From positions 42,895 to 106,894 of the forward strand of contig CACOJS010000003.1 of the NCBI GenBank assembly GCA_902627495.1: a stretch of 64,000 nt of DNA. The letters are read 5' to 3'. Of this stretch, positions 1 through 64,000 are shown in pieces. This stretch comes from Hydrogenophilales bacterium. GTDB lineage: Bacteria > Pseudomonadota > Gammaproteobacteria > Burkholderiales > Eutrophovitaceae. Position 1 is the stretch's first letter. Each line of letters begins with the position of its first letter. The notes beneath the pieces were generated by a model. That model was not told where the DNA came from, ran no database searches, and saw only the letters and a list, made by a program, of their open reading frames with translations. The translations under genes and the position numbers were made by a program.

Positions 1-370
1 ATTTAATTGACTGTCCTTTTTCAAATAACAAAGGTATCGACAAGATCAGGTAAGGTGATTTGGATGCCTTAACTTGTAGAGATATGTTCTCCTGAATTAT
101 AGGATGTAGTAAGTTCTCAAGACGTTTTAGGGCAGTTGGATTACTAAAAACGAAACTCCCTAGTTTTTGTCGATTTATAGTTTGATTTTCGGATAAGTAC
201 TCATTCCCAAAAATTCGGATTATAGAATCATACGCTTTTTGTCCTGGTTCAGATATTTGGTGAGCAATTATATCAGCATCGATAACGTCAGCTCCAAGCT
301 CCATAAAAAAGTCCGATACTGTTGACTTTCCGCACCCGATTCCTCCCGTCAGCGAGACAACATAGCTCAT
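1..370 (-). CDS. coaE: Dephospho-CoA kinase, 5' part (runs off the window's left edge)
   Basis: Not in the ORF track. Manual translation from ATG at 370 gives MSYVVSLTGGIGCGKSTVSDFFMELGADVIDADIIAHQ (CoaE P-loop and DAD motif). ATGA overlap with the pilD stop. Confidence 0.93.
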   Translation of the reverse strand, partial: MSYVVSLTGGIGCGKSTVSDFFMELGADVIDADIIAHQISEPGQKAYDSIIRIFGNEYLSENQTINRQKLGSFVFSNPTALKRLENLLHPIIQENISLQVKASKSPYLILSIPLLFEKGQSIK

Positions 371-1287
371 ATTGTGTATATATACGAAAATAACAGGTGG
401 TTAATATTTGATCCCCAGAGGAATATGGTTAATCCTCCAACTGCAAGATAGGGGCCAAACGCAAATTCAGGTGGCTTGTTACTATCATTCTGAAAAATAC
501 GTCTCCATTGGAAAATTATCCCTAGGCAAGATGACAAAACTAGTAATGTAGGCAACAAGGGCCAGCCAACCCAAGCTCCTAAGCCTGCGGTTAATTTTAT
601 ATCTCCTTGACCCAAACCTTCCTTGGCAGTGATAAGTTTAAACATCAAAGCTATAGTTTGGAGAAAAATGTAGCCCGAGATAGCACCTATGACTGACTCT
701 TCAATTCCAATGTTTTCGGTCATTAGATTAAACACAAAGCCAAGCCAAACGAGGGAAAGTGTCAAAGAGTCAGGTAGTATCTTTTTTCCCAGGTCAATAA
801 AAGTCAAAGCGAGTAAAATATAAATTAATACGCACGAACCAGCAGTCATTAAAGTGAATTCAAAACGGTAAAAAATATAGGCGGTAAGGATCCCTGAAAC
901 GACTTCAATCAAAAGGTACGTAATACTAATAGAGGTTTTACAGAACTGGCACCTTCCCTTAAGTATTAAAAAGCTGAAGATAGGAATTAAATGCCGGTTC
1001 AATAACTGATGTGAACATTTTGGACAGTGTGATCGGGGTCGGGCAATATTAATCTCTCTGTAACTGGACGGTTGTTCAACTAATTTATAGGTGGTCGCTG
1101 GAACCTCTAAATTTTTTAAGCTGGCAACCATGCTCTGTCGCCATGAATTTTCAAGCATAAGTGGTAAGCGATGCACTAAAACAGTGATGAAACTTCCGAA
1201 TACCATACCAAAAATAAACCCGATAGCTGCCATGGAAGATTTATCCAACTGTTTGACATAAAATACTGATAATTCGAAAGTTTCCAA
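367..1287 (-). CDS. pilD: Prepilin peptidase/N-methyltransferase (A24 family)
   Basis: GSFITVLVHRLP, paired CPKC and CQFC motifs, FIDL..ILPD and GQGDIKL catalytic Asp motifs, FAFGPYLA; adjacent to coaE. Start codon uncertain. Confidence 0.92.
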   Translation of the reverse strand: METFELSVFYVKQLDKSSMAAIGFIFGMVFGSFITVLVHRLPLMLENSWRQSMVASLKNLEVPATTYKLVEQPSSYREINIARPRSHCPKCSHQLLNRHLIPIFSFLILKGRCQFCKTSISITYLLIEVVSGILTAYIFYRFEFTLMTAGSCVLIYILLALTFIDLGKKILPDSLTLSLVWLGFVFNLMTENIGIEESVIGAISGYIFLQTIALMFKLITAKEGLGQGDIKLTAGLGAWVGWPLLPTLLVLSSCLGIIFQWRRIFQNDSNKPPEFAFGPYLAVGGLTIFLWGSNINHLLFSYIYTI

Positions 1288-1343
1288 GTTTTTCCTTATC
1301 GCTTAGTCAGTCCGAAACTTGTATCTGAAGATCCCATTTCACG

Positions 1344-2624
1344 TTACTTTTTGGGATTTGGGAAGAGCCGGACTGCTTTAACAACTTTATTCTGCGATTG
1401 AAGTATTTCGACCGGTATGTTGTCTATTTTCAATGATGTTCCTGGATCTGGGATATCTTGAAAGTGCTTAAGTATTAGGCCATTGATAGTTTTAGGCCCT
1501 CCTAATGGAAAATCAAATCCCAATTGTTTGTTCAGGTCTCTTAATGAGCAACCACCATTAGCTATAATGGTTCCGTCACTTTGCATCTTGAAATAGGTGG
1601 AACTGAAGGGGGAATCTTTTGTGAATTCACCGATAATTTCTTCTATTATATCTTCCATGGTTAAAAGCCCCATTAATTCCCCATATTCATCAACTATCAA
1701 CCCCATGGATGAGCCTCGATCTTGGAAGTTTTGTAACTGGGTAAGTAATGGAGTATCTATTGGCACGAAATAAGGTTCCCACATAATTTTTTCCAGCATG
1801 TTTTTATCGACTAATCCTGTTTCTGACATGCTAAAGAGTTCTCTGAGGTGAATTACGCCTTGAACATTGTCAAGTTGGTCCTCATAGAGAGGTAGTCTAG
1901 TGTGATTAGATGCCGTTATCGCTTTGCGAAGTGCCTCGGGAGTACTATTTAAGTCGATAGCTTCAATGCTATTTCTCGGTTTCATAACATCTTCCACAGT
2001 GATTGAATTAAGATCAAATAGATTGACTAAAATATTCCTGTGTTTCTGAGGTAAGAAATGCCCATTTTCTATCATAAAGGTTCTAAGTTCATCGGAATTT
2101 AGTTCGTCTTTTTTGTGGTTAATGGGATTCAGGCGTAATATCCACAAGATAGCGGAAACGAATATATTAGCAACCGACACAATTGGGTGAGCCACTTTTA
2201 ACAAAGGCTTGAGTAAAAAGCTAGCTGGATATGCTATTTTTTCCGGATAGTTCGCTCCTATTAGTTTAGGAGTAATTTCGCTAAATATCAATATTGCTGC
2301 GGTAACGAAAAGGGTTGCCAACGTCAGAGCAATTTCATTTTCACCGATTAGTCTAATTGCTATCACGGTGATCAATGCGGCCGCAGCGGCATTCGCTAAG
2401 TTGTTTCCCAGTAATATTACTCCCAGCAATTTATCGGTTCTCTTGAGCAGTTTTTCAGTTCTAAGTGCACCAGCATGGCCTTTACCTGCAAGATGTCTCA
2501 TTCTATAGCGATTAAGTGCCATCATGCTGGTCTCAGAAATTGAAAAAAAAGCTGAAATGACTAGCAGTATAAAAAAAATGGTTAAAAGAGTGTAGATTGA
2601 AAGCTGGTCCAATTTATATGTCAC
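1344..2624 (-). CDS. HlyC/CorC (CNNM) family transporter with CBS domains
   Basis: SAFFSISET, ILLGNNLAN, EITPK (DUF21 region), VDEYGE in the CBS pair, C-terminal CorC domain (PKTINGLI). Confidence 0.92.
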   Translation of the reverse strand: MTYKLDQLSIYTLLTIFFILLVISAFFSISETSMMALNRYRMRHLAGKGHAGALRTEKLLKRTDKLLGVILLGNNLANAAAAALITVIAIRLIGENEIALTLATLFVTAAILIFSEITPKLIGANYPEKIAYPASFLLKPLLKVAHPIVSVANIFVSAILWILRLNPINHKKDELNSDELRTFMIENGHFLPQKHRNILVNLFDLNSITVEDVMKPRNSIEAIDLNSTPEALRKAITASNHTRLPLYEDQLDNVQGVIHLRELFSMSETGLVDKNMLEKIMWEPYFVPIDTPLLTQLQNFQDRGSSMGLIVDEYGELMGLLTMEDIIEEIIGEFTKDSPFSSTYFKMQSDGTIIANGGCSLRDLNKQLGFDFPLGGPKTINGLILKHFQDIPDPGTSLKIDNIPVEILQSQNKVVKAVRLFPNPKK

Positions 2625-2639
2625 CTTAAAGAATTCAGT

Positions 2640-3458
2640 TTAGGTGTTTAGAATTACTTCTCCCACAAACCTAGTGCCAATATATGAGAGGAATAGGAAA
2701 ACATATCCAATTAGTGTGCAGTTGATAGCTACCCTTCCTCGCCAACCCAAAAAGACTCTTCCCAATAACAAACATACGAATATTCCCCATGATACCCAAC
2801 CAAAGACAATCTTATGATTAAGTTCTAAGATCTGCCCTCGAGTTTGCTCTAAAAAAAACATACCTGTTAATAATGAAAGAGACAATAGCAGAATACCAAT
2901 AAAAATAGTTCTGAATAAGATTTTTTCCATAGTTAAGAGTGGAGGTAGTGATTTTATATGTTCTGGGATTTTTCCCGAATTAAGATGCCATTGGGCAATG
3001 GCCATGACCACAGTATGAAGCCCAGCTATGGTGAAAATGCTGTATGCCAACATAGAGAGAATGAGATGAGTGCCAAAGATGTTGGGATATGGTTGGGGTG
3101 ATAAGTTACCTGATGGGAGTAGAGTAGTAATGGCAAAGACCAATGCTGTAACTAGTATTAATAGAGAGTACAGTAGGTCTAGCCTGTAGAGAAAACTAAA
3201 TAACCAATAGAAACACGTTGCCATCCAGAAAATAATTGAAATGACAGTTAGTAACCTGAATTGTATTTCATCTCCGTGCCTGATATCAGCCTCTAACATA
3301 AACAGATGGCTCGCTAGAGTAAGTAGCAAGAATAACTGTGTGGTTAAATGGTGTTTGGGTTTTTTTGGGTCTACCCCCGCCTTCAAGTTACTAAATATTC
3401 TAAGGCCCACCCATAGGTATCCACTGAACACTGCGATTTGTATAAGAGTATTGGTCAT
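2640..3458 (-). CDS. Cytochrome c assembly family membrane protein (CcsA/YpjD-like)
   Basis: Multi-TM protein with H..LSMLAYS, LPPLLTME, HK..F...SW and GWRG motifs; divergent from ffh, as is usual. ATG 3458 chosen; the ORF extends to 3485. Confidence 0.88.
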   Translation of the reverse strand: MTNTLIQIAVFSGYLWVGLRIFSNLKAGVDPKKPKHHLTTQLFLLLTLASHLFMLEADIRHGDEIQFRLLTVISIIFWMATCFYWLFSFLYRLDLLYSLLILVTALVFAITTLLPSGNLSPQPYPNIFGTHLILSMLAYSIFTIAGLHTVVMAIAQWHLNSGKIPEHIKSLPPLLTMEKILFRTIFIGILLLSLSLLTGMFFLEQTRGQILELNHKIVFGWVSWGIFVCLLLGRVFLGWRGRVAINCTLIGYVFLFLSYIGTRFVGEVILNT

Positions 3459-3501
3459 GGTTTGTGTTGTCTTTTTCCCGGACACTCTGTTATTGTAAGT
3501 T

Positions 3502-4860
3502 ATGGTTGATACTTTGTCCCGACGCTTTAGCGAGCTTGTGGCTCAGTTAAGGGGCAAGCCGCGCCTAACCGAGGCCAACATCTCTGAAACTATACGAGAA
3601 ATAAGAATAGCACTATTAGAGGCAGATGTTTCCTTATCGGTCGTTAAATTATTTATTTCTAGTATTAGGGAAAAGGCAATAGGCAGTCAAATAGTAAGTC
3701 AACTATCGCCAGGCCAGGCTTTAGTAGGTGTGGTAAATCAAGAGCTTGTTGACTTGATGCAAAGTAATAATCGTTCTTTAGAGAGGTCAATCACAAACTC
3801 AAAAAATCTAAATTGTATTCTTTTGGCTGGATTGCAAGGATCAGGGAAAACGACTACTGCCGGCAAATTGGGGCGTTGGTTCAAAGAACATCATTCAAGT
3901 AGGGTGCTTTTGGCGTCCTGCGACGTATATAGACCTGCAGCTATTGAACAGATTCGGGTTCTTTCGCAGTCGGCAGAAGTTGATTTTTACGATGCTGAGG
4001 GTTCTAAAGACCCGTTTGAAATTGTTCTAAATGCAAAAAAAAATGCTAGCCGAAACGGTTACGACTATCTTATTGTTGATACGGCCGGCCGTCTGGCTCT
4101 TGATCAGTCAATGATGGAGGAGCTTAGTAAAATCCACGAATTGCTAGAGCCTTGTGACAATTTTTTTATCGTAGATGCCATGCAGGGACAAGATGCTATT
4201 AATGTAGCCAAAGCCTTTAGCAAGGCATTACCGCTAACTGGTGTTATTTTAACCAAAACGGATGGTGATTCTCGAGGAGGTTCCCTACTATCGGTTAGGC
4301 AGGTGGTAAAAGTGCCAGTTCATTTTGTTGGTACGGGGGAAAAAGTGGAGAGTTTGGAGTTGTTTAATGCTGAAAAAATGGCAGCTAGAATACTCGGAAT
4401 GGGTGATATTTTATCTTTAGTAAAAGATGCTCAAAAACAAATAAATGACGATAAAGTTCAAGCAACCTTGGATAGAGTTCGTAAAAGAAAAAATCTGAAT
4501 TTGGAGGACTTTCAGGTTCAGATAGAACAATTAAGTGTGATGGGAGGGGTGGGTTCAATATTAGAGAAACTTCCCATGTCGATGAGAAACATTCTTAAAA
4601 ATGATGCGATATCATCTGACAATCTTGGTAAGGCATTGGTTATTATTAATTCGATGACTAATTTTGAAAAACGAAATCCCCATATTTTAAGGGGATCAAG
4701 GAAACGAAGGATTGCCGGAGGATCTGGCACTAGTGTTCAAGAAGTCAATAGACTTTTGAATCAGTTCAAGTCCATGCAAAAAGTAGGTAAACAGTTTAAA
4801 CAAAGTAGCATGTTAAAAAATTTCGTTAAAAAGGCAGGTTTACGTGCTTTAAAACAATAA
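3502..4860 (+). CDS. ffh: Signal recognition particle protein Ffh
   Basis: ALLEADV, GLQGSGKTT, DTAGR, TKTDGDSRGG, and M-domain SMT..E / RRIAGGSG motifs. Confidence 0.97.
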   Translation: MVDTLSRRFSELVAQLRGKPRLTEANISETIREIRIALLEADVSLSVVKLFISSIREKAIGSQIVSQLSPGQALVGVVNQELVDLMQSNNRSLERSITNSKNLNCILLAGLQGSGKTTTAGKLGRWFKEHHSSRVLLASCDVYRPAAIEQIRVLSQSAEVDFYDAEGSKDPFEIVLNAKKNASRNGYDYLIVDTAGRLALDQSMMEELSKIHELLEPCDNFFIVDAMQGQDAINVAKAFSKALPLTGVILTKTDGDSRGGSLLSVRQVVKVPVHFVGTGEKVESLELFNAEKMAARILGMGDILSLVKDAQKQINDDKVQATLDRVRKRKNLNLEDFQVQIEQLSVMGGVGSILEKLPMSMRNILKNDAISSDNLGKALVIINSMTNFEKRNPHILRGSRKRRIAGGSGTSVQEVNRLLNQFKSMQKVGKQFKQSSMLKNFVKKAGLRALKQ

Positions 4861-4905
4861 ATTGAATATTAAGTTCTTCAACTGATTTTTTTTTGGAGGT
4901 TAGAT

Positions 4906-5673
4906 GTGAGATATATAGGTTTTATGCTGATTCTTGTACTCAGTTTTTCTGCACACGGGCAGGTTGTTGTAGAGCCTGATTACGATAGAGAGAAAAGATG
5001 GGCTGACCAGATATTGCCATCTCTCATGGTAGGTGATGCAGTTTGGCAGGAGCAATCTAACGGACACAAGTTTTTAGGGCTTTATACGCCGGCTGATAAC
5101 CCTAGAGGAGCAATAATAGTTGGTCATGGCCGCGGTTGGAACCCGAATTGGCAGCTCTATGGTGCTATTAGAATGCAATTAGCTGAGTTAGGTTATTCAA
5201 CCCTAGCTATTCAGCTACCAGTTTTGGGTTCGGGTGCAAAAGTCGGGGACTATATCCCAACCTATCCAGATTCAAATGAAAGATATGAGTTATCGGCACA
5301 TTGGTTATATGATAAGGGTTATAAGGATGTGGCGATTGTATCGCATAGTTTAGGGGCTACCATGGCCAACCAATATTTGATTAGTCTTAAATACATCAAA
5401 AAAGAGAAGCCTTTAATTAAAGCCTGGGTTTTCATAAGTATAATTAATGGATTAGAGGAAATGTTTAGAATTAAAGTACCGGTGCTAGACTTATTTGGGA
5501 GCGAAGATTGGGTGATAACTCGGGTTGGAGCTTATGAGAGGCGACAGCAAATTATGAAGGTTGAAGGGTCTCAGCAGGTGGAGTTGGGAGGGGCACCACA
5601 CTTTTTTGAGGGGCATGAAGATTCTTTGTCTGAGACTATTGTAAGATTTTTAGACAAAGTTCTAAAAAAATAG
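4906..5673 (+). CDS. Exported alpha/beta hydrolase-fold protein (DUF3530-like)
   Basis: Signal peptide, [19 protein letters not shown] nucleophile elbow, APHFF His motif; GGAGG RBS. Confidence 0.7.
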
Positions 5674-5709
5674 ATAGCAAGCTCACTAGGGCTTTTATTT
5701 TTATTTCCC

Positions 5710-5739
5710 TTGCACCAGAACGGGGAACCGTCGTAAAAT
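5710..5739 (+). promoter_or_regulatory. Putative sigma70 promoter for the rpsP operon
   Basis: TTGCAC (5710-15), 18-nt spacer, TAAAAT (5734-39), upstream of rpsP. Confidence 0.45.
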
Positions 5740-5771
5740 CAATGGTTTTTTATGTTTTAAGGCGAAGATAT

Positions 5772-6032
5772 ATGGTAGTGATTAGGTTAGCTCGGGGCGG
5801 AGCGAAAAAAAAGCCGTTTTATAGGCTTGTTGTTGCCGACTCCAGAAATGCAAGGGATGGGAGGTTTATAGAGCGGGTTGGATTTTATAATCCCACTGTT
5901 CCAGACGGTGTTGAGGGTCTACGGGTTGATTTAGATCGGGTAAGTTTTTGGCAAAGTAAAGGAGCAAAGTTATCAAATACAGTCGCAAGGTTGGTAAAGC
6001 AGGTTGGTGCTGGGAACGATAACAAATCCTGA
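5772..6032 (+). CDS. rpsP: 30S ribosomal protein S16
   Basis: [41 protein letters not shown]; start moved to ATG 5772. Confidence 0.98.
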
Positions 6033-6522
6033 CGCATTTGTTGAAATGGGGAGAGTTGGATCCCCTTATGGATTGCAGGGAGGACTTCGAGTTCGCCCTT
6101 TTACAGGCCATCTAGAGTCCCTTGCCAAGTATGAGTATTGGTGGTTGGGTAACTCAGAGCAAACCAAAAAGTTCAAACTTTTAAAGCTGGTTCCTAGTAA
6201 AAAAGACTTGATTGTCACGTTTGAAGAAATTGATGACCGTACCGAGGCTGAAAAATATCGTAACCGTAATGTATATATCCCAAGGAGCCAGTTTCCTGAA
6301 ACGAAGGAGGGAGAGTTTTATTGGGTCGATTTGATTGGTCTGGCGGTAGTGACTTTGGAGGGGCAAGTTATAGGCCAACTTCAAGGTATATTCGAAACCG
6401 GGGCAAACCAAGTTATGGTTGTAGGAGAAAACGAGCTACTAATCCCGTTCATTGATAACGTGGTAAAGAAAGTGGATATAAAGACAGGCGAAATACTCAT
6501 TAACTGGGAGGTTGATTTTTAG
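6004..6522 (+). CDS. rimM: Ribosome maturation factor RimM
   Basis: [33 protein letters not shown] motifs; lies between rpsP and trmD. Confidence 0.96.
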
Positions 6523-6532
6523 GGTTTTGCTA

Positions 6533-7291
6533 ATGAAATATTTTGATGTTGTTAGTATTTTTCCGGGAATGTTTGAGGCTATAACAGGATATGGAATATC
6601 TAAAAGAGCCTTGGAAAGAGGATTGTATGATTTGGTCGTATGGAATCCCCGGGATCATAGTGAAAACAGCAATAAGTCAGTGGACGGACGCCCATATGGA
6701 GGTGGGCCAGGAATGGTTATGTCGGCTGAGCCCTTGAGTCGGGCAATTGATGCGGCCAACAGGAGACAGGAAGATGTGGGAGTTAAAAAGAAAACTTCGG
6801 TTTACCTCACCCCACAAGGCGAAAGATTGGATAGGGGTTTAATAGATGAGTTAGAAGAATTGGAGGGGATCGTTTTATTGGCAGGTCGGTATGAGGGCGT
6901 TGATGAAAGGTTAGTTCAATCCAAGATAGAACGCGAGGTATCAATTGGTGATTACGTTGTTTCGGGGGGAGAATTAGCGGCGATGGTTCTGATTGATGCA
7001 CTGGTTAGGAGAATCCCGGGGGCGGTAAACCATAAAGAGTCCCTGGCAAATGAATCCTTTGAGACAATATTTTTAGATTATCCTCAATATACTAGACCAG
7101 AGGTTTTTGAAAGTCACAGGGTTCCTCCCGAACTGATGTCAGGCGATCACAAACTTATTGATCGATGGAGATTGAAAGAGTCGATAGGGCGAACTTGGCT
7201 AAAAAGGCCTGATTTAATAGCTAATATTAACCTAGATGCGGAGCAATTTGCGTTGTTAGACGAATTTAAGAGAGAAAAAGGTGTAGAATAA
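6533..7291 (+). CDS. trmD: tRNA (guanine-N1)-methyltransferase
   Basis: [36 protein letters not shown] motifs; start moved to ATG 6533. Confidence 0.98.
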
Positions 7292-7307
7292 AGAGACGGA
7301 GAAGATA

Positions 7308-7682
7308 ATGAATATTATAGACGACATCGAGCAAAAAGAAATAGAGAGACTTGGCACAAAAATCCCAGATTTCAGTGCTGGTGATACGGTAGTTGTAAAC
7401 GTAAATGTCATTGAGGGTGAAAGAAAGAGGGTTCAGGCATACGAAGGCGTAGTTATCGGAAGGCGTAATCGTGGCCTAAACTCATCATTTGTGGTTCGGA
7501 AAATTTCATCGGGTGAAGGAGTGGAGAGGACATTCCAATTGTACTCACCTCTCATAGCAGGTATTGAGGTTAAGCGTTTTGGAGATGTGCGAAGAGCTAA
7601 ACTCTATTATCTCAGAAATAGATCGGGTAAGTCTGCAAGAATCAAAGAGAAACTTCAAGGAAAAATTGAGAAGAGCAAATAG
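7308..7682 (+). CDS. rplS: 50S ribosomal protein L19
   Basis: [35 protein letters not shown]. Confidence 0.98.
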
Positions 7683-7729
7683 ATCTATTTTTTTTCGGGA
7701 GTAGTTGTTTTGTCCAAACTATCTGTCTC

Positions 7730-8635
7730 ATGAAGGTGAACCAAGATCTTATAGCAGAGTTTCTCAATATAGTCTGGTTGGAGGATGGACTTTCCTTTAA
7801 TACTAGAAACAGCTATAAGGCAGACCTCAATTTGTGGTGCGAGTGGTTAGAGGGCAATTATTCGAAGGACATGTTACAGGCGGATGAGAGTGATGTTAAT
7901 TGCTATTTAGCAGAGCGTTTTTCATCCCACCTGAAACCAAGGTCGACACGTAGGTTCCTTTCGACATTAAGACGGTTTTATGGATTAATGATTAGAAACG
8001 GCAGGTTAGTGGATAATCCTACCCTGAAGGTTGACCCACCTAAGATCCCCCAATCCCTCCCGGTTAATCTAAGTGAAGAAGAGGTGGAGCTCATACTAGC
8101 TAGGCCCAATACTGGACAACCTGATGGGTTAAGGGACAAGGCAATGTTGGAGACATTATATGCTAGTGGTTTGAGGGTCTCGGAGTTAATAAATCTGGAA
8201 CTAGTGCAGCTCGACACAAAATCAGCTTTTTTGAGAGTGACGGGCAAGGGGAATAAAGAGAGAATTGTACCTTTGGGGGAAGATGCTTTTCTCTGGATAG
8301 AGAGGTACCTAAGAGACGCCAGAGCATTGATATTGGGGAATCGGTCTTCTGAAAAAATATTTGTAACAAGCAGAGGGAAAAACCAGCCAAATATGACGCG
8401 ACAGGCCTTTTGGTTTCGTTTGAAAAAATATGCCCGTGAAGTAGGAATTAAAACTAAGGTTTCGCCACACACGATTAGGCATGCATTTGCTACTCATCTT
8501 ATAAATCACGGTGCAGACCTGCGAGTTGTGCAGTTGTTACTTGGACATTCGGATATCTCCACTACTCAAATATACACCCATGTTGCTAGAGAGCGACTAA
8601 AGAAAGTTCACAGTCTGCACCATCCTCGGGGGTAG
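7730..8635 (+). CDS. xerD: Site-specific tyrosine recombinase XerD
   Basis: LEDGLS.NT..SY..DL, LYASGLRVSEL, GKGNKER, HTIRHAFATHL, LLGHSDISTTQIYTHVA, HHPRG C-terminus. Confidence 0.93.
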   Translation: MKVNQDLIAEFLNIVWLEDGLSFNTRNSYKADLNLWCEWLEGNYSKDMLQADESDVNCYLAERFSSHLKPRSTRRFLSTLRRFYGLMIRNGRLVDNPTLKVDPPKIPQSLPVNLSEEEVELILARPNTGQPDGLRDKAMLETLYASGLRVSELINLELVQLDTKSAFLRVTGKGNKERIVPLGEDAFLWIERYLRDARALILGNRSSEKIFVTSRGKNQPNMTRQAFWFRLKKYAREVGIKTKVSPHTIRHAFATHLINHGADLRVVQLLLGHSDISTTQIYTHVARERLKKVHSLHHPRG

Positions 8636-8649
8636 GTAGGTAGATAAAT

Positions 8650-9270
8650 ATGCAATATATATTTGTTAGCATAGGAGCATATCTGGTGGGATCTCTATCT
8701 TTTGCCCACATTATTAGTAAAGTTATGGGACTACCAAATCCGGAGTCATACGGTTCTCGAAATGCGGGTGCTACTAATGTTCTTAGAACAGGAAACAAGA
8801 AAGCGGCATATTTAGTATTACTTGGAGATATGTTGAAGGGAGTATTGGTGATTCTTTTGGTTCGGGTTTATGTTAGTGAGGCAAATGCCCCCTATTTTTT
8901 GCTACCACTCTCGGGTTTGGCTGTTTTTTTTGGACATCTTTTCCCAGCGTTCTTTTCATTCAAGGGGGGTAAGGGAGTTGCAACTTCGGCAGGAGTTTTA
9001 TTGGCTTTAGAGCCTGTGATAGGTCTTACAGCAGTCTTAGTTTGGTTAGCTGTAGCGCTTATAACTCACTATTCCTCATTAGCAGCTTTGACATCAGCAA
9101 TGACAATATTAGCGGTGTCAATTTTTTCTGGCAGTAGTTTATCCTTGATTTTATCTGTAACAACGATTTTTGTGCTTATAGTTTTAAAGCATAAACAGAA
9201 TATAAAAAATCTAATTTCTGGTGAAGAGACAAAAATTGTACTGAATATTCGCCGATCTAATAGTTTATAG
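8650..9270 (+). CDS. plsY: Glycerol-3-phosphate 1-O-acyltransferase PlsY
   Basis: YLVGS, GSRNAGATNVLR, GHLFP..FKGGKGVAT, KHKQNI motifs. Confidence 0.96.
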   Translation: MQYIFVSIGAYLVGSLSFAHIISKVMGLPNPESYGSRNAGATNVLRTGNKKAAYLVLLGDMLKGVLVILLVRVYVSEANAPYFLLPLSGLAVFFGHLFPAFFSFKGGKGVATSAGVLLALEPVIGLTAVLVWLAVALITHYSSLAALTSAMTILAVSIFSGSSLSLILSVTTIFVLIVLKHKQNIKNLISGEETKIVLNIRRSNSL

Positions 9271-10270
9271 ACTCTAATGGCCAACGTGGTTTTACGCTGA
9301 AAGAGCCATTATCTGGGTTGGCCGATCCATTTGCCCACCTTCGATACCCCGCATAGGCAATCATAGCCGCATTGTCCGTACAAAACTCTAAAGGTGGAAA
9401 GTGCACCTTAATGTTTTTCCTTTTAGCTATGAGGTTGATTTGATGTCTAAGATGGTTATTTGCACTTACCCCCCCAGCAACCACTAGTGATTTTATGCCT
9501 GTTTGGTCGAGTGCTCTGAAGGTTTTCCTAGTAAGTACGTCAGTGATTGCTTTTTGGAAACTAGCGGCAATATCAGCATTATTTTTTTCGCTGTCACCAT
9601 GTTTTTTTGTGAGTAATAGAGCAGCTGTCTTTAATCCGCTAAAGCTAAAGTTAAGGGTTTTATGGTTTAGCATTGGACGTGGAAGGTCATATTTGGGAAT
9701 ACCATGTTCCGCAAGGAGCGAGAGTTCCGCACCCCCTGGATAGTTTAAGCCCAAGAGTTTCGCTGTTTTGTCGAATGCTTCCCCCGCAGCATCGTCCAGA
9801 GTATCACCTAGAATTCGGTAACTACCGACCTCATTGACTTGGACTAGTTGAGTATGTCCTCCAGATACTAGCAGAGCGACAAATGGCATTTCTAGGCTTG
9901 AGTGGCTTAGAAATGGTGACAATAAATGACCCTCAAGATGATGTATACCAATACAGGGGATTTGCATGCTTATTGAAAGAGAGTTTGCTAGGGAGGCTCC
10001 GACCAAAAGGGCACCAGCCAGTCCAGGCCCCTTGGTATATGCTATACAGTCAATATCGGGAATTTTTGTGTTTGTTTCTCTTAGCAACTTTGAGAGTAGA
10101 GGGAGCAAAAGTTTAATGTGATCCCTCGAGGCTAGTTCGGGCACCACACCACCATATTGAGCATGAAGAGCTACCTGAGAATGAATATCATGCCCAATCA
10201 ACCCTTGTTCACCGGAGTACAAGGCTACTGCCGTTTCATCACAGGACGTTTCTATTCCAAGAGTAATCAT
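9257..10270 (-). CDS. tsaD: tRNA N6-threonylcarbamoyladenosine synthase TsaD
   Basis: LGIETSCDET, GGVVPELASRDH, HHLEGH, VSGGHT, DDAAGEAFDK, CTDNAAMIA; start at ATG 10270. Confidence 0.98.
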   Translation of the reverse strand: MITLGIETSCDETAVALYSGEQGLIGHDIHSQVALHAQYGGVVPELASRDHIKLLLPLLSKLLRETNTKIPDIDCIAYTKGPGLAGALLVGASLANSLSISMQIPCIGIHHLEGHLLSPFLSHSSLEMPFVALLVSGGHTQLVQVNEVGSYRILGDTLDDAAGEAFDKTAKLLGLNYPGGAELSLLAEHGIPKYDLPRPMLNHKTLNFSFSGLKTAALLLTKKHGDSEKNNADIAASFQKAITDVLTRKTFRALDQTGIKSLVVAGGVSANNHLRHQINLIAKRKNIKVHFPPLEFCTDNAAMIAYAGYRRWANGSANPDNGSFSVKPRWPLESINY

Positions 10271-10310
10271 AGCTGAATGCAAAATAAATCCATTTTAAAA
10301 CATGTTGTCT

Positions 10311-10340
10311 TTGCAATCCCGTGTTTTTTACTGTTAAAAT
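10311..10340 (+). promoter_or_regulatory. Putative sigma70 promoter (extended -10) for rpsU-dnaG-rpoD
   Basis: TTGCAA (10311-16), 18-nt spacer, TG-n-TAAAAT (10332-40). Confidence 0.55.
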
Positions 10341-10389
10341 GTGGCCCTTTTTTGGGTAGTAGGGCCCCCGAGTGGGTTACAATAAGATT

Positions 10390-10602
10390 ATGACAACTGT
10401 TCGTGTAAAAGAAAATGAACCTTTTGAAGTCGCCATGCGGCGGTTTAAGAGGACAGTGGAAAAAACAGGTTTATTAACTGAGCTGCGGGCTCGCGAATTT
10501 TATGAGAAACCAACAGCCGAGAGGAAGAGAAAACTGGCTGCAGCTGTCAAGCGGCATCACAAACGACTTCGTAGTCAAGTCCTTCCCCCCAAAATGTACT
10601 AG
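10390..10602 (+). CDS. rpsU: 30S ribosomal protein S21
   Basis: [21 protein letters not shown]...[14 protein letters not shown]; start ATG 10390. Confidence 0.98.
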
Positions 10603-10706
10603 GTTGAAAAATTCCATTTAAAGTTCAATAATCCTAGGGGCTTCAGGATAAAAGAAAGTTGCGGCAAATACATACGCCACCAGTTTCAGGAATTTTCTGA
10701 GAGGGT

Positions 10707-11156
10707 TTGATGGATCTAAAGACTAGCATTGGCAAAGATATAAAGGATGCCATGAAGCAAAGGGATGGATCCCTTCTCGGTGTTCTGAGAATGGCAACTG
10801 CCGAGATCAAGCAGGTTGAAATTGATAATCGAAGAGAGGTGACAAATGATGATGTGTACGTCATTTTACGAAAAATGGTTAAACAAAGACAGGAATCTCT
10901 GTCCCAATACCAGAGGGCAGATAGACAAGACCTGGCGAAGCAAGAGGCTTATGAGATAAAAGTTTTGTCCGGCTATTTACCAATTCCTCTCGCTGAATCG
11001 GAACTAGATAACATTGTTAGTGAAGAGATTGCCAATAGTAGGGCCGAGGGGATAAAAGATATGGGCCGAGTCATTAAAGCACTAAAAACCAGATTAGGTG
11101 CTCGGGCAGACATGGCGGTGGTTTCTAAGATTGTGAAAAGCAAGTTATTATCCTAA
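10707..11156 (+). CDS. GatB/YqeY domain protein
   Basis: DIKDAMK, KQVEID, KMVKQRQES, DMGRVI, RADM motifs; lies between rpsU and dnaG. Confidence 0.93.
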   Translation: MMDLKTSIGKDIKDAMKQRDGSLLGVLRMATAEIKQVEIDNRREVTNDDVYVILRKMVKQRQESLSQYQRADRQDLAKQEAYEIKVLSGYLPIPLAESELDNIVSEEIANSRAEGIKDMGRVIKALKTRLGARADMAVVSKIVKSKLLS

Positions 11157-11264
11157 CCGAGTGTACCAAATGCGGAGCACAATACTTTTAGTTACTAGAA
11201 TTAAACAAGTTACTCGTTCACGGTCAAATATGACTGATTTCCAATTGCCCAATGGTTACTGAGT

Positions 11265-12989
11265 ATGATTCCTCAGTCGTTTATTCAAGATCTAATCGAG
11301 AGACTGGATATTATTGATGTTATTGGTGGTTATCTTTCTCTAAAAAAAAGAGGAGCCAATTATTTAGCGAAATGCCCCTTTCACAATGAAAAAACTCCGT
11401 CATTTACAGTCTTTCCTGAAAAAAATAATTATCATTGCTTTGGATGTGGGGCCCACGGAAATGTGATTGGTTTTCTAATGGAGTATCAAGGTATTACTTT
11501 TCCTGAGGCTGTAAGTGAATTGGCAGACAGTGTTGGCTTGTTAGTGCCAAACAATAGAGTCGATAGCCAACATCTCACTAGTAATCGTAAAGATATCGAT
11601 ACGGTGTTGTCGATAGCGACAAAGTATTATGAGCAGCAGTTGAAGGAGTCGGAAACGGCGATCAATTTTCTTAAAAATAGGGGTCTCACAGGGTCAATTG
11701 CTAAGCTTTTTAATTTAGGATTTTCACCAAATAATACAAATGGATTGAGATCAGTTTTTGATGATTATGATAAAAACGAGTATTTATTGCAGGCAGGCTT
11801 AGTTATCAGAAAAGACAGCAATCAGATTTATGATCGTTTTCGCGGGCGTATTATGTTCCCTATTCACAATACGTATGGGAAAGTTGTTGGTTTTGGAGGT
11901 AGATCAATTGATGACGTGAACCCGAAGTATTTGAACTCTCCGGAAACATCAGCATTTAATAAGGGCCAGGAGCTTTATGGATTGTTTCAATCCAAAGAAG
12001 GAATCCGAAAATCTGACAAAATTATTGTTGTAGAAGGATACATGGATGTTGTTGCAATGTCGCAGTTTGGTATTAGGTGTGCGGTAGCTACATTAGGAAC
12101 AGCGACATCTGAATTTCAGGTTAAGAAATTATTGAGTAGAGCCGATAATATTATTTTTGCATTTGATGGAGATAAGGCGGGGCGAAAGGCCGCATGGCGA
12201 GCTATGCAGGCTAGCCTACCCATGATTGATGATGGCAAGTTGATATCATTTATGTTTTTTCCTGATGGAGAAGACCCTGATAGCTTTATTCGGCAGCATG
12301 GAGCTACTGCTTTTTGGAAGCACGTAGAAGCGGCTGAGCCGTTATCAGAGTTTTTACTAAGAGAGGCTAACTATGCCGTAAGCCTAGAGTCTACAGAGGG
12401 CAAAGCTAAATACCTAAAAGAAGTAAAAGACCTTCTTAGTAAAATTAAGGCTCCAAACTTATTTTTACTGATGCAAAAAAAAGTTGCTCAGCTAGTTGGA
12501 GTTTCGGTGGATGAATTGGCACTTGGTCAAAGAAAGAGGGTCAAACGAACTCTTGTGACTAATTCTGACTCCACGAGACCTCGAGTTATTAGTAAGATTT
12601 TGTCAATTATGTGTTCCCACCCGAATCTAGCTAAAGCTTGTAATTTGTCTCAACTGGTAGATTTCGAGGGATGTCAGCGGGAGCTAGCATCAAAAGATGA
12701 ATGGGATTTAATTTATTATCTTGTAAAAATTTCCCTAGAAGATAAAGAAGAGGACCTGTTGGAAAAGTTTAGAGGGACAAATACTGAGGGGCTGGTAGTT
12801 AAGGCTCAATCAGGTGCATACGCTATGGATACCTTATCTAATAAGGAGATGGAGGTGGAACTGAGGGGAGCTTGGGGAAAATTGATTGATCAATTGAAGT
12901 CTGTGAGAGTAAGTCAATTACTGGAAAAAAAAGAACTTTCTGGTACAGAAAAACAAGAATTGATGAATCTTCAGAGAAGACACCAGTAA
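11265..12989 (+). CDS. dnaG: DNA primase
   Basis: CPFHNEKTPSF...CFGC zinc finger, DRFRGRIMFPI, KYLNSPET, EGYMDV, FDGDKAG, DPD TOPRIM motifs. Confidence 0.98.
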   Translation: MIPQSFIQDLIERLDIIDVIGGYLSLKKRGANYLAKCPFHNEKTPSFTVFPEKNNYHCFGCGAHGNVIGFLMEYQGITFPEAVSELADSVGLLVPNNRVDSQHLTSNRKDIDTVLSIATKYYEQQLKESETAINFLKNRGLTGSIAKLFNLGFSPNNTNGLRSVFDDYDKNEYLLQAGLVIRKDSNQIYDRFRGRIMFPIHNTYGKVVGFGGRSIDDVNPKYLNSPETSAFNKGQELYGLFQSKEGIRKSDKIIVVEGYMDVVAMSQFGIRCAVATLGTATSEFQVKKLLSRADNIIFAFDGDKAGRKAAWRAMQASLPMIDDGKLISFMFFPDGEDPDSFIRQHGATAFWKHVEAAEPLSEFLLREANYAVSLESTEGKAKYLKEVKDLLSKIKAPNLFLLMQKKVAQLVGVSVDELALGQRKRVKRTLVTNSDSTRPRVISKILSIMCSHPNLAKACNLSQLVDFEGCQRELASKDEWDLIYYLVKISLEDKEEDLLEKFRGTNTEGLVVKAQSGAYAMDTLSNKEMEVELRGAWGKLIDQLKSVRVSQLLEKKELSGTEKQELMNLQRRHQ

Positions 12990-13142
12990 TTGCCCTAGTC
13001 TAAAACTTTTAATCACATAGATAAGTCCCTTCGATGCTAATATGCAGTATAATAGCGGGCTACGCTATTTTCCAAAATATTAATTGTATGAATTAAAAAG
13101 GAAAATTTTAAACTAGGTGATCAGTTAAACGGGAACAGTTCA

Positions 13143-15062
13143 ATGGCTCGAGGGAGAAAACGGAAGACAAAAACCGGTAACGGTAGAACAAGGGCGGAAA
13201 GAGTTCAGCTTGATGCTGAGACAAGAAGAGTTAGGCTAAAGAATCTCATTGTGACTGGTAAAGAGCGCGGTTATCTCATATATTCTGAAATTAACGATCA
13301 TTTGCCAGAAGATGTTTTAGATGCTGAGCAAATAGATGGGATAATTAGCATGATTAATGATATGGGGATTCAGGTCTATGACCAAGCACCTGACAATGAA
13401 TCTCTCCTCCTATCCGATAGTAGTTCCAGCGGTCCGGATGAGGACGCTGTTGCGGAGGCTGAGCAAGCACTATCTGCGGTTGACTCGGAATTTGGGCGAA
13501 CAACTGATCCAGTGAGAATGTATATGCGTGAAATGGGAACGGTTGAGCTTTTAACGCGTGAAGGTGAAATTCAGATAGCTAAACGTATTGAATCAGGTTT
13601 AAAGAGTATGATTTTAGCTATTTCCAGTTGCCCCATGACAGTTGCCCAAATTTTAGGACTGGGTGAAAGAATAGAAAAGAATGAAATGGGAGTAGAAGAG
13701 CTGGTCGATGGTATTATTGAGTTGGATAATGCTGAGAAATATGAGGAAGTTAGCGATGAGGAAGCTGAAAGTCGACTTGATGCTGAAGAGATAGAAGGAG
13801 AGGAGGATGACGCTGGTGAAAGTTCCAGGTTAGCAGAGCTGGCCCTTAGAAAAGATGAAACTCTGAAAAGATTTGGAAATATCCGTGTCCTGTTCACAAA
13901 AATGATGCAGGTATTGGCTAAGTCGAACAAAGTGACAGCCACCTATAAAAAATACTCCAAGCAAATATCTGACGAGCTAGCCGGTTTTAGGTTCTCGGCA
14001 AGACAAACAGAGAGCTTATGCGATCAAGTTAGAGGTTATATTGCCCAGGTTAGACAAGCAGAACGAAAAATTATGGCTTTGTGCGTCCAAAAGGCGGGTA
14101 TGCCCCGGACCCATTTTATCAAGATGTTTGTGGGGTATGAGGTCGATCAGAGTTGGGTGGATCGAGAGGCCAAGTTACGAAAAAACTACACCGAGAAGTT
14201 TGTTCGACATGTGCCTGAGATATTGGAGTTGCAAGATGGACTTAGAAAAATTCAGGAGAACACAGGAGTTTTATTGCCTGAGCTAAAACAAATAAACAAG
14301 AAAATGGCGACTGGGGAGGCAAGGGCACGGCGAGCAAAGCGCGACATGACAGAAGCCAATTTACGGCTAGTCATATCGATTGCGAAAAAGTATACCAATA
14401 GAGGCCTGCAATTTTTGGATCTGATACAGGAGGGTAACATCGGTTTGATGAAGGCAGTTGATAAGTTTGAGTATCGCAGAGGCTATAAATTTTCCACTTA
14501 CGCGACTTGGTGGATACGACAGGCTATCACAAGATCAATTGCTGATCAGGCACGGACAATCAGAATACCTGTACATATGATTGAGACTATAAATAAAATG
14601 AACCGAATTTCTAGGCAAATTCTCCAAGAAACCGGCTCAGAACCAGATGCTGCAACGTTGGCTGAAAAAATGGAGATGCCTGAAGACAAAATAAGAAAAA
14701 TTCTAAAGATTTCAAAAGAGCCTATTTCAATGGAGACTCCCATTGGTGACGATGATGATTCGCATCTCGGGGATTTTATTGAAGATACCGTTACGGTAGC
14801 ACCCTCTGAAGCCGCAGTTTATACGAGTCTCAAGGATGCAACTAGTGAAATTTTAGACTCTTTAACTCCCAGAGAGGCAAAGGTACTACGGATGCGGTTT
14901 GGTATTGAAATGTCAACTGATCATACTCTTGAGGAGGTTGGTAAGCAGTTCGATGTTACTCGAGAAAGAATCAGGCAGATCGAAGCTAAGGCACTCAGAA
15001 AACTGCGACATCCATCACGCTCCGACCGCTTGAAGAGTTTTCTTGATCCCAACAGTTCCTAA
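13143..15062 (+). CDS. rpoD: RNA polymerase primary sigma factor sigma70
   Basis: Region 1.1, [71 protein letters not shown]. Confidence 0.99.
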
Positions 15063-15113
15063 ACATGTTAACTTATATGTCTCGTGCTGTTATAAAGTTA
15101 TAAATTTCAAATA

Positions 15114-15190
15114 GGGCCTGTAGCTCAGTTGGTTAGAGCAGAGGACTCATAATCCTTTGGTCGTAGGTTCGAGTCCTACCGGGCCCACCA
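15114..15190 (+). tRNA. tRNA-Ile2 (anticodon CAT, lysidine type)
   Basis: Cloverleaf with acceptor stem GGGCCTG/CGGGCCC, D arm GCTCAGTTGGTTAGAGC, anticodon arm GAGGA-CTCATAA-TCCTT, T loop GGTTCGAGTCC, encoded CCA. The Ile2 rather than Met call rests on resemblance to ileX and the position after rpoD. Confidence 0.93.
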
Positions 15191-15307
15191 TTTAAAACCT
15201 ACCGCTCCTTAAAGAGTAGCTTGTTGACATCTTATGCCGTTGGATGTCCGAAAAAACATATATTCACAACTCACATAGATCGTATCTTTTCCCTTCAGGA
15301 GTCTGCA

Positions 15308-15655
15308 ATGATTAGACGTTGTTTTTCAATTAATGTGCTTGGTTTAGTTCTTCTAGGATGCGGTGGGGATGCACCCGATACCAGTTCCCCCAACAATTCT
15401 GGTACGGTTCTGGACGGTTATCTATCCTCGGCTACAGTTTTTCTTGATTGCAATAACAATGGAGAACTTGACGCTGGTGAAATTTCGACGTTAACTGATG
15501 ACAACGGGCAATACTATTTTAATGTCGCCAGTTCTATCGTAAATTCCTGTGTGAAAGTTGCTAGGGCAACCGCTGGCGGTAGTCTTAATAATGAATTTGG
15601 CGGAGCTATTGGTGCACACGGTGATGATATTTATGTTCTAGGGTTGCCAGATTGA
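15308..15655 (+). pseudogene. Truncated or chimeric surface lipoprotein fragment
   Basis: AGGAG RBS, lipobox LLGC-GG, DGYLSSATVFLDCNNNGELDAGE..TDDNGQY motif typical of much longer surface lipoproteins; stops at 115 aa. Confidence 0.55.
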
Positions 15656-16161
15656 GTCAAGCTATTTATCGAATCACAGGTATTGAAAAACGTAAATTCT
15701 ACTTAACTGGTCATCGATTTATTTGGTGGGTTGTTTTGCTTCTTATTACCGAAAATATTTTTGCTGAGGAACTACTGACAAAAGTTAACACCGAAAAAAG
15801 TATTCAGGAAATTGCAGATAATATTGAGCTTCATGCCGGAACCTACAATTTAAGCATCTTTGGCTCTGTGAAATTCAATGACTTCAGTAAAGGTTTGGAA
15901 GACGTGGATACTGTCTCCAGTGCCACAATTGAGGTGATAGCTCCTCATTGGGTTAAAAAAGTAGGTGCAATTAATAAAGCAGCACTTTTCATTTTCCCTC
16001 TCCGAATCTTCATGTTACAAAATAAAGATCAGACTGTTTTATCATTTTTTTATCAAACGGAGTTGCTAAAATCAAATGGTTTTGAAAATGAAAAACTTTT
16101 AAAAGAAGTCGATAATATAAATAATAAATTTACGTATTTTCTGAAAACGCTTTTAAGGTAA
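15652..16161 (+). CDS. DUF302-like exported protein (start uncertain)
   Basis: Signal-like RFIWWVVLLLITENIFA, then a pattern ending P....V..INKAALFIFPLRIF that resembles DUF302. Confidence 0.5.
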   Translation: MSQAIYRITGIEKRKFYLTGHRFIWWVVLLLITENIFAEELLTKVNTEKSIQEIADNIELHAGTYNLSIFGSVKFNDFSKGLEDVDTVSSATIEVIAPHWVKKVGAINKAALFIFPLRIFMLQNKDQTVLSFFYQTELLKSNGFENEKLLKEVDNINNKFTYFLKTLLR

Positions 16162-16166
16162 ACCGT

Positions 16167-16199
16167 AAAATCTGGATTTCAGTGAACCAACCAGATTTT
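16167..16199. terminator. Inverted repeat between convergent genes
   Basis: AAAATCTGG (16167-75) and CCAGATTTT (16191-99). Confidence 0.4.
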
Positions 16200-16319
16200 G
16201 GTCACTTGATGTCTGACATGAACGTTAAAAATGGAGATGTGTTGGCTACGGATAGTTTCTGTCAGCCAATATAAGTTTCCAGTATGAGTAGTAGCTGAAC
16301 TAGACTTCAGGTATAACAA

Positions 16320-17147
16320 TCAATCGAAACATCTGTTACCAAATGGCAATTCCGGTACTGTCTTCCCTTTCTTAGTGTAATAAGTCCAACCTTCAGAAGA
16401 TACATCACGGCTTCCCTTGCAAGGACTCCCATCTCTCCGAAACACCATCCATTGACCAATTTCAACCCCCTCATCCCAATGTGCTTTGTATCTTAATTGT
16501 TCATGTTCCCAATATACCTCCCAAAGTCCATCCTCAAGACCACTTTTGTACCGTCCTCGCTGGGCTACGACTCCATGATCGTAATACTCAACCCAGATAC
16601 CTTCTCTCTCTCCATCTTTATAATGTCCTTTATTCCACAATTGACCATTGTGAAAGTATTCTGTCCAGAGCCCCTCTCGTTTTCCTCTTCTAAAGTGACC
16701 TTTTCCCCACTTACCACCATTAGCGTAATACAACTCCCAAAGACCCTCTCGACTTCCTCTTATATATTTACCTCGATTCCACAGCTGGCCATTTTCCCAG
16801 TATCCCTCCCACAAACCATGCCTAACACCCTTTATATAGTACCCCTTATCCGCCAACTGGCCATTATCCCAATATTCAAGCCATAGTCCTTCCTGTTTGC
16901 CATATTTCATTATTCCTGTTTTGATGCCAGAAACCTCACCCGTAAACGGTTTATCTGTGAATTTTTTGAAATAAAGACCATTTCTAAAAACCAGGTCATC
17001 AAAGAAATCAACCGTGGAAGCTCCTAAACAAAACGTGGGAATCGCATATAAACATATCAGGCAAACCTTTGTGCACCTGCAGAGAAAATTCAGGTCAAAC
17101 AAACGTGAAGCTCCTATTTCTGAATATTGCTTTTTAATAATCGGCAA
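16320..17147 (-). CDS. MORN-variant repeat protein (YwqK-like)
   Basis: Six to seven tandem 24-aa repeats of the form EGLW.EY..NGQL..KG.Y..G.R; KPFTGEV N-cap. True start probably downstream of 17147. Confidence 0.85.
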   Translation of the reverse strand: MPIIKKQYSEIGASRLFDLNFLCRCTKVCLICLYAIPTFCLGASTVDFFDDLVFRNGLYFKKFTDKPFTGEVSGIKTGIMKYGKQEGLWLEYWDNGQLADKGYYIKGVRHGLWEGYWENGQLWNRGKYIRGSREGLWELYYANGGKWGKGHFRRGKREGLWTEYFHNGQLWNKGHYKDGEREGIWVEYYDHGVVAQRGRYKSGLEDGLWEVYWEHEQLRYKAHWDEGVEIGQWMVFRRDGSPCKGSRDVSSEGWTYYTKKGKTVPELPFGNRCFD

Positions 17148-17399
17148 AAACCATGACTAACCGTTTTTGGCTGCACAGGTAATTATTATACAAATAACGA
17201 ATACAACTAACAAAACAAAAAATATATTTACTGCTCGGATGATGGGTATAGTGATTTGCGGGATAGCCAACTTGCCGATGAAGTTAGACCTCGGAAGATA
17301 CATTTTTTGAAAGACTATATGATTTAGAAATAGTTTGTATTAAATTAGATAATAGTAAATATAGAATAATAAAAAAAATCAAACTATGGCACATATAAG

Positions 17400-17636
17400 G
17401 TGCCTGTGGATAAAAGCACCAATGTCGTTGAACACAATTTTAGACGAAAGGTAGACAAGCCTGATTCTTTATTAAAGAAATTTATAGAAACCGTACGGTA
17501 TTTCGAGAGGCTAACTCTTTGTGGGATTGCTATACATAACACTAATCATGATTCAGGCAAGAGCGGTTATAAGAATCTCAAATTGGAAGCCTACCCGGAT
17601 AGCAAAGTCTGGTATCTCCAGAAGCAGAGGTTTTAG
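17400..17636 (+). CDS. Small hypothetical protein, possibly a remnant; has a degenerate paralog at 19229-19413
   Basis: ORF track; codon-level similarity to the second copy, with many synonymous differences. Confidence 0.5.
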   Translation: MPVDKSTNVVEHNFRRKVDKPDSLLKKFIETVRYFERLTLCGIAIHNTNHDSGKSGYKNLKLEAYPDSKVWYLQKQRF

Positions 17637-18496
17637 TGATATTTTTCTCGAAATTCCTTAATAAACGGTTGTAGATCTTCTTTCTTGGAAAGAACTCGAG
17701 AGCGTAAAGTAGTTGCTACGCCTTCGGCATATATATGAACCTCGTGTACACCTTGTATCATCATCATTTTCATAAACTCTACGCCTGGACCTCGGCTGGC
17801 AAACCGCATCGTATTTTCAAATCCTGTTAAATCATAAATTGGGTTTAGTGTAGTATAATTTGGGTCCATTTGTTCGTGATTGCATGGATTATTTACGTGA
17901 GCATATTTTCCGCATCCGAAACTACCTTTCAGCTCGTAAGTTTTAATCTGCAGCTCTTTCATCTCTTTTTCCGAGCCTCGAAGTCCCCATTGAACGACTC
18001 TATCTGTTCCAAGTGTATAGAAGCTCAGCGACAGTTCTCCAACGTACCATTCAATGACTTTTCTTTGAAGTGTGCCTCCTTTACTTTTAAAATGTACAGC
18101 GACGTCGTCTGCCTCCTCAGCACCTAGAATTCGATAGGTGTGACCGTACCACGCGTCTCTCAGCCAGGTAGGCTTTATGATTTCTTCCTCAATAGTGACA
18201 TCTGCGCCATCGACAAGAAAACTTTCGGCCTCAGCCCAAACATGATTATCCTCATTCCATAAGTCCTGGCGCAATTGATTTTCTTTTCCAACTTGAGTTA
18301 AGAGATCTCTAGCTTGTAGAATCGCGGCTTGTTTAGCATAGACTCTGGCAATGTATTTGGGTAGTGTTGTGTCTAGTTCGTCGACTAGCCTATTTACAGC
18401 ATCCTCTTTTAGTTCCTCATAAGTAGGGTCTTCTTGAGCAAAGCCTGCTGTGCCAATTAGTGTCAGTTTGATTAGGAGGATGATTCTAATTAACAT
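17633..18496 (-). CDS. Exported hypothetical protein, paralog of 58392-59162
   Basis: Signal peptide (TAGFA|Q); colinear similarity to the 256-aa protein at 58392. Confidence 0.8.
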   Translation of the reverse strand: MLIRIILLIKLTLIGTAGFAQEDPTYEELKEDAVNRLVDELDTTLPKYIARVYAKQAAILQARDLLTQVGKENQLRQDLWNEDNHVWAEAESFLVDGADVTIEEEIIKPTWLRDAWYGHTYRILGAEEADDVAVHFKSKGGTLQRKVIEWYVGELSLSFYTLGTDRVVQWGLRGSEKEMKELQIKTYELKGSFGCGKYAHVNNPCNHEQMDPNYTTLNPIYDLTGFENTMRFASRGPGVEFMKMMMIQGVHEVHIYAEGVATTLRSRVLSKKEDLQPFIKEFREKYH

Positions 18497-19034
18497 TATT
18501 TATCCTATTACATCTGCATCAACAATTGTGTAAAGGTTGAATATAGTAATAGCGATTCCATCTGTAAAGAAAAATAAGGGTTTTCAGGTGTTTTTGCTTC
18601 CAGTTTTTATGACATTCAGGCAAGTCAATCCACTCGCACCTCTGGGATGGTAGAAATAAAAACAGAAAAACTCTCACGGTGTCTATCCCGATGCCAGTTA
18701 CGGTTTTCCAAATAATAATACCCACATTAGTAGGGGAGGTAAAAAATACTTGACGAGAGGTATTTTCAAAACGCACCTAATCGTTTGAACAGATTAGCAA
18801 ATATATGATTGTAGCTAGTGAAAATAATAAATAGGCGGGACCCGAGGGTGAGGTTAAGTCCAGACGGTTTTAAAATGATAAAATAGACGTCGAGTGTTAA
18901 GTGCGACGTGATGCGTATATTGGTATTATTTGGTGAAGTGTCTTGTTGCCTGAAGACAGGAAAGAGACAGTACCACCTAATTTAGTCTTTGTTGGTCACT
19001 AAGTATCTGTAATTAAAAAAATTTAATAATATTG

Positions 19035-19119
19035 GAGCATAGGCCTCATAATCCGTTGGTCGTAGGTTCGAGTCCTTCCGAGCCCACCACTTAGAAACCT
19101 AATTCTCCTTAAGGGGTAG
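19035..19119 (+). repeat. Imperfect direct repeat of the tRNA-Ile2 3' part plus downstream flank (att-like)
   Basis: 19035-19089 matches 15136-15190 at 50/55 nt, including the anticodon loop, T arm and CCA. Similarity continues about 30 nt past CCA (tttaaaacctaccgctccttaaagagtag vs cttagaaacctaattctccttaaggggtag). Confidence 0.9.
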
Positions 19120-19228
19120 TAAGAAAAACCCATAAAGTTCATATATTTAGAGCACAAGTGTCTTGATGAGAGTTCTCTAATAGTTCATAATAATCCTTAA
19201 GGTTTCTTGATTCTAGGGTGCATAAGAG

Positions 19229-19413
19229 GTGCATATAGAAAAAACACGAACGTCATCGAGCACGATTTCAGGTGAGAGGTAGTAGACCAGCCCGATTCTT
19301 TATCGAGGAAGTTTATAGAAACCGTACGCTTTACGGAAAGGTTGACCTTCTCTGGGGTTGCCATCCCTAATACTTACCATGAGATGGGACCAAGCTATTT
19401 ATATGCGATATGA
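19229..19413 (+). pseudogene. Degenerate copy of the 17400-17636 ORF
   Basis: Reads TNVIEHDFR*EVVDQPDSLSRKFIETVRFTERLTFSGVAIPNTYHE against TNVVEHNFRRKVDKPDSLLKKFIETVRYFERLTLCGIAIHNTNHD. Has a 1-nt deletion near the start and a CGA>TGA stop. Confidence 0.75.
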
Positions 19414-19425
19414 AGGAGCATTACT

Positions 19426-19611
19426 ATGAGTCTTAGTAAAGAAATATTAATGGCAACTTGCTGGAGTGAGTACCGAAAGACAAAGGATATTGCCCACTTG
19501 ATAAGAGCTGTTGAGAATGCTCCCTTCTTTGGTCAGTCGGAGATGGGGCCTGAGATTGCAAGGTTGCTTGCAAAAGTGAGAATATCAAAAGGTTGGAGGC
19601 AACTTGTCTAG
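19426..19611 (+). CDS. Small hypothetical protein (61 aa)
   Basis: Strong RBS AAGGAG 7 nt before ATG; helical protein-like composition. Confidence 0.6.
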   Translation: MSLSKEILMATCWSEYRKTKDIAHLIRAVENAPFFGQSEMGPEIARLLAKVRISKGWRQLV

Positions 19612-19671
19612 GATCTGTTATTGGTCATCTAATAGTCTTGTCGAGAGGCTAAGGTACAGCAACTTATAGAC

Positions 19672-20421
19672 ATGGATCTACAATTAGCTTTTATTGTTTC
19701 GGTCATATTCTTTTGTGCTGGTCTAGTAAAAGGTGTGGTAGGTTTTGGGCTACCCACCATTAGTCTGGGACTCATATGTTTGATCAGTGATTTGAAGTCT
19801 GCAGTGGTTTTGTTGCTTTTTCCTTCGTTCGCAACAAATATTTGGCAGTCTTTGTCAGGCGGTGAGGCTTTTACCCTTCTGAAGCGATTTTGGCACCTCT
19901 ACATATTCACTTTGCCAACGATTTGGTTCGGTGTGATATTTTTTGAGGACCTTGATCAGCAATTGGGGGAAACGTTGTTAGGATTATTGCTTCTTATGTA
20001 TGCTAGTTATGGATTATTGGGATTCAAATTCACCATCACACGGGGTATGGAAAAAATCGTAGGGGGTATAGCCGGGGGTTTAAATGGTTGCTTTACCGGT
20101 CTTACCGGATCTTTTGTGTTCCCGGGCATAATGTATCTCCAATCGACGGGTCTAAAGCCAGGGTCTCTAATCCAAGCGATGGGCATATTATTTACTGTTT
20201 CAACGATAGCTCTAGGTGTGGCTCTTTATCATAATGATCGTATAACATTAGATTTAACCGTGACGTCCATACTCGCACTGCTACCTACCACGTTAGGATT
20301 TTTGTTGGGCTCTACCTTGAGGAATCAAATGTCGGAGAAGCAGTTTAGAAATGTGTTGTATGCTGCTATCTTGCTGTTGGGCTTTGCGTTGCTGGGTGGG
20401 ACGGGGGATGGTGGTAAATAA
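19672..20421 (+). CDS. Sulfite exporter TauE/SafE family membrane protein
   Basis: AGLVKGVVGFG repeat-1 motif, G.LNG.FTGLTG repeat-2 motif, about 8 TM segments. Confidence 0.88.
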   Translation: MDLQLAFIVSVIFFCAGLVKGVVGFGLPTISLGLICLISDLKSAVVLLLFPSFATNIWQSLSGGEAFTLLKRFWHLYIFTLPTIWFGVIFFEDLDQQLGETLLGLLLLMYASYGLLGFKFTITRGMEKIVGGIAGGLNGCFTGLTGSFVFPGIMYLQSTGLKPGSLIQAMGILFTVSTIALGVALYHNDRITLDLTVTSILALLPTTLGFLLGSTLRNQMSEKQFRNVLYAAILLLGFALLGGTGDGGK

Positions 20422-20731
20422 AAAGAAGGGCGGGAAACCCAGTCCTGACCAAAAGTATAGAAATACCAAGTTAACCTTATAACTGGACGCCCTGGCTACA
20501 TGCTTCTCTCTTGGATCATACATCCAATTGATATTCTTTTTTTTACCGCCTAGTTCGTCATCTGTATTTTAAATTCAATATTTCTTGTCGTAAATCACTG
20601 TTACGTGTTTTACAGAAACAAAAGTTTTTTCTTAAGCAGTATGTTATCTTTAGGGAGAATATAAGGTAAGGTAATTCAGATATATTTCTCAGATATTCGT
20701 GTTATTGAACGAGGAGTTCCAGCAAGAGATT

Positions 20732-23473
20732 ATGAATCCTTTAGAAATTGAAGAAGCCTTGTTAACCTTATCTAAAAAGTCTTTTCAAGCAAAGAATTTC
20801 CCTTACGCTTTTTTTGAGGCCTTGGGGCATAAAAGAGCCAAAATCAAAACGTCCCGTGGCTTTGGTAATATTTCAAATACCAAATATGGGTTATTATTGC
20901 CAAATAATCTGCATATGTTAGTAGCTGCCACTGGGGAGGTTGCCAAAACCTTACAGCATCTTCGTTTGGCACCAGACACCAGAAAATATAAATGCAAAAT
21001 AATCATCTCCACGGATGGAGAAGAATTAGCTGCTGAAAATATTTTGAGTGGTGAGATCGTTGCTTGTCAATTTACAGATTTTCCAGATCATTCTGATTTT
21101 TTTCTGCCCTTGGCTGGAATCTCAACAATTGAAGACACTACCAACAATCCTATTGATATAGAAGCTGCCCGTAAATTGCGACTTCTCTATAGTGAGCTGC
21201 TAAAATATAATGAAAACTGGAAAAACAATAGACGTCGACATTATTTAAATCAGCTGATAGCACGTTTAATATTCTGTTTCTTTGCTGAAGATGTCGGTAT
21301 CTTTTATAAAAAAAAAATATTTACCCGAACCATTGAGAGACTGAGTTGCCGAAAACCTGAAGAGACGCGACATGCACTACTTACTTTTTTTCAAGCACTA
21401 TACTTAAGTTCTGCAGATCGAAAAAAAAAGGGACTACCTGAATGGACTTACGACTATCCCAAGGTGAGAGGAACATTATTTGCTGAGGAATGTGATGTGC
21501 CAAATTTCTCTGAATATGCTCGGCGACATCTTATTTTTGCTGGTAACCTTAATTGGAAAAAAATTAACCCTGATATTTTCGGGTCAATGATTCAATCTCT
21601 TGCTGAGCAAAAAGAGCGTGGTTCGGTTGGTTTGCATTATACCAGTGTCCCTAACATTCTTAAGGTATTGAACCCTTTGTTTTTGGATGATTTGCGGCAA
21701 GAATTGGATTCAGCTGGTAATAATATAAGTCAACTGGTGAGGTTAAAACAAAGAATCTCAAAAATTACAGTTTTTGATCCTTCCTGCGGTTCAGGAAACT
21801 TTCTTGTAATTGCTTATAAGAAAATTCGTGCTATTGAATATGAAGTCAACAAAAGGCTAGATGAAACTCACTCCAAATCAGTAATTTTACTGAGTAACTT
21901 TCGTGGTATTGAACTGCTCAGTTTTGTCAGTGAGATTGCACGTCTTGCACTAGTCATAGCTAAATACCAATGTGACAAGCGTTACATTGTTCAAAAGAGT
22001 GTCTTTTCGGATTCAATTTCATTTGGGACTGAAAATTGGGTGGTTACCGGTAATGCACTCCAGATGAATTGGTTTTCGATCTGTCCACCGCGGTGGAAAA
22101 AAATTAAAAATAAGGGTGAAGATTTGTTGCATAAATCCCGTGATTGGCCCGAGAGTTACGTGCATAGCTTAGAGGGAGAGACATTTATTTGCGGGAACCC
22201 ACCGTTCGCAGGTCACTTAAGAAAGACGAAATCACAAAGAGATGATATGGCTCTAATATTACCAAAGTATATCAAACACTATAACCAACTTGATTATGTT
22301 GCCGCATTTTTTGTTAAAACTTTACAATATCTTTCTCAGACTTCAGTTCAGTGTGCATACGTTGCGACAAGCTCGATTACGCAAGGAAGACAGGTCCCAG
22401 TTCTTTGGCCTGTTCTGGAAACATTTGGCGTCGAAATAAGATTTGCTCACAGACCATTCCTTTGGACAAATAATGTTGCTAATTATGCATCTGTTTTTGT
22501 GGTGGTCATAGGGATCGCGAAAAAATCAAAACAGAAAAAGTTTATTTTTGAACAAAACAAAAAAATTGCAGTAAGAAGAATTAATGGTTATCTAACTGCT
22601 GGGGCTAACGTATTGGTTGAAAAGAGGAAAACCCCAATTTCCCCAAATCTGGAAGTAATGCACTCGGGCAATATGCCATTAGATGGGGGTAATTTAATTT
22701 TAACAGAAACCGAAGCAGCCGATCTTTTAGCTGCTTATCCAAGTTCCAAAAAATTCTTGAAACCAATTGTGGGAGCAAGGGAGATTAATCAAGGCTTGAG
22801 GCGATTTTGTTTGTGGATTAGAGACGCTGATGTGGAGGAGGCTAGGTCCATACCGCCGATAGCAAGTCGGATTATAAGCTGCCGTAATTTCAGGCTTCAG
22901 TCAAGTGCAGCTGGGCTGGCTAATACGCCTCATGCTTTTAGAGATCGTCATAGAGAGACAGAATACTCTATTCTTCTTCCCAATCTTTCGTCTGAACGAC
23001 GTAATTACCGAATACCTATCATAGCCCCTAAGGGAACAGTCGCTACAAATCTTGCTTTGGCAATTTATGATGGAGAAATTTTTCAATATAGCATCCTTGC
23101 TAGCCGGATGCATCATGTTTGGGTGATGGCAGTTTGCGGAAAACTAAAGCAAGATTTTCGTTACTCAAATACTATGGGGTGGCATACATTTCCCCTGCCC
23201 AGATTGAGCGATAGACAAAAGCTTGAACTTTCGGAATCGGCAAGAACTTTAATCATGGTAATCGAGAGTTACTCCCCTTTGTCACTTAATGAGCTCTATA
23301 ATAGCTATGAGTTAGATAAAAAATTAAAAATTTGTCATGAGAAAAATGATGAATTGGTAGAAAAGATTTATGTTGATCAGCAATTTAATAATGATTCTGA
23401 ACGACTCGAAAGATTATTTGATTTGTACAGTAAAATGAGAAAAATTGAGTGTGAAAACGATAAAATGTTGTAA
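20732..23473 (+). CDS. MmeI/YeeA-type N6-adenine DNA methyltransferase with fused target-recognition domain
   Basis: INPDIFGSMIQ, HYTSVPNILKVLNPLFLD, motif I FDPSCGSGNF, motif IV GNPPF, C-terminal SSERR and FRYSNTMGWHTFP. Start likely ATG 20732 (MNPLEIEEA). Confidence 0.9.
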   Translation: MNPLEIEEALLTLSKKSFQAKNFPYAFFEALGHKRAKIKTSRGFGNISNTKYGLLLPNNLHMLVAATGEVAKTLQHLRLAPDTRKYKCKIIISTDGEELAAENILSGEIVACQFTDFPDHSDFFLPLAGISTIEDTTNNPIDIEAARKLRLLYSELLKYNENWKNNRRRHYLNQLIARLIFCFFAEDVGIFYKKKIFTRTIERLSCRKPEETRHALLTFFQALYLSSADRKKKGLPEWTYDYPKVRGTLFAEECDVPNFSEYARRHLIFAGNLNWKKINPDIFGSMIQSLAEQKERGSVGLHYTSVPNILKVLNPLFLDDLRQELDSAGNNISQLVRLKQRISKITVFDPSCGSGNFLVIAYKKIRAIEYEVNKRLDETHSKSVILLSNFRGIELLSFVSEIARLALVIAKYQCDKRYIVQKSVFSDSISFGTENWVVTGNALQMNWFSICPPRWKKIKNKGEDLLHKSRDWPESYVHSLEGETFICGNPPFAGHLRKTKSQRDDMALILPKYIKHYNQLDYVAAFFVKTLQYLSQTSVQCAYVATSSITQGRQVPVLWPVLETFGVEIRFAHRPFLWTNNVANYASVFVVVIGIAKKSKQKKFIFEQNKKIAVRRINGYLTAGANVLVEKRKTPISPNLEVMHSGNMPLDGGNLILTETEAADLLAAYPSSKKFLKPIVGAREINQGLRRFCLWIRDADVEEARSIPPIASRIISCRNFRLQSSAAGLANTPHAFRDRHRETEYSILLPNLSSERRNYRIPIIAPKGTVATNLALAIYDGEIFQYSILASRMHHVWVMAVCGKLKQDFRYSNTMGWHTFPLPRLSDRQKLELSESARTLIMVIESYSPLSLNELYNSYELDKKLKICHEKNDELVEKIYVDQQFNNDSERLERLFDLYSKMRKIECENDKML

Positions 23474-23632
23474 AGAAATAGGTATTTAAACTATCTTGAT
23501 TTGTAACTTTGAGGACCAATCAAATTTAGGGTATGTGCACAAATGATGAAGTCACGCTTATTTATTTTCTCAGCCTTATGAGCATCCATGTTATTGTTAA
23601 ACGAAATCATATAAACAAGGGAGGATAAAACG

Positions 23633-24268
23633 ATGGAGCTTCTACTAGACCCTATTACAGTAAATAGCAGGAAAGTTTTGGCTGGATTTAAATTAATAGG
23701 TGCAGATTATACAGTCAATAAAATAGATTATTTTCAGGGAAAACAACAGAGTGCGGAATTTGTTGCGGTTAACCCGAATGCAGCATTACCGGCCTTAAGG
23801 GACGGGGATTTTACTCTTTGGGAATCAAATGCAATCATGCAATATGCGGCTGATAAACTTGGCAATACCGAGGCATATCCTACGGAATTGACTCAGCGTG
23901 CTGACGTTAACAGATGGCTTTTATGGGAGTGTAGTTCGTGGTTTTCCTCCTGCTACAAATATTTGGTAGAAAATTGTGTTAAACCGCTTTTGGGTGACAA
24001 AACTGATCAAAACGTACTTGCTACGGAAGGCCCAAATTTTAATAAACTGGCCGGAATATTGGATAACAGGTTATCAGGTAGTAGGTACCTTTGCGGCGAC
24101 AGACCAACGATAGCTGATGTGGCGATTGCCGCTCCAATGCATTTGCACTCATGGGCAAAATTACCCCTTCAAGACCATAAAAACTTAGTTAGATGGATGA
24201 CTGAAGATGTGGAAAAAAATTCTTGGTGGATTGAAACTACAGTGTTAGAGGGATTTCAGCTTCCTTAG
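23633..24268 (+). CDS. Glutathione S-transferase family protein
   Basis: VNPNAALPALRDGDFTLWESNAI, PTIADVA; GGAGG RBS. Confidence 0.92.
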   Translation: MELLLDPITVNSRKVLAGFKLIGADYTVNKIDYFQGKQQSAEFVAVNPNAALPALRDGDFTLWESNAIMQYAADKLGNTEAYPTELTQRADVNRWLLWECSSWFSSCYKYLVENCVKPLLGDKTDQNVLATEGPNFNKLAGILDNRLSGSRYLCGDRPTIADVAIAAPMHLHSWAKLPLQDHKNLVRWMTEDVEKNSWWIETTVLEGFQLP

Positions 24269-24293
24269 AGGATTTGTTTAGTGAGGTAATAGA

Positions 24294-25247
24294 ATGAATA
24301 GTCAGGGTATTTTAAATTATATGTCTCCAGAGGCAAAAAGCTCTCTGTACCGTAATGGTAAAGTTTTGACTCGCAGAGACCTGGAGGGTAGCGACTCAAG
24401 TTGGATCGGGGTCAATTTCAAAGAACATGAAGTTGTTATAAACGATGGACGTTCAAGTGGTGCCGCTACACTCGAGAAGCAGGGCTTCGAGTTGATTGAA
24501 GATGATATGGAAAACTTGGCAATTGATTTTTTTGATAACAATGCGGTCTTGTTTGATTATTACCCCCGATGTGTAGATATCGTAAAGAAAGCTACCGGAG
24601 CCCAAACCGTTTATGCTTTTGACCATAATATTCGTTCTGCGGCGGGAAAAAAGTCAAAAAAAATGATCACTGGAGGGCAACAGGTGCAGGGGCCGGCTCA
24701 CGCAGTGCATGGAGATTACACTTTAACAAGTGCTCCAGCAAGGGTGGATCAATTGTCAAAGCCACCTGGAAAAAATGACACCATCAGAAGTATAGTGAAG
24801 GAGCAAGGAAGCCTAGTATCTCCAAAAGAGGCAGGGCACGCCTTAAACGGTGGTCGATTTGCCATCATTAATGTTTGGCGGAGTATTGTCCCCGAGCCTG
24901 TAGAAATTAATCCCCTGGCCCTTTGTGATGCCTCAAAAGTTCATCCTGATGATTTGGTGGTATTTGAAATACATTATGCAGACCGGATTGGTGAGAACTA
25001 TTTTGCGAAATTTAATCCAAACCATAGTTGGTGGTTTTATCCTGAGATGAATCGAACGGAAGCACTTTTGATCAAGCAATGGGACAGTGAAGGGGGATTA
25101 GCGAAAAGTAGAGGTAAAAAGCCAGATGGGGACTTCCTTGATTCTCCTTGTAGTTTTAGTTTCCATAGTGCGTTTGAGGATCCGTCTACGCGTGAAGGTG
25201 CACCAGACAGGTGGAGTATGGAGGTGAGATGCCTAGCTATCTTTTAG
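24294..25247 (+). CDS. CmcJ/NvfI (AsaB-like) family oxidoreductase, probably Fe/2OG-type
   Basis: TLEKQGFEL, YYP, FDHNIR, VHGDYT (HxD), INVWRSI, PLALCDA, FHSAF, RWSMEVR motifs. Confidence 0.8.
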   Translation: MNSQGILNYMSPEAKSSLYRNGKVLTRRDLEGSDSSWIGVNFKEHEVVINDGRSSGAATLEKQGFELIEDDMENLAIDFFDNNAVLFDYYPRCVDIVKKATGAQTVYAFDHNIRSAAGKKSKKMITGGQQVQGPAHAVHGDYTLTSAPARVDQLSKPPGKNDTIRSIVKEQGSLVSPKEAGHALNGGRFAIINVWRSIVPEPVEINPLALCDASKVHPDDLVVFEIHYADRIGENYFAKFNPNHSWWFYPEMNRTEALLIKQWDSEGGLAKSRGKKPDGDFLDSPCSFSFHSAFEDPSTREGAPDRWSMEVRCLAIF

Positions 25248-25284
25248 TTTTAGTTACCGCGAGCGGGTTGTGTAGAGGTGAATT

Positions 25285-26004
25285 ATGATAGCACCGGATG
25301 GACGGGTAGTTATGATATCCGGGGCAAATAGAGGGATTGGCCTAGCCATTGCTACTAATCTGTATTCGGCAGGTTTTTGTTTAAGTCTTGGTGCTAGGGA
25401 TGATACTGGACTGAAAAACATTATTAAGGAGTGGGATAAGAGCAGAGTTTTAGTTTGCCGATATGATGCACTAGATAAGGAAAGCCACACGGCTTGGATA
25501 AACTCAACCGTTAGTAATTTTGGGCGGTTAGATGGTCTAGTCAATAACGCGGGTATTTGGAAGAACTTTTCTGTATTCGATGAGAGTGGGGATGAGGAAG
25601 ATCTAGATTTAATGTGGGCGGTAAATGTAAAATCGCCGGTGTCTCTTACAAAGAACGCTCTACCTCACCTGAGGAAATCCGGGGTGGGTCGTGTGGTGAA
25701 TGTGGCTTCCCTGGCCGGTAAGGCAGTTTTTGGCAGTGAAGTCGGCTACTCTATGACTAAATTTGCCTTGGTGGCACTTTCTCATGCCATTCGACAGGGC
25801 GGTTGGGATGATGGTGTGCGTTGCACTGCATTATGCCCGGGATATGTGGCGACAGATCTAACAAGTTCAGTGGAAAGTATGCCCTTAGAGGAAATGACAT
25901 CTCCTCATGACCTCGCTGAGCTTGTGAAAACCATCCTTTGCTTGTCAAATACAGCTTCGGTAGCAGAATTAGTTGTGAATTGTCGACCAGATATAGTAGC
26001 TTAG
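25285..26004 (+). CDS. Short-chain dehydrogenase/reductase
   Basis: SGANRGIG, VNNAG, S...YSMTK catalytic motif, CPGYVAT. Confidence 0.93.
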   Translation: MIAPDGRVVMISGANRGIGLAIATNLYSAGFCLSLGARDDTGLKNIIKEWDKSRVLVCRYDALDKESHTAWINSTVSNFGRLDGLVNNAGIWKNFSVFDESGDEEDLDLMWAVNVKSPVSLTKNALPHLRKSGVGRVVNVASLAGKAVFGSEVGYSMTKFALVALSHAIRQGGWDDGVRCTALCPGYVATDLTSSVESMPLEEMTSPHDLAELVKTILCLSNTASVAELVVNCRPDIVA

Positions 26005-26216
26005 GCATTTGGTGTATTGCCTAAATCTAATCCCTAGAAAACGCAGATCAAGAGGAACTCAGTTTTTTTAAACTGCTGATTTTAATAATATTGCCAAGGT
26101 CTCTAGTGGAGTAGTTGGTTTAGTGGAAATCCTATCTTGTGATCATAAAATAGCTGTACTATAGTTGTTTAATATATCTGGATGGGGATGAACAACGGTA
26201 TTTATTTTGTATAGTA

Positions 26217-26245
26217 TTGACATGATCAAGCTCTCTTGTAATACT
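26217..26245 (+). promoter_or_regulatory. Possible sigma70 promoter for the cytochrome c / dehydrogenase pair
   Basis: Perfect TTGACA (26217-22), 17-nt spacer ending in TG-n, then AATACT. Confidence 0.35.
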
Positions 26246-26319
26246 TTTTCGGTAGCTAAGACCGACGTTTATTTTGTTTTAAGTTAAGTTTAAAAAGAGG
26301 TCGGAAATGTGATTTTTAA

Positions 26320-26658
26320 TTGGGTGGGGAGTTTATTATTAAGTTTACTAGGGGGCTATTTTTATTATTCCTTCTTTATTTCTCGGGGTATTCATGGGGT
26401 GGTGACAAGGTAGCAGGCGAGGCTAGATATAAAAAAACCTGTATAAATTGCCATGGACCAGCAGGTAAGGGTGCAGCAAGTTACCCAAAAATATCCGGAA
26501 GAGAAATTTCTTATGTAACGTCAAAGTTGGAAACTTACAGAGATGGTATTGAAATTGGTCCAAACTCAGGTTTGATGATAATGATGGCGAAACCTTTGAC
26601 TGATGAAGAAATTGCGAATTTAGCTGCATATTTAAAAGATGCAAAATATACCAACTAA
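26320..26658 (+). CDS. Monoheme class I cytochrome c (c553/c4-like)
   Basis: Signal peptide, CINCHG heme motif, YPKISG, distal Met region LMIMMAKPLTDEEIANLAAY. Confidence 0.92.
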   Translation: MGGEFIIKFTRGLFLLFLLYFSGYSWGGDKVAGEARYKKTCINCHGPAGKGAASYPKISGREISYVTSKLETYRDGIEIGPNSGLMIMMAKPLTDEEIANLAAYLKDAKYTN

Positions 26659-26672
26659 ATAGGAGTTTTCTT

Positions 26673-27992
26673 ATGAAACTAGTAGGGAATGTTAAGTTTA
26701 TCTCAACAGTTCTGGCATCCGCTATGGTACTGTTTGGATTACACTCTAACGCTATTGCTGGCCATCATGAAGGAATGGATGTGCCTTCCATAAAATCGTC
26801 AGTGGTTATGTCTGGCCTAGAAAATCCATGGGACATGGCTTTTTTACCCGACGGTACCATGTTCTATACCGAAAAATGTAAAGGTCTTTCAGTAAGAACT
26901 ACGGGTGGAAAAGTGCATGCGTTATATGGAATGAAAGGTTCAAAAGGGTACAAAAGCTCTGGTAAGGACCTATTCTGCGATGGCCAAGCTGGAATGCTAG
27001 GAGTGGTGGCAGATCGTAACTTTGCAAGTAACCGCACGCTTTACGTTTATTCAACCTCCAACAAGTATTATGGCTCGGGTTGTAAAACTAATTTTGAGAA
27101 GTGTGATGGCAACATTGTTATGAAATTTAAAGTTGCTAAGAACTTAAAGAGTGTTTCTGGTCGTACCGACATCGTTAAAGATATTCAATACAAGCCATTT
27201 AAGTCCGACCAACCATTCGGTGGTCCTGGTGCCCATAATGGTGGTAGGATCCGTATTGGACCGGGGGGATACCTTTGGGTTGGAACTGGTGACCGTCACA
27301 GAGGAATTTGTCCGCAGGATAATTCATTACTCTGTGGTGTTGTTCTAAGGATTGATGGGGACGGAAACGCACACCCAGATAATAATCCACCTGCAGGTTC
27401 CGACAAACGTATTTATACTTATGGTCACAGAAATGTTCAAGGGATAGATTTCCGTCCAAGTGATGGTAGAGCATTTACTGCCGAGCATGGACCATGGCAT
27501 AACGATGAAATTACTGCACTAGTTAATGGTGGTAATGGTGGTTGGGATCCTGCTCAGAAGAGAGGTGGTAGAAGTGCCTGTCCAGACGAGTACTGTGGGT
27601 ATGAGCCTAACCAAATGGAGGGCATGGACCCTGCAGTACGTGCGGCTTACACACCAATGAGTGATACTCGCTTTAAAGACCTCATGCCACCTGCATGGAA
27701 CAATAACGGGTTTTCACAAGGAACCGGATCCGCAGCATTCCTCAAAGGTAGTAACTGGGGTATCTGGGAAGGCCGGCTAACTGCAGGTATCATGGGAATT
27801 GCCTTTGGTGATACACCAGCCGGATCTCGTATTGATATATACGATATTGCAGCTGATGGCCTATCAATCAAAACTGTTACCCGCATGCCTCTTGGATTCT
27901 CAAAGAGATTTCGTGGCCTAGTAATGGGACCGGATAATGCGTTATACACAGCTACTGATGAAGGTGAGATTTATAAAATCACAGCTAACTAA
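26673..27992 (+). CDS. PQQ-dependent sugar dehydrogenase (GSDH / soluble aldose dehydrogenase family)
   Basis: Signal peptide, GLENPWDMAFLPDG, HNGGRIRIGPGGYLWVGTGD, YGHRNVQG, EHGP..DEI motifs. Confidence 0.9.
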   Translation: MKLVGNVKFISTVLASAMVLFGLHSNAIAGHHEGMDVPSIKSSVVMSGLENPWDMAFLPDGTMFYTEKCKGLSVRTTGGKVHALYGMKGSKGYKSSGKDLFCDGQAGMLGVVADRNFASNRTLYVYSTSNKYYGSGCKTNFEKCDGNIVMKFKVAKNLKSVSGRTDIVKDIQYKPFKSDQPFGGPGAHNGGRIRIGPGGYLWVGTGDRHRGICPQDNSLLCGVVLRIDGDGNAHPDNNPPAGSDKRIYTYGHRNVQGIDFRPSDGRAFTAEHGPWHNDEITALVNGGNGGWDPAQKRGGRSACPDEYCGYEPNQMEGMDPAVRAAYTPMSDTRFKDLMPPAWNNNGFSQGTGSAAFLKGSNWGIWEGRLTAGIMGIAFGDTPAGSRIDIYDIAADGLSIKTVTRMPLGFSKRFRGLVMGPDNALYTATDEGEIYKITAN

Positions 27993-28010
27993 GAGTCAGA
28001 AGCTTAATCC

Positions 28011-28047
28011 AATACTCGCGTTGCTAAAACAGCGCGAGTATTTTTTT
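28011..28047 (+). terminator. Rho-independent terminator
   Basis: 13-bp stem AATACTCGCGTTG/CAGCGCGAGTATT with one G-U pair, followed by a T run. Confidence 0.85.
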
Positions 28048-28189
28048 ATACCAATCAAGAAACAGAGTAGAGGTTTGAGAGTTTTTTTTTTATCACTCGT
28101 TGCCTAACTAGTCTTTTTTATCTAAACAAATAATCTCTACCAAAATCCTAAATTTTTGTCGTATTTATGGACAGTAGCCCACAAGGCTT

Positions 28190-28573
28190 TTAATTTTTGC
28201 ACATAAGCTTGGCTAAAGCTTCCAAAGCATCGTTTCCATTGATATCTGTTTTAGTTTTTCTCTTAGTGTCAGTGGCCATAGCAGGTAGTGTCCAGTTGTC
28301 GTCGATATAAAAAGTACTTTGTAGAGTTGTCTCTGAATAATCGGCACAGTCTATTCTAATAAGACTCTGATAGCTTTCCGCTCCCATCATAGACGTTTTA
28401 TACCTCACTCTATTCCATACATTGACTAAATTATTTTCTTTTTGAATTCTGTTTCTATCATAGAAAAAAACATCTCCATTAGATCCATCAAAATACTTAT
28501 TCCATTCACCCATAACACTTCCTGATAAGGACATTATGAAACACATCAGTAATCTCTTTCGGTTGGTAGTCAC
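28190..28573 (-). CDS. Surface-adhesin E family protein
   Basis: Signal peptide, then EW...G..FFYD..RI.K....VNVW and IDC motifs. Confidence 0.65.
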   Translation of the reverse strand: MTTNRKRLLMCFIMSLSGSVMGEWNKYFDGSNGDVFFYDRNRIQKENNLVNVWNRVRYKTSMMGAESYQSLIRIDCADYSETTLQSTFYIDDNWTLPAMATDTKRKTKTDINGNDALEALAKLMCKN

Positions 28574-28878
28574 TTGAGCGGTCAGTTAATAGTATATTAA
28601 ACAGCACAACGCAGTTAAGATAGTAATGCTCACTATGGAAAAACCAATTAAGCCTGCTCTCAGCTACATTATACCACTGAGTTTTTCTAAAAATATTTAA
28701 ACCTATATTGCACGATTCATGTTCCATAATTTTAATAGGATCTTTGGTTTTTTTACATAAGATGGCTATTCAATATGTATAAACTCTACTCAAGTACCTA
28801 CAATTTTCTTGTGAATGTACTTTTGGCATAGGTATGCTTGTGTAAATTCATGAAACCGACATAATTAAAATTTAATAC

Positions 28879-29088
28879 AGTAAACACGTATGGTTATTGA
28901 TACTAGGTACAGGTGATTGTTTGGCTGATAGGCTTCCAGATCATCCCAGACATCCTAATGGGGTAAATCCCTATGCTCATGTGGCTTTAATGGTGAAAAG
29001 TCATTTCAAGCAAAGTTACAAAGATTTGCCGGAAAATCATCTCCCAGAAGTGGTTGAACATTTATAGTCAATTATAAAAGAAGGATAA
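28879..29088 (+). pseudogene. Degenerate small hypothetical protein (LPDHPxHPxGxNPYAHV family)
   Basis: Not in the ORF track. Reads SKHVWLLILGTGDCLADRLPDHPRHPNGVNPYAHVALMVKSHFKQSYKDLPENHLPEVVEHL*SIIKEG*; no upstream ATG; TAG at 29065. Confidence 0.6.
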
Positions 29089-29187
29089 CTTAAATCAAGT
29101 TTTCCAGTTTCTGATGTCTGGCACCCTTTACAATTGATTGATAGTATTTAAGGTCTAAGGTTAGAAGGCTCGGTAAAAGACCATTTT

Positions 29188-29664
29188 TTATCGATAACCA
29201 GTTTTTTTTTGTGAAATCAAAATTCCATTTAAGTCGGCATATAACCAGTATCCGGGATTAATCCTAATATTATTTATAAATATACTAACGTTAGTTTTAC
29301 CTTTTCCTTCTTTTTTGCTTTTTCTAGGGCAAGCACCAAGAGCCATAATCCCTATATTTATTTTTGCTAAAATTTCAACGTCTCGTATATAGCCATCGAC
29401 AATAATTCCTGCCCATCCATTTTTCTTTGCCATTGAAGCAATATTATCCCCTAAAAGAGCTACATTTTTTGACTTTTTTCCACTTATGACAAGGATTCCA
29501 CCATTGCTATCATTCGATAGTTGTTTTTTTACTAGCGAATTGTCTTCAAAACAGTCTACAGTACTGATGGGACCCGAGAAACTTAAAATTCCTCCGTAAT
29601 GGATAAAGTCTGTTATAACTTTGGTATCAGGGTAATTGTCACTTATGTCAGGTGTTGAGACCAT
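29188..29664 (-). CDS. rraA: RraA family protein (regulator of RNase E / HMG aldolase-like)
   Basis: TPDISD, FSGPISTVDCFEDNSLV, ALLGDNIA, GWAGIIVDGYIRD, LYADLNGI. Confidence 0.9.
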   Translation of the reverse strand: MVSTPDISDNYPDTKVITDFIHYGGILSFSGPISTVDCFEDNSLVKKQLSNDSNGGILVISGKKSKNVALLGDNIASMAKKNGWAGIIVDGYIRDVEILAKINIGIMALGACPRKSKKEGKGKTNVSIFINNIRINPGYWLYADLNGILISQKKTGYR

Positions 29665-29826
29665 GTTTTCACAAGAAAGTTGAAATTTTAACGAGTATGG
29701 CTAAAAGATTTTTTAAATGTTGGCTATACGGGTTAGGTAATACCCCTATAATAACGTCCGATTGCTATAACCATTTACGCACCACTTATTCTACGAGTTA
29801 TCTGAGGCCTAGTCTACCGATTGAAT

Positions 29827-31413
29827 ATGATTGATACTAAATATAAAACTTTTATTAAAGCTATTTCTCAATTGAAAGGAAGTATAAAGCGGGGAAGGTT
29901 ACCTAAAGTAGAAAAGCAGTGGAATTCGGGTGTTCAGGATTTGATAAAAATTCTAGATGCAGATGTTAAATGTGATCCTGGTATATCACCTGAAAAAGTT
30001 GAAGATTTGGAACTCCTATTGAAAGGTGCCAAATCTGTTGCAACTGGAGATGCCTCTAGAAAAATATTCTGCGAAAAAGAAAGAGTCTATCCGTCAGTAA
30101 GTGACATAGCAGATAAAGTCATGCGGGGATTGGTATCACCCGTTGACGTGGCCAGTAATTTCTTAGACAACGTAAAGAAGCAGCGTCACCTTAACGCATT
30201 TATTTCGATACGGCCAGACAAAATTTATGCAGATGCTAAATTGATCCAGAGGAAACTTGATAGTGGAGAAGTCCCTGGGCCTTTAGCTGGGGTCCCGGTT
30301 GGAATAAAGGATTTAATGTCGGTGGAGGGTTATAGACTGACTGCCGGGACAAAAGCTAAAGATTATGGTATTCAACAAGAAGATGCCCCCGTGGTTAGAA
30401 GATTAAGGGCTGCAGGTGCCCTGATTGTCGGGACAACTAATCTTCACGAACTAGCCTTTGGTGTAACTAGTCAAAACCCTCATTTTGGTCATGTGAAAAA
30501 TCCAACCGCACCTGGATACATTCCTGGAGGATCTTCGGGGGGATCTGCAGCGGCAGTAGCCTCGGGTCTAATTGCTATGGGAGTAGGATCATGTACTGGA
30601 GGATCGATTCGCCAGCCGGCTGCTTGTTGTGGAGTAGTTGGTTTCAAGGGTACCTGGGGGGCTGTGCCAACTGATGGAGTTGTTCCATTGGCGTGGTCAT
30701 TGGATCACATAGGCCCGATAACAAGGTCAGTTTCGGATGCAGCCTTAACATTTGAGGTAATGGCTGGTCTGGCTATTTCCAAAAGGAGGGATGTTGAATC
30801 ACCACCATCCCTTATTGTTCCAAGGAAATATTTTTACGAAAATATTGACCCTCGAGTCAGAAATACTGTTCAGAATGCGATAGACAAATTGCAAGAGTTT
30901 GGTGCTAATGTATCCAATAGAGATATTATGGGGATAGACTATTCTCCAGGAATACAGGCCATCACTATAGCTAGTGAGGCTAGCCAAGCTAATGAGGAGA
31001 TTTTGAAAAACAACCCGGATGCCCTTGGCGATGACGTGCGACTTAGGTTAGAAGCAGGTCATGTATACCTTGCCACTGAATACCTAAAAGCACAAAGGTT
31101 GAGGCGGCAAGTGCGAACGGCGGCGATGACCATCATGGGATCAGAAAGTGTTTTCTTAGTTCCAGCAATGCCAGTATTACCGCCCAAAATTAACAGCAGT
31201 ACGGTTATGATAGACGGGAAAGAAATGCACCTAGGATCACTACTTACGCGATTTACCTCGCCATTTAACTTTTGTGGATTTCCCGCTTTGAGTATGCCAT
31301 GCGGTGTTGCGGAAAATGGTCTGCCGGTGAATATTCAGATTGTCGGTCAACCAGGTAGTGATTTGCATGTATTGCGAGTAGCTAAATGGTGTGAGGAGAG
31401 GTTAAGTTTATAA
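29827..31413 (+). CDS. Amidase signature family enzyme
   Basis: GVPVGIKD (Lys), GGSSGGSAAAVA, GSCTGGSIRQPA (Ser nucleophile); about 80-aa N-terminal extension. Confidence 0.9.
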   Translation: MIDTKYKTFIKAISQLKGSIKRGRLPKVEKQWNSGVQDLIKILDADVKCDPGISPEKVEDLELLLKGAKSVATGDASRKIFCEKERVYPSVSDIADKVMRGLVSPVDVASNFLDNVKKQRHLNAFISIRPDKIYADAKLIQRKLDSGEVPGPLAGVPVGIKDLMSVEGYRLTAGTKAKDYGIQQEDAPVVRRLRAAGALIVGTTNLHELAFGVTSQNPHFGHVKNPTAPGYIPGGSSGGSAAAVASGLIAMGVGSCTGGSIRQPAACCGVVGFKGTWGAVPTDGVVPLAWSLDHIGPITRSVSDAALTFEVMAGLAISKRRDVESPPSLIVPRKYFYENIDPRVRNTVQNAIDKLQEFGANVSNRDIMGIDYSPGIQAITIASEASQANEEILKNNPDALGDDVRLRLEAGHVYLATEYLKAQRLRRQVRTAAMTIMGSESVFLVPAMPVLPPKINSSTVMIDGKEMHLGSLLTRFTSPFNFCGFPALSMPCGVAENGLPVNIQIVGQPGSDLHVLRVAKWCEERLSL

Positions 31414-31753
31414 GGCTAAAGGTGAGACAATGATGGTAAGCACAATAGAGAATTTAGATGTTGGAATTCATTGAAAAAGTTACGGAAGCCGGTAATTTTT
31501 TAAGGTGGACTGTTGGTTAGCTGACGCCATCTAATAGGTTTATTGTTGGACTATTTGGTAATAAAGAACGTCAAATGGAGAGTTCGTTGAGGTTGGTTTA
31601 GTTTAAAAGCACAAACAACAGGGGTTGTAGAGGTAGCGATTAAACCCTTGGGTAGCGGTTAGAAAATAGTGGAATTTATCGATGGCATATGATTTCCATT
31701 TAGGGTGAAAGAGAACTGATTCATTGAAAAGTACTAGTCGCCTCCACTCAATC

Positions 31754-32488
31754 TTAGAAATATTCCTTGTAGCTATGTGCCTGTAGAGAGTAGGCTGAGG
31801 TGGCAAGTTCACTTTGGACTAGAGTGGTTGTGAGCTTGCCGGAAATCCAAATGGGTTCGCTCATGTTCCTTTCTTTTAGTCCCTCAGGAAAATCGACCAA
31901 AATAATTTGATTTGGCGGCGGTGGTGGTACGTGAATACAGGCACCAAAAAAAGGAACTAAAAGGAATTGAGTAACATTTTTATCTTCAAATTCTAGTGGC
32001 ACTACGAACCCAGGTATTTGTATCAATTGGCCGTCCAACTCGGGAATAACGTTTGCCGATGTCACAGCCTGTACATAAAGGTCTTCTTCAAATGGTGTAG
32101 TGACTTCAATTTTTTCCAATATTTTCGCCAGTAAGGAAGGATCTTCTACAAGATCTTCACTTGTTTTAGATAAAGCCTCCAGTTCTCTCTGAATATCGTC
32201 TACTAGAGACAGATTTTCATGCACATTTACAGGCGGTTGATTTGCTATGATTTCCAACTCTTCCGGTGGAACGAGTGTCTCCCACTCAATGGTCCTGTAA
32301 TTAAAAGCTTTGGTTTTGGAGTCATCAGCCACCTTAACATTCTGAATAGGCTCTATATTTTCTACAATAGCGGGTGGTTTTTTCGTGAAGTCTGGACTTT
32401 TGGAAACCCCATTTTGGACATCTACAGCATAAAGAATAAAGGGTACTGCCAATACTCCCGTGATCGCTACAAGTGTTCTTAATTTCAT
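31754..32488 (-). CDS. DUF3299 protein (ZrgD-like)
   Basis: WETLVP, IPGFVVPLE, FLLVPFFGACIHVPPPPPNQII motif. Confidence 0.9.
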   Translation of the reverse strand: MKLRTLVAITGVLAVPFILYAVDVQNGVSKSPDFTKKPPAIVENIEPIQNVKVADDSKTKAFNYRTIEWETLVPPEELEIIANQPPVNVHENLSLVDDIQRELEALSKTSEDLVEDPSLLAKILEKIEVTTPFEEDLYVQAVTSANVIPELDGQLIQIPGFVVPLEFEDKNVTQFLLVPFFGACIHVPPPPPNQIILVDFPEGLKERNMSEPIWISGKLTTTLVQSELATSAYSLQAHSYKEYF

Positions 32489-32563
32489 CTAAGTATACCC
32501 AATTTTATTCGTAACCCTATTATATAAAGTATGCTAAAAAAATAAAATAATATGCCCAAATAA

Positions 32564-32578
32564 TGATACACTGTATCA
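32564..32578. promoter_or_regulatory. Putative Zur operator (7-1-7 palindrome)
   Basis: TGATACA-C-TGTATCA perfect inverted repeat between the divergent zinc-cluster genes; resembles the TGTTATA-N-TATAACA Zur box core. Confidence 0.65.
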
Positions 32579-32621
32579 AAATACGATGTCCCATCTATCA
32601 AGCTAATGAGATTAGTTAAGA

Positions 32622-33302
32622 ATGATTTCTTTTAATTTAGAAGGTGTGCGTTTCAGCTATACTGACGCTACGAACGATTTAATCGTGGATATAGGTAAAT
32701 GGTCGGTTAACCCTGGTGAAAAAATCTTTTTGTACGGGCCATCTGGTTGTGGAAAGTCAACCTTCCTAAATATTATCAGCGGAATGTTGGAGGCCTCTGA
32801 GGGTAAAGTAGAGGTGCTAGGTAAACGTCTCGATCAAATGAGTCCAAGGCAACGGGATAGGTTTCGTGCCCATCACATTGGTTACGTATTTCAGCAATTC
32901 AACTTAATTCCTTATCTTGATGCTGTTGCTAACATTCAATTAGCCAGGTATTTCTATAAAGGAAACGACCCAATTGTGATAAGACAGGAAATTGAGGAAC
33001 TTTTGTTTACTCTAAATGTTAGCTCCTCAGATTGGTACAAGCCTGCACAAAAGCTAAGTATTGGCCAACAACAGCGAATCGCTATTGCGAGGGCTTTTAT
33101 TAATAAACCAGAAATACTTATTGCAGATGAACCAACTTCATCTCTCGATGGTGATAATCGAGAGAAATTTATGTCATTACTGACGGCGCTAGTAGCTAAA
33201 AATCATACAACCCTAATTTTTGTTAGTCATGATAAAACCTTGTCGAAAAGCTTTGATCGCAGTGAGGCTTTTAGCGAAATAACCAAGGTTGGTGCGGAAT
33301 AA
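32622..33302 (+). CDS. ABC transporter ATP-binding protein (LolD/MacB-type, ZrgB-like)
   Basis: GPSGCGKST, IGYVFQQFNL, LSIGQQQR, ADEPTSSLD, VSHD. Confidence 0.93.
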   Translation: MISFNLEGVRFSYTDATNDLIVDIGKWSVNPGEKIFLYGPSGCGKSTFLNIISGMLEASEGKVEVLGKRLDQMSPRQRDRFRAHHIGYVFQQFNLIPYLDAVANIQLARYFYKGNDPIVIRQEIEELLFTLNVSSSDWYKPAQKLSIGQQQRIAIARAFINKPEILIADEPTSSLDGDNREKFMSLLTALVAKNHTTLIFVSHDKTLSKSFDRSEAFSEITKVGAE

Positions 33303-34534
33303 TGTTTCTTCGTTTGGCGACCGAGAGTCTACTGAGCCGGAGGGGTTCAGTGTTGATGACAATTATGGCGATGACCGTCAGCATTTATGTCCTTTTGGGG
33401 GTAGAGCATTTGAGACATCAAGCAAAAGAGAGTTTTACCAATACTATCTCAGGAACTGACCTTATCGTGGGGGCCCGCACGGGGAGTGTTAATTTGCTTT
33501 TGTACTCAGTATTCCGAGTGGGGTCGCCAACTAATAATATTAAGTGGGATTCTTTTAAACATATTTCTTCGAGTAAAAATGTAGAGTGGTCCATTCCCAT
33601 TTCTTTGGGTGACTCGCACAAGGGTTATCGTGTCATCGGAACTAACCGCGATTATTTTAAATATTTCAGTTACGGAGATAGATACTCTCTGAAATTTCTA
33701 GAAGGTCGACCTTTTAACAAAATCTTAGATGTCGTTTTGGGATTTGAAGTAGCAAGTCAGCTTGGTTACAAATTGGGAGATAAAATTGTTGTAGCACATG
33801 GTGTTAGTAAAACGAGTTTCAGCCTTCATGATGATAGGCCCTTCACGGTAGTAGGTATTCTAGAGCCCACTGGAACCCCGGTAGATCAATCATTACATGT
33901 TAGCCTTCAAGGGATCGAAGCCATTCATATTGACTGGAAACAAGGAGTGAAAATACCTGGTAGCACTCTGACTATCAAACAGATTGAGGAAATGAATCTT
34001 GAGCCTAAAACCATCACAGCTTTTATGGTCGGTCTGAAATCAAGACTGGTAACATTTCGACTACAAAGAGCTATCAACAACTATAACAAGGAACCTCTTA
34101 TGGCAATACTCCCTGGTGTGGCTCTTTCAGAGCTGTGGCAGATGATGAGAATACTTGAAGGTACTCTGCGTTTAGTTGCTGTCTTAGTAGTGTTGGCGTC
34201 TCTTTTGGGTTTGAGTGCAATGTTATTGGCATCTATTCGTGAAAGAGAACGTGAAATCCAGTTGTTAAGGGTGATTGGTGGATCGCCTCTATTTATTTTC
34301 CTGTTAATCGAATTAGAGGCAATCCTGATAACTATTGTAAGCATCTGCCTGGCGATTTTAGTACTCTATTTCTCTCTGTTAAGTAGTGACGCCTTGCTTA
34401 CCTATCATTTTGGATTATATGTGAGTACAAATATATTTTCGATTAGTAGTGTTTTCTATCTAAGCTTGATTATTTTAGCGACAATATTTGCGGCAGTGAT
34501 ACCTTCTTTGAATGCGTATAGGTCAGCAAAGTAA
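33302..34534 (+). CDS. ABC transporter permease (FtsX/MacB-type, ZrgC-like)
   Basis: SGTDLIVGARTG..NLLLYSVFR.G, PISLGDSH.GYRV.GT, ERE.EI.LLR..G; start overlaps the ATPase stop. Confidence 0.9.
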   Translation: MFLRLATESLLSRRGSVLMTIMAMTVSIYVLLGVEHLRHQAKESFTNTISGTDLIVGARTGSVNLLLYSVFRVGSPTNNIKWDSFKHISSSKNVEWSIPISLGDSHKGYRVIGTNRDYFKYFSYGDRYSLKFLEGRPFNKILDVVLGFEVASQLGYKLGDKIVVAHGVSKTSFSLHDDRPFTVVGILEPTGTPVDQSLHVSLQGIEAIHIDWKQGVKIPGSTLTIKQIEEMNLEPKTITAFMVGLKSRLVTFRLQRAINNYNKEPLMAILPGVALSELWQMMRILEGTLRLVAVLVVLASLLGLSAMLLASIREREREIQLLRVIGGSPLFIFLLIELEAILITIVSICLAILVLYFSLLSSDALLTYHFGLYVSTNIFSISSVFYLSLIILATIFAAVIPSLNAYRSAK

Positions 34535-34565
34535 TTTCTAATTTATATAAGAGGAGTTAGGTTTT

Positions 34566-35162
34566 ATGAAATTCAGAGGCTTTATTTTGACTTTTATGGT
34601 TTTAACGGCTTATTCTATTAATGTAGCGGCTAATCACCATGAAGAGAATGATCATCATCATGAAGAGGGACATGAGACTCAAGAAGCACATCTCCACGGG
34701 TACGGGGAATCCAACGTGGTTATAGATGGTAATGACGTAGAGATTCATTTTGATTCCCCATCGGCAAATATTGTGGGTTTTGAGTACAAGGCGTCAACGC
34801 AGAAGGAAATGCAAGCTGTGAGTAGGGCTAAATCAACTCTGGAAACACCAGATAAATTATTTAGTTTCAAAGGGACTAAATGTGTGGCGACGGAAGTAAA
34901 TGTGGATATGTCTGCTTTGTTACCGTCAGAGCATGAAGAAGATCACCATCATGATACAAAAGAAAAAGCCGATATACATAGTGATGTAGAAGCTGAATAC
35001 AAATTTACGTGTAAGGATGGAAAAAAATTAAAGTCAATAAAAATGTTGTTATTAGATGAATTCCCTGGATTGGAGACATTTAAGGTTGATTGGGTGAAGG
35101 GTAATAAGCAGGGAAGTAAAAAATTATTTGCCGGTGGTTTTGGGAGAGTTAAGTTTAAATGA
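34566..35162 (+). CDS. His-rich periplasmic zinc-uptake protein (DUF2796, ZrgA-like)
   Basis: Signal peptide, HHEENDHHHEEGH..AHLHG, SPSANIVGFE, HSDVEAEYKFTC, FPG. Confidence 0.88.
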   Translation: MKFRGFILTFMVLTAYSINVAANHHEENDHHHEEGHETQEAHLHGYGESNVVIDGNDVEIHFDSPSANIVGFEYKASTQKEMQAVSRAKSTLETPDKLFSFKGTKCVATEVNVDMSALLPSEHEEDHHHDTKEKADIHSDVEAEYKFTCKDGKKLKSIKMLLLDEFPGLETFKVDWVKGNKQGSKKLFAGGFGRVKFK

Positions 35163-35632
35163 CCAATTCGGATGCAGTCGATAGAATTATTCATAGTGCT
35201 GAGACCCAGTGCCTAAAACGAGGGTCGAGGTTAAGCAAAAAAAGAACGCTAATTTTGCGATGCCTTCTTCTCCAAGAAAAACCGATTTCGGCCTATGGAC
35301 TTATTGATACTTATAGGGAGTATTTTGGTGGTGATATGCCAGCAACTTCTGTTTACCGAATTTTAGGCTTTCTTCAAGAAAATTCCCTTGCACATAAGTT
35401 GCAATTGCAAAATAAGTACATTGCGTGTTCACACATTGCCTGTGACCATGATCATGGTTCTCCGCAATTTTTGATTTGTGTCCAATGTAAGGCAGTTAAA
35501 GAGGTTGGTAACAATGTTGGTTTGGTTACAGAGATGAATAAGGTTTTTGAACGTTCTGAATTTAGAATGATTACTCCACAAGTTGAAATGGTTGGAATTT
35601 GTGATAAGTGTCAGAGGGTAGATTCTGGTTAA
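35159..35632 (+). CDS. zur: Fur-family transcriptional regulator, Zur-like
   Basis: ISAYGL, SVYRILGFL, CSHIACDHDH..QFLICVQC, GICDKC; lies within the zinc cluster. Confidence 0.85.
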   Translation: MTNSDAVDRIIHSAETQCLKRGSRLSKKRTLILRCLLLQEKPISAYGLIDTYREYFGGDMPATSVYRILGFLQENSLAHKLQLQNKYIACSHIACDHDHGSPQFLICVQCKAVKEVGNNVGLVTEMNKVFERSEFRMITPQVEMVGICDKCQRVDSG

Positions 35633-35710
35633 AAAAAATGGAACTTAGAGCTAAAGTGGTTGTCTATGGTACGTATAGGTAATTTGTTAACCGTTTTCAA
35701 GGAGTTTACA

Positions 35711-35848
35711 ATGACAATAAAAACATTCGTATCGATAATATTAGCATCAATTCTGTCACTCGCGATGGGAACTGTTTCAGCGGGGCATTGCAACACAGCT
35801 GACGGCCATTCCCACCAAGAAGAGAAAAAAGAAGATAGAAACTATTAA
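35711..35848 (+). CDS. Secreted His/Cys-containing micropeptide (45-aa precursor)
   Basis: AAGGAG RBS; signal peptide ending VSA, then mature GHCNTADGHSHQEEKKEDRNY; followed by a strong terminator. Confidence 0.75.
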   Translation: MTIKTFVSIILASILSLAMGTVSAGHCNTADGHSHQEEKKEDRNY

Positions 35849-35869
35849 CTGGGTCAATTCCCAACCTGC

Positions 35870-35900
35870 AACCCCTCTTTTTACAGAGGGGTTTTCTTTT
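35870..35900 (+). terminator. Rho-independent terminator
   Basis: Stem AACCCCTCT/AGAGGGGTT, 6-nt loop, T-rich tail. Confidence 0.85.
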
Positions 35901-36197
35901 GTTTGCAGTTTTTATAATGAGAATACGTTTCTAAGCGGTAGGTACATTACATTTACCCTCATTAGTAATTTGGAGAATTTAGGATAATTTCACCCAATCT
36001 AGCGAATTAATTGACATATCGATCTCTAACATTGTCTCCTGAATTAATTCCACCTTCGTTGGAACTGACGTTTGGTGTGCTTGGCACTGCAGGTGAAGTC
36101 GTGTAAAAATGTGGGGTATGGTGAGAATTTTTTTTTATGATCGCCTGAGATTTTCGACTGCGGTGTTAGATAGAAAAAATGGATACTAGAGGATTAT

Positions 36198-36665
36198 ATG
36201 TTGAGTAAATTTCCATCAAAAGGAATACCAGTAGTGGTAGATAAAAAAATGTGCGACTTCAATAGTCATATGAATGTTGTCTATTACCAGCACATATTTG
36301 AAGACGGATGTCATGATTTTTACAGACAAATCGGGTTCTCAAAGGAATATTTTAAGGAAGGTTATTCGTCATTTACTTTGGAAACTAATATTCGGTATAT
36401 AAAGGAGCTACTAGAGGGAGAGACCGGCACACCATACTTTAGACTCATTAATAATAATTTAAAGTTAATTCACTATGCTGGAATAATCGTCAATGAGTCG
36501 GGAGAAGTATCGTCTTTTAGCGAACATGTTTTGGCCCATATCGACATGAAAATTAGAAAAACATCCCAAATGTCGAACCATTTACTAAATAGGCTCAAAA
36601 TAATGATGGCAGAGCATAATGCTGCCGGCCCTATAGATTTTGATTTAAGGTTAAAAATCAAATAG
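36198..36665 (+). CDS. Thioesterase family protein (4HBT-like hotdog fold)
   Basis: CDFNSHMNVVYY, SFTLETNIRYIKEL, HIDM..RK motifs. Confidence 0.85.
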   Translation: MLSKFPSKGIPVVVDKKMCDFNSHMNVVYYQHIFEDGCHDFYRQIGFSKEYFKEGYSSFTLETNIRYIKELLEGETGTPYFRLINNNLKLIHYAGIIVNESGEVSSFSEHVLAHIDMKIRKTSQMSNHLLNRLKIMMAEHNAAGPIDFDLRLKIK

Positions 36666-36802
36666 GAAGATTTTTGGTTGCTGACAGTCTGGACAAGAAT
36701 AGCTGACTTTCTGGAAACATAATATTATTAAGTTTGTTATGATAGTTGTTAAATAGTTTTTGAGTGTCGTGACCTATGTTTGTGGATAAACGGGGGAGGT
36801 CC

Positions 36803-38413
36803 GTGCCGAAATCAAAACTGAAACCAAATAATAAGCTCACCAAGAACTTGGTAAGTCTGTCTGGAGGAGCCTTGCTTTCCACCATAAAGACCATGGAAAC
36901 AATGGGATCTATTGGTCGTGAGGTGTTAAAGGCCAACGGAATCACCGAACTTCAGGTAGATGAACAATATCCATATGAAATTCGCAACGCTATTCACCAG
37001 GCGGTCTTTGATAGATATGGTGAGATTGCTCTGATCATGATGGGTCACCTCAACGCCGATTCATTAATAGATTCGGCTATGATCCAGCCGCTTCTTACCA
37101 GGGCTAATCGGTTGAGCACACTATTTCATTCGGGTAGTCAGGCTGAGTATGAAGGTGCGTTAGCCGAAATTGTTGATTTATACATCAAAGGTTCAGATGA
37201 TCAGATTAAACTCTTTACCTCTGGAGGAACTGCGGACTATGGTACTAATGGAAGAAGATTGAGTCCTACCTCTTGGGAAGTCTATGTAACTATGGCTATG
37301 GATTTGTTTCAAGAGCCATTTCTGCGGGGAACTATCGATTATATTTTTACTCGATCCGTGGGTAAATATTATCAATTGGAACTAGATTTTAAAAAAGAAA
37401 AAAGTAGTTCAGGTTATGGATATGCCACGTGGTGCTGGTATTTCAACTTTAGTCGGCAGGTATCACCACTCACTTCCTATGAAATTTTTGTAGCTAGCTC
37501 TAACGAGCTCAGAGAAAAACTAATGAAGGTGGTTCTTGATGATGCAACCGATAAAAGCAATAAAATGGAGAGAGTATCAAAGGAAATAGCTAAATACATA
37601 CCACCTCAAATTCACAGTGCTATATTCTCGGGGGAATATGATACGAGGATAGCAACACGCCGTAAAAAATTGACCATTTTTTTTAGTGACATTGTTAATT
37701 TCACGAGTACATCAGAGGGGCTTCAGCCTGAGGATTTAACTAATTATCTTAACGAATATTTCTCTGAGATGACTACTATCGCAATTGAAGGTGGGGGCAC
37801 TATTGATAAATATATCGGTGATGCAATGATGGTTTTTTTTGGAGATCCAGAGAGTAATGGGGAGAGAGAGGATGCTCGTGCGTGTGTTGATATGGCTCTT
37901 AGAATGCAAGATAGGATGGTTGATTTACGGAAAAAATGGAAACAGGAGGGTTTCGCCGACCCTTTTCAGGTGAGGATGGGTCTGAATACGGGGTATTGTA
38001 ATGTTGGGAATTTCGGTAGTGATCAGAGATTAACCTACACAATAATTGGGGGGGAGGTAAATGTTGCCCAGCGATTGGAGGCAAACGCAAAGGCAGGAGG
38101 TATATTACTGTCTTATGAGACCTATGCTCATGCTCAGGATATGATAGAGGCAGAAGAACAAGATATTATAGAGATGAAGGGAATTAGTCGAGAGATTAAG
38201 GTTTTTTCCATTAAGGGTAGGAAAAGTCAGCTCTTAAAAAAACAAATTGAGGAGAAGATTGTTTCGATAGAAGAAGAAAACCTAATACGTGAATTACAAA
38301 ACACAATAGTAGACCTAAAAAAAGAGTCTCAGGATTTGAAACAGGAGATGGCAGATATAAAGAAAAAGATTCTACCTTTTTTGCGAGACAAAATAGATAA
38401 TGAAAAAAAATAA
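36803..38413 (+). CDS. Class III adenylate/guanylate cyclase with H-NOX/V4R-like N-terminal domain (copy 1)
   Basis: FSDIVNFT, DKYIGDA, RMGLNTG, LTYTIIGGEVNVAQRLE; no TM segments. GTG 36803 follows a GGAGG RBS (ORF opens at 36776). Confidence 0.9.
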   Translation: MPKSKLKPNNKLTKNLVSLSGGALLSTIKTMETMGSIGREVLKANGITELQVDEQYPYEIRNAIHQAVFDRYGEIALIMMGHLNADSLIDSAMIQPLLTRANRLSTLFHSGSQAEYEGALAEIVDLYIKGSDDQIKLFTSGGTADYGTNGRRLSPTSWEVYVTMAMDLFQEPFLRGTIDYIFTRSVGKYYQLELDFKKEKSSSGYGYATWCWYFNFSRQVSPLTSYEIFVASSNELREKLMKVVLDDATDKSNKMERVSKEIAKYIPPQIHSAIFSGEYDTRIATRRKKLTIFFSDIVNFTSTSEGLQPEDLTNYLNEYFSEMTTIAIEGGGTIDKYIGDAMMVFFGDPESNGEREDARACVDMALRMQDRMVDLRKKWKQEGFADPFQVRMGLNTGYCNVGNFGSDQRLTYTIIGGEVNVAQRLEANAKAGGILLSYETYAHAQDMIEAEEQDIIEMKGISREIKVFSIKGRKSQLLKKQIEEKIVSIEEENLIRELQNTIVDLKKESQDLKQEMADIKKKILPFLRDKIDNEKK

Positions 38414-39965
38414 CCTTGTTACTCTCGCTACCAGGCCGTCAGACCCCAAAATCGCAGGTGCTGGGATTCTTTCCTGTATTAGCGGGATTAGCCTTCTTGG
38501 ACAAAGTGGAAATGTGCTTTCACGTCAGCTTGGCCTCGATACTATCAATCCTGAGAAAAAGTATTCATATAAAATTCGATCTAAAATAATTGAACAAGTA
38601 AAGTTGGCTTATGGTGACGTGGGTGTATATGCGTTGAGTCTAGGTATGACCGACGGATTTAAACTACCCGTGATGTCAAAGTTAGATAGAGCAAAACGTA
38701 AGCTTGAAAGGGAAATCAGTCAAAAAAAAATATCGCTTGATGACGGTCTAGGAAAATTTTTAAAAGAGTACATAAGTTTTATAAATGCCACATCTAAAAC
38801 TGTTATAAATTGGCATGAGGAAAATAGGGGAGCTTGGTTAGAGAAGATTGGAAATTATAATTATAAAATAACCTACAATATATTATTTGAATACAGCCAT
38901 TTAGCTTTTGTCAAAGGTTCCCATACTGAGCTTTTAATGCGCTATATTTCTAACCTGGTGGATTTCGAGTTTATCTTTTTAGAAGATGAATCACGACCAT
39001 TAAAGCACGGATCAAAATTTGTTTTCCAAGTGAGGTTTACAAGAAAAACAAAAAAAATAGATTCTTATGCATTAGCTGAAAAGCACAAGCATGAGGTTAC
39101 TAAAAATTTTTTAAAAGTTGTCTTGAAAGCATCAGACGATAAAAAAAATATAATCCAAAGCATGTCAAATAAACTCTCAAAGTTTATTCCTCCCCAAATG
39201 CATCAGGCGATGGTAAAGGGAGAATACGATACAGAAATAATTACCAAACGAAAAAAACTAACAATATTTTTCAGTGATATAGTTAATTTTACTTCGATTT
39301 CTGAGTTATTGCAGCCGGAAGATCTGACGAGGTTTTTGAATCAATATTTCTCGGAAATGACATCTATAGCATTAGACTACGGGGCGACAATAGACAAGTA
39401 TATTGGTGACGCGATGATGCTTTTTTTTGGCGATCCAGATACAAAAGGGGAACGAGGAGATGCCCGTGCATGTGTTGATATGGCTCTTGCAATGCAAAGT
39501 AAGATGGTTGATTTACGGGATAATTGGCGCAAGGAGGGTTTTGCAGATCCCTTTCAGGTGAGAATGGGTATTAATACCGGGTATTGTAGTGTGGGAAACT
39601 TTGGGAGTGAACAGCGTTTGACCTACACAGTTATAGGTGCAGAGGTAAATGTTGCACAGAGATTGGAGGCCAATGCTGATCCCAACCGGATTTTGTTGTC
39701 TTACGAAACTTATGCACATGTGGAGGACATGGTTGAAGTTGATGACAAGGAAAGCATTAGAATGAAAGGAATTGGTAGGGATATAAGAGTATTTTCTGTA
39801 TTAAACAAGAAAAATGATAATTTGTTAAAAAAATTGGACAAGGAAAAAAAATCAACTAATAGAAAGTTATCCAAAATTAATTTATTAGAAAAAGATATGG
39901 CAATTATTAAGAAAGATCTTGGAGACCTGAAAAATCAGGTGAACGTAATTCTAAATAAGCTTTAG
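38400..39965 (+). CDS. Class III adenylate/guanylate cyclase with H-NOX/V4R-like N-terminal domain (copy 2)
   Basis: FSDIVNFT, DKYIGDA, RMGINTG, LTYTVIGAEVNVAQRLE; overlaps copy 1 by 14 nt. Confidence 0.9.
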   Translation: MKKNNLVTLATRPSDPKIAGAGILSCISGISLLGQSGNVLSRQLGLDTINPEKKYSYKIRSKIIEQVKLAYGDVGVYALSLGMTDGFKLPVMSKLDRAKRKLEREISQKKISLDDGLGKFLKEYISFINATSKTVINWHEENRGAWLEKIGNYNYKITYNILFEYSHLAFVKGSHTELLMRYISNLVDFEFIFLEDESRPLKHGSKFVFQVRFTRKTKKIDSYALAEKHKHEVTKNFLKVVLKASDDKKNIIQSMSNKLSKFIPPQMHQAMVKGEYDTEIITKRKKLTIFFSDIVNFTSISELLQPEDLTRFLNQYFSEMTSIALDYGATIDKYIGDAMMLFFGDPDTKGERGDARACVDMALAMQSKMVDLRDNWRKEGFADPFQVRMGINTGYCSVGNFGSEQRLTYTVIGAEVNVAQRLEANADPNRILLSYETYAHVEDMVEVDDKESIRMKGIGRDIRVFSVLNKKNDNLLKKLDKEKKSTNRKLSKINLLEKDMAIIKKDLGDLKNQVNVILNKL

Positions 39966-40076
39966 AGGTTAAATGATAGGAATATAATTTCATACAACTT
40001 ATCAATTATCAATGAGAGAGAAATCTATAAAAGTTTTGATGGCAGTGATCAAAAGTTATATACAAGATGTTTTGAT

Positions 40077-41504
40077 TTATCCTAGAGTGTTACTTTTATG
40101 GAATTTTCGTGTGAAATAGCCGTATAGATCAAAAAGTACGAAAACTAAAAATCCTAAAATTATTCCAGGAAAACCTTCATAGACCATCGCGTGTAAATTG
40201 AGGTGTCTCCAACTAAAGACTGTCACTAACCCAACGATTACTGCGAAAATGCTTACTACTGGCCTTGGCTTATACCCTAAACATAAAACTATGAGCAGTG
40301 GAGCAAAAGCACTAGCTAAACTAGACCACGCCATTGTAACCAGGTCAAATACACTCTGAGTGTTTAGTAAAGCCCAAAGGAGAGCAATCACTGATACCAA
40401 CATGGTAGTCAACTTAATAGAAAATGATCGGTAGATTTTTGTTGGGTAGATGTCGTTGGTTATAGCAGCAGAACAACTCAGTAACAGCGAGTCGGCGGTA
40501 GACATCGTGGAAGCAAAAATTCCTGCCACTATCAATCCTACCGCAAATCCAGGCAGTAATTCCATGGCTAATATCGGTAATGCTAATTCTGTATCAATCT
40601 TACCAATTTCTGGTAGGCAAACACGGGCAAGTAGCCCGACTGTTAAAGATAGCAAGCAAAACAGGGTATACCAGCTGTAATACCAGGCTTTTGCCTTTAC
40701 CATGTTATCAGCATCGTTGAGAGTCATGAATCGAATCATTATATGAGGTTGACCAATTACGGATATTCCCGCGAATATCCAGCCTATAACAAAAAATGCT
40801 AATCCATAGACTCCTTCAACTCTTAAACTGTCTGGAGTTGAATCAAGAAATCCATCTATGTTTAGCATACGTGTATATGCGGCTTCAACTCCATCCAGAC
40901 TGTGTATCGCACATAATACTAGTATTGCCATGGCTAGTATCATAAAAACGGATTGAGCTGCGTCGGTCCATATAGAAGCTCGGATCCCGCCCGCCAAACA
41001 ATAGAAGGTCACTAAGACGGTTCCTATAACTGCTCCAACCCAAGTTGGCCAACCGAACAGTACATCAATTGCTTTGCTACCTGCAACTAACTGTCCTCCA
41101 GCACATGCCAATAAGAAAACAAGAGAAACAAGGCCTAATAAAGATTGTAAAGGATAACTCTTCTTACCGTTCCAATTGCTTAGTGTTCCGGAGAAACTAT
41201 TAGACTTAACTCGTCCGGAGGTTAGTCTGAGCTTTGAATGGACAAAAATAGATGCGAGGAAGTCTCCACCAATCCAACCGACTACCAGCCATATTGCAGC
41301 TAAGCCGTGAGAGTAGACATATCCTATAAACCCTATAAACATATACCCGCTATTGTTAGTAGCAATTGCTGATAGACCAACTAGCCAGGGTTGAATCTTA
41401 GCACTAGCAAGGTAGTAATCATCATTGGTTCCACGACTAACAATGGCTGATGATAAACCAATCAAAAGTAATAAAGATAGGCAAAGAGTAAATGATAAAA
41501 TCAT
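40077..41504 (-). CDS. Sodium/proline (solute:sodium symporter family) transporter
   Basis: DYYLA, LSAIATNNSGYMFIG, GGIRASIWTDAAQ, GQPHIMIRFM, FASTMSTADS. Confidence 0.9.
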   Translation of the reverse strand: MILSFTLCLSLLLLIGLSSAIVSRGTNDDYYLASAKIQPWLVGLSAIATNNSGYMFIGFIGYVYSHGLAAIWLVVGWIGGDFLASIFVHSKLRLTSGRVKSNSFSGTLSNWNGKKSYPLQSLLGLVSLVFLLACAGGQLVAGSKAIDVLFGWPTWVGAVIGTVLVTFYCLAGGIRASIWTDAAQSVFMILAMAILVLCAIHSLDGVEAAYTRMLNIDGFLDSTPDSLRVEGVYGLAFFVIGWIFAGISVIGQPHIMIRFMTLNDADNMVKAKAWYYSWYTLFCLLSLTVGLLARVCLPEIGKIDTELALPILAMELLPGFAVGLIVAGIFASTMSTADSLLLSCSAAITNDIYPTKIYRSFSIKLTTMLVSVIALLWALLNTQSVFDLVTMAWSSLASAFAPLLIVLCLGYKPRPVVSIFAVIVGLVTVFSWRHLNLHAMVYEGFPGIILGFLVFVLFDLYGYFTRKFHKSNTLG

Positions 41505-41828
41505 GTTATTTGATAAAAAATAAAATAGATAGGAGCTAAATAAATAATTATTTTTTTCCGAATCGTGTGGTAGGGTAACAAAAAAGCATATTACACTTCA
41601 CGCAAGAAATAACAAAATACTCAGATAAGTTTATTTGGTTAACGTGTATATATTTTTCTTGATATTACTGGCAAACTATATTTGATGAGAGTTCATCAAT
41701 TAAGTTCAGTTCGTCAAAATAGTAGTTGAACTTATATTGTTGGTAGAATATTGAACAAATCAATTATCGTTTGAGTCTATTCTGCCAGTAGCTTAAAAAC
41801 CCAGGTTTTGTGGGGATGTGTTATTCAA

Positions 41829-43718
41829 ATGATCACATTGCGAGAAGTCTCTTTTAGAAGAGGAGAAAAAACACTCTTTAAAAAAATTTCCTTCGATATA
41901 TATAAAGGGGAAAAGATAGGGGTAGTGGGCGCTAATGGTAGCGGGAAGACCAGTTTATTTGGGCTTATTGTAGGTAAATACCTTCCTGAAAGTGGTGATA
42001 TCCTAATAAAGGGAGAGCAAAAAGTAGCAGAGGTATCTCAGAACCTTCCCTATAGCCAGCAGCCGGCAATAGATTTTATTCTCGATGGGGATTCCCAATT
42101 ACGGAGGCTGGAGAAACAACTAGCCAAAGCTCAAGAAAAGTCTGATGCCAATGAGATCGCAAAGCATCATGAGGCTCTCGAGCAGATTGGAGCCTACAAT
42201 GCCAAGTCACGAGCTGCTCAGATATTATCCGGCTTAGGTTTTTCAAACCATGTTCTAGATAGTAGTTTGAACAGTTTTTCAGGAGGTTGGAAAGCTAGGC
42301 TTAATATAGGCAAAGCACTTATGAGTCGTCCTGATGTTCTACTCCTAGATGAGCCGACAAACCATTTGGATTTAGATGCAATTGTTTGGCTTGAAAAATG
42401 GTTAAGGCAATACACAGGGATAGTTGTGGTCATTTCTCACGATAGGGCATTTTTGGATGGTTTTTCAAATGGCATATTACATATTGAAGGTCATGAAGTA
42501 CGTCGGTATAAGGGAAATTATAGTAGTTTTGAAAAACAACGATCATCGATATTAATACGGCAATCCAAGTTGTCAAAGTTGCAGAGTAAAGAGATAGAAG
42601 TTATAAGACGGTTCGTAGCTCGATTTAGAGCGAAAGCAACAAAGTCTAAGCAAGTTCAAAGTCGGTTGCGTGCTATTAATCGAATGGAATCTATAGCAGT
42701 AATCCGAGAGACATCTAATTTTAAATTTACATTTCAGGATTCAAAGATGCCCTCAGATCCTGGAATATCTCTTCGGGGTGTTAGTGTTTCTTATGATAAG
42801 CTTAATGTTTTAAATGATGTTAATTTAATAATTAGATCAGATTCCCGGATTGGAATAGTAGGTCGTAATGGATCTGGGAAGACATCGCTACTAAAAATTT
42901 TAGCTGGAATTATAACGCCTAATGAAGGCGAAAGAATCCCTGGTAAAAATATTTCTGTTGGTTATTTTGCTCAATCTCAAATAGAATATTTACAATTAGA
43001 CGAAAGTCCTTTTACCCATTTGTCCAGGCTATCACCCAAGGCAAGTGAAAGAGATCTCCGAGGCTTCCTGGGTAGTTTTGGTTTTAGCAGTGAAATGGCA
43101 ACAACGCCAGTGATGAATTTTTCAGGCGGAGAAAAAGCTCGACTTGCTTTGGCTATTTTGGTCTGGGAATCACCTAATATTCTATTGCTGGACGAGCCCA
43201 CAAATCATTTGGATATTGATATGCGAAGCAGCTTGACAATAGCTCTTCAGCAATATCAGGGTGCCATTGTTCTTATTTCTCATGATAGGAATTTATTGCA
43301 ATCCACATGTAATGAACTGTATTTTGTTGATGAAGGGGCGGTAGAGTATTTTGATGGTGATTTGAATGACTATGCTAAACAGTTGCGTACAATTAAAAAT
43401 GTCAAGAGTGCCTCAGGAAACAAAGCAGTAGAGTCACGCAAAGAATTGCGACAGAAAAAAGCTCTAGAAAGAGATAAAATTTTTAAGGAGATAAGGCCGT
43501 TATTAAATGAAAAGCAATCTTTAGAGAAAAAGCTAGAAGCTCTCAATAATCGCCGGAAAGAGATCGAGGGGGTAATACTCAATGAGAGTATGCTTAAGAG
43601 AGTTGATGGTAAACAGATGGAGAAGGATTTGATAAAACTGTCCAGCGTTAGGGCACAAATTGACCAAGTCGAAGAGCGGTGGTTCTTGATTGCTAATATT
43701 TTGGAGAAATCTGATTAA
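41829..43718 (+). CDS. ABC-F family ATP-binding protein (YheS-like)
   Basis: Two ATPase domains (GANGSGKT/FSGGW/DEPTNHLD and GRNGSGKT/FSGGE/DEPTNHLD), no TM segments, C-terminal coiled coil; start ATG 41829. Confidence 0.92.
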   Translation: MITLREVSFRRGEKTLFKKISFDIYKGEKIGVVGANGSGKTSLFGLIVGKYLPESGDILIKGEQKVAEVSQNLPYSQQPAIDFILDGDSQLRRLEKQLAKAQEKSDANEIAKHHEALEQIGAYNAKSRAAQILSGLGFSNHVLDSSLNSFSGGWKARLNIGKALMSRPDVLLLDEPTNHLDLDAIVWLEKWLRQYTGIVVVISHDRAFLDGFSNGILHIEGHEVRRYKGNYSSFEKQRSSILIRQSKLSKLQSKEIEVIRRFVARFRAKATKSKQVQSRLRAINRMESIAVIRETSNFKFTFQDSKMPSDPGISLRGVSVSYDKLNVLNDVNLIIRSDSRIGIVGRNGSGKTSLLKILAGIITPNEGERIPGKNISVGYFAQSQIEYLQLDESPFTHLSRLSPKASERDLRGFLGSFGFSSEMATTPVMNFSGGEKARLALAILVWESPNILLLDEPTNHLDIDMRSSLTIALQQYQGAIVLISHDRNLLQSTCNELYFVDEGAVEYFDGDLNDYAKQLRTIKNVKSASGNKAVESRKELRQKKALERDKIFKEIRPLLNEKQSLEKKLEALNNRRKEIEGVILNESMLKRVDGKQMEKDLIKLSSVRAQIDQVEERWFLIANILEKSD

Positions 43719-43780
43719 GAGTATAATAAATTTTTCAAGCTTTCAGTTTTTAAAAATCACAAAAATTAGATTTATTATTG

Positions 43781-45304
43781 TTAATCTCTTAGCGCCCGTT
43801 TTAGTATTTTGCCGGTAGCGTTATGAGGCATTTCTTTTATAAACCTTATCTTTTGGGGTTGTTTAAACTTCGCGAGATTTTTACTACAGTGATCTAGTAC
43901 CTCCTCTTGGCTTAGTTGCATCTCTGGCTTTATAACAATAACCGCCTCTCCAACTTCACCCCATTGGTTATCAGGAATACCTATGACTGCGACTTCCGCC
44001 ACTTGCGGAATCTTATAAATGATATTTTCTATTTCAGCAGGATAAACATTCTCCCCCCCAGAAATGTACATATCTTTCCATCGATCCACGATATAAAGGT
44101 AACCATCAGAATCTAAATAGCCAGCATCCCCAGAACGAAACCAACCATCAATAAAAGCATCCCCATTAGCCTGAGAGTTATTATAATAACCAGGGGTTAC
44201 CAAAGGCCCTTTTACCCAAATTTCCCCTACTTGATTTGGATCCGTTACTGGTTTTTTATTTTTGTCTGCAATAACTACATCGGCGTGGAGGACGGGGAGC
44301 CCTGAGGACCCCAGTTTTGTTTCAGGTTGCCCCAAGTGGCTAACTGCGATACTAGGGCTTGTTTCGGTCATTCCGTATCCATTCAGCAGTTCTAACCCTC
44401 GCTTCATATACAGCTTTTGAAGCTCCTTGGGTACAGGGGCACCTCCCACTCCTAAGATTTTTAATGTACTGAAGTCAGTTTCATTAAAAAGCGGATGCTG
44501 ACTCATGAAAAGAAAAACTGTAGGTACTGCTAAAAAATGAGAGATTTTATATTTTCCTTGCTGAAAAAGCTTTAAGACTTCACCTGCTTCAAAACTTCTC
44601 ATTATTAGATTAAGACCACCTAAATGAACTGCAGGGTTACAATAGCAGTTTAGCCCACCCGTATGAAAAAGAGGTAGAACGCATAGATTGACCATATCTC
44701 GTGATAAATGATGAGGCGTGAGAAGATTGATAGAATTCCAGAAAGTCATCCCATGAGTAATCATTGCCCCTTTTGGTCGTCCAGTAGTGCCAGAAGTGTA
44801 CATAATTACCCAAAGGTCATCATGTGTAACATCAGAGGCTATAAGGGTAGTGTCAGATTGACTGATTAGTGCCTCGTAGGGCGTCGACACGCAAGAGGAG
44901 CTACAACTCAATTCTATGATCTCTGGTATAGAGCTCGTCTCACTAATTTTTTCTGCGGCATCCCTAAATATATCTTCGTAAATAAGTACTGTAGGATTGC
45001 AATCAGACGTAATATATGTCAGTTCAGGCAAGCTCAGTCGCCAATTAAGTGGTACGAAAACCGCACCAAGTTTAAGGCATGCAAATTCTATTTCTAAATA
45101 ATCAGTGGTATTGTTGGCCAGCAGAGCTATTCTATCGCCTTTTGTCACTTTCATGTTTTGAGCTAAGCCATTAGCAAGCTTGGTTGTTCTTAGTTCCATA
45201 TCTCCATAAGTAAAGTGTCTCTCGGAATACAAATCGACCATGGCCAGTTGATCTGGGGTTTGGTTAGCATGATGAGAGACCCAATCGTATACTTTTGTAC
45301 TCAT
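43781..45304 (-). CDS. Acyl-CoA synthetase / long-chain fatty acid-CoA ligase
   Basis: YTSGTTGRPKG, GYGMTET, GWFRSGD, DRWKDMYISGGENVYPAEIE, GKILK. Confidence 0.93.
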   Translation of the reverse strand: MSTKVYDWVSHHANQTPDQLAMVDLYSERHFTYGDMELRTTKLANGLAQNMKVTKGDRIALLANNTTDYLEIEFACLKLGAVFVPLNWRLSLPELTYITSDCNPTVLIYEDIFRDAAEKISETSSIPEIIELSCSSSCVSTPYEALISQSDTTLIASDVTHDDLWVIMYTSGTTGRPKGAMITHGMTFWNSINLLTPHHLSRDMVNLCVLPLFHTGGLNCYCNPAVHLGGLNLIMRSFEAGEVLKLFQQGKYKISHFLAVPTVFLFMSQHPLFNETDFSTLKILGVGGAPVPKELQKLYMKRGLELLNGYGMTETSPSIAVSHLGQPETKLGSSGLPVLHADVVIADKNKKPVTDPNQVGEIWVKGPLVTPGYYNNSQANGDAFIDGWFRSGDAGYLDSDGYLYIVDRWKDMYISGGENVYPAEIENIIYKIPQVAEVAVIGIPDNQWGEVGEAVIVIKPEMQLSQEEVLDHCSKNLAKFKQPQKIRFIKEMPHNATGKILKRALRD

Positions 45305-46038
45305 AGTGGTTTTCTTCTTTTGATTTTTAAATCAGTTTATAATAAAACTTAATTTGTTGGACTAATGAATTTTCTTTATTAATATAATTCGATCTCCTGG
45401 TTTCTTGGCTGTAAAAAAGCCTGAGTCTGACCTCTTTTTTGATACTTGAAGTCTTGGCCATAAGCTATATCAATAAACATCTCGCTGACTCTTGTTTGTG
45501 TTAAAGCAGAATAGTGCGTCAATAAAATCTAGTTGAAGCACCATCCCAAATATCTTGAATTTTATATTTAAAAACATACATTTAGTTTTATCTTTTTGTC
45601 GTATCGTTCTCAAATTCCCCAATTTAGAATACCATACAAAATTTTGTATTGGGATACCGGCATTTGTATTAGAAATTAACAACCTAACTTCCTGTCGAGT
45701 TAGAAAAATTCCGTTAATTGATGAGATTAGTTTTCTGATGTGAGTCAATAGACCGTACTGAGAGATGACCGTCGGCCTCTAGTTTTAATATGAGTTTAAG
45801 AAATAAATATGGATTTTTGAGAATATTATGATTTAGTTCGCTAGAGAAGGAAACCGGCTAGTATAAAACTACTTGAGATATACTGGAATTTATCATTGAT
45901 ATGATTCATAAATTATAGGGAGTTCGCGGAATGGATTTGGCGAGGTTATGAAACCTTAGATAAGATAAAGTTTGAAATATGAGATATAATTTTCAGCGTT
46001 GATAAACCGATTTTTTTTGTATTTGCTGTGATAAATTT

Positions 46039-46620
46039 ATGAACCCTATAGTTAAATTTTTAAAGGAAAGACGATCAGTTGCCATTAGAAATCTTCTTCC
46101 AGACCCTATACCCTCGACAGACTTGCAGGAGATTATAAATTGTGGAATAAGAGTTCCTGATCATGGAATACTTGCACCGTGGAGAATCAAAATAATTCAG
46201 GGTGAAGCAAGAAGATACTTAGGAGAGAATATATTGGTTCCCGAGTTTATTAAGAAGCAGGCTAACGCCTCAGAAAAAATGATTGAAGTTGAGAAAAACA
46301 GATTCCTTAGGGCTGGTGCTATATTGAGTGTTATTTCCAGAGTTTTACCTCACCCTAAGATTCCAGAATGGGAAATGCAGCTTTCATGTGGTGCTCTTTG
46401 TCAAAATTTACTAAATGCTAGTCTCGCACTTGGTTATGGAGCCCAGTGGGTGACTGAATGGTATAGTGAAAGTAAAGAATTACTCCAAACCCTAGGGGGA
46501 GACCATAAAACTGATAGATTTGCTGGTTTTATTTATATTGGAAAAACACAGACTACTCCGATAGAAAGGAGAAGAGTGGTAGCAGAAGATGTGGTTGAAA
46601 AATATAATTCCACCGATTAA
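46039..46620 (+). CDS. Nitroreductase family protein (YdjA-like)
   Basis: RRS, RVPDHG.LAPWR, IPEWE..LSCGA, GYGAQWVTEW, AGFIYIG. Confidence 0.9.
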   Translation: MNPIVKFLKERRSVAIRNLLPDPIPSTDLQEIINCGIRVPDHGILAPWRIKIIQGEARRYLGENILVPEFIKKQANASEKMIEVEKNRFLRAGAILSVISRVLPHPKIPEWEMQLSCGALCQNLLNASLALGYGAQWVTEWYSESKELLQTLGGDHKTDRFAGFIYIGKTQTTPIERRRVVAEDVVEKYNSTD

Positions 46621-46641
46621 TCTCTTGAATTTTGAATAGAA

Positions 46642-47658
46642 ATGAGTTTGGTTAAGAAAAAAATAGTTCTAACTGGAATTACCACTAGTGGAGAACCACA
46701 TATTGGCAACTTAGTGGGTGCGATTTCTCCGGCTATAGAGGCTAGTAAGAAAGAGGATACATCGTCATTTTTATTTCTGGCGGATTATCATTCTCTAATT
46801 AAAAACCAAGATCCAAAATTAACGCATGAGTCAAGTTTTGAGGTGGCTACCTGTTGGTTGGCGTGTGGGCTAGATCCTCATAAAGTAATTTTTTATAGGC
46901 AATCTGACGTGCCGCATATTATGGAGCTAGCTTGGATCCTTAGCTGCCTTACATCTAAAGGTTTACTTAACCGGGCACATGCATATAAAGCTGCTACTAC
47001 TATAAATCAGGAGCAAAATACCGATGATCCTGATAAAGGTATAACAATGGGATTATTTAATTATCCTATTCTTATGGCGGCAGATATTCTGATGTTTAAT
47101 GCTGATGAAGTGCCAGTTGGGCAAGATCAAAAGCAGCATATAGAGATGACTAGGGATATCGCGTCAAGATTTAATCACCATTACGGTAATGTTTTTACCC
47201 TCCCCGAGGCTATAATCGGGGATAGTGGAAGTATCCTTCCGGGTATTGACGGTAGGAAAATGAGTAAGAGTTATGGAAATGTCATTCCAGTATTTTGCGA
47301 ACCTGGAAAATTAAAAAAGATAATAAGAAAAATAAAAACTAATTCGCTTGAACCGGGGGTGCCAAAAAATACTGAAAACTGCACAATTTTTGATATCTTC
47401 AGGGCGTTCGGATCAAAGTCTGAGGTAGATGATATGAAAAAATTGTATCAAAGTGGTATTTCTTGGGGAGAGGCAAAAAACAAACTCATTGATTTGATTT
47501 ATGAAAAGATAATGCCTTATAGAACAGAATATCAAAAGTTATGTAATGATAGGAAATATGTTGAAGATACACTAAAGAAAGGTGCACAAAAAGCCTCCGA
47601 ATTTGCTGATCCAATATTGGAGAAGGTGAGAACTGCAATTGGTATAAGAAAATTTTAA
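46642..47658 (+). CDS. trpS: Tryptophan--tRNA ligase
   Basis: HIGN (HIGH motif), YRQSDV, YPILMAADIL, VPVGQDQKQH, KMSKS. Confidence 0.97.
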   Translation: MSLVKKKIVLTGITTSGEPHIGNLVGAISPAIEASKKEDTSSFLFLADYHSLIKNQDPKLTHESSFEVATCWLACGLDPHKVIFYRQSDVPHIMELAWILSCLTSKGLLNRAHAYKAATTINQEQNTDDPDKGITMGLFNYPILMAADILMFNADEVPVGQDQKQHIEMTRDIASRFNHHYGNVFTLPEAIIGDSGSILPGIDGRKMSKSYGNVIPVFCEPGKLKKIIRKIKTNSLEPGVPKNTENCTIFDIFRAFGSKSEVDDMKKLYQSGISWGEAKNKLIDLIYEKIMPYRTEYQKLCNDRKYVEDTLKKGAQKASEFADPILEKVRTAIGIRKF

Positions 47659-48089
47659 TTTTAAAAAGGTTCATTGTTAGGCTAATTACCTTTTATCACT
47701 TAGTTAAGGCAAAGGTGGTTCACAATCTCTATTTTTATTTAGAAACTTACATGTATTTTTAGATGTCACAGCTTTGACTCAACTCATGGGCCCAGGAAAT
47801 TAGAAAGAATCAGTCCTGGTAATGAATACAAATGTAGTCACCGTCTTAGGTAGACGTCTTCTGATTAGGTTCTTATTTTCTAATTCTTATAGGGATTAAG
47901 AGGAATAAATTTAAGAGCAACTAATTTGAAACTCATCAATGCAGTGTATACGCTAGGTTAAGATCGGTGGGTGACGGTGAATAGAGAAGAATAGAGGTAA
48001 ATCCCTGTAAGGATTGCCAAGAAATTCAATGATGTTAATTGTGGGTGCCATCATCGAACTGAGTATGAAGAAATAATAGAGGGTTTTAG

Positions 48090-49070
48090 ATGGATATGGT
48101 TAGGCAAATTGGAATAACAATGGGCGACCCGTCTGGAGTGGGGCCGGAAATAATTGTAGCTACGCTTGACCAAATGACAGAGTCTGAGAGACGTAGTTTA
48201 GTTATAGTGGGTAATATAGATATTTTGCGCAGAGCCAATAAAGTTTTAGGATTAAATGTGCAGTTTGATAGGTCTGGTAATGGACGAGATGGTCATGTAA
48301 CAGTTGATCATGTTACCTCTACTGGGCAAGATATGATTCCAGATGGTCAAATAAGTAAGGCTGGCGGGGAGGCTTCTTATAGGTATATTGTACGAGCAGT
48401 GGATTTAGCATTAAGAAAAAAAATCAAGGTAATCGTAACTGCTCCAATTAATAAAGAAGCTTTGCATTTTGCTGGGCATAAGTTCGATGGCCATACCGAG
48501 CTTTTAGCATATCTAACAGGAGCAAAAGAATCTTTCATGCTGCTATCTGGTGGGAAACTGAGCGTTATTCACGTAAGTACTCACGTATCTTTGCTCGATG
48601 CTGTTACTATACCGTCTAAGGAGAGAATAGTTTCAACCATTAGAGCAGCCGATAAGCATTTTAAGCAGTTGGGATTGGAAAATCCAAGGATAGCGGTGGC
48701 TGGGCTGAATCCACATTGTGGCGAGGGAGGAATTTTTGGTAGAGAAGAGATTGAAAAGGTCAGGCCAGCTATAAAAGCTGCGGTAAAGCTAGGCCTTAAT
48801 GTCGTGGGTCCGGTATCTGGGGACACAGTTTTTTATCGGGCCTTGAGAGGTGAGTTTGATGTTGTGGTTGCACATTATCACGACCAAGGTCACATCCCGA
48901 CCAAGCTGGTTTCTTTTGAAGAAACGGTAAATGTTAGTTTAGGTCTTCCCATCTTGCGTACATCTGTTGATCACGGAACTGCCTTTGACATTGCATGGCA
49001 AGGTAAAGCCAAAAATAAGAATTTAAAGGCGGCAATTAAATACGCAAAAAGAATTGGTGGATATGATTGA
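48090..49070 (+). CDS. pdxA: PdxA family dehydrogenase (4-hydroxythreonine-4-P or D-threonate-4-P type)
   Basis: ITMGDPSGVGPEI, TAPINKE, GHTELL, THVSL, GLNPHCGE, YHDQGHIP, RTSVDHGTAFDIA. Confidence 0.88.
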   Translation: MDMVRQIGITMGDPSGVGPEIIVATLDQMTESERRSLVIVGNIDILRRANKVLGLNVQFDRSGNGRDGHVTVDHVTSTGQDMIPDGQISKAGGEASYRYIVRAVDLALRKKIKVIVTAPINKEALHFAGHKFDGHTELLAYLTGAKESFMLLSGGKLSVIHVSTHVSLLDAVTIPSKERIVSTIRAADKHFKQLGLENPRIAVAGLNPHCGEGGIFGREEIEKVRPAIKAAVKLGLNVVGPVSGDTVFYRALRGEFDVVVAHYHDQGHIPTKLVSFEETVNVSLGLPILRTSVDHGTAFDIAWQGKAKNKNLKAAIKYAKRIGGYD

Positions 49071-49819
49071 AAGAACCTATGGGTTCATCAAATACCTTAA
49101 AATAAGACTTTAGCTGTAGAAGATCCTTTTTTTACCTTTTGGATTATTAGGACTTTATACTAAAGAAACTGTAGAGGCTTGTGTCGGCCACCTGAAAGAA
49201 TTGTCTAATCGCCTAGAGGGTGGCGACCTTAGTCTTATAAATAAAATTTCGTATCATCTTTTACAAAATAAAGAGGGTTAGCTGAATCTTGCAATTTTTT
49301 TCAATTTCAATTGGGTGGCTGATATTAAAATTTTAACAATTAATTTTATCTCCGCTGTAAGATGGTGGCAAAACTTGAGTTTTTTTTGTAGTTTGATCGT
49401 TCAAGTACTTTTATTTATTCATTCTCTTTATGCCAAAGCATAGCTACAGTAAGGAGTAGTAACCCAGTGGATCGTGATTTGATTAATCATAGTACTTTGT
49501 ATTTATATGAAACCTATTTTGCTATTGGTTAATCTATTTTTGTGTTTGCCTAAAAGAAAACTATAGAAAGGGGGTAAAAAAACTTAGTTGCCTGAACACT
49601 CATTGGCGTGGGAAGGAAGGGTATAGCACATGTCTATTGGTCTCGGATATTAGACCATTTCTAAATGTTGAAAAAATGATCATGATGATTCTAAGTTACG
49701 AATAGTTTAGTATGAAAGTAATTTCCCTTGGGGTTTTCGACTTTATTGAAAAAATTAGTAAAGTTAGGTATTACAGGTAATGATAAAATTGAACCTTAAA
49801 TAATTTCTATCGACTTTTT

Positions 49820-50875
49820 ATGGCTAATAGATCAAAAATTGACGATTTGCGGATAGTTGGATACGAGTCATTAATTTCTCCTAAAGTATTGATTAAAAAT
49901 TTTCCCACTAGTGATCCTGCAAGAGAAAAAATTAGACGACACAGGAGTGATATAAGCGAAGCGTTGCATTATCGAGAAGATCAAATGATTGTTGTAGTCG
50001 GTCCCTGCTCAATACATGATGTGGTCGCTGCAAAAGAATACGCCAGGAGGCTTGCCAATCTTCGAGATAGCTTATCAGAACGATTAAAAATCGTTATGAG
50101 AGTTTACTTTGAAAAGCCTAGAACTACCATAGGTTGGAAGGGCTTGATAAATGACCCAACACTAGATCAAAAGTATCGTATCAATGATGGGCTTAGGATG
50201 GCTAGGGAATTCCTACTTTTTCTAGCTGATATCGACATTCCGGCAGGCTGTGAATTTCTTGACACTATAACTCCCCAATATATTGCTGATTTAGTGAGCT
50301 GGGGAGCAATTGGGGCGAGGACTACTGAATCCCAGGTTCATAGAGAGTTGGCTAGTGGTTTATCGTGCCCCGTCGGTTTTAAAAACGGTACTAATGGGCA
50401 GCTGGGGATAGCCATGGATGCCATTAAAGCTGCCTCCCATAAACATCATTTTTTGTCTGTTACAAAGGAGGGTAATGCTGCAATTGTCGAGACAGCTGGT
50501 AACCAAGATTGTCACCTTATATTGCGGGGATCAGATAAAGGGCCTAATTTTGGGGCAGAAAATATCGAATGTGCGATCAATATGTTGCGAGAATCCAGGC
50601 TTAGAACTCGAATCATGATAGATTGTAGTCACGGCAACTCTGGTAAAAATTTTCGATTACAGGGAGACATCTTTAGAAGCCTGATTAATCAATATATATG
50701 CGGCAATAGTAGTATCTTTGGCCTGATGTTGGAGAGTCATTTGGTTGAGGGCAGTCAATCACTCGGCAAACCCGAGACCTTAGTCTATGGAAAATCGATT
50801 ACTGACTCTTGCATTGGTTGGGACGAGACTGCGGAGCTTTTGCAGTTTCTATCACTGAAACTGGATAAGAAGTGA
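49820..50875 (+). CDS. aroG: Class I DAHP synthase
   Basis: GPCSIHD, MRVYFEKPRTTIGWKG, IGARTTESQVHRE, DCSHGNS, SITDSC. Feedback isoform not resolved. Confidence 0.93.
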   Translation: MANRSKIDDLRIVGYESLISPKVLIKNFPTSDPAREKIRRHRSDISEALHYREDQMIVVVGPCSIHDVVAAKEYARRLANLRDSLSERLKIVMRVYFEKPRTTIGWKGLINDPTLDQKYRINDGLRMAREFLLFLADIDIPAGCEFLDTITPQYIADLVSWGAIGARTTESQVHRELASGLSCPVGFKNGTNGQLGIAMDAIKAASHKHHFLSVTKEGNAAIVETAGNQDCHLILRGSDKGPNFGAENIECAINMLRESRLRTRIMIDCSHGNSGKNFRLQGDIFRSLINQYICGNSSIFGLMLESHLVEGSQSLGKPETLVYGKSITDSCIGWDETAELLQFLSLKLDKK

Positions 50876-51076
50876 TAGCTGATGATAGTAATTTTAGCAA
50901 CCCATAATGGGAAGTTTGGCTTGTCGAAGGGCGATTAATACGACTTATAATTTTCTCGAGACTCTGGAGATCAGCGTTATAGGGACAGAAAAATTAGTCA
51001 GTGAGACTACAAATGGTGTGTGGGAAATAACCAGAAAGAGGAAACTTCATAATTTCAAAGAAGAATAGGAGGTAAC

Positions 51077-51889
51077 ATGCAAACTAAGGTTGATACTGGG
51101 ACAAATGAATTGCTTTGTGAAATATCGGATAGGATCTGTCATGTAACACTAAATCGGCCTGATAAAAAAAATGCCTTATCGAGATCTCTCACACCAGCTA
51201 TTAGAAAGATTTTGGCAGACATGGAGAAGAATAAGGCCGTGAAGTGTATCATTATATCTGGTGCGGGTGATGCTTTCTGTGCTGGCGGTGATATAGGTGG
51301 TATGAATGAAAATGCTAGTAAAGGTGAACTTGACTTTGATTTCCTCACTAACGATCTTATAAAAAAACAGGAGGAATTAACTCTGAGGCTTTATGAACTA
51401 CCTATTCCTACTATTGCTGTAATACCTGGTCCAGCTGCTGGTGCTGGACTGTGTCTAGCTCTAGCATGCGATTTCCGATTTATGGCGTCATCAACATTTT
51501 TAACGACAGCTTATAGAAATATAGCGTTATCTGGAGATTATGGAGGCACTTGGTTACTACCCAGATTGGTTGGGATGTCAAGGGCGAAGGACTTGTTTTT
51601 TACAGGTAGGAGAGTTGGTGCCAAAGAATCCTATGAATTAGGACTGATAGACCGTGTGTATGAGAAAGATATTTTGATGTCGGAAGCAAAGAAATTTGCT
51701 GAAACATTGGCCGCGGGACCAAGACTTGCGGTTGCTCGGATGAAAAAAAACATAAATGATTCGCAAAATTTAAATATAAAAGACAGCATGAGGGTAGAGG
51801 CGATCAACCTAATAAAATGTATGGATGAGACAGATCATAAGGAGGCAGTTAAAGCGTTTTTGGAGAAAAAATCCCCAACGTTCGCCTAG
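51077..51889 (+). CDS. Enoyl-CoA hydratase/isomerase (crotonase) family
   Basis: LNRPDKKNAL, AFCAGGD, GPAAGAG..LALACD, DHKEAVKAFLEK. Confidence 0.92.
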   Translation: MQTKVDTGTNELLCEISDRICHVTLNRPDKKNALSRSLTPAIRKILADMEKNKAVKCIIISGAGDAFCAGGDIGGMNENASKGELDFDFLTNDLIKKQEELTLRLYELPIPTIAVIPGPAAGAGLCLALACDFRFMASSTFLTTAYRNIALSGDYGGTWLLPRLVGMSRAKDLFFTGRRVGAKESYELGLIDRVYEKDILMSEAKKFAETLAAGPRLAVARMKKNINDSQNLNIKDSMRVEAINLIKCMDETDHKEAVKAFLEKKSPTFA

Positions 51890-51989
51890 GACAGACAATT
51901 GAGCATTACCTTTCAATTGGATGGTGGTCAGTTTGAGTAGACTAGAATTCGTTAGTGGTTAGATACAAGAATTCTTTTGCTTTGATTTA

Positions 51990-53309
51990 TTAACTATAGT
52001 TATTTTTTTTTCGTAAATCTATGACTCGCACAGCTTTGCCTGCAGATCTTGTGACACTTCCGGGACTGCCAATATTAACGTCGACAGTAACACCCAAATG
52101 TGATTTTATGTTGTCCGCGAGTTTTTTTTTGATTTCAGACACCCATACATCCTGGTAATGATCGGCATGTGGTTCCGTTAAGAGTATTAGTTTATCTAAA
52201 CGGCCCTCAGTACTAAGTTTTATTTGGAAATGAGGACTAAGTTGGGAAATTTTTAAGATTTGTTCTTCAATTTGCGATGGAAAAATGTTAACACCTCTCA
52301 AAATAATCATATCATCGGTTCTACCAGCGATTTTATCCATGCGCCTCATTGTTCGTGCTGTTCCAGGCAACAGTTTTGTTAAGTCTCTCGTTCTATAGCG
52401 AATTATAGGGAATCCCTCTTTAGTAAGAGATGTAAAAACCAGTTCACCAGTTTCATTTTCCTTCAATGGTAACTTAGATTCAGGTTGAATAATTTCTGGA
52501 AAGAAATGATCTTCCCAAATATGTAACCCATCTTTTGACTCAATGCATTCATTGGCAACGCCTGGTCCCAGTACCTCTGATAGACCATATATATCTATTG
52601 CATGAATATTAAACTCGTTTTCAATTTCTTCTCGCATTGAGTTAGTCCAAGGTTCAGCCCCGAAAATTCCCACCTCTAAGGACGTAGACCTTGGATCTAC
52701 ACCTTGATTTCTAAATTCATCAAGGATGGTTAGAAAGTATGATGGAGTCACAGTAATTCCTCTAGCACCAAAGTCCCTGATCAGTTGCACCTGTCTGGCT
52801 GTCATTCCCCCTGATATTGGCACCACCGTTAATCCCATTTTCTCAGCCCCCCCATGAATACCAAGCCCTCCCGTGAATAGACCGTATCCATATGAGTTGT
52901 GGATAATATCTCCGGGGCGCATCCCGGAAGCCCGAAGGCATCTTTGAATAAGATTTGCCCACATCTCTAGGTCATTTTTTGTGTAGCCCACGACGGTCGG
53001 TTTGCCAGTTGTGCCTGACGACGCATGTACACGAGAAATTTTTTCGCGAGGCACAGCAAACATTTTAAAAGGATAGTTGTCTCTTAGATCACTTTTTGTA
53101 GTAAACGGAAACTTTTGTAGATCTTCTAAATCTTTTAAGTCAGTAGGATGTACACCGATTTTATCAAAGTTGTTTTTATAGAATTCAACATTTTGATATG
53201 CATGATTTAATGTCCATTTCAGTCTATTTAATTGGAGAGAGCATATCTCGTCTCTCGATGCAATTTCTATGGGGTCTAACTCCAGTTTACTAGGGGCTAG
53301 TGATTTCAT
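51990..53309 (-). CDS. paaK: Phenylacetate--CoA ligase
   Basis: DLRDNYPF, HASSGTTGKPTVVGYT, YGYGLFTGGLG, DIYGLSEVLGPGVA, RYRTRDLT. Confidence 0.96.
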   Translation of the reverse strand: MKSLAPSKLELDPIEIASRDEICSLQLNRLKWTLNHAYQNVEFYKNNFDKIGVHPTDLKDLEDLQKFPFTTKSDLRDNYPFKMFAVPREKISRVHASSGTTGKPTVVGYTKNDLEMWANLIQRCLRASGMRPGDIIHNSYGYGLFTGGLGIHGGAEKMGLTVVPISGGMTARQVQLIRDFGARGITVTPSYFLTILDEFRNQGVDPRSTSLEVGIFGAEPWTNSMREEIENEFNIHAIDIYGLSEVLGPGVANECIESKDGLHIWEDHFFPEIIQPESKLPLKENETGELVFTSLTKEGFPIIRYRTRDLTKLLPGTARTMRRMDKIAGRTDDMIILRGVNIFPSQIEEQILKISQLSPHFQIKLSTEGRLDKLILLTEPHADHYQDVWVSEIKKKLADNIKSHLGVTVDVNIGSPGSVTRSAGKAVRVIDLRKKNNYS

Positions 53310-53344
53310 GTTTTTGAGTCTCGATTTATAAAATCTTTAGTAAT

Positions 53345-53773
53345 TTAAGATTCATCAAAGTGCTTACCTGCTATTGTTCGAGAGAATCCTTTAAAAAAAG
53401 CAATCATTTCCCCATCTGGATTGCTAACTCTCACAAGATATATGCCTGTTTTCCCAACTAGGCTAGCTTCCTCAGCAGTTGCAATCAAGTTTTGATTAAG
53501 TTTTCCCGGCAGTATGTAAGAAATACAGTTGTTTTGCGATAAAGCTAGTTGATTGTAACTATTGCAAGCAAAGGCGAAAGCAGTATCTGCGAGGGTGAAG
53601 ATTATTCCGCCATGACATATTCCATGACCATTAAGATGTTTTTTCTCAACGACTAGCGATAAACGAGAAAAACCGGGACCAACTTCTTGCATTTTTATTC
53701 CTATATTTTGTGACGCATGGTCTTTTTTCCACATAATCTCAGCAACCTTTTTAGCTCTCAGGTCTGGTGTCAT
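53345..53773 (-). CDS. paaI: Phenylacetyl-CoA thioesterase PaaI
   Basis: NGHGICHGGIIFTLADTAFAFACNS; start ATG 53773. Confidence 0.93.
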   Translation of the reverse strand: MTPDLRAKKVAEIMWKKDHASQNIGIKMQEVGPGFSRLSLVVEKKHLNGHGICHGGIIFTLADTAFAFACNSYNQLALSQNNCISYILPGKLNQNLIATAEEASLVGKTGIYLVRVSNPDGEMIAFFKGFSRTIAGKHFDES

Positions 53774-53872
53774 TTTATTTTCATCTCCGCTAGAAATTGA
53801 GTACAGTTCGAGTGACAAAGTTGATTTTAGTATATATATTATAGATAGTCATAATATCGGTTTGTAAATAGC

Positions 53873-54838
53873 ATGTCAGAAAAAAAATTAGATTTGTTTG
53901 AACAAAAAATTGCTCGTGAAGAAAAAATAGAACCCAACGAGTTTATGCCAGATGACTATCGTAGAACTTTGATCAGGCAGATAAGTCAGCATGCTCACTC
54001 GGAGGTTGTTGGAATGTTGCCAGAAGGAAACTGGATCACGAGAGCACCAACTCTGAAGAGGAAGCTGGGGCTTTTAGCAAAAGTACAAGACGAAGGTGGC
54101 CATGGGTTGTATTTATATTGTGCTGCGGAGACATTAGGAATAACTCGGTCGGAAATGAATCAACAGTTGTTAACAGGCAAAGCTAAGTATTCCTCTATAT
54201 TTAATTACCCTACGCCAACATGGGCAGATATCGGTGCGATTGGTTGGCTAGTTGACGGTGCCGCGATAATGAACCAAATACCGTTGTGTCGGTGTTCTTT
54301 TGGGCCCTACGCCAGGGCAATGGTTAGAATTTGTAAAGAAGAAAGCTTTCACCAGAGACAAGGCTTTGAAATTATGATGACTTTATCTTTTGGCACCAAA
54401 GATCAAAGAGATATGGCTCAAAGTGCTCTGGATCGTTGGTGGTGGCCAGCTTTAATGATGTTTGGTCCAAGTGACAAGGATAGTCTCAATACTAACAAAT
54501 CAGTTAAGTGGAAAATTAAAAGATTTACAAACGATCAACTAAGAAATAAATTTGTTGATGCCATGGTTCCACAGGCAAAAAAATTAAGGTTAACGATACC
54601 TGATAAAAAGCTGAGTTGGAATCAGAATAATAATAATGGTAAGGGAGGTTACGACTTTGGGGAAATCGATTGGGATGAATTTAAGCGAGTGATAAATGGT
54701 GATGGGCCTATGAATAGAGAAAGAATTGCTGCGAAGAAAAGTGCTTGGGAGGAGGGGGCTTGGGTACGGCGGGCTACTGCTGCATATGCCGCAAGAGGCA
54801 CTACGTCGAGTACCAGTACGTCGAAAGGTGTGCTCTAA
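53873..54838 (+). CDS. paaA: Phenylacetyl-CoA epoxidase subunit A
   Basis: [38 protein letters not shown] diiron motifs. Confidence 0.97.
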
Positions 54839-54839
54839 A

Positions 54840-55130
54840 GTGGCAGGTCAATCTGGAGAAGAAATAGTTTGGGAAGTCTTTGTAAGACCTAAAAATGGCC
54901 TTGGCCATAAGCACTGCGGCTCGGTACATGCATGTGATAAAGATATGGCCTTGCTTGCCGCTCGTGATGTTTACACTCGAAGGGGAGAGGGCGATTCTAT
55001 TTGGGTGGTAAAGTCAACTGATATTGTATCCTCAAACCCGACGTATAAAGATAATTTCGTAGGATCAGGTGAAAAAAATTATAGGTATCCGGCTTTCTAC
55101 GACGTACCGAATGATGTGGAGAATATCTAG
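54840..55130 (+). CDS. paaB: Phenylacetyl-CoA epoxidase subunit B
   Basis: WEVFVR..GL.HKHCGSVHA.D..MAL..ARDVYTRR.EG.SIWVV; start moved to GTG 54840. Confidence 0.95.
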   Translation: MAGQSGEEIVWEVFVRPKNGLGHKHCGSVHACDKDMALLAARDVYTRRGEGDSIWVVKSTDIVSSNPTYKDNFVGSGEKNYRYPAFYDVPNDVENI

Positions 55131-55897
55131 TGAGTAGTCAGGATCAAGCTCTTCTCTTCGAGGTTCTGTTGAGATTAGCGGATGATAACTTCATACTTGG
55201 CCATAGAATTTCGGAATGGTGTGGTCATGCTCCTACCTTGGAGGAGGATTTGGCACTCCCTAATATCGCACTTGATTTAATAGGTCATGCCCAAGTGTTA
55301 TATCAGATGGCGAGCAAAGTGGATGTGGCTAAAAGGGATGAAGATCAATTGGCATTCCTGCGGCTTGAGCATGAGTACAAAAATGTACTTCTTGTAGAGC
55401 AAGAAAATGGGCATTTTGGAGACACTATTTTAAGATTATTTTATTTTTCTGTTTTTATGAAATTATTATGGAAAAGAACGAAAGAGGTTACGTCATTTGA
55501 TGAACTTAAGTTTTTCGCTGAAAAAGCATATAACGAGATGGTATATCACGTCAGATATTCCAGTGAATGGGTACGGAGGTTGGGTATAGGTACTCATGAG
55601 AGTAATTGTAGAATGCTGGGTTCAGTTCATAACCTGGCTCCGTTTGTTGGTGAGTTGTTTCTGGTGGACAGTTTTGATAGGGAGGCACAAGAAAAGAAAA
55701 TATTACCAAATATTGCAACCTTCTTAGAAGATTGGAAAAAAGAAATTTTTGAAGTTTTTAATAAGAGTAATCTGAGGCTCGGTGTCGTTGCTCTTGAAAA
55801 ACAGGGGGGACGCTTGGGAAATCATACGGAGACGTTTGGGTACTTATTGGCTGAATTGCAGTATTTGCAGAGAACATTCCCAGGGGCAAAATGGTGA
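55130..55897 (+). CDS. paaC: Phenylacetyl-CoA epoxidase subunit C
   Basis: LADDNFILGHRISEWCGHAPTLEEDLA, HTE..GYLLAELQYLQR.FPGAKW. Confidence 0.96.
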   Translation: MSSQDQALLFEVLLRLADDNFILGHRISEWCGHAPTLEEDLALPNIALDLIGHAQVLYQMASKVDVAKRDEDQLAFLRLEHEYKNVLLVEQENGHFGDTILRLFYFSVFMKLLWKRTKEVTSFDELKFFAEKAYNEMVYHVRYSSEWVRRLGIGTHESNCRMLGSVHNLAPFVGELFLVDSFDREAQEKKILPNIATFLEDWKKEIFEVFNKSNLRLGVVALEKQGGRLGNHTETFGYLLAELQYLQRTFPGAKW

Positions 55898-56385
55898 AGG
55901 CAAACTGGAAATTAAACAACGCATGGGAAGTGATTAGACATATTGCTGACCCCGAACTGCCCTTTTTGACTCTAGAGGATTTGGGGGTGGTAAGGGGTAT
56001 CACGTCAGATTCGTCTGGATTATTGTACATAGAGATAACCCCAACCTACATCGGATGTCCGGGGATGACTGTTGTTCAAGAGACAATACAAAGTGAGTTG
56101 AAAAATAAGGGGTATAAAAGCACGGTAACAAGATCTTTTTCACCTCCCTGGACCACTGACTGGATTACCGAAAAAGGTAGACAGAAGTTAGAAAGTGCTG
56201 GCATCTCTCCACCGCAACCAAAACGAATTGGTGGAACGATCATTAATGAGCGAAATCCGATAACGTGTGTTAGGTGCGGCTCAATGGAAACTGAGAAAAT
56301 TTCTGAATTTGGTGCGTCGGCCTGTAAAGCACTTTATCGTTGCTTATCATGTGGCGAGCCTTTTGACCACTTCAAATGCATATAA
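55891..56385 (+). CDS. paaD: Phenylacetyl-CoA epoxidase subunit D (PaaJ in older nomenclature)
   Basis: DPELP, ITPTYIGCP, PWTTDWIT, C..CGS...FGASACKALYRC..CGEPFDHFKCI. Confidence 0.95.
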   Translation: MVKANWKLNNAWEVIRHIADPELPFLTLEDLGVVRGITSDSSGLLYIEITPTYIGCPGMTVVQETIQSELKNKGYKSTVTRSFSPPWTTDWITEKGRQKLESAGISPPQPKRIGGTIINERNPITCVRCGSMETEKISEFGASACKALYRCLSCGEPFDHFKCI

Positions 56386-56390
56386 TGTAG

Positions 56391-57461
56391 ATGGCTTCAG
56401 AAGAGTTTTTCAAGTTAGGTATCCAGTCACTATCCAACGATACAAGAGATAGTACTAGGGTTTCACTGAAAGTACCCCCTAAGAATCGAGGAGATTTTCT
56501 CTTTAGGCCTGGTCAGTACATAAATATTAAGTTTCATAAGGGCGACTGTTCATACTTAAGGACGTATTCAATATGTTCATCTGACACAGGCGAAAATCTA
56601 GAATTTGCAGCTAAACATATAGAAAATGGAGTTTTTTCCGAATATATAAAAGAAAAAAAAATTGGTGATACCCTCAGTATTTCTCGACCAGCAGGTCATT
56701 TTGTTGTTTCTGAAATAAAAAGTAGTTGTCTTCTGCTCATAGCTGCGGGTTCAGGAATTACCCCAATTATATCCATTGCTAAGTCCTTTCTTGAGAGTAA
56801 TCAAAGAAACAAAGTTATCTTGCTTTTCTGTAATAAAAAATATGAAACCATGATGTTTCGGGAAGACGTTCAAGATCTAAAAGATTCCTATATCTCAAGA
56901 TTCCTAGTATTTAATTTTTTTACTCAGGAATATCAGGAGACAGAGTTCCTTAACGGTAGGATTAATGCCTCGAAAATCGAATTTCTGATCGAAAAAAAGA
57001 TAATTAACGTTGGACATATTGATGAAGTTTTTATATGTGGTCCTCTTGATATGACTAAAATTTTAGCTCAGACATTGGAAAGAGTTGGCTTCAAGAAATA
57101 TCAAGTTAGATCTGAAATATTTTTTGCGGAAAATAGAGCTCCTATTCGAGCGGAATTAACTAGTGGCCACTATACTGGGGAAAGTAGTGTTATTGAGATC
57201 AGGCTGGATGGAGTCAGGAAGTTTGTATCCCTAGCCCAGGGAGGTGATTTAATAGATTCTGCAAAAGCAGCGGGAATTATTTTACCCTTCGCTTGTAAAA
57301 ATGGCATGTGTGCAACTTGTCGCTGTAAAGTATTGTCAGGAAAAGTACAAATGCACCAGAACTTTTCATTGGAAGATTGGGAGTTAAAAAAGGGATATAT
57401 ATTGTCATGTCAACTTCAAGCAATAGACGACAAGGTAATCCTTGATTTCGATAATATCTAA
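56391..57461 (+). CDS. paaE: Phenylacetyl-CoA epoxidase reductase subunit E (FAD/NAD, 2Fe-2S)
   Basis: PGQY, RTYSICS, AAGSGITP, FICGP, PFACKNGMCATCRC...LSCQ. Confidence 0.93.
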   Translation: MASEEFFKLGIQSLSNDTRDSTRVSLKVPPKNRGDFLFRPGQYINIKFHKGDCSYLRTYSICSSDTGENLEFAAKHIENGVFSEYIKEKKIGDTLSISRPAGHFVVSEIKSSCLLLIAAGSGITPIISIAKSFLESNQRNKVILLFCNKKYETMMFREDVQDLKDSYISRFLVFNFFTQEYQETEFLNGRINASKIEFLIEKKIINVGHIDEVFICGPLDMTKILAQTLERVGFKKYQVRSEIFFAENRAPIRAELTSGHYTGESSVIEIRLDGVRKFVSLAQGGDLIDSAKAAGIILPFACKNGMCATCRCKVLSGKVQMHQNFSLEDWELKKGYILSCQLQAIDDKVILDFDNI

Positions 57462-57568
57462 GAGTGGAAAAAAAATCATATGCCTTTATATAAAAATATT
57501 CTAGGTACTAAGTTATCTCGACGTTGACAGATTTTTCTATTTGGTTTCTAAAAATAAAGAGGAAATTT

Positions 57569-57730
57569 ATGAGTAACGGGTATGAATTCACTGTTCTTTA
57601 TGTACTGGAGGGAACTTCTATGGATCATGTAGAACAGCACAGCCAGGATGGTTGGGAGATTAAAGCGGTTACTGCCCATCCGGACTCAGAGCATGACTTT
57701 AGAATTTGGATGCAAAGAGAAAAACAATAA
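57569..57730 (+). CDS. Small hypothetical protein (DUF4177-like)
   Basis: AGAGG RBS before ATG 57569; YEF...QDGWEI.AV....WMQRE pattern. Confidence 0.55.
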   Translation: MSNGYEFTVLYVLEGTSMDHVEQHSQDGWEIKAVTAHPDSEHDFRIWMQREKQ

Positions 57731-57772
57731 CCCATATTGACTGTAACCTTAAAGCTAAAGTTATTGCCTCGA

Positions 57773-58072
57773 CTAGCTCTCGCCACAATTCCAGCAAAGT
57801 TCAAAGTTGGATGGCATTGATTCCCCACATTTGGAACAATTTGTATCAGGGTAGTTAGAGCCTTTCACGAATGAGTCTATTAGTTTTCTCGCACGCAGCA
57901 AATCTTCTTCCTTGGCCAGCCATATCTCCGGGTAAGTCTGAATAAATGGAAGTTCCCCCATAGCTCCAATGGCGTGTTCGTTCATAATTTTGTTTTCTAT
58001 ATTTGATGCGTCAAGAAGGTCTTTTATTATTTTCGCTTCAATAATATTCTGTGCCAAGTAAACTAGATTCAT
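57773..58072 (-). CDS. DUF2007 domain protein with C-terminal zinc ribbon
   Basis: EA.IIKDLL...I, GELPF..YPEIW, CSKCGE....FELCWNCG. Confidence 0.85.
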   Translation of the reverse strand: MNLVYLAQNIIEAKIIKDLLDASNIENKIMNEHAIGAMGELPFIQTYPEIWLAKEEDLLRARKLIDSFVKGSNYPDTNCSKCGESMPSNFELCWNCGES

Positions 58073-58391
58073 TTTTTCTCTTTACGTTCTTAACATGGGG
58101 AGGTTAACTTAGACAGAAAGTTATTTCAATTTATTTAAATCTTATCATTCTGTTAGTATAGGGCGTTTACTCAGTGCGATATAAACTAGCTTTGATAATC
58201 GAAAGACCTGTTTCAATTAGAAGCCGCATCATATTGACCATCAGTGATTTTGACATTGTGATTAGTTTTTTTGTTTGACGTTAAGAGTTTTCTTTTAGAA
58301 AAAAATTGTTCAATTTGGTAGGCACTAGAATATAAATTAGTAGTGGAAAATTTAAATAAAAAATTATAAGTAATAAATAACTGGGGGTATC

Positions 58392-59162
58392 ATGAGCAGT
58401 ATTGGTAGACCAGCCTTGTTTGTTCTTTTAGCGAGTTTAATCCAGTGCTTTTATGTATTGGCTGAGGAAGTTAATCAGGAAACTTCAGATCTTGTTCGTA
58501 TGCATGATATGGGTGTAGTGGTGGCAATTGGAAATTTTTATCTAAAACAGGAAACTCTTCTAGCTGTCAGAGCTACCTTGACAAACTTGGGTAGAGATGA
58601 AAAATTGGGAAGCGATTGGATGAATACTAATACTCATTGGAAAAAAGCTGAAGAGATGCTGGTAGGGTTTTTAATGGCTGAATATAAATCAGAGTTCCAA
58701 AATTTGAGTTGGCTCTATGGCCTTTGGGGTTCATTAGTTCTGGAGAAGTTCGATGAAGCCGAGGTTGATTATTTGATGCACCATTTTCAATCAGATGTAG
58801 GGGAAAGCCAAATATCAATTATTGATCATCAGATTGCAAGCCATGTCCAGAATTCCTTTTCTTTATCCGGTAAGTTTAAATTCCTATCGGGTACAGATGA
58901 TGAGCTGAAAGTCTATCAGAGATTATTTTCTGAATCACGAAATAAAGCTGGTTTTGCAATCGATAATACAGAAAATGCAGCGGGACAGGCTTTTGCTCTC
59001 TCAGAGATTGGGAAGCGATATTTTGTGATGTCAGTACTTCAGGTGGTAGGGTTAATAAATAACCGCCTGTATAAACTCGCTGACAAAGCTCAATCTAAAG
59101 TTAGCCGCTATCTGGTAGAAATTGACCCGATAATTAAGCAATTTAAAATTCAGCATCTTTAA
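58392..59162 (+). CDS. Exported hypothetical protein, paralog of 17633-18496
   Basis: Signal peptide (VLA|EE); colinear similarity to the islet protein. Confidence 0.8.
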   Translation: MSSIGRPALFVLLASLIQCFYVLAEEVNQETSDLVRMHDMGVVVAIGNFYLKQETLLAVRATLTNLGRDEKLGSDWMNTNTHWKKAEEMLVGFLMAEYKSEFQNLSWLYGLWGSLVLEKFDEAEVDYLMHHFQSDVGESQISIIDHQIASHVQNSFSLSGKFKFLSGTDDELKVYQRLFSESRNKAGFAIDNTENAAGQAFALSEIGKRYFVMSVLQVVGLINNRLYKLADKAQSKVSRYLVEIDPIIKQFKIQHL

Positions 59163-59184
59163 GAATGCGAATTTTTTTATTCCT

Positions 59185-59796
59185 TTAGTTCATTTCAATT
59201 GCAGTTTTGAAAGCGGGACGGTTGCTGATTCGATCAACATATTGTTTTAGCTCTGCCATTTCATCGCCAATGCCACCCAGTTTGGTCGCCATGTAGCAAG
59301 CATGCCCTAGCATAATATCAGCTGCGGAAAAACTTCCAATTAAGTAATCTTTCCCCTTCAAGTTTTCGTTGATAGGTGCCAGTGACTTTTTTAATAATCT
59401 TTGAGCTTGACTTAGAACAGTTTCATCTCGACGGTCCGCTGGTAATATGATGGTGTGGACGACAATGGTATTCATCGGGGGCATAACCATACCTTCTGTG
59501 TAGTGAAACCACTGTAAATAGTATGGGAACTCTTCGCTGTTTGTATCTGGCTTCAGCCGATCTTTCTTGTGACGTTCGAGAACATATTCAACAATAGCTC
59601 CAGATTCGTATATGGTAATATCACCATCTTCTAGTACTGGGATTCGTCCGAGAGGGTGTCTTTTTCTGTGTTCATCAGTTTTTAATTCTCTCGGGTGAAA
59701 AGCCATTTTATTTATGTCATAAGGCAATGAAAGTTCCTCAAGAAGCCATATTATTCGTCCAGCTCTCGAGTTAGGTGCGAAATGAAGTTTTAACAT
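59185..59796 (-). CDS. Glutathione S-transferase family protein
   Basis: PNSRA.RIIWLLEEL, HPLGRIPVLEDG..IYESGAI, FSAADIM. Confidence 0.93.
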   Translation of the reverse strand: MLKLHFAPNSRAGRIIWLLEELSLPYDINKMAFHPRELKTDEHRKRHPLGRIPVLEDGDITIYESGAIVEYVLERHKKDRLKPDTNSEEFPYYLQWFHYTEGMVMPPMNTIVVHTIILPADRRDETVLSQAQRLLKKSLAPINENLKGKDYLIGSFSAADIMLGHACYMATKLGGIGDEMAELKQYVDRISNRPAFKTAIEMN

Positions 59797-60117
59797 GTTA
59801 TGAGATCACCTTTAAGTTGATTATATGTGCAGAAATTAATGTTCTTCACAATTTCCGGATGTTACTGTATACCATATGACGTTTACTTGTTTAAATTAAT
59901 CACAATAATTTTTTTCTATTGATCAAGCAGCCATTTCATTTATGGTGCTGATTACAGTGCCCCATTTTTTTTGACAGGTTTCTAAAAGGTTTGATCGATC
60001 TTAGCCGTGATACTCAAGTTTTACAAAAGTAGCAAACCCTCTTCAAACCTATTATCATAGGATGTATAAAAAGGGGTATAACTCATATGTTGTTCTAAAG
60101 ATTTAAAGGAGAAAGCC

Positions 60118-61926
60118 ATGATAAAACAGATTGGTATACAAAAACTTATTGGTTTACAGAGTTTGCTTATCCTAGTTTTTTTAGTGGGCTGCGGGGGATC
60201 CACGTCTGACTCTTCTACCACATCAACAACTATTCCGAGTGGGGTATCGGGAAGTGCCGTAGCATCCACAGCACTTAGTTCTTCAAGCAGTTCTTCCTTC
60301 CTAGAGTTGCCATTGCCGGAAAGGATTTACGACTCATATCGTACATTGTTTGCCGCTTTGGAGGACGGGGATTTTATGCAGGCAGCTGAAGTTCTGTTTG
60401 ATTGGTTACCTATAGATGATGCCTTCGCAGCAACTAAGACTCCTAGGGCTAAGGTTGTGGCGGACTATATTGAGACTGTAGCAAAGGGGACTGCTACACC
60501 CTCAAGAGGTTCTGGTTCCTCTCGGGGAGCCACTGAACTCAGGATGGGGCAATTTTTCGATCAGTACTCTCGAGCAGACTGTTATGGGCCTCAAGTGGAT
60601 CATGATAACCATAATGATACTGGTTCCGGCCAAGATCCTTTGCCAACAGGGGATGTTGGAATCTGGCTATCTACACAACCCTCGGGATCTACAAATGAGG
60701 GAAAACCCTGTGCGGCAGCACAGCTGGAGGCTTTAGGAGATCCTATAGGGTCTAGGGTAGATGGATCTATGATGTTAGTTGCTTATATGAGAGGCCAAGT
60801 GACAAGCTCAGCTAGTTTGAGTATGCCAGTCAGTGGAGCCACCACGGATATAGGAGCCTCAATAATGAACTCATTTATCGACACCATCCTTGAGACTGGT
60901 TATTCCAGAGATGGTGATGTAACCGGTACGATATCTAATGCAAGTGGCGTATACACATATACCTTAGTAGTAGCAGTGGTTAAGGGTAGCGACAACGGGA
61001 AACTAGCTATTCAGGTGGTTCACGATGGCACCTCTGCTGCATCGGCAGGAACTATGAGTGGCAGGCTGACTTATGCCAGTTCAACAGGCAGTAATTCCTG
61101 TAATGATGGGGGTATTAGAGCAACAGCTGGTACTGTAAGGTATCAAAAGACCTCCGCTACTAATATTAATGTTAGTGCTAGAGAATCCGAAGTGTGCATA
61201 GCCAATTTAGCGGCACTTACTTCCACTTTTACTGATTATGTCAGTCTGGACACTAATAACGAGTTGGATCCAACAGTTATTGATGGTGATGGTTTGGTAG
61301 GAAGTACACCCTCTGGCACTACCACCGATGATAAAGGTTGGACTGCTGCTGGTGGGGGAACAGGATTTAATCGTTTTGGAGCCAGCTTTAATCCTGACAC
61401 GATGGTGGGAAATTACAAATACGCGTGGCAAGCTGGTCGAGGCGATTCCCATTCGAGGATGTTTGCAATGAGTATAACCAAGGACACCACTGATGATTCC
61501 ATGGCAGCAAAGGGCTATTTTGGGTTTTCAGGATCAATGGGCAAGCAAGGGACAGCGGATGGAGGGTCGTCAACTGAGAGAGACATTAAAGGGATGATTT
61601 GCAATTGGACAGGGCCAGGAGCTGATGCCTCTGGAACAGATGATCGGTTCACAAATTCGGGTTCCACATCTAAATTCCAGTTTCAGTCGCTAACGCTTTC
61701 CTCTACTGATACTGAATGGCAAGTTGCTGAAGAGGACATAACCTTCGCACCTACTAATAATTGTAATAGCACGGGAAGTATGACCTATGATGTCAACGCC
61801 GATGGAACAATCGCTTCGGGAGAGGGTCAAAACATTACTAACGATTTGGACACGTTGGATAGTGGGACAACGACCGTGTTGGGAACAATGCAAAATCGGG
61901 GGTTCACCTCTCCAACTCTTTTCTAA
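60118..61926 (+). CDS. Large uncharacterized lipoprotein (602 aa)
   Basis: AAGGAG RBS, lipobox LVGC-GG, Ser/Thr-rich linker, Gly/Ser/Thr/Asp-rich body. Confidence 0.85.
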   Translation: MIKQIGIQKLIGLQSLLILVFLVGCGGSTSDSSTTSTTIPSGVSGSAVASTALSSSSSSSFLELPLPERIYDSYRTLFAALEDGDFMQAAEVLFDWLPIDDAFAATKTPRAKVVADYIETVAKGTATPSRGSGSSRGATELRMGQFFDQYSRADCYGPQVDHDNHNDTGSGQDPLPTGDVGIWLSTQPSGSTNEGKPCAAAQLEALGDPIGSRVDGSMMLVAYMRGQVTSSASLSMPVSGATTDIGASIMNSFIDTILETGYSRDGDVTGTISNASGVYTYTLVVAVVKGSDNGKLAIQVVHDGTSAASAGTMSGRLTYASSTGSNSCNDGGIRATAGTVRYQKTSATNINVSARESEVCIANLAALTSTFTDYVSLDTNNELDPTVIDGDGLVGSTPSGTTTDDKGWTAAGGGTGFNRFGASFNPDTMVGNYKYAWQAGRGDSHSRMFAMSITKDTTDDSMAAKGYFGFSGSMGKQGTADGGSSTERDIKGMICNWTGPGADASGTDDRFTNSGSTSKFQFQSLTLSSTDTEWQVAEEDITFAPTNNCNSTGSMTYDVNADGTIASGEGQNITNDLDTLDSGTTTVLGTMQNRGFTSPTLF

Positions 61927-61954
61927 GACCAGTCGGTAGAACTGAGGGGTTCGT

Positions 61955-61981
61955 AGCGGCCCTAGATACGGAGGCCGCTTC
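61955..61981 (+). terminator. GC-rich hairpin after the lipoprotein gene (possible terminator)
   Basis: AGCGGCC (61955-61) and GGCCGCT (61973-79); weak U tail. Confidence 0.35.
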
Positions 61982-62206
61982 CTGCCCGATATTGAAGGTA
62001 AAAGCCTCAATATACAAAGGTTGGTTTTTTAGTTTTTGGATAGGTGGTAGACATGCTTTTGTTTTGTTTGGTTTTTGTGAAATCAAGTATCCAAGATCAC
62101 GAGTACGCGAACAAAAATTAGAAAAAGATAGGTACTACTAATCGCTGGTTAGTTGAGCGACGGCTTTGCGGTTCTAAAGCCGTTAAATACTAATAAGGAA
62201 AAAAAC

Positions 62207-62605
62207 ATGGCTACAAAGAAAATGACTGCTAAATATGTTCAAATGACACTTGAATTAATTGAAAATTTGGGGCTTTTGGTCATAATGATCGCAACAATTA
62301 TCGCCGGTTATGACGAAGTCATTAACATGATTGCTCGGCGGGAAGTTAATCTTGGTGATCTTTTACTCCTGTTTCTGTATCTGGAGGTACTTGCTATGGT
62401 TGGGTGGTATTACCAGAGAGGCAAGCTTCCGGTTAGGTTTCCTCTTTATATAGCAATAATAGCTTTGGCACGTTACATAATTTTGGACATAAAGGAGATG
62501 GATGAGTTGAGATTACTTGGTGTTGGGGTTGGCATTTTGTTGCTCTCCATTGCAGTTCTAGTTATCCGTTATGGACATATTAGGTTCCCCTACGCTAAAG
62601 ACTGA
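62207..62605 (+). CDS. psiE: Phosphate-starvation-inducible PsiE family membrane protein
   Basis: LGDLLLLFLYLEVLAMV, LPVRFPLYIAIIALARYIIL; start ATG 62207 after AAGGA. Confidence 0.88.
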   Translation: MATKKMTAKYVQMTLELIENLGLLVIMIATIIAGYDEVINMIARREVNLGDLLLLFLYLEVLAMVGWYYQRGKLPVRFPLYIAIIALARYIILDIKEMDELRLLGVGVGILLLSIAVLVIRYGHIRFPYAKD

Positions 62606-62647
62606 TGTGATTGTCAGCACAAGCGGTGACATTGTGGTTTTTTTGCA

Positions 62648-63256
62648 TTGAGAGGAAAACTTTTGATCAATACTTTAATAAAAATTAAAATCGTAATAAT
62701 GTTAACTATTTTTACATCATCCTCCATTGCTGATGGGTTTATAGTGGATGATATGGCCGATATGCAGGGTGAACCTGAGGGAAAATATTGTGCCAACAGT
62801 GTGTCTCAATGGTGTCTGGTTACTGACCAAGTTATGGGTGGAATATCGCAAGGAAAGTTAAAGATTTTAGATGCTGATGGAGGCTTCTTTTTGCAGTTAA
62901 GCGGTCAAGTCTCGACGGACAACAACGGGGGTTTTATCCAAATCCGGACTAAGATCAAAGATTATCCTGAGAAAAAGAGTTTTAAGGGGGTGAGAATAAG
63001 AGTTAGTGGGAATGGTGAGGAGTACGCAGTTCACATTAGAACAAAGTATTTGTTTTTACCATGGCAATATTATTCTGCCACCTTTGTGGCTAACGAAGAT
63101 TGGCAAGTTGTAAACCTGGATTTTTCGGAATTTTCAAGATCCAACTTTTACCAGCCTTCTCGGTTTTCTTCTCAGGATATTGAAACTATAGGAATTGTTG
63201 CCATCGGGCGAAACTTTGACGCTAATGTAAATTTATCGCTTGTTGAGTTTTACTAG
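62648..63256 (+). CDS. CIA30 family protein
   Basis: W..VTDQVMGGISQG, LSGQVSTDNNGGFIQ, GNGEEY, PWQYY motifs; start uncertain. Confidence 0.88.
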   Translation: MRGKLLINTLIKIKIVIMLTIFTSSSIADGFIVDDMADMQGEPEGKYCANSVSQWCLVTDQVMGGISQGKLKILDADGGFFLQLSGQVSTDNNGGFIQIRTKIKDYPEKKSFKGVRIRVSGNGEEYAVHIRTKYLFLPWQYYSATFVANEDWQVVNLDFSEFSRSNFYQPSRFSSQDIETIGIVAIGRNFDANVNLSLVEFY

Positions 63257-63345
63257 TCATATCCAAATTTACACAGCATTAGTTTTGGTGTAAAAGTTCT
63301 AAATAGTTATTAAGTGATTATCAACTTTTAAGGGAGTCAGCAAAA

Positions 63346-64000
63346 ATGGATTCTCCAAACCAAAAAAAACAGATATCCTCAAACGAGCATGCAAGATCGA
63401 TGAAAGATTACCAGCGTTTAGGCACCAGTAAGGCTCTAGCGTTGAAGAATCGGGGTCGAATAAAATATGCGACTAGCGGAAAAGTTGATCAAACAATTTT
63501 AGATAGTTATTGGGAACATGGTTTTTATGTTTTTAAAAATGTTATTAAGTTTGAGGAGCTTGCCGAACTCCGTCAAGATGTAGAGCGAGTTATTCAAGAG
63601 GCACCTTCAGAGCCTTCCGTTCTGGTTCAGGGGCTTCCCGCCGCAGAGAAAAGGAGCATAGAGAGGCCACCCTATCGCTTTGCTAGGCCTCTAAGTGATC
63701 CGTTGGGCGGGACTAATAGAAACCGAGGGAGACATCCTGTTAAGATGTCTGACCCAATTCCACCCAAAGGCTCCCCAAAGTTTACTATCGAACTTCTTCA
63801 TGGGAATTTACACCTTATGGATTCCTGCTTACGCTTGTATGGTCATCCTGATCTTTTGGCCGTTGCCGAGGCGATTAATGGGCCCGATTTTGTTCCATAC
63901 AATGAAGTTACTTTTATCAAAGAGCCCGGGCTTGGTCCCTCTGTTGCTTGGCATCAAGATGGGGCAACACATTGGGATGCAGAGGATTGGGATGAAGGGG
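63346..64000 (+). CDS. Phytanoyl-CoA dioxygenase (PhyH) family protein, 5' part (runs off the window's right edge)
   Basis: Not in the ORF track. From ATG 63346 (GGGAG RBS): ...DSYWEHGFYVFKNVI...KEPGLGPSVAWHQDG, with an HxD iron ligand. Confidence 0.85.
   Translation, partial: MDSPNQKKQISSNEHARSMKDYQRLGTSKALALKNRGRIKYATSGKVDQTILDSYWEHGFYVFKNVIKFEELAELRQDVERVIQEAPSEPSVLVQGLPAAEKRSIERPPYRFARPLSDPLGGTNRNRGRHPVKMSDPIPPKGSPKFTIELLHGNLHLMDSCLRLYGHPDLLAVAEAINGPDFVPYNEVTFIKEPGLGPSVAWHQDGATHWDAEDWDEG

Follow-up and report, generated by a model that had tools for sequence, protein, structure and literature searches.

The 64,000-nucleotide stretch of DNA analysed here (the window) includes two overlapping genes, named A and B, and raises the question of whether their products form a dedicated pair resembling the two chains of animal soluble guanylyl cyclase (sGC) or belong to a larger set of separate sensors. 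The genes and the upstream elements are:

36803..38413, + strand: gene A, predicted soluble sensor-adenylyl cyclase, 536 amino acids (ORF, Pfam, helix and residue checks)
38400..39965, + strand: gene B, paralog with the same architecture as A, 521 amino acids (ORF, Pfam, residue checks)
36792..36799, + strand: Shine-Dalgarno sequence GGGGGAGG for the GTG start of gene A (sequence)
36198..36665, + strand: upstream gene for a 4HBT_2 thioesterase, a bystander (Pfam; linkage to cyclases not conserved)

The start codon of gene A is a GTG located 3 nt downstream of GGGGGAGG, and the first 14 nt of B lie inside the end of A. The description of two ORFs with a 14-nt overlap and without transmembrane helices, made initially from the sequence, was confirmed by the coordinates and by maximum 19-residue Kyte-Doolittle values of 1.07 (A) and 1.43 (B). 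The only Pfam match in each protein was PF00211 (E about 1e-28). Scans for promoters and terminators gave hits at chance level (17 against 15.6 expected and 4 against 3.2 expected, respectively), and metagenome contigs included short near-identical pieces in all four runs, none of the listed pieces spanning the A/B junction. The upstream gene does code for a thioesterase, as had been pointed out, but the acyl-CoA link proposed on that basis was rejected on synteny, since the orthologs in genome G001 and the sister genome G002 adjoin no cyclase. Stacking of cassettes at tRNA ends was also considered and rejected: the only repeated tRNA-Met 3' end found is 18 kb away, upstream of gene A, and none flank cyclases.

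The C-terminal halves of both proteins include a putative catalytic domain:

37658..38221, + strand: predicted class IIIb catalytic domain of A, with D296, K336, D340, T413, N420 and R424 (Pfam, residues, structure-sequence match)
39246..39809, + strand: predicted class IIIb catalytic domain of B, with D293, K333, D337, T410, N417 and R421 (Pfam, residues)

These domains are 74% identical, in agreement with an estimate by eye of roughly three-quarters, and the metal-binding Asp pair, the Lys and Thr specificity residues, and the Asn and Arg listed in the sequence-only reading are all present in A and B. The nearest solved structure is that of Pseudomonas aeruginosa CyaB (PDB 3r5g, E 1e-63), which shows the same D, K, D, T, N, R and K when aligned with the A/B domain. 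The Lys/Thr pair and the closeness to CyaB support the ATP specificity suggested before, and A and B are predicted to be class IIIb adenylyl cyclases with all catalytic residues present. CyaB is anchored in the membrane, present in a single copy and under the control of the Chp system; the A/B family differs in being soluble, in having its own sensor on each chain and in being present in 20 copies.

The N-terminal domains are much less alike:

36845..37456, + strand: sensor of A, predicted H-NOX fold with a helical insert of about 25 residues, without proximal His or YxSxR, hinge glycines kept (AlphaFold model, structure comparison, alignments)
38439..39044, + strand: sensor of B, same family as that of A, 17% identical to it (profile search, identity)

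The B domain matched with an E value of 8e-41 a family profile from which B and its two nearest relatives had been left out; by this measure the N-domains of A and B are homologous, which bears out the common skeleton perceived earlier. When the AlphaFold model of the A sensor (pLDDT 94) was compared with known structures, H-NOX was the top match both by Foldseek (E 1.5e-6) and by VIA, which covered the folds that Foldseek ranked high (Z 13.4, rmsd 3.3 Å over 171 residues, chain range 1-181; Bet3/BcsD reached Z 9.0 or less). The initial call of an H-NOX/V4R fold is thereby supported, and the A sensor has a predicted H-NOX fold over the whole domain; the model is that of A, B being placed in the same family by profile. 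Searches of Pfam, NCBIfam and PDB sequences with 37 sensor domains led to no named family, PF07700 (HNOB) matched none of the 37 members and nothing else in genome G000, and the Atlas leads, DUF2378 and V4R/XylR_N, scored 0.77, under 0.9, with no Pfam match. The sensor can be considered an unnamed domain, found in 163 clusters, and no publication on it or its expansion was found in the literature covered (mainly open-access, main texts). A whole-domain profile match (98.95%, E 1e-17) connects it to the P0150 family, stand-alone V4R-like proteins of about 180 amino acids, including haloarchaeal ones, which unlike the A/B sensors have a conserved Cys and an NHRGG motif; neither family matches Pfam or NCBIfam. 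Direct profile comparison of the sensor family with five H-NOX sequences was not significant, so the connection to H-NOX runs only through the structure model and the P0150 bridge.

The features that hold heme in H-NOX proteins were searched for in an alignment of 83 sensor sequences, which includes 46 hits that cover 175 or more positions of the profile. The position mapped to the proximal heme-ligating His is Lys in A and B and His in three of the 83 sequences, and His occurs in at most six sequences in any column over model residues 108-126. YxSxR, the propionate-binding motif of H-NOX, is absent from the mapped strand in all 83 (one occurrence elsewhere) and appears as YRSPR in three of the five H-NOX comparison sequences. 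The earlier remark that the heme motif is missing is supported. The hinge glycines are kept (G67 in 80 and G162 in 68 of the 83) and align with H-NOX glycines through the P0150 bridge. Passages of PMC8738867 place His-less H-NOX proteins ('group 5') next to signalling genes and do not present them as an expanded family fused to cyclases.

Sensor and catalytic domain are connected by a stalk, and A ends in a further helix:

37475..37627, + strand: stalk helix of A, 39 residues, containing KVVL, plus a short helix after the PPQ motif; the sensor/cyclase splice is located here (model, alignment)
39063..39179, + strand: stalk helix of B, length class 51 like A, limits transferred from the A model (model of A, stalk lengths)
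38270..38410, + strand: C-terminal helix of A, predicted coiled coil, unlike the tail of the G002 ortholog (model, comparison)

The stalk is heptad-periodic and has a length of 44, 51, 58 or 65 in 40 of 43 proteins, one length being common to 25 of them, A and B included; its sequence and length vary, and the C-terminal helices are divergent between paralogs. The A/B chains are like H-NOX and animal sGC in the whole-domain fold, the hinge glycines and the order sensor, coiled coil, class III cyclase. They are unlike H-NOX and sGC in the insert and in the absence of a Pfam match, proximal His and YxSxR, and unlike sGC in the ATP-type Lys/Thr residues, in the absence of complementary subunits and in that the sensor leads straight into the 39-residue helix, with no PAS/H-NOBA domain between sensor and coiled coil and no HNOBA match.

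Genome G000 (1.7 Mb, 82% complete) includes at least 20 full-length paralogs with the A/B architecture, and the complete set of D, K, D, T, N and R is found in 20 of 20. Fourteen of the 20 are in tandem, overlaps of 4-20 nt recur between other paralogs, and the A-B adjacency is one of many such arrangements. Over the 190 paralog pairs the median identity is 27% for the sensor and 80% for the catalytic domain (range 70-91%), which supports the other possibility raised at the outset, that sensors have diversified on one conserved core. Recent gene conversion among the catalytic domains was rejected because divergence at synonymous sites approaches saturation (median pS 0.81, minimum 0.59; one G002 protein was left out of this comparison for motif mismatch). 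For all 10 of 10 G001/G002 proteins, sensor and catalytic domain had their best matches in different proteins, which suggests that heads have been swapped between catalytic bodies, a signal confounded by slowly evolving hub sequences. At 13 variable predicted pocket positions, picked after column variability had been seen and placed via a chain of profile alignments in which the H-NOX link is only 73% probable, identity is 77% within eight ortholog pairs and 15% between paralogs, buried-like control positions giving 65-66%. Divergence between paralogs together with conservation between orthologs is what is expected if ligands differ, and the paralogs likely bind different small ligands in predicted heme-less pockets.

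Taken as a whole, we consider it probable that A and B belong to a set of at least 20 soluble, likely independent adenylyl cyclases, in each of which a predicted heme-less H-NOX-fold domain binds its own small ligand and switches cAMP synthesis, many inputs acting through one messenger. Each chain would dimerise, by default with itself, as the biology of class III cyclases and the complete catalytic residues suggest. A non-heme ligand would fill the pocket that holds heme in H-NOX and rotate the two subdomains about the conserved glycine hinge, and the motion would pass to the catalytic dimer down a parallel coiled-coil stalk, the register of which is apparent. All paralogs would feed one cAMP pool, to be read by two stand-alone cNMP-binding proteins (133 and 178 amino acids, without output or effector domain) and reset by a class II phosphodiesterase encoded beside siaB-siaC; the genes are present, and their wiring into this scheme is putative.

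The sequence-only reading had favored a dedicated sGC-like heterodimer, obligate and co-translated from the overlap, for which could be cited, besides the 14-nt overlap itself, another tandem pair conserved between G000 (C14) and G002 (C52) and the tandem pairs in 9 of 12 marine alphaproteobacterial loci (L040, L044-L051). However, neither chain lacks a catalytic residue, a PAS/H-NOBA domain is missing, A and B are in distant clades of the tree, short overlaps are common in the family, and the alphaproteobacterial pairs are sister duplicates of another clade from related genomes. The recurrence of homologs as tandem pairs was found within G000, but the orthologs of A (G002:C18, 72.6%) and B (G002:C9, 58.3%) are unlinked singletons on separate contigs. 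Passages of PMC4821796 present bacterial class III cyclases as homodimers, and we regard the obligate pair as extremely unlikely. An extension of the preferred reading is that paralogs cross-dimerise freely via their near-identical catalytic and PPQ regions, mixed dimers integrating two ligands in up to 210 combinations of 20. The identity of the catalytic domains, the stalk length shared by 25 proteins and the active mixed dimers of engineered bacterial cyclases with different anchors, mentioned in PMC4821796, speak for it; differing stalks and divergent C-terminal helices may enforce self-pairing, the same source mentions a mixed-receptor dimer that lost regulation, and free mixing is in our opinion possible, if somewhat doubtful.

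H-NOX being the best fold match over the whole domain, the sensors might instead detect gas or redox state with a heme or metal held by non-canonical ligands, such as the partly conserved H51 (50 of 83 sequences) and H156 (44 of 83). This is improbable: A lacks H156 and B lacks H51, the 83-sequence alignment has no conserved helix-F His, YxSxR or Cys, and two or three gases would hardly account for 20 divergent pockets. The variety of heads on one conserved enzyme and the reshuffled accessory regions that hold the genes would also suit a Pycsar-like anti-phage alarm in which variable sensors detect phage products and the cyclic nucleotide triggers a defence effector, and PycC profiles do match the catalytic domain (best E 2e-29), a similarity of the general class III kind. 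CyaB is far closer, with specificity residues of the ATP type in A and B, and neither a PycTM nor a PycTIR effector is encoded next to these genes. The cNMP-binding proteins have no effector domain and a phosphodiesterase beside them, and orthologous sensors are retained across species even though synonymous divergence is saturated, all of which makes a defence role highly unlikely.

The origin of the independent cyclases can be approached through other proteins with the same sensor. Among 41 of 150 listed sensor hits, chosen for length and scanned with Pfam, 20 carry the sensor on a SpoIIE protein and 12 on a cyclase, and the sensor-PP2C (SpoIIE) fusions adjoin siaB, siaC and a cyclase. The SiaABCD system of P. 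aeruginosa consists of the PP2C phosphatase SiaA, the kinase SiaB, SiaC and the stalked diguanylate cyclase SiaD; the A/B family resembles it in that its sensor also occurs on SpoIIE/PP2C proteins beside siaB-siaC and that its catalytic domain clusters with stalked cyclases encoded in operons of this type, and differs in its adenylyl-type output and in having the sensor in place of the upper stalk. In trees made with a subset of 77 loci, one of them without 28 of 81 rows (long branches, redundancy, run time), the family catalytic domains nest among Sia-operon cyclases, the sister varying by run between the G000 C17 cyclase and L089 (support 87-94, bootstrap not settled). Passages of PMC8457831 indicate that SiaD is activated through its stalk. 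An upper stalk segment, which we infer to be the SiaC site, is present in six of six Sia-operon cyclases compared and replaced in A and B, which are located away from the siaB-siaC operon and in which the splice point falls in the stalk. Since the sensor replaces the upper stalk, A and B are predicted to escape control by SiaB/SiaC. The family likely arose by a splice between the sensor of a SiaA-like PP2C phosphatase and the catalytic portion of a Sia-operon cyclase, a step that would have bypassed the SiaB/SiaC phospho-switch; multiplication and reshuffling in accessory regions would have followed.

Chemoreceptor (MCP) families and trypanosome receptor adenylyl cyclases likewise combine one conserved body for signalling with numerous variable heads for sensing; the A/B family is unlike these repertoires in consisting of soluble one-component enzymes with an H-NOX-fold head and no CheA/CheW found. 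G000 includes 35 cyclase domains, the two cNMP-binding proteins and flagellar genes. The C17 module, syntenic in G001, comprises siaB, siaC, a cyclase, a 7TM-SpoIIE protein, both cNMP-binding proteins and the class II phosphodiesterase, and the C12 flagellar cluster has the order flhA-flhF-flhG-fliA-two unknown ORFs-fliS-motA-motB with no che gene. No MCP, CheA, CheW, GGDEF or CRP was found in G000, CheW was found in none of the three genus genomes, and only three response regulators were found in G000; as the assembly is 82% complete, CRP or another receptor may be missing from it. That the two small cNMP-binding proteins have no output domain counts against the preferred reading. According to parts of PMC9043183, cAMP can control swimming in Leptospira. 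That this flagellated marine bacterium replaced chemotaxis with at least 20 soluble heme-less H-NOX cyclases, each reading a different dissolved organic compound and converging on cAMP and the two tiny cNMP-binding proteins, with cAMP setting swimming, is a speculative proposal that we consider unlikely; if true, a cyclase repertoire driving swimming would be an olfactory-style design in a bacterium.

The analysis describes an unnamed sensor family on a predicted H-NOX fold in which heme would have been dropped and the pocket diversified, and outlines how the multi-protein Sia phospho-switch was likely reduced to one-component receptors. The resulting chain of H-NOX-fold sensor, coiled coil and cyclase parallels animal sGC and would have been assembled separately. 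The 20 natural variants on one assayable enzyme could be a ready panel for ligand discovery. About 2.4% of the 1.7-Mb assembly of this ocean bacterium is taken up by a single cyclase clade, against the expectation that streamlined plankton shed sensing, and because each cyclase carries a different predicted heme-less H-NOX-fold sensor, the cell likely uses the family as a bank of small-molecule detectors.

The sensor-cyclase genes A and B overlap in tandem by 14 nt and encode soluble proteins, as described in the sequence-only reading.

36803-38413, gene A, 536 aa, GTG start with a strong Shine-Dalgarno sequence 5' of the start
38400-39965, gene B, 521 aa

The sole Pfam match of each protein is PF00211, and all six catalytic residues are present in both, including the Lys and Thr pair that marks class IIIb. 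The catalytic domains, judged by eye to be about three-quarters identical, share 74% identity, and the N-terminal domains 17%. The nearest solved catalytic domain is that of CyaB (3r5g, E 1e-63), which makes ATP the likely substrate of A and B.

Searches with the N-terminal (sensor) domain against Pfam, NCBIfam and PDB sequences gave no match that names it. The AlphaFold model of the A sensor, built from 37 sequences (pLDDT 94), has H-NOX domains as its top Foldseek match (E 1.5e-6), and VIA-align superposes it on the entire H-NOX chain (Z 13.4, rmsd 3.3 Å, 171 residues), Bet3/TRAPP and BcsD ranking below (Z ≤9.0); the H-NOX fold proposed earlier is thus borne out for A. The B sensor is homologous to the family by a leave-out profile (E 8e-41). 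A sensor search of 1.84 billion representatives yielded 163 clusters. One distant match, P0150, is one of a group of free-standing V4R-like proteins of ~180 aa, a member of which carries the UniRef name '4-vinyl reductase 4VR domain-containing'; profile alignment of this family gives a probability of 98.95% against the sensor and of 73% against five H-NOX sequences. Through this bridge, the YxSxR heme motif, reported missing from A and B, is found on the mapped strand in 0/83 rows of the sensor alignment, and the proximal His position is a Lys, with His in 3/83. Two glycines of the sensor have H-NOX glycines as their alignment partners and are conserved in 80/83 and 68/83. According to a review, H-NOX domains switch by rotating about a pair of conserved glycines, and both residues persist in a large group of H-NOX that lacks the His (PMC8738867). 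In proteins P0083, P0122 and P0139 the sensor is joined to another type of cyclase, which scores far higher against PF00211, in one case with a weak HNOBA match; these probably represent an independent, more sGC-like fusion.

The full-length model has the order sensor, single 39-residue helix, short helix after the PPQ motif, catalytic domain and C-terminal helix, and lacks a PAS domain; its pTM of 0.53 leaves the domain packing uncertain. In 40/43 proteins, 44, 51, 58 or 65 residues separate the last sensor strand from PPQ; the stalk thus gains or loses whole heptads, the behaviour of a coiled coil that depends on its register. Signalling helices generally connect sensors with cyclases and PP2C phosphatases (PMC1592074).

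The genome of the window (G000; 1.70 Mb, 34 contigs, completeness 82%, contamination 0.08%) encodes 20 full-length proteins with this architecture, in addition to contig-end fragments and a split paralog.

L020:1489-3021 (contig C26), paralog split into three reading frames

The residues D, K, D, T, N and R are intact in all 20, and 14 of them have a same-strand family neighbour, with a run of five on C9 and overlaps of 4-20 nt between several neighbours. Over the 190 paralog pairs the catalytic domains have a median identity of 80% and the sensors one of 27%, and synonymous sites are near saturation, which indicates an old expansion. The three genomes of the genus have 24, 15 and 3 sensor profile matches and the remaining 26 genomes of the taxonomic family none; an order-wide search matched 2/401 genomes, one being G000. 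Its 35 PF00211 matches are the highest count among 41 relatives (runner-up, 25 in 4.3 Mb). The closest catalytic domains come from records named Hydrogenophilales bacterium, Proteobacteria bacterium and uncultured Alphaproteobacteria, and four marine metagenome runs contain short near-identical pieces, from which we infer a marine betaproteobacterium as host. G000 also has a second expanded cyclase family of eight proteins of ~640 aa, often in tandem, with an N-terminal class III domain and, in the single fully scanned member, TPR repeats.

C4:62063-66249; C8:15432-21303 and 68867-70795; C12:4327-8213, ~640-aa cyclase family

At 13 variable predicted pocket positions, picked after the alignment column results were known and with H-NOX residue numbers as a guide, the members of 8 ortholog pairs are 77% identical to each other and paralogs 15%; at buried-like control positions the values are 65-66% and 18-21% (rough resampling p about 0.001-0.009). 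This is the pattern expected of residues that would determine ligand specificity, and does not name the ligand.

The proposal that A and B form a dedicated heterodimer is not supported. In favour of pairing, one other tandem pair is common to G000 and G002, another genome of the genus, and a pair is present in 9/12 alphaproteobacterial loci; however, the latter are sister duplicates in related genomes. The G002 orthologs of A (72.6% identity, contig C18) and B (58.3%, C9) are unlinked singletons, that is, the linkage is not conserved, and A and B fall in separate, well supported clades of the sensor tree. Moreover, homodimers are given as the working form of bacterial class III cyclases (PMC4821796). 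A marine alphaproteobacterial locus (L044:153-7261) has a tandem family pair after genes that by eye are phasin-, PHA synthase- and depolymerase-like; its relatedness to G000 C9:61167 suggests transfer between classes.

The thioesterase gene beside A and B has orthologs in G001, the third genome of the genus, and in G002 that lack a cyclase neighbour; in G002 it lies 6 kb from the B ortholog on the opposite strand. Secreted-looking proteins of 110-160 aa, one matching Adhesin_E (PF16747), recur near cyclase genes (window 28190-28573 and many G000 and G002 loci) and are possibly another expanded family. At 15114-19089 of the window a tRNA-Met is followed by ~4 kb ending on a 28/30 repeat of the tRNA 3' end, which marks an inserted module opening a mosaic accessory region. 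A zinc-uptake-like cluster, recognized by eye, occupies 31754-35632; we take its genes to encode a DUF3299-like protein, an ABC ATPase and permease, a His-rich ZrgA-like protein and a Fur/Zur-family regulator.

Among 41 scanned sensor matches, 20 carry SpoIIE/PP2C, 12 a cyclase behind the sensor (three of a different, higher-scoring type) and eight no assigned family; one is an odd fragment. The PP2C fusions flank siaB (DUF6272)-siaC-cyclase operons in freshwater Limnohabitans/Curvibacter-type loci, where 1-3 divergent copies surround the operon (L072, L075, L079, L081, L085-L087). In Pseudomonas aeruginosa, SiaA and SiaB are described as a phosphatase/kinase pair acting on SiaC (PMC7647112); SiaC in turn binds the stalk of SiaD and thereby activates this cyclase (PMC8457831). 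The PP2C fusions match the full-length family profile from position 2 to ~240 and the Sia-operon cyclases from ~210 to 503, which places the predicted sensor/cyclase splice within the stalk. In catalytic-domain trees the family, together with two 7TM-fused G000 cyclases, is one clade nested among Sia-operon cyclases; its neighbour is the G000 C17 cyclase (94) in one tree and this cyclase plus L089 in the other (91/97, bootstrap not settled). In the sensor tree, cyclase-fused sensors are nested among PP2C-fused ones with at least six partner changes; as the root is one long branch, their origin from PP2C-fused sensors is likely, not proven.

The only two cNMP-binding proteins of G000 (178 and 133 aa, with no other domain) are encoded on C17 and precede a class II phosphodiesterase-like gene in a block that is syntenic in G001 (L121) and appears to be a complete cAMP module.

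L017:1026-7272 (C17), 7TMR-DISM-SpoIIE, stalked adenylyl-type cyclase, siaC and siaB; divergent, two stand-alone cNMP-binding proteins and the class II PDE-like gene

Profile searches of this 82% complete genome detected three response regulators and no GGDEF, MCP or CRP-type HTH above the cut-off. Flagellin is present in 3/3 genus genomes, and C12 carries flhB, fliR/Q/P/O/N/M/L/K (fliQ and fliO named by position), flhA, flhF, flhG, fliA, fliS, motA and motB; fliG was not found in G000. The position after fliA is a frequent site of che genes; none follows it in this cluster, which stops at a contig edge. CheW was found in 0/3 genus genomes (completeness 66-82%), and G001 has one MCP-domain protein. 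Two unannotated ORFs of 192 and 264 aa between fliA and fliS (L124:13750-15220, C12) are candidates for coupling cAMP to the motor. G001 has two fliF-fliG-fliI sets (L119, L120) and long flagellin frames of 751 and 1211 aa, reflecting either two flagellar systems or binning contamination. Swimming under cAMP control has a precedent in Leptospira (PMC9043183); in G000 the link to motility is circumstantial.

The component parts are of known kinds, and our literature search found no report of the sensor family, its fusion history or the scale of its expansion. A Pycsar-like defence role is unlikely. The family is best read, with reasonable probability, as a bank of adenylyl cyclases that are gated by ligands and act independently, each with an unnamed heme-less sensor of the H-NOX fold.
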